Assembly: GCA_020057405.1 (NCBI GenBank)
Contig: JAGVFW010000001.1
Location: 1-33,305 of the forward strand
DNA length: 33,305 bases
Source: an archaeon
GTDB taxonomy: Archaea > Micrarchaeota > Micrarchaeia > Norongarragalinales > UBA97
Reading direction: 5' to 3'
This document shows, one piece after another, positions 1-33,305 of the stretch (positions are counted from its first letter, which is position 1; each line of letters starts with the position of its first letter). Made by a program: the position numbers and the translations under genes. The notes beneath the pieces were generated by a model. It was given only the letters and a program-made list of their open reading frames with translations, was not told the origin of the DNA and did no database searches.

Positions 1-65
1 AAACAGTCTCGCGCTACGTGCGCGAGGATAACGATCCCCGCCAGCGCAAGCTGGCGGCATACTAA
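1..65 (+). CDS. 3' end of a gene truncated by the window edge; ends in a PIP-box-like motif
   Basis: Frame 3 is open from the edge: TVSRYVREDNDPRQRKLAAY, stop TAA at 63-65. QRKLAAY fits Q-x-x-L-x-x-aromatic. Confidence 0.5.
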   Translation, partial: TVSRYVREDNDPRQRKLAAY

Positions 66-70
66 GAAAA

Positions 71-90
71 CTGAGGCCTTTAGGCCTCAG
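71..90. terminator. Perfect inverted repeat just after a stop codon (possible terminator or protein-binding palindrome)
   Basis: CTGAGGCCT-TT-AGGCCTCAG, 9-bp arms. Confidence 0.35.
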
Positions 91-100
91 ATATTTATAC

Positions 101-388
101 TTGAAGAAAATAAAACTCGCCGAATTGAACCGCGTCTTTTCCTCATCGCCAGAAAAAACACGGCCCATACTGCAAAAAATGCTGAAAAAAGCCGCTCCGG
201 GCGGAAAGCTCCTGCTCACTTGTGCAGGTAAGGGAAAAGACGTCGTGCTTGAAGCTCTTGAGGGCATAGGCTTTCAAAATGTCCAAGTCACTCGAGTGCC
301 AAAGGAAATGCAGTGGACCTATTGGGGCAAAAAACTCGCCAAAAAACACGAAATCTACCTAATCCGCGCCCAAAAACCGCTTGCATAA
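101..388 (+). pseudogene. C-terminal half of a class I SAM-dependent methyltransferase-like protein (fragment)
   Basis: MLKKAAPGGKLLLT, LEGIGFQNVQV and IYLIRAQK match the later strands of the Rossmann MTase fold. The SAM-binding motif I is absent, and there is an in-frame TAA upstream at 29-31. Confidence 0.55.
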
Positions 389-560
389 CGCCGTGACGAA
401 CTGCCCGGCCTTTCGGTTACGAGCCATAACAAACGCATTGCACGCTTCCGCACGGCAAACTTACTCTCCCGAGTCTCTATAGCGCAGCGGCGATATTTGC
501 GTGCGACTTACCCGACCGCGCGCAAGGCTTAAATCGGGGTTACTGCATACTAGCCTGCAC

Positions 561-896
561 GTGGACCGAATCGAGCTTGACCGGCGAAAGACGACGATGA
601 AGCGCCTGTCGGTTGGCGAACTTGCACAGCACTTGCACGAGTCGGAGCCCGACGCACGGCAACGCGCTAGGCAGATTGCCGCCGAAATGGCCGAATCGGG
701 CAACATTGACCTAGCGCAGCATAACACTGCAGTAATTAGAAACGCCATACGCGGCTTTGAGAACAACTGGAAGGAAATATTTCCCTCAAGCGGCGGCTAC
801 GGCGCCGTAATGCACGAGCTAATTCGGATGAATGCAGTAAAGAAGCTCCGCGAGCCTGACGCGCCGCAGAAAAAGAAGAAGCGCTACGAAATTTAG
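561..896 (+). CDS. Hypothetical helical protein with Lys-rich tail
   Basis: ORF 501..896. TATA-like CTTAAAT at about 528-534 suggests a start at GTG 561 (alternative ATG 597). No recognisable family. Confidence 0.55.
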   Translation: MDRIELDRRKTTMKRLSVGELAQHLHESEPDARQRARQIAAEMAESGNIDLAQHNTAVIRNAIRGFENNWKEIFPSSGGYGAVMHELIRMNAVKKLREPDAPQKKKKRYEI

Positions 897-974
897 GCGT
901 TATTCTTTCTCCGGGTTCATTTTAGTTAGGTGGCCGATGGTTTTGACTCTTGTTTTGAAAAGAAGGCTTTCAGT

Positions 975-1535
975 TTATAGTGCTTTCTTATCCAGTTGTT
1001 TTCGCAATCCTAGCGTTCCTCGGTGAATCTGGCCCTTAACCGTATCTAATTTTCTGTTTAGTGTGTTTGCTATTTCCTGTTGTGACATCCCTTCGAGATG
1101 GTGCATGACGAACGGAATCCGATAGATATCGGGCAACGACTCAATTGCCGCATGCACTCTGGCGTATCTTTCTTTTTGCAGCGCCAGCTCGAGCGGACTT
1201 TCTCCCTCATCAGGTTTGTTTTCGTCGAGTTCTTCGTACCTCCTTCTCGTTTCCTTCTTTGCAATGTCGATAGCGGCGTTGCGGGCAATTTTGAACATCC
1301 AGACTCTTACTGTAGACTGGCCGTCAAAGCTGTTGGCATGCTCAATTGCGCGCACCTTAGTTTCCTGAAGGACGTCTTCGGCGTGCTCTATCCTTCCAGT
1401 AATCTTGAGGCCTAAACGGTAAACCGGGCCGTTAATTTCCTCGAAGACCGCGTCCCAGTGTTCGGGTTTCTTAGTTTTCCTTGCTTTTAGGAACTTTTGG
1501 TCAAGCGAGGTGTGCGCAAACGTTTCCGGAATCAT
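975..1535 (-). CDS. ECF-type (group 4) RNA polymerase sigma-70 factor homologue
   Basis: Region 2: VYRLGLKITGRIEHAEDVLQET and FDGQSTVRVWMFKIARNAAID. Region 4: AIESLPDIYRIPFVMHHLEGMSQQEIANTLNRKLDTVKGQIHRG. No region 1 or 3. ATG 1535 preferred over TTG 1559 because a TATA-like box lies about 27 nt upstream. Confidence 0.93.
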   Translation of the reverse strand: MIPETFAHTSLDQKFLKARKTKKPEHWDAVFEEINGPVYRLGLKITGRIEHAEDVLQETKVRAIEHANSFDGQSTVRVWMFKIARNAAIDIAKKETRRRYEELDENKPDEGESPLELALQKERYARVHAAIESLPDIYRIPFVMHHLEGMSQQEIANTLNRKLDTVKGQIHRGTLGLRKQLDKKAL

Positions 1536-1560
1536 TTCAACCGTTCTTTCAGTCCGCAAT

Positions 1561-1600
1561 CTTAAAATAGTCTACTGCGCGCCGCAGAAACATTTTTACT
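1561..1600. promoter_or_regulatory. Divergent archaeal TATA-like boxes for the sigma gene and the methyltransferase fragment
   Basis: Minus strand CTATTTTAAG (1570-1561) is about 27 nt before ATG 1535. Plus strand GAAACATTTTTACT (1587-1600) is about 25 nt before ATG 1623. Confidence 0.5.
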
Positions 1601-1622
1601 CTCATTTCTTCTTTTCTAGTTC

Positions 1623-1799
1623 ATGCCGCGCATGATGGTGCACTTGGGAAACGCCGGTAAAGACCGGTCGGCAGAGAAGATTGCAGACTACGCGCTGCGA
1701 TTTCCGGAAATAAATTTCGTCGGCATTGACGAAAAGAGCCTGCGTTTGGACGTGCCTTAGCCTGTTTGCGCACTGCCTTGGACGCTGAAGCAGGTTTAG
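1623..1799 (+). pseudogene. N-terminal fragment of a class I SAM methyltransferase-like protein with in-frame stops (absent from the ORF track)
   Basis: Hand translation: MPRMMVHLGNAGKDRSAEKIADYALRFPEINFVGIDEKSLRLDVP*PVCALPWTLKQV*. Motif I-like VHLG and motif II-like A.RFPEINFVGID. TAG stops at 1758-1760 and 1797-1799. Confidence 0.6.
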
Positions 1800-1825
1800 G
1801 CGGTTTTCCGCCTCTCGGATTCATT

Positions 1826-2572
1826 TCAGTCAGACCCTGAAATGCTTTCGTTCTTGTCGCAGCCTTCAACATTCAGGCACCTTCCTGCAGTGTAGTTGAT
1901 TGCGATTGTCTTGTTTGCGCACTCGCTTTTGCTGCAGACTTGCGCGGTGAAGTTGGAGAGCACGTTGCCGCGCGTGTAGCAGCCGCTCGCGGAAGCAGTG
2001 ACTTTAGTCTCGCCAAAGCCGTCGTGCGTGAGCTGGACCGAGGCGGGGTTAAACGACCCGCCTAGCTTGCCGCCCCAGCTTGCAAAAAACTGCAGATGGC
2101 CGGAGTCAGGACCGTTTCGCACGTTGAGGGTCACGGTATTCGCCTCGCAAGGCGAGATGAACGCGATTTTGGGCGAACCCGAGAGCGTGAAATTCATTCC
2201 CGGCGGTATTGGCTTGCACGCCCCATCAAGGCAGCCGTTGTCGCAATCCATCTGCTCGGTTTTCGCCTCGACACCGTCGCAGTAGTACTCGAGTACGCGT
2301 TCGCCAAGGCAGGTGTCGGCAAGCGTCTTTTTACCCTCCTCGGTTACTGCCGTTACCGTGCCTGCGACAGCCGCGTTCTTGCCCCCGTCGCTGTCGGCGC
2401 AGGAGCCAATGACCGGAGTTGCCGTAGGAACGGCAGTGGTTCTGGCGGTTGGAATTGGAGTGGCTCCCTCAGATGGCCCCGGAATAGTGTCGGGAGCCGC
2501 GGTCGCCTGCGGCGCTTGTGAGACGCATCCCGCAAGCAGGAGGGCCAAGAATGCAATTGCAGCAAGTTTCAT
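1826..2572 (-). CDS. Secreted lipoprotein with P/T-rich linker, Cys-rich CxDSDGG module and Ig-like C-terminal domain
   Basis: MKLAAIAFLALLLAGC lipobox (ATG 2572). CADSDGGKN...DTC...VLEYYC...CDNGCLDGAC module is typical of DPANN surface proteins. Confidence 0.8.
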   Translation of the reverse strand: MKLAAIAFLALLLAGCVSQAPQATAAPDTIPGPSEGATPIPTARTTAVPTATPVIGSCADSDGGKNAAVAGTVTAVTEEGKKTLADTCLGERVLEYYCDGVEAKTEQMDCDNGCLDGACKPIPPGMNFTLSGSPKIAFISPCEANTVTLNVRNGPDSGHLQFFASWGGKLGGSFNPASVQLTHDGFGETKVTASASGCYTRGNVLSNFTAQVCSKSECANKTIAINYTAGRCLNVEGCDKNESISGSD

Positions 2573-2644
2573 GTGCCATTCAATTTCTGCCGCCAAAACT
2601 TAAAAAGCGGCTGTTTTAAATTTCCGAGACGAGTGCTTTGTGCG

Positions 2645-3067
2645 ATGAACTTCAAGTACTGGCAATGGGAGAGCCACGAGTACGGCGAGAAGAAGAAAGC
2701 GCCGTCAGTAAAAGAGCTAGCGTTCGTTTTGGAGAACAACGACACTCACGCCTACCGCCTTGCGCGCGTCTTGTGTATAGTGAAGAGAAAGGGCGCCGTG
2801 CAGCTAAAGGAAATGCCTGGCGACCTGCCAAAGGCAACTTGGCACCGCTATCTCGAGGGCGCCTACCGCCTTGGACTCCTCGACAAGAAGGACAACACTT
2901 ATGTGAAGATAAACCGCTTTTCAAACCCGCTCAAGAACTTCGCCGACTACTACGAGAAGTGGCTTTCGCGGGAAGACGCTGAAACCGAGGAGGAGCTGCG
3001 GCTGCTGTTCCCGAATGCGGAAAAAGGAAAGTACGCCCGCGGCGGGGCAGTTGAAGCACCCAAATAG
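2645..3067 (+). CDS. Winged helix-turn-helix protein, putative transcriptional regulator
   Basis: GAVQLKEM..DLPKATWHRYLEGAYRLGLLDKKDNTY wHTH pattern. TTTTAAA at 2614-2620 precedes ATG 2645. Confidence 0.65.
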   Translation: MNFKYWQWESHEYGEKKKAPSVKELAFVLENNDTHAYRLARVLCIVKRKGAVQLKEMPGDLPKATWHRYLEGAYRLGLLDKKDNTYVKINRFSNPLKNFADYYEKWLSREDAETEEELRLLFPNAEKGKYARGGAVEAPK

Positions 3068-3130
3068 GCTGAAAAAACAGTTCGGACTTGAGCCGGCCCC
3101 CTTTTAATTTTTTCTCCCCTAGTGATTCCT

Positions 3131-4006
3131 ATGCCCGAAGAAATGCTCGTCTTCTACGCCCGCCTGCCTGAGCAGGAAATCGCAATTGACCTCCGCAGCC
3201 CCTCGGCCCAAGAGCTGGCCGAAGCCGCTTTTACTGCCCTTGAAGCTAGCCGCCAGGCGGCGCTGGAGTACTCTCCCGTTGACTTGCAGGCAGTGCGCAA
3301 GCTTGCCGGCAGCGGCAGCCTCTCAATAGCGCAGCTGTCGGCCCAACTCTCTCAACTTAAGCAGTCGGCCCTGGAGCAATCGCTCCTGCCCCTTGTCAAG
3401 GCCGCGCCTGCCTCCGACGCGATTGCCAACCCGCTGGCCAAAACGCCCAAGGGCGAGCCAGTAGAGTTTGCCGTAAGCGCCTACCTGGGCGCCCTCTTCG
3501 ATAGGGCCATGCCCCCCGAGCCGCTTTCGTGGCAAAAGCCCGGGAAGGAAAAGCGGGAAGTGCGATTAGTCGCCAACGCCCGCGGCTGGCAGTCGGTAAA
3601 GAAAGTGGAATTTGCGGGAAGCGAGCGCAAGGAAGTGTGCGCGGCGTCCGCTACCATTTTCGAGCGCGTCAAGTCAAAGCTTCCTGACCTGCTTCTTGGC
3701 GAAAAGGCGGAAGAATTTCAATCCTTGCTCGACGCGTTTGTGGCAAAATACCCCGAGCGCAAGAGCTTCGGCAGGCTGCCGGAAATATTGTCCGCGGCAG
3801 AAAAAGAGTTTCCCAAGCTTGAGGCCATCGCAGGTGGAGACAAGCGACTTGAGTCGCGCTTGCGGAAGCTCTTCCTTTACGCGTGCTTTGCGCGGGCGGG
3901 CTTCACCCCGTATCCCAGTTCCGAAACCGTCGGACGCGTGTGGCCTGAACTCAAGATCCCGAAGCCGCGCGGCAACTTTGGCGGCAAGAAAAAGAAGAAA
4001 GCCTAA
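3131..4006 (+). CDS. Conserved archaeal hypothetical protein, DUF2666-like
   Basis: RLVANARGWQSVKK and the C-terminal PELKIPKPRG plus Lys tail resemble DUF2666 as I recall it. TATA-like CTTTTAAT at 3101-3108. Confidence 0.55.
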   Translation: MPEEMLVFYARLPEQEIAIDLRSPSAQELAEAAFTALEASRQAALEYSPVDLQAVRKLAGSGSLSIAQLSAQLSQLKQSALEQSLLPLVKAAPASDAIANPLAKTPKGEPVEFAVSAYLGALFDRAMPPEPLSWQKPGKEKREVRLVANARGWQSVKKVEFAGSERKEVCAASATIFERVKSKLPDLLLGEKAEEFQSLLDAFVAKYPERKSFGRLPEILSAAEKEFPKLEAIAGGDKRLESRLRKLFLYACFARAGFTPYPSSETVGRVWPELKIPKPRGNFGGKKKKKA

Positions 4007-4046
4007 AAACAGAAACGGTTAAGAACGCCGGTTGAGTGCCTTTCTC

Positions 4047-4493
4047 ATGGCAACTGACCTATATTTCATCTCGCAGCTTTTACTCGCTTCAGCACTCGGC
4101 GCACTCCTTGGCTGGGAACGTGAGCGCCGGGGCAGGCCAGCCGGCATCCGCACGCACTTGCTCGTCACCGTCTCTGCAGCGCTCTTCGCCATCATCGGCA
4201 TCACTTTTGAGCCAAGCGCCTCGATGCGCGTGGCGGCCAACATCGTCGTTGGAGTAGGCTTTCTTGGCGCGGGCATGATAATCCGCGACGAGGGCGGAGT
4301 CCACGGCCTGACTACTGCCGCAAGCATCTGGGGCGCAGCGGCAGTCGGCGTCGCAGTCGCAGTAGGCTTGACTAACCTGGCCCTGGTCGCAACCGCAATC
4401 ATGTTCGCCGCACCATTCATCCCCCACGTGCACCCCGACCACGCCGATCCCGTGCACCACCACGGGGCAACCCGCCGCAAGCGCGGTTTATAA
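4047..4493 (+). CDS. MgtC/SapB family membrane protein
   Basis: GALLGWERE, PAGIRTHLLV, RVAANIVVGVGFLGAG and VHGLTTAASIW are all MgtC hallmark motifs. His-rich tail; no C-terminal ACT domain. Confidence 0.92.
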   Translation: MATDLYFISQLLLASALGALLGWERERRGRPAGIRTHLLVTVSAALFAIIGITFEPSASMRVAANIVVGVGFLGAGMIIRDEGGVHGLTTAASIWGAAAVGVAVAVGLTNLALVATAIMFAAPFIPHVHPDHADPVHHHGATRRKRGL

Positions 4494-4517
4494 GCCGTTT
4501 TTGTGCCTATTTCTTTC

Positions 4518-5720
4518 ATGCCGACCTTCTCGCACTCACGCCTGTCCACTTTTGAGAACTGCCCGCAGCAGTACAAGTTCAAGTACGTCGATAAAATCAA
4601 GATAGAGCCCTACTTTCAGACGGTCGAGGCATTCATGGGCAAGCGCGTGCACGAGACGCTTGAAAAACTCTACCGCGACGTCTCAATGGGCCGCGAAGTG
4701 AGCAAGGCCGGACTACTCCTAGACTACGCCGACGACTGGGAAGAAAAATGGACTGACGACGTCAAGATAGTCAAGTCCGGCTATACGGGCGACGACTACA
4801 AGCGCGTGGGCGCAAAATGCCTTGAAAACTACTACGACGCCAACGCCCCCTTCGATAAAGACGTCACACTCGAGCTTGAGAAAAAAGTTCTAGTACACCT
4901 CGGGGGCGACTATTCCATCAACGGCGTCATCGACAGGCTTTCGCAAAAGGGGACGACTTACCAGGTGCACGACTACAAGACAAGCAGCCACCTCCCATCC
5001 CAAGCAGAGGTTGACGCGGACCGCCAGCTCGGATTCTACCAGATTGCAGTGCACGCGCTTTGGAAGGACGCGGGTGACGTCGAGCTCGTCTGGCACTACC
5101 TGCGTTTTGGAAAAGACTTGCACTCGAAAAAAAGCCACGCCGACCTAGAGGAACTGCGCATCAAGGCAGTGGCCCTGATGAAGGAAATAGGGGAAAAGGA
5201 CGGGGACGACTTTGCGCCCAAGGTAAGTGCGCTTTGCAGCTGGTGCGAATACAAGCCAATGTGCCCCGCATGGGCGCACTTGGAAAAAACAAGCCTCCTG
5301 CCGAAAAACGAGTTCCTCAACGAGCCAGGAGTCAAGCTTGTTAACGAGTTTGCTTACGCAAAAGAAGAGCAGCACGCGGCCGAGGAAAAACTTGAGAAAA
5401 TCGAGGCCGCCATCTTAGACTACTCCAAGAAGTCGGGCGCAAGCGTCATCCGCGGCAGCGACAAGAAAATCACGGTCACGCACACTCACCACCTCTCGTT
5501 TCCCGCAAAGCAGTCCGCCGACCGAACGCGCCTTGAGGCGCTGCTAAAGGAAAAGAACTTGTGGGACGAGGCAAGCACGCTAGACTCAACCGCACTCCAA
5601 GCGCTTCTAGAAGAAAAGAAAATTTCCGCCGCGACGGCAAAGGAAATACTGGCCTTGGCAAAAGACTCTGAGCGAACTAGCGTGCGGCTCTCCAAACTCC
5701 GCGACGAAGAAACCGACTAA
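4518..5720 (+). CDS. PD-(D/E)XK nuclease of the RecB/AddB/Cas4-like type with 4-Cys Fe-S staple and C-terminal coiled domain
   Basis: FSHSRLSTFENCP, GKRVHETLE, E..GVIDRL..VHDYKT, QLGFY, CSWCEYKPMCP. TTTATAAG at about 4488-4494. Confidence 0.9.
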   Translation: MPTFSHSRLSTFENCPQQYKFKYVDKIKIEPYFQTVEAFMGKRVHETLEKLYRDVSMGREVSKAGLLLDYADDWEEKWTDDVKIVKSGYTGDDYKRVGAKCLENYYDANAPFDKDVTLELEKKVLVHLGGDYSINGVIDRLSQKGTTYQVHDYKTSSHLPSQAEVDADRQLGFYQIAVHALWKDAGDVELVWHYLRFGKDLHSKKSHADLEELRIKAVALMKEIGEKDGDDFAPKVSALCSWCEYKPMCPAWAHLEKTSLLPKNEFLNEPGVKLVNEFAYAKEEQHAAEEKLEKIEAAILDYSKKSGASVIRGSDKKITVTHTHHLSFPAKQSADRTRLEALLKEKNLWDEASTLDSTALQALLEEKKISAATAKEILALAKDSERTSVRLSKLRDEETD

Positions 5721-5739
5721 ACCCGCTGGCTGACTCTAG

Positions 5740-5928
5740 TCAGTGGTGGCCGTGCGGGTCTTCCGCCTTTACTACGAGCGGCCTTATCGTAATCAACGCA
5801 ATCGCCACCATCGCGGCCATAACTGCGTTCTCGTAGTTTGAATAAACTGCCGAGGCGATTGCGATTACTCCGCAAAGCGCGGCAAACCCGTCGTAGAGGA
5901 AAAACCGGTGCTGTTCGTCGTAAGACAT
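5740..5928 (-). CDS. Small two-transmembrane protein with His-rich tail
   Basis: MSYDEQHRFFLYDGFAALCGVIAIASAVYSNYENAVMAAMVAIALITIRPLVVKAEDPHGHH. Two hydrophobic segments; fills the gap between genes. Confidence 0.6.
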   Translation of the reverse strand: MSYDEQHRFFLYDGFAALCGVIAIASAVYSNYENAVMAAMVAIALITIRPLVVKAEDPHGHH

Positions 5929-5980
5929 GAAGAAAGTTAGCCGGCGCAAGCAATTTATTTGGCTGCGGCGAAGGCTTGTT

Positions 5981-7534
5981 GTGGAACGAGAGCAACTTGA
6001 GGAACGAGAGCAGCGGGAGAAACTGCGCCAGCAAAGGCGCCAGCGCTACCGCGAGCTTCGCGAAAAGAAGCTTGGCCTCTCGCAAATTTTCAGGCAAATA
6101 AGGCGCGAGGAATTTCAAGCGCTCCACAGGGAAAGCGGCGAGTGGATCAGCATCACCGAAGCGGCAAGGCGGGCGAATGCCAAGCTGGAAGAAAATGGCC
6201 TATCCCCAGTTGACCCTAAGTTCCTCTGGCAGCACATAGTAAAGGAAGCAAAATACCCGGATTTTGAGGTTCGTCCCGGAAATGATTTCAAAGACGAGGC
6301 TCGCGGCAAGACAAGAAAAGAGCGCGCCAAGCTGCAGCAATCGAATATTGAACACGTCGGCAACGCGAATTTCGTGCACGAGAGCATCGCCGGAGCGATA
6401 GTTCGCCATTACGTTGAGAAAGAAAAGCGCGAAAAGACAATCAACGAGCACTTTTACTCTAGCGAAGAGGCCGCGCGGGAAGTCGGGCTAGGCTCAAAGC
6501 AGGCGCTCATTCCGCATCTTAAAAACGGTTTTCCGCACTCCCGTGCAGAGCTCGGCGGATTTAAGGTTTATCTAGTGCCAAAGCAGTTTAGCGACGGGGA
6601 GGGCAAGGTCATTCCGTTAAAGCAGGCGTTTGCGAACTGGCGCGAGACAAAAAGCATTTGGCCCAAGCCGGAGGAAAAGCAGGAGCCAACTCCTCAAGCG
6701 CCGCAAGTGCCAGCGCCCATAATTTTGCCAAAGCCGGAGGAACCGAGGCTGGGGACTAAGTTGAACTTACTAGCGCCTAAAGTTGTAATCCGCCCTCCAG
6801 AGCCAGCCCAGCCTCCAGCGCCGCAAGTTCCTTCAGTGAAGCAGCAAGAGCCTCCAGCGCCGAAGGAAGCGTCGGCGGATCCGCAGCGGAAATACAAGCC
6901 AGGCGAATGGCTGTTTTACCAGCAGCTACGGCTTATTTCGGGGGACAGGACTCCCCAGCAGTTGGCAGACGAGCTTAAGGCGCATTACGGCATTGAATTT
7001 GGGCCAACGCGAGTGGACGGCAGCCAGTTCATCGCCTTCTTCGAAGCCCACAAGGGGTTCAACGCGGATTTTATCAATCAAGTCCGGGAAAAAATCAATC
7101 CCGGCGTGACGTTCCCACTCTATCCTGCAGCATTAGAGCACGAAGGAAGAATCGTTTCGCTAAGCTGGCTGGTGAAGCGACTTCCATCAAGCACTCCTCA
7201 AATGCCAGTTGTTACCGCGCGCAAGACGGATTACTCGAGTTGGATACCTGGCGTGATTGCAATTGAACATACGCACAAAAACGTGGCCGAAGCCGAGAAA
7301 ATGCTTGAAGAAGCAGGCCTGCACAAAACCCACGCGGTTGTCGTTGACCAAGATGCGTACCTGACCATGCTCAGTCGACGCATTGAACGTCCTGAGAAGC
7401 TTGAAGAAGCGTTTGAACGCGCGGCCGGCCATTACGTCGTCTTCAAGCCAAACCTCGAGCAGAAGGCTAAGACGACGACCATTCACGAGTTTATCTTAGG
7501 CCGCAAGATCTCTTCGATGGAAGACGATGACTAG
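5981..7534 (+). CDS. Large hypothetical protein with HTH-like segments and a Pro-rich repeat linker
   Basis: Long ORF (5927..7534); GTG 5981 preferred from TATA spacing. WISITEAARRA and FYSSEEAAREVGL resemble excisionase/MerR-type HTH starts. PKPEE and APQVP repeats. Confidence 0.7.
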   Translation: MEREQLEEREQREKLRQQRRQRYRELREKKLGLSQIFRQIRREEFQALHRESGEWISITEAARRANAKLEENGLSPVDPKFLWQHIVKEAKYPDFEVRPGNDFKDEARGKTRKERAKLQQSNIEHVGNANFVHESIAGAIVRHYVEKEKREKTINEHFYSSEEAAREVGLGSKQALIPHLKNGFPHSRAELGGFKVYLVPKQFSDGEGKVIPLKQAFANWRETKSIWPKPEEKQEPTPQAPQVPAPIILPKPEEPRLGTKLNLLAPKVVIRPPEPAQPPAPQVPSVKQQEPPAPKEASADPQRKYKPGEWLFYQQLRLISGDRTPQQLADELKAHYGIEFGPTRVDGSQFIAFFEAHKGFNADFINQVREKINPGVTFPLYPAALEHEGRIVSLSWLVKRLPSSTPQMPVVTARKTDYSSWIPGVIAIEHTHKNVAEAEKMLEEAGLHKTHAVVVDQDAYLTMLSRRIERPEKLEEAFERAAGHYVVFKPNLEQKAKTTTIHEFILGRKISSMEDDD

Positions 7535-9009
7535 CCCTTCCAGTCTTTCAGCATCCTCGCAAACAGCCGCACGCCGACACCCGTTGCCCCGAGGCTAAAG
7601 TAAGGCTTTTCGCGTTCCGCCCAGCCGGTTCCGGCAATGTCGAGGTGCGCCCACTTAGTCTCGCCGACAAAAAGCTTGAGGAAGCTAGAGCCCGACATCA
7701 CGCCGGAATCGCCCATCGCACCGCCAATGTTCTTGACATCGGCAACCGTGCTCTTGACCTTCTCGTCGTAGTCGGCGTCCATCGGCATCATCCAGCAGCG
7801 TTCCCACTCGATCTCGCCTGCCTTCATAATCTTTTGCTGCAAGGCGTCATCGTTGCCCATCAAGCCGCTTCGCACGTCGCCCAACGCGACGAAGCACGCT
7901 CCCGTGAGGGTTGCAATGTCGATTACCGCAGTTGGCTTGAATTTCTCAACCGCGTAGGCAAGGGCGTCGGCCAACACGAGGCGGCCTTCGGCATCGGTGT
8001 TGAGAATTTCGATAGTCTTGCCATTCATTGCCTTAACGATGTCACCCGGCTTTGTCGCAGAACCGCTAGGCAGGTTTTCGGAGAGCGGGCAGACGCCCAC
8101 GACGTGCAACGGCAGCTTGAGGCGGCTTACTGCCGCCATGGCGCCAACTACGGCGCACGCGCCGCTCTTGTCGTGCTTCATCTTGTCCATGTTCCCGGAT
8201 GGCTTGATTGAAATTCCGCCCGAGTCAAAAGTAATGCCCTTGCCCACAAGCGCAATGGGCTTGCCCTTGGCTCCCTTGCCTTTGTACTCCATGACGACGA
8301 ACTTCGCCGGCTGCACGCTGCCTGCGGCAACCGAGAGGAACGAGCCCATGCCGAGTTTCTTGGCGTCGGCGGCATCAAGCACTCGGCAGGAAACGGAATT
8401 CACCTTGCAGTATTCTTGCATGCGCCTTGCGATTACGGCCGGCGTGGCGTTCGAGCCGCTTTCGTTGCTTAGCTCGCGCGCAAAGTTGGAGCATTCGGAG
8501 ACTATTGTCGCGTATTCAAGCGCCTGTTTTTCTTTCGGCGTTCTGCCGCCGATTACTGCAAGCGACTTGACGGGCTTTGCCTTTGCCTCGGGGTCGGTGA
8601 AGTACTTGTCGAATCGGTAGGCCCCTAGCATCACGCCCTCGACTGCGGCAATCGTGGCTTCAGCCGCGTCGACTTTGTCGGGGAGTGCAAACGCCACGCT
8701 TTCAACACAGAGCGCCATCGCGGTTGCCGCGAGCCTGCCGCCCGCCTGACGAAGCGAGTCGTTGTTCAAGGCCGGCCGCTTGCCAAGGCCAAAGAGCAGC
8801 ACGCGCTTTAGCTTGCCTGTTCCCCGAAGGAGAACCGCCGTGCCCGGCTTGCCTGAAAATTCTTTTTTGGAAAGAGCGGCAATCACGCCTCCTAGGATGG
8901 AGTCGGCCTTTGCGGCAATCGCTCCCGGCTTTTCGTCCTGGAAGACCGGGAGCAAAAGCAGTTCCGCGCCTTTTTCTAGAAATGACTTGTTTTCAGCAAT
9001 TGCGTGCAT
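7531..9009 (-). CDS. pepA: Leucyl aminopeptidase (peptidase M17)
   Basis: VGKGITFDSGG, MKHDKSG, NTDAEGRL, DIATLTGA, WAHLDIAG. SD-like GGTGG upstream of ATG 9009. Confidence 0.96.
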   Translation of the reverse strand: MHAIAENKSFLEKGAELLLLPVFQDEKPGAIAAKADSILGGVIAALSKKEFSGKPGTAVLLRGTGKLKRVLLFGLGKRPALNNDSLRQAGGRLAATAMALCVESVAFALPDKVDAAEATIAAVEGVMLGAYRFDKYFTDPEAKAKPVKSLAVIGGRTPKEKQALEYATIVSECSNFARELSNESGSNATPAVIARRMQEYCKVNSVSCRVLDAADAKKLGMGSFLSVAAGSVQPAKFVVMEYKGKGAKGKPIALVGKGITFDSGGISIKPSGNMDKMKHDKSGACAVVGAMAAVSRLKLPLHVVGVCPLSENLPSGSATKPGDIVKAMNGKTIEILNTDAEGRLVLADALAYAVEKFKPTAVIDIATLTGACFVALGDVRSGLMGNDDALQQKIMKAGEIEWERCWMMPMDADYDEKVKSTVADVKNIGGAMGDSGVMSGSSFLKLFVGETKWAHLDIAGTGWAEREKPYFSLGATGVGVRLFARMLKDWKG

Positions 9010-9086
9010 CAGAGACCACCACCGGTAATAAGGTTTTAGCATTAGTTAAGCCGAAGAGTTAAAAAAAGGGTTCGCCAAAGCAATTC

Positions 9087-9587
9087 ATGACAAAAGCGTA
9101 TTCCGATAGGCTTGACGACGCGGTAGGCATTCCCGACGTCTTCGAAGTAGTCAAGCTCGTTGTCGAAGAGACCCTCGGCGCCAGGCGCGCGGGGCTGATG
9201 CTTGGCATGTCCGAACTTGGCGCAGACGGCGCGTTCGTGGGCGCCTACTACCCTATCGAGAGCAACATCATCGTCGTCAACAAGTCGCCAATCGAGCGCA
9301 TCAGGCGCGCCAAGCCCAAGCTCCTCAAGCCCTACTACTTCCACGTCCTGCTCCACGAGTACCTGCATTCGCTTGGCGTCTACGACGAGTGGCAGACGCG
9401 CTCGCTGGCCCTCGAAGTGAGCGAACGCGCCTTTGGCGGCAACCACATGGTGACGCGCATTGCAAAGGACTTCAACGCGTTCTTCACTGGCCTGATGTTT
9501 GCGACAAAAGACTACAACCCGCCGGCCGATGCTGCAATCGAGCTTGTCAAGGGCTTCGACAAGGCGCACCTAAGCTACTTTTCGTAA
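9087..9587 (+). CDS. Conserved archaeal zincin-like (HExxH) protein
   Basis: FVGAYY..SNIIVVN and HVLLHEYLHSLG.YDE motifs. Confidence 0.75.
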   Translation: MTKAYSDRLDDAVGIPDVFEVVKLVVEETLGARRAGLMLGMSELGADGAFVGAYYPIESNIIVVNKSPIERIRRAKPKLLKPYYFHVLLHEYLHSLGVYDEWQTRSLALEVSERAFGGNHMVTRIAKDFNAFFTGLMFATKDYNPPADAAIELVKGFDKAHLSYFS

Positions 9588-9644
9588 AGCCGGCGAAAAA
9601 GGTTTTTTAAACTCCCTGCGGCCCATTGTTAGCAGGTGATTTTA

Positions 9645-10034
9645 ATGCCACTTAAGCTCGACAGGACTTTCAGCAAAATTTCGCCGATTGAAGTTGGCGG
9701 AAGCAAGGACGGTTACGAACTTCAGCACGTGAAGTTCATGCACAAGCCACTAATTGGAAGAGAGCGGGAACTTGGCGTCCTCGTCGTACTGCACCCGCGC
9801 GAGCAGGGCATGATTAACCGCAGGGCGCAGGTGCTCGGCTTTGCCCAGGAAGCCGATTCAATCAAGCACAACGAGCGCGCAGCCTACAGTCCAGCGGAAA
9901 TTAAGGGAAAGCTCAAGGCGGCGGTCATCAAGGCCGTGATGGAAAACACTTTTCAGCCAGCGGCGTCGATAATCTTCAACCCCAGCTTGACGATGCGCAC
10001 CAAAAAGGAAGAAGGCGAAGAAAAGAAAGAGTAG
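9645..10034 (+). CDS. Hypothetical protein
   Basis: ORF with SD AGGTGA before ATG 9645 and TTTTTTAAA at about 9603-9611. No recognisable motif. Confidence 0.65.
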   Translation: MPLKLDRTFSKISPIEVGGSKDGYELQHVKFMHKPLIGRERELGVLVVLHPREQGMINRRAQVLGFAQEADSIKHNERAAYSPAEIKGKLKAAVIKAVMENTFQPAASIIFNPSLTMRTKKEEGEEKKE

Positions 10035-10108
10035 CCCGGCTTCTGAAATCCAGCGCGACAGGCTCGCGCTATTTATTTTTATTTTCGGATTAGCTTGCGC
10101 TCTAGCCC

Positions 10109-10699
10109 TTAGCTCGGGTAGGAAATCGTTGAGCCATAGCCGAAGACGCCCATGGTGTTGTCGGAGGGCGAGTACTTGTCGTTCATTTCCTGCGTAATCC
10201 GGATTGCGCCGGTCCAGTCATTCGTCGTGAAGAAGAAGTAACGCCTGTCCTTTTTGTGTTCCTTGATTTCGGGGTTGTAGAACGTCATGCCTGCGGTCAC
10301 TAGCCGCGTGAAGAACTCCCCGCAGGATGGTAATTCGGGGTGGATGCAGGTGGCGTAGTAAGTGCCAGTCAGGCTGCCTACCGGCTGGATGCGGGGCGGG
10401 AAGTCGGGTGCCGGAGTGGGTGCTGCAGTTGGTTCCGGCGTTGCCGTCGGCTTTGCAGTGGGTTTTGGAGTTGCCTTGGCCGTCGGCTCAGGAGTCGCAT
10501 CGCCTGCGGCGGGAGTGGCATCAGAAGTCACAGATGAGGGTAGAGAGAAAAGCGAGTCGGAAGGAACTTCGATTTCCTTTACGTCCTTGGCATCATTGCC
10601 TTCAGAAGTGATTACGGCCCCTGCGCCAGAATTGTTGCCCCCTAGGCAGCCGAACAATAGCAATCCTGCTACGGCCAAGGCGAGTATGAGTGGGCGCAT
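10109..10699 (-). CDS. Lipoprotein with P/T/A-rich linker
   Basis: MRPLILALAVAGLLLFGC lipobox; TPEPTAKATPKPTAKPTATPEPT linker. Confidence 0.8.
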   Translation of the reverse strand: MRPLILALAVAGLLLFGCLGGNNSGAGAVITSEGNDAKDVKEIEVPSDSLFSLPSSVTSDATPAAGDATPEPTAKATPKPTAKPTATPEPTAAPTPAPDFPPRIQPVGSLTGTYYATCIHPELPSCGEFFTRLVTAGMTFYNPEIKEHKKDRRYFFFTTNDWTGAIRITQEMNDKYSPSDNTMGVFGYGSTISYPS

Positions 10700-10725
10700 A
10701 AGTCATTTAGTGGAAATAATGCGCT

Positions 10726-10989
10726 TTAAACCTTTCGCCCGGGCTCAAGGGCGAGCGCCTTTGCCCTAGAGTACCTGTAGAAGAGCGTGACGGCAAAGGC
10801 CGGCACTGCCGCGATGCCGAAGAGGACGACTAAGACGACTAGCAGGAGGAAAAAAATAGGGAGCGAGCGTTTTTTTTGAGTGAAAAAGAGGGTGATTGCG
10901 GCTGAGGCTGCAAACGAGGCGAGTAGCCAAAAAAAGTTTGCCTGTGGCGTTGCAAGCGCGGGCCAAACGTTTTCAAAAGCCACTTGCAC
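10726..10989 (-). CDS. Small membrane protein
   Basis: Hydrophobic 3' part of ORF 10726..11100. GTG 10989 directly follows the stop of the upstream gene; 2-3 transmembrane segments. Confidence 0.55.
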   Translation of the reverse strand: MQVAFENVWPALATPQANFFWLLASFAASAAITLFFTQKKRSLPIFFLLLVVLVVLFGIAAVPAFAVTLFYRYSRAKALALEPGRKV

Positions 10990-10990
10990 T

Positions 10991-11389
10991 CTACTCCGTG
11001 ACAATCGCATTGCACCACTCGACTGCCTGGGGTGCGCCCGCTGAAAAGCCGGTAGTGCCTTTGGTGGCGAAGAGACTGCAGTCGGACGCGCGGTCGACAC
11101 CTAGCTGCACCAACTGCTTGCAGGCAACTCGCTTTGCAAGTGGCATCGAATCGCAGGCGCTTAAAACGTCGCCCGCCCGCATGTCGAGGATTTGAATGCA
11201 GCCTTGCGGGGAAGTCGGCGCCGCCAGCTCGAACTGACCCGCTTCGTCGGTCGTGCACAATAGCGCCGGCACGGTCTTAGCAAGCAGTTGTCCCGTCTGC
11301 TGGGAGACCGCGTAGCTTGCCGCAGTCGCAGCTATGAGGGCAACCAGCCCGATTGCAGACAGCGCGTAAGCAACGTGGTTTTCGTCCAT
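10991..11389 (-). CDS. Membrane-anchored or secreted Cys-containing hypothetical protein
   Basis: N-terminal hydrophobic helix and six Cys in the soluble part. Confidence 0.65.
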   Translation of the reverse strand: MDENHVAYALSAIGLVALIAATAASYAVSQQTGQLLAKTVPALLCTTDEAGQFELAAPTSPQGCIQILDMRAGDVLSACDSMPLAKRVACKQLVQLGVDRASDCSLFATKGTTGFSAGAPQAVEWCNAIVTE

Positions 11390-11434
11390 GATTAGCGTTT
11401 TAAGCCCCTTCCCGTGATTTATTACTGTAAGTTT

Positions 11435-12235
11435 ATGGACTTCGAACTATTACTCGCATCTCCGGCCCGGTTGCTTAGCCGCAGCCCAGCGCTCGCGCTT
11501 CCCGGCGTGCTAACTTGGATTCCGGAAGCTGCCGTTCTTTTGCTCATAACCGCGTTTATTTCGGCAAACCCGGAGTTGCTTGAACCCGACGTCATGGCGC
11601 TATTGCTTCAAAACTTTTCTTTCACCCCCGCGTTTCTCGCTCCGTTCGCCCCGCTTTTAGCCGCCGGCCTGGTAACCGGCGTCGCGTGGGTTTTGATAAC
11701 TGGTTTTGTTGGCCTAGTGTACTGCGGCATTGCACAGTCCGCTTCAAAGCCATCCCTTTCCGACGGTTTCTCGTTTGCAAAATCGCGGCTGAAGAAATAC
11801 TTGGGCGCGTGGCTTGCGGTTGCACTAGTTGCGTCAGTGACGGGTGCGGCCGTCGTGCTGCTGGCACTTCCGCTGGCCGGCCTGGTTAATTCAAGCCCGT
11901 TTGTCGCAGTTGTTTTGGGAATGCTCCTGCTCTTCTTTGCACTCGGCGCGCTTTTGTTTTTCTCGCTTCTGTTCTGGCTCTTGCCTGCGCTAGTCGCTTT
12001 TCGGCAAGCAAGCGGTTTTGGCGCGTTTTCGGAATTCTACGGCGTTGCAAGAAGCAGGCCGTCTGCAGTTGCAGTCGGCTTTATCGCAATCGCGGTCGTG
12101 TCTTTTGCCGCGGGTCAGTTAACGGGTGCGCTCTCGGCGCTTCAGGTCGTCGGCTACGCGATTGCCCACGTGCTTTTCCTGCCCCTAACGGGCTGGAGTT
12201 CCCTAGTGGCTGCGCTCGTTGTCATGAAAAAATAA
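11435..12235 (+). CDS. Polytopic membrane protein of unknown function (about 5-6 TM)
   Basis: Strongly hydrophobic. The pattern SLSDGFSFAKSR...GFGAFSEFYGVAR is typical of DUF975/GDPD-membrane-domain-like proteins. Confidence 0.75.
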   Translation: MDFELLLASPARLLSRSPALALPGVLTWIPEAAVLLLITAFISANPELLEPDVMALLLQNFSFTPAFLAPFAPLLAAGLVTGVAWVLITGFVGLVYCGIAQSASKPSLSDGFSFAKSRLKKYLGAWLAVALVASVTGAAVVLLALPLAGLVNSSPFVAVVLGMLLLFFALGALLFFSLLFWLLPALVAFRQASGFGAFSEFYGVARSRPSAVAVGFIAIAVVSFAAGQLTGALSALQVVGYAIAHVLFLPLTGWSSLVAALVVMKK

Positions 12236-12240
12236 ATTGT

Positions 12241-12256
12241 GGCCTCATCTGAGGCC
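12241..12256. terminator. Inverted repeat between convergent genes
   Basis: GGCCTCA-TC-TGAGGCC between the stops at 12235 and 12270. Confidence 0.35.
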
Positions 12257-12269
12257 GTCTAAAATCAGC

Positions 12270-12680
12270 TTACTTCTTTTCTTCGGCTTTCTTCTCGCCT
12301 TTGGGCTTTGGGGCAAATCCAAGCGCGTCGAGGGCAGCAGTGCCGTATTCGACAATCTTGGTGTTGACCTGCATTGTCGCGGCTGCAATCGTGTTGCCTG
12401 CAACTAGCTTCTTGCGCTTCTCGCCTTTTCGCAGGCTGCGCACGCCGGGGCCGTAGCCGAGCACGGTCTTCACGCGTTTTTGTCCGGGCACGTCGTTTCG
12501 CATGGGGAAGCCCGCGATGTCGCTGCCGCCCGTAATCTGCACCTTGTAGCCAGCCAGCCCAATGATGTCGCCGTCAATCTTCTCGCCGATTTTCTTGCCG
12601 AGCAAGAGCGCTTCCTTTTCCTTGGGAACTTCCTTTTGGTAGGTGTTGCCTGTCTTGCCGTCGCTTACGTTCATTCTCAT
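12270..12680 (-). CDS. rps6e: 30S ribosomal protein S6e (eS6)
   Basis: VSDGKTG.TYQ, LLGKKIGE, ITGGSD.AGFPMR.DVPG, GEKRKKLVAGN, QVN. SD GGTGA. Confidence 0.97.
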   Translation of the reverse strand: MRMNVSDGKTGNTYQKEVPKEKEALLLGKKIGEKIDGDIIGLAGYKVQITGGSDIAGFPMRNDVPGQKRVKTVLGYGPGVRSLRKGEKRKKLVAGNTIAAATMQVNTKIVEYGTAALDALGFAPKPKGEKKAEEKK

Positions 12681-12757
12681 CTCAAATCACCGTCGCTCCA
12701 GTTACACTGCGTCCCGTCCCCTCTTCGGGGGACAGTCATCTGGCAGAAAGAGCCTAA
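12681..12757 (-). promoter_or_regulatory. Structured 5' leader of rps6e with K-turn-like motif
   Basis: Minus strand CUGC-CA-GAU-GA-CUGUCCCC-cgaaga-GGGGACGG-GA-C-GCAG. TATA-like TTTTATT at about 12785-12779. Confidence 0.4.
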
Positions 12758-12808
12758 GACTAATTAGGGCGGGGAAGGAATAAAAACCGCTTTTTGGGGC
12801 ACGGGAGT

Positions 12809-13537
12809 TCACTCCTCGGGCACTAGGCCCAAAATTCCGTCTACTTTCAAGGAAACGCGGTCGTCAATGTGGCGCATGGCTTCGCGAAAGACCTCGGCCT
12901 TCTCTTCCCCGATTAGGGCGCCTAGCTTTTGCTCGTGCAGCAGTAATATGATTTCGAGCTCGTCCTCTATTTCCCCGTACTCTATTGGAGCCCGCTCCGC
13001 CTTGTATTTTTTGAACCACTGGAGCCGATTGTAAATACTTTTCCTCGCATCGTCAATGTCTTCGCGTTCAAAGCCGTGCTTCTCGCCTATTTCCTCTGCC
13101 CACCTGCCGTTCTTTGCGGGATCGAGGTGGTCAAGCGCGTGTGCATACACGTTCTTGGCAGTTGCGACCTGCACGCCGAGGTTGTATGCGCACTGGGATC
13201 TCAGGTTTTGTATGCCTATGTCCGCCGCGTACCACGTGTAGAACTGGGGAGCCTCGAACTGTTTTAGCCCAACTGCTTTGACAAAGTGGCTGCCTAGGGC
13301 CGCCTTGAGCTTGTCAAAACCTGCGGCGTAAACGTGAGCAATTGCCACGGAGGTTTCGGAATCGATTAGCTTGTGTTTCCTTGCCGCATCGACGTCAGCA
13401 AGCAGGACTCGGCGATCCTCCATCCGGTTCGGATCAAAAATCGTCGTCAGGTGTTTTGGTGAAATGCTGCGCAAGTGGTCGTCAGATAATTTTCCGAATT
13501 GCCGCATAAGCTCTCTACGCGCCAAGTTGCTTACCAT
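12809..13537 (-). CDS. Hypothetical helical protein; apparent paralogue of 30658..31356
   Basis: 242-aa ORF starting 3 nt after the infB stop. Aligns by eye with the protein at 30658. Confidence 0.75.
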   Translation of the reverse strand: MVSNLARRELMRQFGKLSDDHLRSISPKHLTTIFDPNRMEDRRVLLADVDAARKHKLIDSETSVAIAHVYAAGFDKLKAALGSHFVKAVGLKQFEAPQFYTWYAADIGIQNLRSQCAYNLGVQVATAKNVYAHALDHLDPAKNGRWAEEIGEKHGFEREDIDDARKSIYNRLQWFKKYKAERAPIEYGEIEDELEIILLLHEQKLGALIGEEKAEVFREAMRHIDDRVSLKVDGILGLVPEE

Positions 13538-13540
13538 CGT

Positions 13541-15304
13541 CTACGCCCTAAGCCCCTTGAGCACCTTGATTTCCTTAAGCAGCGCGAAGTCTTCAGGCGA
13601 GAGTGTCGCCTTGTACTTGCCCTCAAGTGCCAGCTGGTCGTCCTTCGGCACGTTGACATAGAGCACGTCCCCATCGTGCAATTGCCTGCCGAAAACCGGG
13701 CCTTCGATGCTCACCGCAACCTGCTCGCCCATCTTCGCCTCGCCGACGGATTCCTTGTCGCGCTGGATTTGCTTTAGCTCGCCGACTTTGTTGCCCTCGC
13801 TGTCAAGCAATTCCGAGTTGGACTTTAGCGTCCCCTGCATTACTTCGACGCCGACCACGCAGGGCTTGCTCACGCGGAAGCAGTGGTGCGGAAGAATCTT
13901 GATTTTTGCGGGCAGGATGAGCGTACTGAAGGCCTCGCGCTTGTCGCGGCTCTTCTCTTCCTCAATCCAGCGCGTGTAGCCCTCGACGAGCCTGTAGATT
14001 ATCTTCTCGTCAAAGACTTTTACGTTCTGCTCTTCCGCCATCCGCATCACGTCGTCGGGAATATGCACGTTAAATGCCAAAAGCGCGCCCAAGAACCTCT
14101 CTTTTTCGCCAACCGAGGCGGCTTCGTGGATGTCTTTTTTGGTTGGCGTGCCGACAGACGCGCTTCGCACCGGGATTTTCTCGGCCTCAAGCATTTTGGT
14201 TATCGCCTCGACGCTGCCAAGGGCGTCTGCGTAGAGCACGACGCCGTTCTTGCTTGAGGAAAAGAGGATTTCCTTGATTTCGGCCTCGAGTTCCTCGCGC
14301 GCGGCCGCCCTGGCCTCTTGAGTGCGAACGACGAACAGCTCGCTTCCTGCAAGGGCGATGTCAGCGCCTTCGCAGGCAATCTTGACGCCCGACGCTGCAA
14401 CGGCTTCGCTGACGGGCTTGAATTTTTCGCTCGTGTCGCGCATTTCAGCAAGCGGGTTGGGCTTTAGCAGCGCTTTTACCTTGCTTTCGACAACGCCGTT
14501 CATTCCCGCAAAAATAATGGGGTCATTTACCGCAATCGTGCCGCCATAGAGGATGCAGTCGAGCGTCTTGCCTAAGCCTTTCTCGTCTCGCACCTCGAGA
14601 ATGCTGGCGCGCCCTGCCTCCTGTGCCTCTAGCGTGAGCTTGCCTTCCAGGAACCTCTGCGCCAGGCCAGAGACGAGCACAAGAAGTTCCGGCAAGCCCT
14701 CGTGCGTGCGGGCGCTTACCGGCACCATGACTATTTGTTTAGTAAAGTCGCCCACGCGGTCGTACCGCTCGGCGCTAAAGCCGTGGTTGTAAAGGTCGCC
14801 GATTATCGTGTACGTTTTCTCGTCAAGAGCCGTGAGAACGTCGTCGCGCTGCACTTTCGCAGATTCGCCGAAGCTCTTTCCCGCTTGGGGAATCCACCCG
14901 CTGATCGCGTCAATCTTGTTTAAGGCAACGACAAAAGGCGTCTTGTACTCGCGCAAGATGTTTATTGCCTCGACAGTCTGGGCTTCGATGCCTTTAGTCA
15001 CGTCGATGACTAGGATTGCGATGTCCGCGATGCTGCCCCCGCGCCGCCTCAGGTTGGCGAATGCCTCGTGGCCCGGAGTGTCGATGAAGAGGAGGCCCGG
15101 AATCGTCAAGCTGATGTGCATAGTGCCCAATAGCGGCCCGCACACCTTCTTGATTACGTCAACGGGAACTTCGCTTGCGCCCACGTGTTGGCTGATGCCT
15201 CCGGCCTCTATCGAGGTGATGCGCGTGTTGCGGATTGCATCAAGCAAGCTAGTCTTGCCGTGGTCAACATGGCCTAAAGTTGTTACAATTGGCTGGCGCA
15301 GCAT
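13541..15304 (-). CDS. infB: Translation initiation factor IF-2 (aIF5B)
   Basis: LRQPIVTTLGHVDHGKT, IDTPGHEAF, NKID, ADALGSVEA. Short archaeal form. ATG 15304 has SD GGGTG. Confidence 0.98.
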   Translation of the reverse strand: MLRQPIVTTLGHVDHGKTSLLDAIRNTRITSIEAGGISQHVGASEVPVDVIKKVCGPLLGTMHISLTIPGLLFIDTPGHEAFANLRRRGGSIADIAILVIDVTKGIEAQTVEAINILREYKTPFVVALNKIDAISGWIPQAGKSFGESAKVQRDDVLTALDEKTYTIIGDLYNHGFSAERYDRVGDFTKQIVMVPVSARTHEGLPELLVLVSGLAQRFLEGKLTLEAQEAGRASILEVRDEKGLGKTLDCILYGGTIAVNDPIIFAGMNGVVESKVKALLKPNPLAEMRDTSEKFKPVSEAVAASGVKIACEGADIALAGSELFVVRTQEARAAAREELEAEIKEILFSSSKNGVVLYADALGSVEAITKMLEAEKIPVRSASVGTPTKKDIHEAASVGEKERFLGALLAFNVHIPDDVMRMAEEQNVKVFDEKIIYRLVEGYTRWIEEEKSRDKREAFSTLILPAKIKILPHHCFRVSKPCVVGVEVMQGTLKSNSELLDSEGNKVGELKQIQRDKESVGEAKMGEQVAVSIEGPVFGRQLHDGDVLYVNVPKDDQLALEGKYKATLSPEDFALLKEIKVLKGLRA

Positions 15305-15380
15305 TTCAAGCACCCGTTTGCGCGAAAATAGTTCCGCGAAATATTATGCCCGCGCCGCGTTAAAAAGAGGGTATGTGCAA

Positions 15381-16286
15381 TCAGCGGGCGAGGGCGCGGC
15401 GGTCAAGCTCGGCTTCCTGCGATTCAAGCTGGCGGACCGTGTAGTAGAAGAATGCAATCAAGAGAAGCGCGAGCAGGAGAAGCAGCCACTCGAATGAGAA
15501 GTTTGTCAGGCCAAGGGTGAAGAATCCGCTTAGCGGGCCGAAGAGTCCGCCGCTTCCGCCTCCGTTGCCGCCGCCATTGCCGTTGCTCCCGCCGTTGCCG
15601 CTACCGCCGCCGTTTGCGCAGTAGACTTTCTCCAGCTCGGCAGTTGCGCTGGCTGAAGACTTAGCGCCGTTTGCGGTAAGCACGAGGGTCTGGCCACGGC
15701 TTGCGTCGTCAACCTTCACGCGAAGGATGACGCCCGCGCTTTTCCCTGCGGGGACGTTGAACTCACGTTCGGAAATGGAGTACTCGGAGCCAAGCAGGTT
15801 GGTTTCAAACGAACCCTTCTCTGCTTCAAGCCCCGCGTTTGTGAGCGTAAAGTCGTATTCGCTCTCGCCGCAGGCGAAAGACGACTTGTCAAGCCGGAGC
15901 GCCAGCTTGCTGCACTGAACTACCTTGATTACGCCGGCTTCGGGAGCCTGTTCCCCGGAAACGGTATCGATAAACTTGGCTGCGATTGAGGCGTAGCCCT
16001 CGCGCGCGTCGCAGCTTGAGGCGATGAAAATGTTGCGGATTTGGCGCGAGCCTGCTGGTGAAGAAAACGAGTTGCTTTCGGGAACGGTGACGAGTCCGGT
16101 CGAGCCGCGCGTTTCAAACGACACTGCCGCGTCCGTCTTGCCGTCGTTGTTTATTGCAATCGGGATTACAGCAGAGTCGCAGCTGCAGATTGTCACCTGC
16201 TTTTGCCCGACGAACTCTGCCGAGAGTGCGAAAGCCTGCGAAGAGGCAAGGACAAAAATCGCCAGCGCCAGGAATGCCGCCTTCAT
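15381..16286 (-). CDS. Secreted surface protein with two Ig-like domains, Gly/Asn linker and C-terminal TM anchor
   Basis: Signal peptide MKAAFLALAIFVLASSQAFA; NGGGSGNGG linker; LSGFFTLG followed by a TM helix. Confidence 0.85.
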   Translation of the reverse strand: MKAAFLALAIFVLASSQAFALSAEFVGQKQVTICSCDSAVIPIAINNDGKTDAAVSFETRGSTGLVTVPESNSFSSPAGSRQIRNIFIASSCDAREGYASIAAKFIDTVSGEQAPEAGVIKVVQCSKLALRLDKSSFACGESEYDFTLTNAGLEAEKGSFETNLLGSEYSISEREFNVPAGKSAGVILRVKVDDASRGQTLVLTANGAKSSASATAELEKVYCANGGGSGNGGSNGNGGGNGGGSGGLFGPLSGFFTLGLTNFSFEWLLLLLALLLIAFFYYTVRQLESQEAELDRRALAR

Positions 16287-16287
16287 T

Positions 16288-19200
16288 TTACTTGCCCCCG
16301 GTCACGCGCTTCATTTCCTCAAGCACGTCGCGCGAGTAGAACGCGAGGCCGATGCCCAAGAGAAGCAGGATTACGAGTATCGCCATGACGAGAGAATCGC
16401 CAAGCATCCCTAGAATGAAGAAGCCCGAGAGGCCGCTTGCGCGCAGCGGGGCGATGCTTATTGGAACATCCTTTCGCCTGCCGTCGCTTGCCAAAAACGC
16501 TATCGTTGCGTTGGCGTCGGCCAGTTTCGAGCGGGGCGCGGTAATCGCTACGTTGAACGCTTGGTTGTCGCCCGCTTCAAGCGTGGCAGCCGAGGGGGTA
16601 ATGGAGTAGTTCCAAGCCATGGGCAGGCCAAGAAGCACCGGCGAAAGCGTAATGGCGGCGTCTTCGCCGTTGTGCACCGTCGCGGTAAACGTGATGTCCA
16701 CTACCGCCGGCTTAAACGAGTATACGGGGTCGCTGATGCTGATGTCAATGTTGGGCACGAGCGGGATTCCGACGCGCATGATGAGCGGCGCCTGCGCGTT
16801 CTCAAACGCGTTTGATGCTTTTGCAATAGAACTAAACGAGCCGCGCGGCGCGTTTCGCGACATCGCTTCCAGGAAGACGACCTTGTCCTCAAACGGCGCG
16901 AACTGCACCTTCTGCTGTGGCGTTACGGTGACGCCGGGCGGAAGGTTGGTGGCGTATACGTCGAGCGATACGGGGTAGGCGTTGTTGTTGATGACGTGGA
17001 TGGGGATGGTGCCGCCGCCATTCTGTTCCACGCTGGCTTCCGCGGGCTCAATGGCGATTCCCTTGAGTATGGTGCGCTTCCTGTAGTCATCCGGGCTAAC
17101 GACATTGAACCGCAGGCTCTCGGCCTGCAGGTTGAGCGCGTAGTTTGCGCCAGTTGCTGTCAAGTAAAGGTGGGCCTCGTGGAGACCGGTGCGCGTGCCG
17201 CTTGCGGTGTTAATCTTGAGGCCGAGGAGACTCGAATCGCCTGGCGCCAAGTCAAGCGAGCGTCCATCGAAGCTGATTTCCTGCGGGTCGTCGGTGGTAA
17301 GCTCGTAGTGGGTAAACGCGTTGCCCGTGTTTTCAACGGTTAGCGCAGTTTGTTCGTCTGCGCCTGCGGCCAAAAGCAAGTCATTGGGTTGAACGAAAGT
17401 CCTTGCGCTGAGTATAACCGGTGCGGACAGGCAGAGTTCCTTTGAGTAGACGACCGCGCCAGTTGGGAGGTCGCGCATGTTGAGGAGCACCGAGTGGTTG
17501 CCTGCAAGGAGGTTCTGCGAAATGATTTCGATGTAAGTGGTGCGAGTGCTTCCGGGAACGAAGTTGTAGAGGAGGGGCTGCATTGCGCGTGCTTCTAGGC
17601 CGGGGCCGTTCTCGGTAGTCTCAAGCCGGTAGTTGCCGCCGATGACGCGGTTGGTGAAGTTGATTGCAACCACCTGCCTTCCGGTTGCGGGCACAGACAC
17701 GCACGACTTAAGCGAGCTTGAGAACGAAGTCTGGCCGACTGCGTCAAAGTAGGCGTAGGCGGTGAAGTTGCCTGCCGGGGCGCGTGCTATCAGCTGGTAT
17801 GATGCAAGCCCGTCTGAGCTTCCCGGGAAGTCGACGCAGAAGTCAATGCGCTTTGCCGCCATCGCGCCGATGACGAACGTGTTTTGCGAGAACGACTGGG
17901 CGTAGTAGCCGCTCGAGTCAAGGGTGACCTGCTGCTCGGCGCGCTCGAAGTTGCGCACAGTAACTTCTTGGCACGCGCGCGTGCCTGGGAATGCAGTTGT
18001 CGGGTAGCTGTTAGTCTCAAGTGATATGCCGTGCGGAACGCAGATGGGGACGGTGATGTAGGACTGGCATCCCCGCTCGTCGGTCATGATGATGTTGATG
18101 GGCGGCTTGTCGCCGATGAACGTGCCGATGTGGCTGCTCACGTTAAAGACAATCTGCGTGTCGCTCGTGTTGATGAGGTAAGTGTCAGGCAAGTCGAGGG
18201 CAAAGTCGCTAGTGTAGTTGAAGTAGATTGCGTGGTAGCCGCCGTAGCGGTTGTTGATGCGCAGCTTGAAGCTCATGAAGTCGCCGGCACACGTCGGGCT
18301 TGAAATCAGCTGCGCGCTCACGTCGCACACAGAGCTTGTAGAGCCCATGATGAACGTCTTGGTGCTAAGCTGGTCGGCGCGAACTATTGCCGAGCCGCTT
18401 GCGCCCGTGTAACCTGCAGCCGAGAGGAATATCGAGTAATTGCCGGCGTCTAGGACAAAACGTGCTTCGCCGAAGCTGTTGGTGAACGCCTCGGTCTCAA
18501 AGTCATCATGGGTCACTTTCACTAGCGCGTTTCTAACCGGCCCGCCGGTCGTCGAGTCCTGCGCGCGGATGACGAGAGTGCCAGTGAAGGGCGACGCGGT
18601 TGGCGTTGGTGAAGGAGTTGGAGTGCCACTGGGCGTTGGTGACGGAGTCGGCGTTGGTGAAGGCGTGGGGCTAGGCGTTGGAGTGGGCGTAGGTGAGGGC
18701 GTTGGCGTCGGAGTTGACGTTGCGCCGACGGTGAAGAACTGGCTTGCGGCCCGGCCGATGTTGCCTGACGCGTCTTTTGCCTGTGCAAAGAACTCGACGA
18801 GTGTCCCTTGCGCAAACGGTCCTGCCTGGATTGCGCACGATGTTGCGTAGCAAGTTGACGTGACAAGCTGGCCGTTGTTGACGCGGTAGTCTGCCTGCGT
18901 CCAAAGGATGCCGCCCTCGTCAAAAGCGCTTGCGAGAATCACGACGGTCTGGCCAGTTGAAATGTCGCCGGAAGGAATGCGAGAAACATTCACGGTCGGG
19001 GCAGTGACGTCGCCGCCGAGGCTTGTCCCGCAGATGCTTTCGGGAATCGTCTGGCCTGCAACGACTACCGTCTGCTTGCTTGAAGGATAGTAATTCATTG
19101 CGGCAAAGTTTAGCGTGCGCTCGCCGGCCCCAATGCCGGAAAGAAGTGCATTACCCTGGTAGTCTGTTGAGCTGCGGATGCCGTCGATTGAGACAATCGC

Positions 19201-20493
19201 GTTTGCAACAGGCGCGCTTGAGCCGCAGTCATAGGCGTGCACGAGAACGTTGCCAGTGCTTGAGCCCTGCGAGCCGACAGTAAAGGTGAAGACTTGAGTG
19301 CTTGCTTGGTTGCCAGCGTTGTCCTGTGTCTCTGCCCAGTAGAACACTTGCGTGCCTGCCGAAAGAATGCCGGTTGAGGTGACGCAGGCATCCGAGTAGC
19401 AGGTCGTCGGGACAAACTGTCCCGCACCGACTTTTACCCAGAGGCGGATGAATGCAATGCCGCTAGAGTCACTTGCGGTTGCCTGGAATGCGACCGTCTG
19501 GCCTGAGGTAATTGCGCCCGACGGCACGCGGTAAAGCGAGAGAAGGGGCGGGTTGTGGTCGCCACCCGGCGTCGGAGAGGGAGTCGGGCTTGAGCTGAAA
19601 GACACGGTGAAGGACTGGTGGCCGCTTGCGCCTACGTTGCCAAACGCGTCCTGTGCTTGCCCGTAGAACTCGACGAAGACGCCGTTTGCTAGCCTGCCAA
19701 TGTGTGCAGTGCAGTAGTTTGAGTTGCAGGGAACGCTTTGCCACTGCCCAGCGCCAAGCTTGTATTTCACTGCAGTCCAGGCAATCCCGCTTGCATCCGT
19801 TGCGCTTGCGCTAAGGTCAACGCTGTCGTCGGGAGTCACTTGCCCAGAAGGAGTTCGTGACGCAGTCACGACGGGGCCGGTGTTGTCCGCGTTGGTGGGC
19901 TCAAGGCAGGTGGTGTAGAAGTTGGTGCGCCCTGCGCTGATGTCAACTGAAAACGCGTGCGGGTTATAGCCGCTTGCGCTTGCGATTTCTGAAAGAGGCA
20001 TTGCATCAAGGTTTCGGATGACGGCGTGGCCATTTCCGTTAGTTCGTGCCGACTGGCCCCCAACTTGGACGAGCGCGTTGAAGATGGGCGCCGCGGTTCT
20101 GCAGTCGGCGACATACTGGTCAAGGTCGCCCTTGCCCGGTGCCGGTTGTCCGACTGTAAAGTAGTAAGTGTCACTCTCCCCTTCGTTACTGTAAGTGTCG
20201 CGGGCGCGGGCAAAATAGTGTACTTGAGTGTTCTGGGCCAGCGTGCCAAGCGAGACGACGCACTCGGTGGTGTAAGTGCATTGTTTTGAGTGGAAATTGC
20301 CGTCAATCCAGTAGTTTATTTCAATTAAGTTGATGCCGCTTGCGTCAAGGGCGTGGCTCCGAATTTCAACCGGCGTTGAGGCGGTCGGGGCTGCTGGAGA
20401 GTGCCATACGCTTACTGCGGGCGCCAGGTTGTCGCCCCCAGCGTTCACTATTGGTGATGCGAAGAACAGTACTGCAAGAAGCAAAAAGAACAC
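16288..20493 (-). CDS. Large (1401 aa) cell-surface protein with Ig-like and carboxypeptidase-regulatory/PEGA-like repeats, PT linker and C-terminal TM anchor
   Basis: Signal peptide. Four repeats D..P.V...P....A.D.(S/G)GI...C....C...A.D..(G/S)N....FTV. Three repeats G.(L/V)....D...P(I/V).NA(L/I)V. NEW3-like GLPMAWNYSITP. LSGFFILG plus TM helix. Confidence 0.9.
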   Translation of the reverse strand: MFFLLLAVLFFASPIVNAGGDNLAPAVSVWHSPAAPTASTPVEIRSHALDASGINLIEINYWIDGNFHSKQCTYTTECVVSLGTLAQNTQVHYFARARDTYSNEGESDTYYFTVGQPAPGKGDLDQYVADCRTAAPIFNALVQVGGQSARTNGNGHAVIRNLDAMPLSEIASASGYNPHAFSVDISAGRTNFYTTCLEPTNADNTGPVVTASRTPSGQVTPDDSVDLSASATDASGIAWTAVKYKLGAGQWQSVPCNSNYCTAHIGRLANGVFVEFYGQAQDAFGNVGASGHQSFTVSFSSSPTPSPTPGGDHNPPLLSLYRVPSGAITSGQTVAFQATASDSSGIAFIRLWVKVGAGQFVPTTCYSDACVTSTGILSAGTQVFYWAETQDNAGNQASTQVFTFTVGSQGSSTGNVLVHAYDCGSSAPVANAIVSIDGIRSSTDYQGNALLSGIGAGERTLNFAAMNYYPSSKQTVVVAGQTIPESICGTSLGGDVTAPTVNVSRIPSGDISTGQTVVILASAFDEGGILWTQADYRVNNGQLVTSTCYATSCAIQAGPFAQGTLVEFFAQAKDASGNIGRAASQFFTVGATSTPTPTPSPTPTPTPSPTPSPTPTPSPTPSGTPTPSPTPTASPFTGTLVIRAQDSTTGGPVRNALVKVTHDDFETEAFTNSFGEARFVLDAGNYSIFLSAAGYTGASGSAIVRADQLSTKTFIMGSTSSVCDVSAQLISSPTCAGDFMSFKLRINNRYGGYHAIYFNYTSDFALDLPDTYLINTSDTQIVFNVSSHIGTFIGDKPPINIIMTDERGCQSYITVPICVPHGISLETNSYPTTAFPGTRACQEVTVRNFERAEQQVTLDSSGYYAQSFSQNTFVIGAMAAKRIDFCVDFPGSSDGLASYQLIARAPAGNFTAYAYFDAVGQTSFSSSLKSCVSVPATGRQVVAINFTNRVIGGNYRLETTENGPGLEARAMQPLLYNFVPGSTRTTYIEIISQNLLAGNHSVLLNMRDLPTGAVVYSKELCLSAPVILSARTFVQPNDLLLAAGADEQTALTVENTGNAFTHYELTTDDPQEISFDGRSLDLAPGDSSLLGLKINTASGTRTGLHEAHLYLTATGANYALNLQAESLRFNVVSPDDYRKRTILKGIAIEPAEASVEQNGGGTIPIHVINNNAYPVSLDVYATNLPPGVTVTPQQKVQFAPFEDKVVFLEAMSRNAPRGSFSSIAKASNAFENAQAPLIMRVGIPLVPNIDISISDPVYSFKPAVVDITFTATVHNGEDAAITLSPVLLGLPMAWNYSITPSAATLEAGDNQAFNVAITAPRSKLADANATIAFLASDGRRKDVPISIAPLRASGLSGFFILGMLGDSLVMAILVILLLLGIGLAFYSRDVLEEMKRVTGGK
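18597..18720 (-). repeat. Coding low-complexity (PT/PS)n linker
   Basis: Encodes TSTPTPTPSPTPTPTPSPTPSPTPTPSPTPSGTPTPSPTPTA with degenerate codons. Confidence 0.85.
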
Positions 20494-20594
20494 ATACCCA
20501 CCTTGTTACTACTATGGGGGAGTTTCTTTATAAGTGTGTTGGTTTTCCGCTTCACAAGTGCTTTAAGCCCAGCCGTATTAGCCAGTTTACGAGG

Positions 20595-22154
20595 GTGGGG
20601 GAACTTACGTTGTTGCGCTTGGCGTTAGCCATTGGAGTGCTTGCATTGCTCCAGCCGCAAGCATTTGCCCTTGACTTAAACACCTCCGACCTTACCGTGA
20701 GCTTCTCCCAATCTTACCTCTTTTTGTCAGTTGGCCAGACTGTAAAACTTACCGAGCGGACAACCAACTTGGGAAACGAGTCCTCTCCTTCCTCAAGCAC
20801 CATAGTCGAAGCCGTACCCGATGGGGCCAGGACCTGGCTGCACAAGCCAAAAATTGCGGGGTACTCTTATCGCGAAGACACCTTCAACTACACTTGCTTT
20901 ACAAAAGGGGAATTCACCCTCATCGCCCTTGCGGACTACTATAGCGTCGTCAACGAGACCAACGAGTCGAACAACCGGGCGGTCATGGCAGTCCATTGCC
21001 TGGCGGCAAGCCTCCCTTCAAACCGGCCGGACCTGACGAGTGCCTTTAGCGTTGGCGAGCTGAGCCTTCTTGTCGGCCAGTCGTCGCGCTTCTATGAGGA
21101 AACGCGCAACAAGGGCGAAGCGAGAGTGTCAAACACGTCAACGTCAATAGTCTACGGAAACGGCACGCGCGTCTTGCTGCCCGAACCCCCGCTTGGCGTG
21201 CTCGAATCGTTCCGCACCTACTTTGACTACGCTTGCGAGAAGCCCGGCCGCTCGGTCATCGCATCAACCGCAGACGCCGACGACAGGATTGCCGAGTATG
21301 ACGAGACAAACAACAACGACCTCCTCCTCATCAACTGCGGTTCAAGCCAACCCCAAGCCAACCTCGTCTCTTCCTTTGCACCCGCCACCGTCACGGCCCT
21401 TGTGGGCGCCCGCGTGACCATCTACGAAAACACTTCAAACGCAGGCTCAACCGACGCATCCGCGTCTGTTACGTCAATCCGGCTGCCGGGCGGTTCAATT
21501 CGCCGCTTCAACAAGCCGCCACTAGCGCAAGGCGCCTTCAAGTCCGACTTCATCACAATCCAGTGCAGCAAAACCGGAACTCTTTTAGTCGAGTCTGCCG
21601 CCGACTACACTTCAGTCGTAGAGGAATCCAACGAGGAGGACAACCCCGGTAGCGCCACAATCAAGTGCGTCGACCCAGTCTATTCAGGTTATCCCGACTT
21701 GGCATCCGAATTCCTTGACGCCAACATCACCGCCTACGCGGGTGAGACAATCGCAGTTCACGAGCGCACGTTTAACACGGGCGACACTTCCCCGCCCTCA
21801 AAGACGCGCGTGTGGTGGGCGCACGGCATTGACTACTTCAACAACCTTCCCCTTGCAAAAGGCGAGTCACGGGAAAGCAACTACGCGTTCTTCTGCAAAG
21901 AACCCGGCGTCTTTACCGTAAGCTCGTTTGCCGACTCCGACCTAGCCATCCCAGAAGCCGACGAGGACAACAACCGGGCAAAAGCTACAGTCACCTGCAG
22001 GGCGGCAGACGGCAGCGTGCCAAACGAGCCGCAGCCCACCGTAGGCGCAGTCCCGTGGTTTATCCTCGAGCCCCCCAAAGAACTACCCGCCCTCGGCTTG
22101 CTTCAAAAGCTCTTTGACGCCATCGCCCGCATCCTCTCGTCCCTCGACCGCTAA
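20595..22154 (+). CDS. Secreted protein with four CARDB (Ig-like) repeats
   Basis: Signal peptide LLRLALAIGVLALLQPQAFA. Four repeats (D/N)L.....E.T.N.G...AD....(V/I).E..E.(N/D)N. Start inferred as GTG 20595 (or TTG 20610) from CTTTAAG at 20561-20567. Confidence 0.88.
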   Translation: MGELTLLRLALAIGVLALLQPQAFALDLNTSDLTVSFSQSYLFLSVGQTVKLTERTTNLGNESSPSSSTIVEAVPDGARTWLHKPKIAGYSYREDTFNYTCFTKGEFTLIALADYYSVVNETNESNNRAVMAVHCLAASLPSNRPDLTSAFSVGELSLLVGQSSRFYEETRNKGEARVSNTSTSIVYGNGTRVLLPEPPLGVLESFRTYFDYACEKPGRSVIASTADADDRIAEYDETNNNDLLLINCGSSQPQANLVSSFAPATVTALVGARVTIYENTSNAGSTDASASVTSIRLPGGSIRRFNKPPLAQGAFKSDFITIQCSKTGTLLVESAADYTSVVEESNEEDNPGSATIKCVDPVYSGYPDLASEFLDANITAYAGETIAVHERTFNTGDTSPPSKTRVWWAHGIDYFNNLPLAKGESRESNYAFFCKEPGVFTVSSFADSDLAIPEADEDNNRAKATVTCRAADGSVPNEPQPTVGAVPWFILEPPKELPALGLLQKLFDAIARILSSLDR

Positions 22155-22196
22155 GACCACCGTTTTTATTCGCTCTACCCCCCAATTACCTTTAGA

Positions 22197-22406
22197 GGGG
22201 TCATCGTACAGCCTGGCAGTACGGCGGGCTCCAGTCAGCCTCTCCCTCACAGGAAGGGGCCGAGAAAAACTGAGCGCTCAATGCGCGTTGAAGAAGAGAT
22301 TGGAGCAATGACGGCGTTAAGCCGAATGACACTGCCAAGTGCCAAAACCGCAACAAGCGGTTTTAGGGGACACTCGCAAACGGGAGTTCAAATCTCCCTG
22401 ACCCCA
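22197..22406 (+). tRNA. trnW: tRNA-Trp(CCA) with a 137-nt intron at position 37/38 (22235-22371)
   Basis: Acceptor GGGGTCA/TGACCCC-A; D stem GTAC/GTAC; anticodon stem GCGGG/CTCGC with CT-CCA-G; T arm GGGAG-TTCAAAT-CTCCC. Splice motif: CUCC (22229-32) pairs with GGGG (22366-69), with bulges AG|U and AC|A. TATA TTTTTATT at 22163-70; T-run after the gene; CCA end not encoded. Confidence 0.93.
22250..22311 (+). ncRNA. Intron-encoded box C/D guide RNA for 2'-O-methylation of tRNA-Trp C34
   Basis: D' CTGA 22270-73, GCGC/GCGC hairpin, C' TTGAAGA 22288-94, guide TTGGAGC complementary to exon GCTCCAG, D box ATGA 22308-11. The fifth nt upstream of D pairs with C34. Confidence 0.75.
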
Positions 22407-22476
22407 CTTAATTTTTTTAGCCCACTAGAGTCGTACTTTAATACTACTTTTTTAACTATTTGAGCGAGTGATTTGT

Positions 22477-23358
22477 ATGGAACGCAGAGCAAAAACAGTC
22501 CTACTGGCTTTTGATTCCCCGAACTCGCTTTTTCCAAAATTAGAGAAACACCTAAAGCGAGGTGGGTTTGATGTGGATTTGCAAGCGATAAGCAGCGCTG
22601 AGGCAGGCGAATTGGCCAAGGGTCTCAGAGCTTTGCCTCCCCACATAAAAGAGGCTGATTTGATAGTTACTGATGGCACCCTTCACGATAAGATAAGCGC
22701 CATTGCCAAGCCACACAAAAAGCCGGTCATTAACGCGTTTTCTTTCGTACCGCTTTACCGCAGCTCTCCAGAAGGGCACGTGCAATTCGTAAAGCCAATC
22801 GTGGATAAAATTAGGGCCGGCGGAAAGACTCCGGTTGTTTTACTGGCTGAGCTCACTACTCATTCCTTCGGCTTGAAGGATGATGTGAAAGAAGATTTGC
22901 AACACGAATTTCCGCACTTGGATCTTGGAAAGCCGGGCAATCCTTACTCTGAAGCGGGACAACCTTCGCAGGACGCGTTCGCCAGATTGCTTCATAAACA
23001 TCTTAACGTTCCAGCAATTTCAAGAAAATATTTTGACTTGGACTATAGGGATGCAGACGAGAATGGCCGAAACCGCATGATTAGTTCGGAAGGCAACAAT
23101 CTGCACGATGGAATCAGACAGTTAGGCTTAGATCCCAAAAAAGTCGTGCTTCTTTCAGACCATCACGTGGTAAAGTACGGCGGAAGGCACAAGCCAACAA
23201 ACACGCTATTTGAAGGGCTTACCGTGCAACTAATCTGCGCCTGCTGTGCATATAACAAATCCGAAGCAGAAGCGTACACTGACTACGGAGTTCCCATGAA
23301 ATTGCCTTCATTTGAGGAAGATCTCGTCAAAGAAATTAAGAGAAAGCTCGCTGGCTAA
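22477..23358 (+). CDS. Hypothetical alpha/beta protein with DHH and CxCC motifs; lower GC
   Basis: Long ORF containing VVLLSDHHV and LICACCAY. AT-rich promoter-like region at 22437-22460. Confidence 0.75.
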   Translation: MERRAKTVLLAFDSPNSLFPKLEKHLKRGGFDVDLQAISSAEAGELAKGLRALPPHIKEADLIVTDGTLHDKISAIAKPHKKPVINAFSFVPLYRSSPEGHVQFVKPIVDKIRAGGKTPVVLLAELTTHSFGLKDDVKEDLQHEFPHLDLGKPGNPYSEAGQPSQDAFARLLHKHLNVPAISRKYFDLDYRDADENGRNRMISSEGNNLHDGIRQLGLDPKKVVLLSDHHVVKYGGRHKPTNTLFEGLTVQLICACCAYNKSEAEAYTDYGVPMKLPSFEEDLVKEIKRKLAG

Positions 23359-23398
23359 ACCACTTCTTATAAGATTGGGGGCCTCCCAAATCACCTCC

Positions 23399-24076
23399 AT
23401 GAACATAGTCGCAGGCGTTGACGAGGCAGGCCGCGGGCCAGTGTTAGGCCCAATGGTGCTTTGCACTTTTGCAATTGAGGCCGACCGCGAGGTCGAGCTC
23501 AAGGAAATGGGCGTTCGCGACAGCAAGCTCCTCTCGCACGAAACCAGAGTCTCGCTTGCAAAGCAACTGCGAAAGATGGGCGATTTTGTCCTTACTTCGA
23601 TTTCTGCAGTTGACTTGACGATCGCCATGCGCCGGCGCATGACGCTAAACGAGCTTGAGGCGAAGGAAATCAGCGCTTCACTCGTTGAGTTGGGTGGCCG
23701 TACAGCCATCAAGAAGGTCTTTGTCGACTCTCCAGACCCGATTGCGAAAAAGTTCGAGCTGCGCATCCGAAAGTACTGCGACCACGCTTTTGAAATAGTG
23801 TGCGAGAACAAGGCGGACTTCCGCTACCCCGTTGTCGGTGCCGCAAGCATCATCGCCAAAGTCGAGCGCGACGCGGCAGTCGACAAAATAAGAAAAGTAA
23901 TGCGGGAGAACGGCGTCACTGACGAGCTTGGCAGCGGCTATTCGCATGACGCCGTGACAATCGCTTTTCTAAAGCAGCACTCGCGTTTGCCGGCGCTCCA
24001 GGAGTTCATCCGCCACGAGTGGGAGACTGCCAAGCGGCTTAAGACCGAGCAAGTTGACTTGGGCAAGTTTATTTGA
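23399..24076 (+). CDS. rnhB: Ribonuclease HII
   Basis: GVDEAGRGPVLGPMV, VRDSK, LNELE, VDS, KAD..YPVVGAASIIAKVERD, GSGY. C-terminal PIP box QVDLGKFI. Confidence 0.97.
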   Translation: MNIVAGVDEAGRGPVLGPMVLCTFAIEADREVELKEMGVRDSKLLSHETRVSLAKQLRKMGDFVLTSISAVDLTIAMRRRMTLNELEAKEISASLVELGGRTAIKKVFVDSPDPIAKKFELRIRKYCDHAFEIVCENKADFRYPVVGAASIIAKVERDAAVDKIRKVMRENGVTDELGSGYSHDAVTIAFLKQHSRLPALQEFIRHEWETAKRLKTEQVDLGKFI

Positions 24077-25307
24077 GCAGCCGCGTCGCCTGCCTTGCCT
24101 TAAGGAGCGCCTTTGCCTTGTCCCCCTCGCGCAGAAGCTTTCGCGCCTCCGCAAGAAGCTCCTCGACCTCGTCTATTTCCTTGCTTGCCGCACTTGTGCG
24201 CTTGAGGTTCGAAAGCAGCAGGTCTGCCTTCTTCATCTCTTCCCTCGCGAGTGCCTCGCGGTCGTCGGGGCCGTGGAAAATCGTTATCTCCTGCCCCTCC
24301 TCTTCTTCATCCTCGCCGGAGTCAAGCGTCTTGCCATACTTCCTAAGCACCCTTAGCGAGTCAGAGAGCTTGCCGAACGTCAGGTGTTCTTTTTCGACAG
24401 CCCGCGTTGGCTGTGGTTCTGGCTTCCGGGTGGCCGCTTCGGGCCTGCGTTCCTGTGCGGCTGGCTTCTTAGCCGGCGGCTGTGCGGGCGGCTTTGCAGG
24501 TGCGGGCTTGGGCGGCTGCACGGCCTCGACTGCCTTTCGCTGCTGCTTTCGCGCCCGTGAAATGCCATAAGCAACTGCAGCTGCAAGCACGCCGAGACCA
24601 GCAAGCGCGGCGAGTACGAGTAAGTCGAGTGCAGATGAGGCACCAGCATAAAGCACTGACAACCGCGGCTTGAATTCCGGCCGGCCAGTCCTCGAGGAGC
24701 TCAAGCGGGCCTGCGGACCAGCGCCATCCTCGATTGTAATCACGCCAAAGCCAAATGTCCCGTTGCGGGAAAGCTGCCTCTGCAGGTCGCGGGCGGCACC
24801 TCGCGATAGCGGGATGGTCCAGGTGCCTGTGCGCGTGCAAAAGTCGCTCACGCGCACGTAAGGGATGCCGTTGCCCAAGTCTTCGTAGAAGCCCCGGTTC
24901 TCGACGTTGTTATCAGCATAGTCGCTAGCCGTTCCCTCAAGGGGCGTGATGCTGCAGAACGTGTCGCCTGAAGGCGACTCGACGGTGATTGTAAAGTTGG
25001 TCGCAAGTATGGTCGAGTCCTTTGGAAGCCGCGATGCGTTAAAGACGAAGAAGCCCCGGTCTTTTTCGCCAAAGTCGGAGGCGCCCGCGGCAATGCTGTC
25101 GTTTCCAGACAAGCGCGTGAACTTGTCAACGCCGTCGTACTCGATGCTGCCTTCGGCAAGCATTGCGTCAATCACCACTGTTGAGGGCGCTTCGGGTGCG
25201 GTAAAGAAGGCGGTGTTGCGGTTTAGCAGCGTAAGCATTGCCAAAAGCAGCAGGCTGACTGCGACTACGCGCGTGTTTCGCGAGCCGGTCAGTTCCGGAA
25301 GTGCCAT
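24069..25307 (-). CDS. Two-TM protein with extracellular DNRLRE/CBM96-like domain and charged cytoplasmic tail
   Basis: N-terminal TM; RGFFVFNASRLPKDSTILATNFTI...KPRLSVLY pattern; second TM; Pro/Lys linker; helical acidic tail. Confidence 0.7.
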   Translation of the reverse strand: MALPELTGSRNTRVVAVSLLLLAMLTLLNRNTAFFTAPEAPSTVVIDAMLAEGSIEYDGVDKFTRLSGNDSIAAGASDFGEKDRGFFVFNASRLPKDSTILATNFTITVESPSGDTFCSITPLEGTASDYADNNVENRGFYEDLGNGIPYVRVSDFCTRTGTWTIPLSRGAARDLQRQLSRNGTFGFGVITIEDGAGPQARLSSSRTGRPEFKPRLSVLYAGASSALDLLVLAALAGLGVLAAAVAYGISRARKQQRKAVEAVQPPKPAPAKPPAQPPAKKPAAQERRPEAATRKPEPQPTRAVEKEHLTFGKLSDSLRVLRKYGKTLDSGEDEEEEGQEITIFHGPDDREALAREEMKKADLLLSNLKRTSAASKEIDEVEELLAEARKLLREGDKAKALLKARQATRLLK

Positions 25308-25436
25308 TGCAATCCCCCATTACTGCTTTTGCATTAATTAACTGCAACCCGATAGGGGGAGCTGAAAGATAGGGCCGGCAAGGCGCCAGCAGATTATTTT
25401 AAACAGGTGGCGCCCCAAAATCAAGTTGGTGGCATC

Positions 25437-26348
25437 ATGCTTGGCAAGTATCCTTTCTTAACCGCGGCCCGCGAGCTGGCGCGCGCTAAGGGCTTGGAGC
25501 GCATAGGCTTTGAGGACCTCGAAGGCGCCAAGAGGCGCGTTTTTGACGCAGTCAACCGGGCCGCTGCAAAGGAATTCCCGGTGATGGAGAACCCTTCAGA
25601 CGAGTCTTCAGTAATCTCGTACGCACTCGGCCGCCTTCTCCTCGCCATCAACGACAGCGACTACTACTGGCAAAAGTTCTCGCGCGGCGAAGCAGTGCTT
25701 GCAATGCAGTACCTGGCCCGCGAGCCCGCCCCCGGAGTGCTTAAAGTCGCCCGCGATTTTTTCCCCTCGATTGCCGAGGCCGAAGGCGGCTATTCGATTC
25801 CAATGGCCGAATACCTCGCTTACGGCTCGCAGCTCCCATCAACACGACTGTCCGCCGGCTTAGTCTCGCTAACAAAACGCGGGCTCTTTGAGCTTCTCAA
25901 AAACGCAGTCGCCCGCCGGGCCAAAGAAAAGCCACCTGCAGTACCAAAGAACGACTTGTTCAAGTCGGCCGCAGAGGAACTCAAGGCTTCGCTGCCAAAG
26001 CCAATCGTCGTGCGCGAGTACGAGGGCAGCCACCTGACTCTCCCCTGCGTCAAAGCAGTCCTTGCAGGCGCACCCGAGGGCAAGCGATATTACGGCAGCA
26101 TGGTGATTGCCAACGCCTGCCGCACTGACGGGCTAGGAAAAGCGGCTGCAACTGCAGTGATGCAGGAGTTTGTCAACAACTGCGGCAAGCAGACGCACCC
26201 GTTCACCATGCGCGAGGCTGAGGCGACTCTAGAGTGGGTCTACCGCCGTCCGCCCTTCTTCAACTGCAATGCAATACGCCAACACGGCCTAGCGCCCGAC
26301 GAATGCGCGTTTCCCTGCACGCGCGACCGGGCCAAGAGGAGGAAATGA
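25437..26348 (+). CDS. priL: DNA primase large subunit
   Basis: KYPFL N-terminus; LPCVK, EGKR and FNCNAIRQHGL..DEC..C Fe-S domain. Overlaps priS by ATGA. Confidence 0.85.
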   Translation: MLGKYPFLTAARELARAKGLERIGFEDLEGAKRRVFDAVNRAAAKEFPVMENPSDESSVISYALGRLLLAINDSDYYWQKFSRGEAVLAMQYLAREPAPGVLKVARDFFPSIAEAEGGYSIPMAEYLAYGSQLPSTRLSAGLVSLTKRGLFELLKNAVARRAKEKPPAVPKNDLFKSAAEELKASLPKPIVVREYEGSHLTLPCVKAVLAGAPEGKRYYGSMVIANACRTDGLGKAAATAVMQEFVNNCGKQTHPFTMREAEATLEWVYRRPPFFNCNAIRQHGLAPDECAFPCTRDRAKRRK

Positions 26349-27466
26349 CGAACGAACCCGCCAAGGAACTGTTCCGGCGGTACTACGTCGCCCGCACTCT
26401 TACCGTGCCGGCCCTCGCGCAACGCGAGTTCGGCTTCGGCTTTGAATCAAAAATCGACTACCGCCACAAGGCCTTCGGCAGCGAAGGGGAATTCAACGAC
26501 TTTATGCGCCGCGAAGCGCCCCTATACGCGTCCTACTCAACAGCCCGCTACTCGCTTCCGGCCGCAAGGCCGATGCCGCGCAAGGGCTCCCTCGGCACAG
26601 ACCTAGTTTTCGACCTCGACAAGACTTACGAGTCAGAGCATCCCGACTCGCATAATGCAATCGCCTGCGAAAGGTGCCTCTCCCGCTCGCGCGATGACGC
26701 CCTGCGATTTCTCGAGGAATTCCTCATCGCCGACTTCGGCTTCAAAAAGTCCGACGTCGCAGTCAACTTTTCAGGCAACAAGGGCTTCCACTTCCACGTG
26801 CGCACCGCGGCAGTCCAGCCCCTCTCTTCGCTTGCGCGAAAACAATTGTGCGACTACGCAGGCGGCTTTGAGGTAAGCGGCGAGACGCTGCTTGAGACGC
26901 TTGGCGAGGGCAAGGCGGCAGTGCTGCGCAGCCCGCAGCCGGGTGACGGCGGCTGGCGCGGAAAATTCTATTCCTCCGCCCTCGGTATTGCCCAAAACGC
27001 GACGCAAGAGTCGCTTCAAGAGAACGGCCTCACGAAAGGAAAGGCCGCCAAGTTCATGGAACAAAAGGCCGTCGTTGTTTCTGCAATCGAGCGCGGAAAG
27101 TGGGATTACCTGCCGTGGAGTCTCGACTTCTGGCGCAAAATCGCAGACGATACCGTGCGGGCGCACCGCGTCGAGCTTGACAAGCCCGTTTCCTTCGACC
27201 TCGCGCGCCTCATACGCATTCCGGGGACGCTGCACGGCTCAAGCGGGCTTGTCGCAAAACCCGTCGACGATTTGGCAAAGTTCGAGCCCCTCAAAGACGC
27301 GCTTGCCTTTAGCGGCCGGGAACGGCAGGCAGTCGTTTGCGACCATGACGTTTCGTTCGATTTTGGCGGGCAAACCCTTGACGTGAGGGCTGGGGTGACG
27401 GTTGAGCTTCCCCTCTCCGCCTCCCTGCTACTTTACTGCCGTGGCGTCGCCAAGCCGGCCGGCTGA
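26345..27466 (+). CDS. priS: DNA primase small (catalytic) subunit
   Basis: REFGF, DLVFDLD, H..CERC, FSGNKGFH, D..V..DLARLIRIPGTLHG.SGL. Confidence 0.96.
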   Translation: MTNEPAKELFRRYYVARTLTVPALAQREFGFGFESKIDYRHKAFGSEGEFNDFMRREAPLYASYSTARYSLPAARPMPRKGSLGTDLVFDLDKTYESEHPDSHNAIACERCLSRSRDDALRFLEEFLIADFGFKKSDVAVNFSGNKGFHFHVRTAAVQPLSSLARKQLCDYAGGFEVSGETLLETLGEGKAAVLRSPQPGDGGWRGKFYSSALGIAQNATQESLQENGLTKGKAAKFMEQKAVVVSAIERGKWDYLPWSLDFWRKIADDTVRAHRVELDKPVSFDLARLIRIPGTLHGSSGLVAKPVDDLAKFEPLKDALAFSGRERQAVVCDHDVSFDFGGQTLDVRAGVTVELPLSASLLLYCRGVAKPAG

Positions 27467-27531
27467 AAGCCTTTTTTAGCCACCGGCAGCCCAATAATTG
27501 CGAAGTTAGAGTGGGAGTGTTGTGGGTTTAG

Positions 27532-28059
27532 ATGACTGAAGCGAGTTTTGAGGCTCTGCGAAAAGTGCAGCTGCAGGAAAAGCACGAGTCACAGCTCGCC
27601 GAACTCGAGGAAGACTTTTTCGAGAAATACCGTTCGCTAATCGAACTCCAGCGCGAGCGCTTACGAAAAGACTTTTCACTAGAGGCGGCAACGTCGTTTG
27701 AGAACCTGCGCAGGCTGCTTGCCGAAGTTACGCGCAAGCGCGAGCAAAAGCTTTTCCTAAAGGCGCTGCGCGACTTTCACGCAGGCGAAGTGAGCGGCGA
27801 GGGTCTCGCGCGAGAGGAACGCGAGCTCTACAATTCTCTAGTGCGCCTGCTTTCCGAGTACGAGGCGCGCGCAATGCAGCAGTCGTCGGCCTCGGCCGCC
27901 AAGGAAGTCGACAAGCGCGTGCGCTTCTCTTCCGACGTCCCGGCATTCGTCGGCGCATCAGGTGCGAAAATCGGGCCGTTTGCCGCAGGCCAGGTGGCGC
28001 CCCTGCCGGCCACTGACGCCAAGTTGCTTCTCGAGCAGGGCGTCGTTTCAGAAGCTTAA
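27532..28059 (+). CDS. gins51: GINS complex subunit (Gins51/Gins15 type)
   Basis: QEK...LAELEEDFF, KREQKL, LAREERELY; B-domain VRF..DVPAFVG....GPF..G.VA.LP...AKLL. Conserved position after priS. Confidence 0.88.
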   Translation: MTEASFEALRKVQLQEKHESQLAELEEDFFEKYRSLIELQRERLRKDFSLEAATSFENLRRLLAEVTRKREQKLFLKALRDFHAGEVSGEGLAREERELYNSLVRLLSEYEARAMQQSSASAAKEVDKRVRFSSDVPAFVGASGAKIGPFAAGQVAPLPATDAKLLLEQGVVSEA

Positions 28060-28113
28060 TAACCCTTTTTCCACCTTATTGACATATCCGACTTACTGTT
28101 TAGGTGATTTTGA

Positions 28114-28401
28114 GTGATTGTTCCAAAGACCATGAAGACTTACTGCCCGACTTGCAATAACTATAGCGAGCACAAGGTCAAGGTCACTACTTCAAAGATT
28201 AAGCCCGGCCGCAAGCTCACAAAAGGCTCGCGCAGGCACGCGAGGAAACTCAAGGGCGTGCACGGAAAAGTCAAGGGCAAGGCGAAAGTCAAGAAGCAGG
28301 GAATCCGCAACCGCATCATGCTCGAGTGCCTCACCTGCAAGAAGAAGCACGAGCGCGTGATTTCGGGGCGCATGAAGAAGAAAGCGGAGTTGGCGAAATG
28401 A
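28114..28401 (+). CDS. rpl44e: 50S ribosomal protein L44e (eL42)
   Basis: PKTMKTYCPTC..H.V and LECLTCKK zinc ribbon; conserved synteny. Confidence 0.93.
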   Translation: MIVPKTMKTYCPTCNNYSEHKVKVTTSKIKPGRKLTKGSRRHARKLKGVHGKVKGKAKVKKQGIRNRIMLECLTCKKKHERVISGRMKKKAELAK

Positions 28402-28559
28402 GCAAGTTTCTTAGCGTGCAGTGCGCAGCGTGCAAGGCAAAGCAGACCGTTTTTGGCAATGCGACCGAGACTATCGCTTGCGCGGGCTGCGGCGATGTCA
28501 TCTGCACGCCAACCGGCGGCCGCACCATCGTGACTGGCAAGATTGTCGAAGTCCTCTAG
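28398..28559 (+). CDS. rps27e: 30S ribosomal protein S27e (eS27)
   Basis: MSKFLSVQCAAC...Q.VF...CAGCG..PTGG. ATGA overlap with eL42. Confidence 0.95.
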   Translation: MSKFLSVQCAACKAKQTVFGNATETIACAGCGDVICTPTGGRTIVTGKIVEVL

Positions 28560-28630
28560 ATTCTTTTTGGGACTCGGCATTTCCCAGATGCAACCAAGCC
28601 ATTATAATTCACTAAGCCCCTATTCGTACT

Positions 28631-29452
28631 ATGGCCGTTGCACCTGCAGTTTCGACTCCTCAAGCGTCCGCCCCCTCCAGAAATTACCCCGAGATGGGCG
28701 AATTCGTCATCGCAACTGTAAAGAAAATCATGCCATACGGCGCTTTTCTTTCCCTAGACGAGTATCCCGGAGTCGAGGGCTTCCTCCACATTTCACAAGT
28801 CAGCTCAGGCTGGGTAAGAAACATCCGCGAGCACTTGCGCGAGGGGCAAAAGACAGTTGCCAAAGTGCATACCCTTGACGCACAAAAAGGCCTCATCGAC
28901 TTAACCCTCAAGCAAGTTACCGAGGCCGACAAGCGGCGCAAGCTCGAGAGCTTCCAGGCAGAAAAGAAGGCAATCAAGCTCGTCGAAATCGTGGCGACAA
29001 AACTAAAGAAAGCGCCTGCAGTTGCCGCAAAGGAAGTCGTCGAGCCCCTCCTAAAGGCCTACGGCTCGCTTGCCGCCGGCCTCGAAGCGCTTCACACCGA
29101 AGACGATAAAGTCAAACTCCCCGAAGCGTGGGTAGCCGCCTTCAAGGAATTGCTTGACAAGGAGTTCAAGCCCAAGCGCATTGAACTGCGCACCAAGCTC
29201 ACCCTCAAGTTCAATTCCGGCGACGGAGTGGCGCACCTGCGAAAAACGCTTTCCGAAATCGAGACTCTCGCTGACGACAAGACAAAGACTACCGTGCAGG
29301 TCAAGTATCTGGGGGCGCCCAACTACTACATTGACATCGAGACCGGCGACTTCCGCAATGCCTCAAAGGCCCTAGAGAAGGCAGAGGTAATTCTTGCAAA
29401 GGCGTCAAAGGACGCCGATTGCGACTACTCCGTAGAGCCGGAGAAGCGCTGA
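28631..29452 (+). CDS. eif2a: Translation initiation factor 2 alpha subunit (aIF2alpha)
   Basis: S1 domain YPEMGEFVIATV..YGAF..LDEY..EGFLHISQV..GWVRNI; YLGAP.Y. Confidence 0.96.
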   Translation: MAVAPAVSTPQASAPSRNYPEMGEFVIATVKKIMPYGAFLSLDEYPGVEGFLHISQVSSGWVRNIREHLREGQKTVAKVHTLDAQKGLIDLTLKQVTEADKRRKLESFQAEKKAIKLVEIVATKLKKAPAVAAKEVVEPLLKAYGSLAAGLEALHTEDDKVKLPEAWVAAFKELLDKEFKPKRIELRTKLTLKFNSGDGVAHLRKTLSEIETLADDKTKTTVQVKYLGAPNYYIDIETGDFRNASKALEKAEVILAKASKDADCDYSVEPEKR

Positions 29453-29454
29453 AC

Positions 29455-29604
29455 ATGGACCTCCTAAAGAAATGCGTTTCTTGCGGCAAGTACTCGCTTA
29501 ACGCCAAATGCGCCTGCGGAGGGGAAACGAAAATCCCCCACCCGCCAAAGTATTCGATTGGGGACAAGTACTCGCAATACCGGCGAAAAGAAAAGTACGG
29601 TTGA
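29455..29604 (+). CDS. nop10: H/ACA RNP protein Nop10
   Basis: KKCVSCGKYSL..CACG...PHPPKYS..DKYSQYRR. Confidence 0.93.
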   Translation: MDLLKKCVSCGKYSLNAKCACGGETKIPHPPKYSIGDKYSQYRRKEKYG

Positions 29605-29620
29605 ATGGGGGGAACTAAAA

Positions 29621-30418
29621 ATGGCTTCTGAAACTTTTGACAATTCTCGCATCGAAGTGAAAGCCAAGCCCAAGCTCCAAAAGCCCATCCTCATCGTCGG
29701 CCTCCCCGGCATCGGCCTGGTAAGCAAGCTAGCCGCCGACAACATGGTAAAGTCGCTAAAGGCCAAGAAATTCGCAACACTCTACTCGCCCCACTTTCCA
29801 AACCAGGTCCTCGCGCTCAAAAACGGCCGGCTTCGGATGTTTTCAATGAAGTTCTTCAGCACCAAAGTCGGCAAGCGCGACGTCATCGTGCTAAAGGGCG
29901 ACCTGCAGCCCCTAACAGTCGAAGGCCAGTACGAAGTGTGCGCAAAAGTGCTCGAGTACTCAAAGTCCCTCGGCTGCACCGAAGTGCTTGCAATGGCGGG
30001 CTATGCGACAAACAACCTGCCGCCAAAGCCGCAAGTGTTTGCAACCTCGACGAGCAAGGCAATGCTTTCGCGCCTGCTAAAGTCAAGCTGCGCGCTTTCC
30101 CCAAACATCGTCCCAATCGTCGGCATGGCCGGCATGCTTCCCGCAATCGCCCCCATGTACGACATTAACGGCGCGTGCCTGCTTGTCGAGACTCCGGGGC
30201 CCATCGCCGACGCCAACGGCTCAAAGGCATTAACCGAAGTCATCGCCAAACTGCTTGGCGGAAAGGTTGACACTAGCCAGCTCTCAAAGCGCGCCGAAAA
30301 GGCAAGTAGGCTAATCGCGAATTTCGAAAAGCAGGCTGCAAAAGCCGGCGCGGCCCCATCCGGTCACGGCGGCGCAATGCCGGAAATGGCGAAAAGCGAC
30401 TTAAGCTACATCCGCTGA
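29621..30418 (+). CDS. Proteasome assembly chaperone family (PAC2) protein
   Basis: ILIVGLPGIGLVSKLA, LYSPHFP.QV, GDLQP, IVGMAG, CLLVET. Conserved position after nop10. Confidence 0.92.
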   Translation: MASETFDNSRIEVKAKPKLQKPILIVGLPGIGLVSKLAADNMVKSLKAKKFATLYSPHFPNQVLALKNGRLRMFSMKFFSTKVGKRDVIVLKGDLQPLTVEGQYEVCAKVLEYSKSLGCTEVLAMAGYATNNLPPKPQVFATSTSKAMLSRLLKSSCALSPNIVPIVGMAGMLPAIAPMYDINGACLLVETPGPIADANGSKALTEVIAKLLGGKVDTSQLSKRAEKASRLIANFEKQAAKAGAAPSGHGGAMPEMAKSDLSYIR

Positions 30419-30419
30419 A

Positions 30420-30575
30420 ATGAAACCAGAAAGCAACTTGCTTGAACCCCCATTGCCGCACCGGCTATTTGTTGCATTGTGCGCGTTTACTTTAGTTCTC
30501 GCAGTTGCGCGCGGCGCTTCTCCCGTTCTAGCACTCTCGGCCGTCGCATTCGCACTGGTTTTCGGCTGGCACTAA
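30420..30575 (+). CDS. 51-aa two-TM microprotein (absent from the ORF track)
   Basis: MKPESNLLEPPLPHRLFVALCAFTLVLAVARGASPVLALSAVAFALVFGWH; starts 1 nt after the PAC2 stop. Confidence 0.5.
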   Translation: MKPESNLLEPPLPHRLFVALCAFTLVLAVARGASPVLALSAVAFALVFGWH

Positions 30576-30657
30576 ACGAGTCCTGCCTCTAGGGTTAAGC
30601 GGGGTGCGCGCCTTCAACGCGTTTCTTTTAATATCGGCGGCGCCCATTCTACAGTTT

Positions 30658-31356
30658 GTGGACTTTTCCCCAGTACGCAAAAAAATACCTGAAATCGTAA
30701 GAAACAGGTTCAAGTCGGAGCCAGTTTTGGCTCGGGCAAAGGAAGCGTGGCGCGAACTCTGTGACGAAGACCGCGTGCTCGCCCGAATGAACCACTTGGA
30801 GGAATTTCATGAAGGCCGGGCGCACCCGCATTTTCTTGTCCCAAGCGCAGTCCTCTACCGCAACTTTTACGTTACTCACGTGCGGCCTGCGGTAACGGAG
30901 TTTGCGCTGCATTTTGCAAAGCACTTGAACCTGGATGTCGAACAAACGGGCGAGTTTCTGAAGGTTGCGGACAACCGTGATGAAATAGACCGGCTGGACG
31001 CGGGCGAGAGCTTGGCCGTTCACCCGACTTGCGGCGAACTCCGGGCGGTTTTCAGGAGCGCCCGCCGGGCGCTAGCAAAACGCCAGTTGCAGGAGTTTTT
31101 TCCATTCGCCGAGTTTACCAAAGAAGAGGTTTCGGAGCTAAAAGCCAAGTTAGTGGAACGGGAAAAACAGTTTGCCAGCCGGTCCGCCAAATCGCCTTCG
31201 CCAATTGCGTACTCCGACTTGTTTGAAGACATAGGCCATGCCGCGCTAGTACACTCTGTCGACATGGCCCGGCTGGTTGGTTCAAACCACTCAAACAAGT
31301 ACCGCGACATGTCATTTTACCTGACGTTACGACTATTTGAAAAACTGGAGAAATAG
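30658..31356 (+). CDS. Hypothetical helical protein; apparent paralogue of 12809..13537
   Basis: ORF 30604..31356. CTTTTAAT at about 30625-32 favours GTG 30658. Confidence 0.72.
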   Translation: MDFSPVRKKIPEIVRNRFKSEPVLARAKEAWRELCDEDRVLARMNHLEEFHEGRAHPHFLVPSAVLYRNFYVTHVRPAVTEFALHFAKHLNLDVEQTGEFLKVADNRDEIDRLDAGESLAVHPTCGELRAVFRSARRALAKRQLQEFFPFAEFTKEEVSELKAKLVEREKQFASRSAKSPSPIAYSDLFEDIGHAALVHSVDMARLVGSNHSNKYRDMSFYLTLRLFEKLEK

Positions 31357-31359
31357 AGC

Positions 31360-32679
31360 ATGCGTCCCCTATTCGCCGATTTCCACTTCCATTCCAAGTA
31401 CTCGCGTGCAGTCAGTCCCGCAATGTCGCTAGAGGGCCTTAGCTCGGGTGCGAAGAAAAAGGGCCTAGGGCTGCTTGGCACTGGCGACTTTAGCCACCCG
31501 CTTTGGTTTAAGGAACTAAAAGGAAAGCTCACTCCAGTCGGCGATACGGGTCTTTTCCGCCTGCGGACGGACGCTAACGAGACGCTTTTCACCCTCACTA
31601 ACGAAGTCGCGACATTCTTCTCAACGCCACAGGGTGCGAAGAAGACGCACCACATCATCCACGCCCCGTCCCTTGAAGTTGTCGAGCAGCTTAACGACGT
31701 TTATTCGAAGATGGGGAACCTGATGGCCGACGGCAGGCCAATGTTTGCAAAAACGAGCAACCCCGAATTCGTGGAGAAGAGTTTTGAAGTGTCAAAGGAC
31801 ATCATGATCTACCCCGCCCACGCCTTTACCCCCTGGTTTGGCGCATTCGGCAGCAATTCCGGCTACGACTCTTTGGAAGAAGCGTACGGAGACCAAGTCA
31901 AGCGCATCAAAGCACTTGAGACGGGGATGTCGGCGGACCCGGCAATGTGCTGGCGCATGTCGCAACTCGACAAGTTCACCCTCATCAGCAACAGCGACAG
32001 CCACTCAAACCACCCATGGCGGCTTGGCCGGGAATGCAACGCGTTTTCCTTTGCCCCAGGCGAATTGTCCTACGCCGCAATCCGCGCGGCGATTGAACAA
32101 AAGGACCGCGACCGTTTCCTCTTCACTGTCGAGACCCCGCCCGCTTACGGAAAGTACCACTGGGACGGCCACCGCCTGTGCAAATTCTCGTGTTCGCCGA
32201 AAGAATCGAAGAAACTGGGGGGCAAGTGCCCAGTGTGCAAGCAGTCGATGACGATTGGCGTCGAGTACCGCATCGAGGAACTCGCCGACAGGCCTGAAGG
32301 CTTTGTCCCGCCAGAGGCAATTCCATTCAAGGCCCTCCTGCCCCTCCACGAGCTTATCACTGTATTGCTTGGCGGCACGCTTTCAGGAAAGAAAGTGACT
32401 CTCGCCGCAGACAAACTCATGGCCGCGTTTCCAAGCGAGCTCGACATCCTGCTCTACGCGCAAGCAACTGAACTCATCAAGCACACTGACGAGGCCATAG
32501 TCGAGGCGATTCTGCTTAACCGCGAAGGCAAGATTGCAGTCAAGCCGGGTTTCGACGGGGAGTACGGCGTGCCGCAGCTGCCCGACTACCTGAAGTCCGC
32601 CAAGATTGAACGCAAGTCACGCGAGAAAAAGTTAGGCACTACAATTCCCAAAGTGCAGAAGAGCCTCGACGACTTCTAA
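31360..32679 (+). CDS. endoQ: Endonuclease Q family protein (PHP domain plus Zn finger)
   Basis: ADFHFHSKYSRAVS, GTGDFSHP, PAHAFTPW, ETGMSAD, SNSDSHS, RLGRE, GKYH.DGHR.C...CPVC, PGFDGEYG. C-terminal QKSLDDF. Confidence 0.93.
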   Translation: MRPLFADFHFHSKYSRAVSPAMSLEGLSSGAKKKGLGLLGTGDFSHPLWFKELKGKLTPVGDTGLFRLRTDANETLFTLTNEVATFFSTPQGAKKTHHIIHAPSLEVVEQLNDVYSKMGNLMADGRPMFAKTSNPEFVEKSFEVSKDIMIYPAHAFTPWFGAFGSNSGYDSLEEAYGDQVKRIKALETGMSADPAMCWRMSQLDKFTLISNSDSHSNHPWRLGRECNAFSFAPGELSYAAIRAAIEQKDRDRFLFTVETPPAYGKYHWDGHRLCKFSCSPKESKKLGGKCPVCKQSMTIGVEYRIEELADRPEGFVPPEAIPFKALLPLHELITVLLGGTLSGKKVTLAADKLMAAFPSELDILLYAQATELIKHTDEAIVEAILLNREGKIAVKPGFDGEYGVPQLPDYLKSAKIERKSREKKLGTTIPKVQKSLDDF

Positions 32680-32681
32680 TT

Positions 32682-33288
32682 TTACCCGTAAACGTGGTCC
32701 CAGTACTGCGGGTAGTTTTTCATCAAGTATTCCCGCAAAAGGTATTGAAACGCCAGTTGTTCGTCTCTATTGCGCTCGAATTGAGTTGTCGAGATTTTTG
32801 TGCCCAGCTTGCTTTTTTCCGTCGGCGGGTGACGGTGTTCAGCAGCGACGATGGCCGGGCCTACGACTGGATGGAACTGGTCGATTATGTCGACTTCCGC
32901 CGGCCTTGCTTTTGGCTGGAATTGCGCGTGGACCTGCCTTATTGCAGTTTGGAGCATCTTGTAGGACCGGCCAGAGGCCCGATAGTCAATTACCCTATAT
33001 CTTGCCGGTTTCTCGCCAGCCAGCGTTCTCGAAAGTGTTTTCATTCGCCGTTTTTTCTCAAGCTTTGCTTTCATCACCGTGATTGCATCCGATTCTTCTT
33101 CTTTTGAGGGGGGAAAGAGGTCGTAGTCGCGGGACTTCGGCGCGCCCACTACGTAAATCAGGTTGCCGGGATGGACCCTACGTTCGAATTCGTTTATTGC
33201 GCGAATGGTTTCGTGCAGTTGCCGCATCCTTTGGCCGACGAAAATAAGCCTGTCGTTCGGTTCGGCGTGTTCAAGCAGGTGCCGTGCC
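32682..33288 (-). CDS. 5'-truncated hypothetical protein with type I phosphoribosyltransferase-like motifs
   Basis: The frame stays open upstream of ATG 33227 to the contig end: ARHLLEHAEPNDRLIFVGQRMRQLHE. YRVIDYRASGRS resembles the PRPP-binding loop. Confidence 0.55.
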
Positions 33289-33305
33289 AGATCGGAAGAG
33301 CGTCG
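33289..33305 (+). other. Illumina TruSeq adapter remnant (assembly artefact)
   Basis: Terminal AGATCGGAAGAGCGTCG is identical to the start of the TruSeq adapter read-through. Confidence 0.95.

What the first reader, a model, noticed from the sequence alone, without database searches (positions are those of the whole stretch)
975..1570. Intact bacterial-type ECF sigma factor in an archaeal chromosome, behind an archaeal TATA-like box
Seen: a complete sigma2+sigma4 protein on the same contig as eS6, aIF2alpha, PriS/PriL, Nop10 and an intron-containing tRNA. It keeps the core-binding region 2.2 (HAEDVLQE), region 2.3-2.4 (WMFKIARN..ID) and the -35 HTH. A TATTTTAAG box sits about 27 nt before the ATG, the same spacing as for native genes here. 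Hand-counted 60-nt lines give 40-50% GC versus about 60% in pepA. The usual hydrophobic residue in QETF is replaced by K (QETKV), and no anti-sigma gene follows it. Known: archaeal RNAP initiates with TBP/TFB and does not use sigma factors; sigma region 2.2 docks on the clamp coiled coil, which in archaea binds TFE, Spt4/5 and the TFB linker. Inference: this is a horizontally acquired, domesticated sigma. It could act as a stand-alone DNA-binding regulator, as an RNAP clamp-binding modulator, or as an effector acting on a bacterial partner's RNAP.
Basis: partly seen in the sequence, partly recalled or inferred. Interest (0 to 1): 0.9.

Follow-up and report, generated by a model that had tools for sequence, protein, structure and literature searches.

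The report
Bacterial-type sigma gene inserted in archaeon
A small archaeal genome carries an intact bacterial-style (ECF) sigma factor gene that arrived as a single-gene insert with its own archaeal-type promoter; such genes are already reported in this kind of archaeon, and what they do there is still unknown.

Summary
Window 975-1535 (minus strand) encodes an intact 186-aa ECF-type sigma-70 protein (sigma2 + sigma4, pLDDT 92). It lies on a contig with eS6, aIF5B, aIF2alpha, Nop10, PriS and Gins51. The genome (1.22 Mb) has a single, archaeal-type RNA polymerase large subunit.

A TATA-like box lies at -34..-26 from the ATG, where this genome's own promoters peak. K60 replaces a residue that is F/L/W/Y/M in 143 of 147 homologues.

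New here: the gene, its promoter and its 3' spacer form a 705-bp, 46% GC insert (873-1577). The insert is bracketed by a perfect 13-nt direct repeat found nowhere else in the genome. The sister species lacks the gene at the syntenic site. The closest homologue anywhere is 35-42% identical.

Sigma70_r2 genes occur in 25 of 68 genomes of the order. Their presence in Woesearchaeota was published in 2021 (PMC8204110), so the phenomenon is not new.

"Domesticated" is unproven: there are no orthologues, no dN/dS estimate and no expression data. The tree cannot separate a bacterial from an intra-archaeal source.

Best reading: a recently inserted accessory gene from an archaeal sigma-like gene pool, probably expressed. 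Its mode of action is inferred only. Interest is moderate.

The parts
975..1535 (-). ECF-type (group 4) sigma-70 family CDS, 186 aa from the ATG. An alternative TTG at 1559 is unlikely because it sits 2 nt from the TATA box.
1242..1433 (-). sigma2 domain (regions 2.1-2.4), Pfam Sigma70_r2
1356..1358 (-). Codon for K60. It replaces a residue that is F/L/W/Y/M in 143 of the 147 other aligned homologues.
1017..1160 (-). sigma4 domain (-35 HTH), Pfam Sigma70_r4_2. The recognition helix reads GQIHRGT where the consensus is SRLHRAR.
1561..1569 (-). TATA-like box TATTTTAAG at -34..-26 from the ATG. The layout is leaderless-type, with no Shine-Dalgarno seen by eye and no sigma-70-type promoter.
860..872 (+). 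Left copy of the perfect 13-nt direct repeat CGCGCCGCAGAAA. It lies inside the 3' end of the orphan ORF 597-896.
1578..1590 (+). Right copy of the 13-nt direct repeat, 9 nt beyond the TATA box
873..1577 (.). 705-bp insert at GC 0.464, containing the sigma CDS, its promoter and its 3' spacer. Flank GC is 0.533 on the left (1-872) and 0.506 on the right (1591-1825).
597..896 (+). Convergent orphan ORF of 99 aa. It has no homologue, a weak sub-threshold TnpV hit, and is predicted helical at low confidence.
101..388 (+). Orphan ORF of 95 aa. It was not found in 40 relatives or in the protein database.
1..99 (.). Contig-end 99-mer identical to the 5' end of contig C5 and, over 98 nt, to the reverse complement of the 3' end of C14 in the same genome. 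This marks a repeat or graph branch.
1826..2572 (-). Lipoprotein-like gene (signal peptide ending LLAGC). It is the first gene shared with the sister species and so marks the edge of conserved synteny.

Best explanation
Shown:
- Window 975-1535 (-) is a real, intact ECF-type sigma-70 family gene lying in the chromosome of a small-genome archaeon. My reading that this is a DPANN/Woesearchaeota-like organism is not a tool result.
- The gene is the core of a discrete 705-bp, low-GC insert (873-1577). The insert is bracketed by a perfect 13-nt direct repeat.
- The insert sits inside a roughly 1.8-kb species-specific block at the contig end.
- The insert carries its own TATA box at the distance this genome uses for leaderless genes.

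Inferred:
- The gene arrived recently as a self-contained expression unit. It came from the pool of sigma-70-family genes that is patchily spread in this archaeal order and class.
- The immediate donor therefore probably already used archaeal promoters. The family itself is ultimately bacterial.
- The gene is probably transcribed by the host.

Mode of action (inference only):
- The genome has no bacterial RNA polymerase, and it does have TFB. The protein therefore cannot act as a canonical initiation factor.
- I commit to a stand-alone, sequence-specific DNA-binding regulator. It would use the sigma4 helix-turn-helix, perhaps with sigma2, as most archaeal regulators of bacterial type do.
- My odds are about 0.85 for the shown part, about 0.55 that the gene is functional in the host, and about 0.3 for this particular mode of action. 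The single confidence figure of 0.55 is for the explanation as a whole, apart from the specific mode of action.
For: Identity of the gene.

It looks like an ordinary, undecayed ECF sigma:
- It departs from consensus at 11 of 45 conserved columns. The other 147 sequences average 10.8 (sd 3.4), and 74 of the 147 depart at least as often.
- Its end branch is 1.01 against a median of 1.07.

Archaeal setting:
- Archaeal markers lie along the contig.
- The window is the whole contig C9 of a 17-contig genome that is 90.6% complete and 0.27% contaminated.
- Only one Rpb1-family gene is found. It is a fused archaeal-type Rpo1 on C11. TFB is on C15.

Against chimerism:
- The next gene, 290 nt away, is conserved in the sister species.
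- The other side of the block ends in a 99-mer shared with two long contigs of the same genome.
- A 13-nt repeat cannot cause a mis-join in a k=99 assembly graph. The k value is my inference from the 99-nt overlaps.

Insert:
- The 13-mer occurs only twice in 1.22 Mb, at 860-872 and 1578-1590.
- A bracketing 13-mer arose in 3 of 20,000 Markov simulations.
- None of 32 other sigma-like ORFs from relatives has a bracketing repeat of 11 nt or more.
- The insert has GC 0.464. The gene's GC is among the 43 lowest of 923 ORFs.

Species-specific:
- The sister species has a different 213-aa ORF next to the lipoprotein gene.
- A same-family genome has no sigma gene in the syntenic stretch.
- The two neighbouring ORFs are orphans.

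Promoter: the genome-wide TATA peak at -32..-28 matches the sigma gene's box. No sigma-70-type promoter is found (0 found, 1.2 expected).

Gene pool:
- Sigma70_r2 is found in 25 of 68 genomes of the order (17 of 35 genera), including near-closed assemblies.
- It is found in 34 of 301 genomes of the phylum sample, concentrated in the own order and in family f19 (14 of 65). It is 0 of 152 in f12-f14.
- The own genome holds two more sigma-like ORFs, on C3 and C15.
- The phenomenon is published.

Link to archaeal copies:
- All 4 ECF-like sigma2 domains seen in the window's own family lack the hydrophobic residue at the F site. They read K, R, S and S.
- Holding the window sigma together with 4 ECF-like genes of the class gives a tree 5.9 log-likelihood units better than the free careful tree, p-AU 0.61.
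Against: - No orthologue exists anywhere. The best other protein scores 1.2e-21 at 35% identity, the highest identity is 42%, and only the protein itself reaches E<=1e-30 in 1.84 billion representatives. Selection therefore cannot be measured, and an intact ORF in a recent insert says little about function.
- There are no expression data.
- The promoter match could be chance. My rough estimate is a few per cent for random sequence, and more in AT-richer DNA.
- The 13-nt bracket was noticed after the fact, and the 110-nt limits in the simulation were set by me.
- Identity to ECF-like genes of the same class is only 22-29%. Named bacterial MAGs reach 28-35%, which favours a direct bacterial source.
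- The AU result does not show a clade, and the group was named after a tree had been seen.
- One of the four "class" sequences (G215:C10) lies on a contig with no archaeal marker.
- ECF sigmas generally bind DNA poorly without core RNA polymerase (recalled, not tested), which weakens the stand-alone regulator model.
Confidence: 0.55

Rival explanations
1. Neutral passenger. The gene is a very recent horizontal insert with no function in the archaeal host. It is still intact only because too little time has passed for decay.
For: It is a singleton with no orthologue in the sister species, the family or any database. Its GC and codon usage lie in the lowest 5-8% of genes. The perfect flanking repeats imply a young insertion. 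It has orphan neighbours at a contig end next to a repeat. No anti-sigma partner and no bacterial RNA polymerase are present.
Against: A host-type TATA box sits at the right distance inside the insert. Sigma-family genes persist in 25 of 68 genomes of the order, some in near-closed genomes, so the host lineage tolerates or uses them. The unusual non-hydrophobic residue at the F site is shared with the other ECF-like genes of the same family.
Confidence: 0.3
2. RNA polymerase modulator. The sigma2 domain docks on the clamp coiled coil of the archaeal Rpo1, which is the TFE / Spt4-5 / TFB-linker site. From there it tunes or redirects initiation. K60 would be part of a re-shaped region 2.2 surface.
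For: Region 2.2 (DxxQE) and the sigma2 fold are kept. The F site, conserved in 143 of 147 bacterial-type homologues, reads K, R, S and S in all 4 ECF-like genes of this archaeal family. The Rpo1 clamp region is 74-88% identical across 28 relatives, so a fixed docking surface exists. That sigma region 2.2 contacts the beta-prime clamp helices is recalled knowledge, not a result obtained here.
Against: There is no direct evidence. I could not read residue burial from the model, so whether position 60 faces the polymerase or the domain core was not established. The other ECF-like copies are degenerate elsewhere too, so loss of F may simply reflect relaxed constraint.
Confidence: 0.1
3. Assembly or binning artefact. 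The first 1.8 kb of the contig is bacterial DNA joined to an archaeal contig.
For: The gene lies about 1 kb from a contig end, in a lower-GC stretch, next to an assembly-graph branch. Reads could not be examined.
Against: The far end of the block shares its terminal 99-mer with two long contigs (70 and 111 kb) of the same genome. A host-type promoter is present and no bacterial promoter is found. The direct repeats mark a biological insertion. The same domain occurs deep inside large contigs of near-closed relatives, for example G011:C1 at 123 kb and 831 kb, and G020:C1 at 284 kb. The published survey excluded mis-binning for this gene family.
Confidence: 0.04
4. Effector aimed at a bacterial partner's RNA polymerase, or a component of a defence or mobile-element system.
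For: The ECF fold is intact with ordinary conservation. A phage sigma family matches at 1.7e-26 (phrog_1740).
Against: I saw no signal peptide or secretion context by eye. There is no PADLOC hit, no relative in viral contigs, and phage records reach only 27-35% identity. No integrase or transposase lies nearby.
Confidence: 0.02

Closest known systems
Bacterial ECF (group 4) sigma factors, e.g. SigE (PDB 9m9d chain F) and SigW (5wuq)
   Same: It has the two-domain sigma2 + sigma4 architecture, aligns end to end, and passes the TIGR02937 cut-off. Conserved residues A52, D54, Q57, E58, W79, I83, N86, P135, R139 and R172 are kept.
   Different: It is encoded in a genome with only an archaeal RNA polymerase. 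It lies behind a TATA box with a leaderless start. No adjacent anti-sigma was recognised. K stands at the conserved F site, and Q169/T174 stand where R is usual in the -35 recognition helix. It meets no subfamily or equivalog cut-off.
Sigma-70 proteins of DPANN archaea, prevalent in Woesearchaeota (fam00359; Castelle et al. 2021, PMC8204110)
   Same: It is a sigma-70 family gene on a contig with archaeal markers, with no anti-sigma factor and an unknown mechanism. The distribution I measured in the window's order and class is similarly patchy.
   Different: Most copies I saw in relatives have long open frames of 300-790 aa. Some of these match group 1/3-type sigma models, and some are multi-domain forms. 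The window's gene is a compact, ordinary-looking ECF with no close relative, inside a repeat-flanked insert. I could not check whether it belongs to fam00359, because supplementary tables are closed.
Divergent ECF-like genes of the same archaeal family and order (G002:C15, G005:C51, G005:C61, G027:C3)
   Same: They have sigma2 + sigma4 of ECF size. They carry a non-hydrophobic residue at the region 2.2 F site (S, R, S, N against K here). A grouping with the window's gene is not rejected.
   Different: They share only 22-25% identity with the window's gene (30% over a 50-residue fragment of G005:C61) and sit on long branches of 2.5-3.7 against 1.0. None has flanking repeats. G005:C61 is interrupted by a TAG.
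PhyR-type sigma-like domains (a sigma2-sigma4 fold used without RNA polymerase binding)
   Same: They are a precedent for an ECF fold working outside initiation. This is recalled knowledge. There is a weak PhyR_sigma2 hit at E 0.0028, 18.1 bits.
   Different: The hit is below the Pfam cut-off of 27 bits. There is no receiver domain. The window's protein keeps the DNA-binding motifs.

Membership tests
ECF (group 4) sigma-70 family | sigma2 domain (regions 2.1-2.4) | tested here: met
   Pfam Sigma70_r2, 48.7 bits against a cut-off of 24; genome scan 49.3 bits
ECF (group 4) sigma-70 family | sigma4 domain (region 4.2 HTH) | tested here: met
   Pfam Sigma70_r4_2, 48.8 bits against a cut-off of 25.7
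ECF (group 4) sigma-70 family | No sigma1.1 or sigma3; compact size of about 170-220 aa with a short linker | tested here: met
   186 aa. The model shows helices 10-101, a linker 102-113 and helices 114-184. It aligns end to end with 29 ECFs.
ECF (group 4) sigma-70 family | Passes a curated family model | tested here: met
   TIGR02937 sigma70-ECF, 91.3 bits against 42.9. None of the subfamily or equivalog models listed (best 25 of 92 matching families) reaches its cut-off.
ECF (group 4) sigma-70 family | Cognate anti-sigma factor encoded next to it (typical, not universal) | tested here: not met
   No anti-sigma domain in the neighbours by Pfam, PHROGs or PADLOC. The downstream neighbour is a convergent orphan.
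ECF (group 4) sigma-70 family | Binds bacterial core RNA polymerase and directs promoter-specific initiation | not testable with these tools
   The genome shows one Rpb1-family gene only, a fused archaeal-type Rpo1. This search also detects beta-prime in all 10 bacterial control genomes.
ECF (group 4) sigma-70 family | Own bacterial-type (often autoregulated) promoter | tested here: inconclusive
   0 sigma-70-type promoter-like sites in 400-2700 (1.2 expected). The scan does not model ECF-type -35/-10 elements. A TATA box is present instead.
DPANN/Woesearchaeota sigma-70 proteins (Castelle et al. 2021) | Sigma-70 family gene on a contig with archaeal phylogenetic markers | tested here: met
DPANN/Woesearchaeota sigma-70 proteins (Castelle et al. 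2021) | Membership of protein family fam00359, and host assigned to Woesearchaeota | not testable with these tools
   Supplementary Table 3 of PMC8204110 could not be opened.

The most novel reading that the evidence does not exclude
Sigma-like genes in this archaeal class are an archaeon-adapted, mobile regulator family. They move between genomes as promoter-bearing single-gene cassettes. In the window's family they have lost the conserved hydrophobic residue of region 2.2. They act on the archaeal transcription machinery itself, for example by docking on the Rpo1 clamp coiled coil in competition with TFE or Spt4/5. That would make them a bacterial initiation-factor fold working with an archaeal/eukaryotic-type polymerase.
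Probability: 0.1. Interest if true: 0.85.

Novelty: new member of a known kind. Interest (0 to 1): 0.45.

Why it matters
Sigma factors define bacterial transcription initiation. Archaea initiate with TBP, TFB and TFE. Sigma genes that persist in one archaeal lineage pose an open question that was already raised in print: what does a sigma do without a bacterial polymerase?

This copy is a useful test case for four reasons:
- It is compact and undecayed.
- It has a native-type promoter.
- Its insertion boundaries can be read to the base.
- It carries an odd residue (K60) that can be reverted in vitro.

If the protein binds archaeal RNAP or specific archaeal promoters, it would show cross-domain re-use of an initiation factor. 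If it does nothing, it documents how freely such genes drift into small symbiont-like genomes.

Tried and rejected
Complex prediction. I folded Rpo1 residues 1-330 (29-row alignment A3) with sigma residues 1-112 (A1). The verdict was "no answer", with run scores 0.45, 0.00 and 0.00 against a mark of 0.32, and controls were not run. This is evidence neither for nor against binding.

Sequencing runs. None was listed for window 1-3200 and no RNA holder was listed. Read laying was therefore not used, and the read-level chimerism test was not done.

Donor search:
- The search for related loci with alignments A1 and A2 failed because no stretch was conserved enough.
- The single-protein scan of genome contigs gave 16 loci at 24-35% full-length identity (one partial match 41%). 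Fifteen are bacterial MAGs and one is a Nitrosocosmicus MAG on a 3.3-kb contig.
- A metagenome scan with the best hit P0007 did not recover P0007's own contig; the best match was 36%.
- So the taxonomy of the nearest unlabelled homologues remains unknown.

Phylogeny. The tree had 73 rows: the window's sigma, 5 ECF-like ORFs from the order, 16 named loci, L112, and 50 of the 53 proteins P0007-P0059. Three proteins over 300 aa were dropped, and L008, L029 and L033 were left out as partial or too divergent.
- The quick tree placed the window sigma among bacterial-type sequences.
- Holding it with 4 ECF-like genes of the class gave +48 lnL over the quick tree, p-AU 0.978.
- It gave +5.9 lnL over the careful tree, p-AU 0.61.
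- I therefore dropped the claim that the tree shows an independent bacterial origin.

Neighbouring ORFs. The orphan ORFs have no homologues, no Atlas hit and a poor single-sequence fold. An anti-sigma role for ORF 597-896 can be neither shown nor excluded.

Mobile or defence context. There is no defence-system hit for sigma. Viral contigs hold no relative and no copy of the right junction. Rfam finds nothing in the window.

Methyltransferase fragments. By eye, 32-385 and 1620-1757 look like two pieces of a methyltransferase. No tool supported this, so I dropped it.

Literature. Searches for mechanism or experiments on archaeal sigma factors found only the 2021 survey and unrelated papers. I read passages of PMC8204110, PMC7289017 and PMC5413776. 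For the other papers I saw only the listings. I found no experimental study in that library with those four searches.
Full report
WHAT IS THERE. The window is the whole 33,305-bp contig C9 of a 17-contig, 1.22-Mb genome, 90.6% complete and 0.27% contaminated. On the minus strand, 975-1535 (ATG; an upstream TTG lies at 1559) encodes 186 aa. Pfam finds Sigma70_r2 and Sigma70_r4_2, both above cut-off. The protein passes NCBIfam's sigma70-ECF superfamily model at 91.3 bits against 42.9, but no subfamily or equivalog model. It aligns end to end with solved ECF sigmas, SigE 9m9d_F at 72.6 bits and SigW 5wuq. It folds confidently (pLDDT 92.1) into two helical domains with a 12-residue linker. Against 147 homologues it departs from consensus at 11 of 45 conserved columns. 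The others average 10.8 with sd 3.4, and 74 of 147 depart at least as often. It is therefore an ordinary, undecayed ECF. The comparison set was chosen by similarity to it, which flatters it somewhat. Three departures stand out. K60 stands where the column reads F111 L16 W10 Y3 M3 A2 V1 S1 K1. Q169 and T174 stand in the -35 recognition helix, where R is found in 115 and 106 of 148 sequences.

THE SETTING IS ARCHAEAL. The contig carries eS6, aIF5B, PriS, Gins51, aIF2alpha, PAC2 and RNase HII, and Nop10. The genome has one Rpb1-family gene, a fused archaeal-type Rpo1 of about 1147 aa on C11. The same search rings in all 10 bacterial controls, so a beta-prime gene would have been seen. TFB is on C15. 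I did not search for TBP or TFE. PriL was not confirmed. "DPANN/Woesearchaeota-like" is my reading from genome size, gene content and the literature.

PROMOTER. Across 923 crude ORFs of the genome, TATA-like hexamers start 185 times at -32..-28 from the first ATG. Elsewhere they start roughly 2-20 times per position, mostly 3-8. A/T content peaks at -30..-26. This is the pattern expected for leaderless mRNAs. The sigma gene has TATTTTAAG at -34..-26, with TTTTAA starting at -32, on the upstream edge of that peak. No sigma-70-type promoter is present. The TTG at 1559 lies 2 nt from the box, so the ATG is the likely start.

FOREIGN, RECENT AND DISCRETE.
- Composition. The gene's GC is 0.481 against a gene mean of 0.562, among the 43 lowest of 923 ORFs. 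Its GC3 is among the 60 lowest and its codon score among the 69 lowest of 923.
- Synteny. In the same-genus genome G001 the lipoprotein gene (window 1826-2572) and the next gene are conserved, but the following gene is an unrelated 213-aa ORF. In same-family G002 the syntenic stretch has no sigma gene.
- Neighbours. ORFs 101-388 and 597-896 are orphans.
- Direct repeat. A perfect 13-nt direct repeat, CGCGCCGCAGAAA, lies at 860-872 and 1578-1590. These are its only two occurrences in the genome. Between them lie 705 bp at GC 0.464, against flanks at 0.533 and 0.506. This stretch holds exactly the sigma CDS, its 3' spacer and its TATA box.
- Chance. A 13-mer bracketing the gene within 110 nt of each end arose in 3 of 20,000 first-order Markov simulations. 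Any 13-nt direct repeat in 2.7 kb arose in 239 of 3,000. The bracket limits were chosen after I saw the repeat.
- Empirical control. None of 32 other sigma-like ORFs in relatives' loci has a bracketing repeat of 11 nt or more, and two have 10-mers.
- Reading. I take this as the scar of a recent insertion: a target duplication, or integration of a circle at a short identity. I cannot say which. I noted no terminal inverted repeats among the inverted repeats listed, and no transposase or integrase is present.
- Consequence. Because the promoter is inside the insert, the unit was probably already adapted to archaeal expression before it landed here.

NOT A CHIMERA, AS FAR AS SEQUENCE CAN TELL. 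The first 99 nt of C9 equal the first 99 nt of C5 and, over 98 nt, the reverse complement of the end of C14. Several other contig ends in this genome pair up in the same way. This looks like a k=99 assembly-graph branch at a repeat, which is my inference. The sigma block is thus tied to the same genome on both sides. Reads could not be obtained, so the direct test remains undone.

HOW COMMON, AND IS IT KNOWN?
- Distribution. Sigma70_r2 is found in 25 of 68 genomes of the order, in 17 of 35 genera, and in 10 of 22 high-quality genomes. Hits include positions deep inside near-closed assemblies (G011:C1 at 123 and 831 kb; G020:C1 at 284 kb). It is found in 0 of 4 model archaea. In a phylum sample it is found in 34 of 301 genomes, concentrated in the own order and in family f19 (14 of 65). 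It is 0 of 152 in f12-f14.
- Own genome. G000 has two more sigma-like ORFs. One is a 361-aa ORF on C3 resembling group 1/3 sigmas (best NCBIfam match 81 bits, far below cut-off), next to a Gat-like gene (identified by eye). The other is a 353-aa ORF on C15 with a region-4 match, next to a histone-like ORF (identified by eye). The C3 protein also has no orthologue in its own family.
- Literature. Castelle et al. 2021 (PMC8204110, section 7 passages) already report sigma-70 genes in DPANN, "particularly prevalent in Woesearchaeota". They excluded mis-binning, found no anti-sigma factor, and left the mechanism open. Four literature searches found no experimental follow-up.

WHERE DID THIS COPY COME FROM? 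Unresolved.
- For a direct bacterial source: the best hits are 35-42% identical. Named relatives are bacterial MAGs (Aminicenantes, Armatimonadota and others) at 28-35%. Identity to ECF-like genes of the same class is only 22-29%, found in 4 of 400 other genomes at E<=1e-4. The end branch is of ordinary length.
- For an intra-archaeal source: the promoter lies inside the insert. All 4 ECF-like sigma2 domains I could align from the window's own family have a non-hydrophobic residue at the F site: K here, R in G005:C51, S in G005:C61 and S in G002:C15. G027 of another family has N. ECF-like ORFs from four other genomes of the order and class (G051, G016, G215, G062) keep F; two of these sit on very short contigs. 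Trees that hold the window sigma together with four ECF-like genes of the class are slightly better than the free trees: +48 lnL over the quick tree, and +5.9 lnL over the careful tree with p-AU 0.61. This does not establish a clade. One of the four (G215:C10) lies on a contig with no archaeal marker.

HOW IT MOST LIKELY WORKS.
- Shown: an intact ECF fold, a host-type promoter, no bacterial polymerase and no recognised anti-sigma.
- Inferred: the gene is transcribed, and the protein cannot act as a canonical sigma.
- I commit, with low confidence (about 0.3), to a stand-alone DNA-binding regulator working through the sigma4 HTH. This is the simplest way for a bacterial-type HTH protein to function in an archaeon.
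- The neutral-passenger reading is nearly as likely (0.3).
- Clamp binding (0.1) is the exciting alternative. It gains a hint from the lineage-specific change at the F site. I could not establish whether that residue faces the polymerase or the domain core.

VERDICT. It is a new, isolated member of a published kind. The insert boundaries, the internal promoter and the family-wide change at the F site are new details that make it a good experimental entry point. Interest is 0.45.

Noticed in passing
window 1-99; G000 contigs C5 (5' end) and C14 (3' end): Three contig ends of the genome share the same outward 98-99-nt sequence, which holds three GC-rich hairpins. Other contig ends pair up in the same way (C1/C2, C4/C11, C8/C12/C16). 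This looks like k=99 graph branches at repeats.
   Followed up: partly
G000:C3:4691-5776 (L002:1165-2250) and G000:C15 (L004:712-1773, minus strand): There are two more sigma-like ORFs in the same genome. One is a 361-aa ORF resembling RpoD/SigB/F/G types (best NCBIfam match 81 bits, far below cut-off). The other is a 353-aa ORF with a region-4 match, next to an archaeal histone-like ORF. The 361-aa protein has no orthologue in its own family (0 of 6 genomes).
   Followed up: partly
G000:C11:56971-60411 and 28 relatives (L083-L111): The RNA polymerase largest subunit appears as one fused open frame of about 1130-1185 aa in most genomes of the order, instead of split Rpo1N/Rpo1C. Its first 330 residues are 74-88% identical across the order.
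   Followed up: no
L029 (G019:C89) and L033 (G038:C57): In two species of one genus, a sigma-like ORF sits at the same locus. The locus lies between a tRNA-Ala(GGC) gene that is identical over 73 nt (blastn) and a neighbour at 74% nucleotide identity (87% protein identity). The two sigma-like proteins themselves are not alignable (blastp E 0.01 over 19 residues). This is a hypervariable, tRNA-adjacent slot.
   Followed up: partly
L125:9238-10932 (G215:C10): An ECF sigma gene is followed directly by a 363-aa zf-HC2 (anti-sigma type) gene in a genome of the same class. The published survey reported no anti-sigma factors. However, the 23-kb contig carries no archaeal marker (RHS-repeat, TPR and unknown ORFs only) and may be mis-binned.
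   Followed up: partly
G007:C54, G048:C56, G034:C1, G316:C19, G283:C6, G265:C1: In several relatives two Sigma70_r2 genes lie within about 1-4 kb of each other, so sigma-like genes often come in pairs or clusters.
   Followed up: no
window 22200-23400: A second low-GC stretch (0.46-0.49) covers an ORF with no Pfam hit (22468-23358, GC 0.469). It may be another foreign segment.
   Followed up: no
window 4503-5720: This is a PD-(D/E)XK / Cas4-like nuclease (Pfam PDDEXK_1 1.2e-31, PHROG exonuclease, PADLOC Cas4) between MgtC and an unknown 535-aa ORF. The MgtC-to-PepA interval is about 1 kb shorter in the sister species, so this stretch also varies.
   Followed up: partly
window 32-385 and 1620-1757 (plus strand): By eye, these two short frames resemble the C-terminal and N-terminal parts of a SAM-dependent methyltransferase, in permuted order around the sigma block. 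No tool supported this.
   Followed up: partly
L058 (Nitrosocosmicus MAG, 3.3-kb contig): An ECF-like gene at 25% identity sits on a short contig assigned to a thaumarchaeal MAG. I did not assess whether the assignment is genuine.
   Followed up: no
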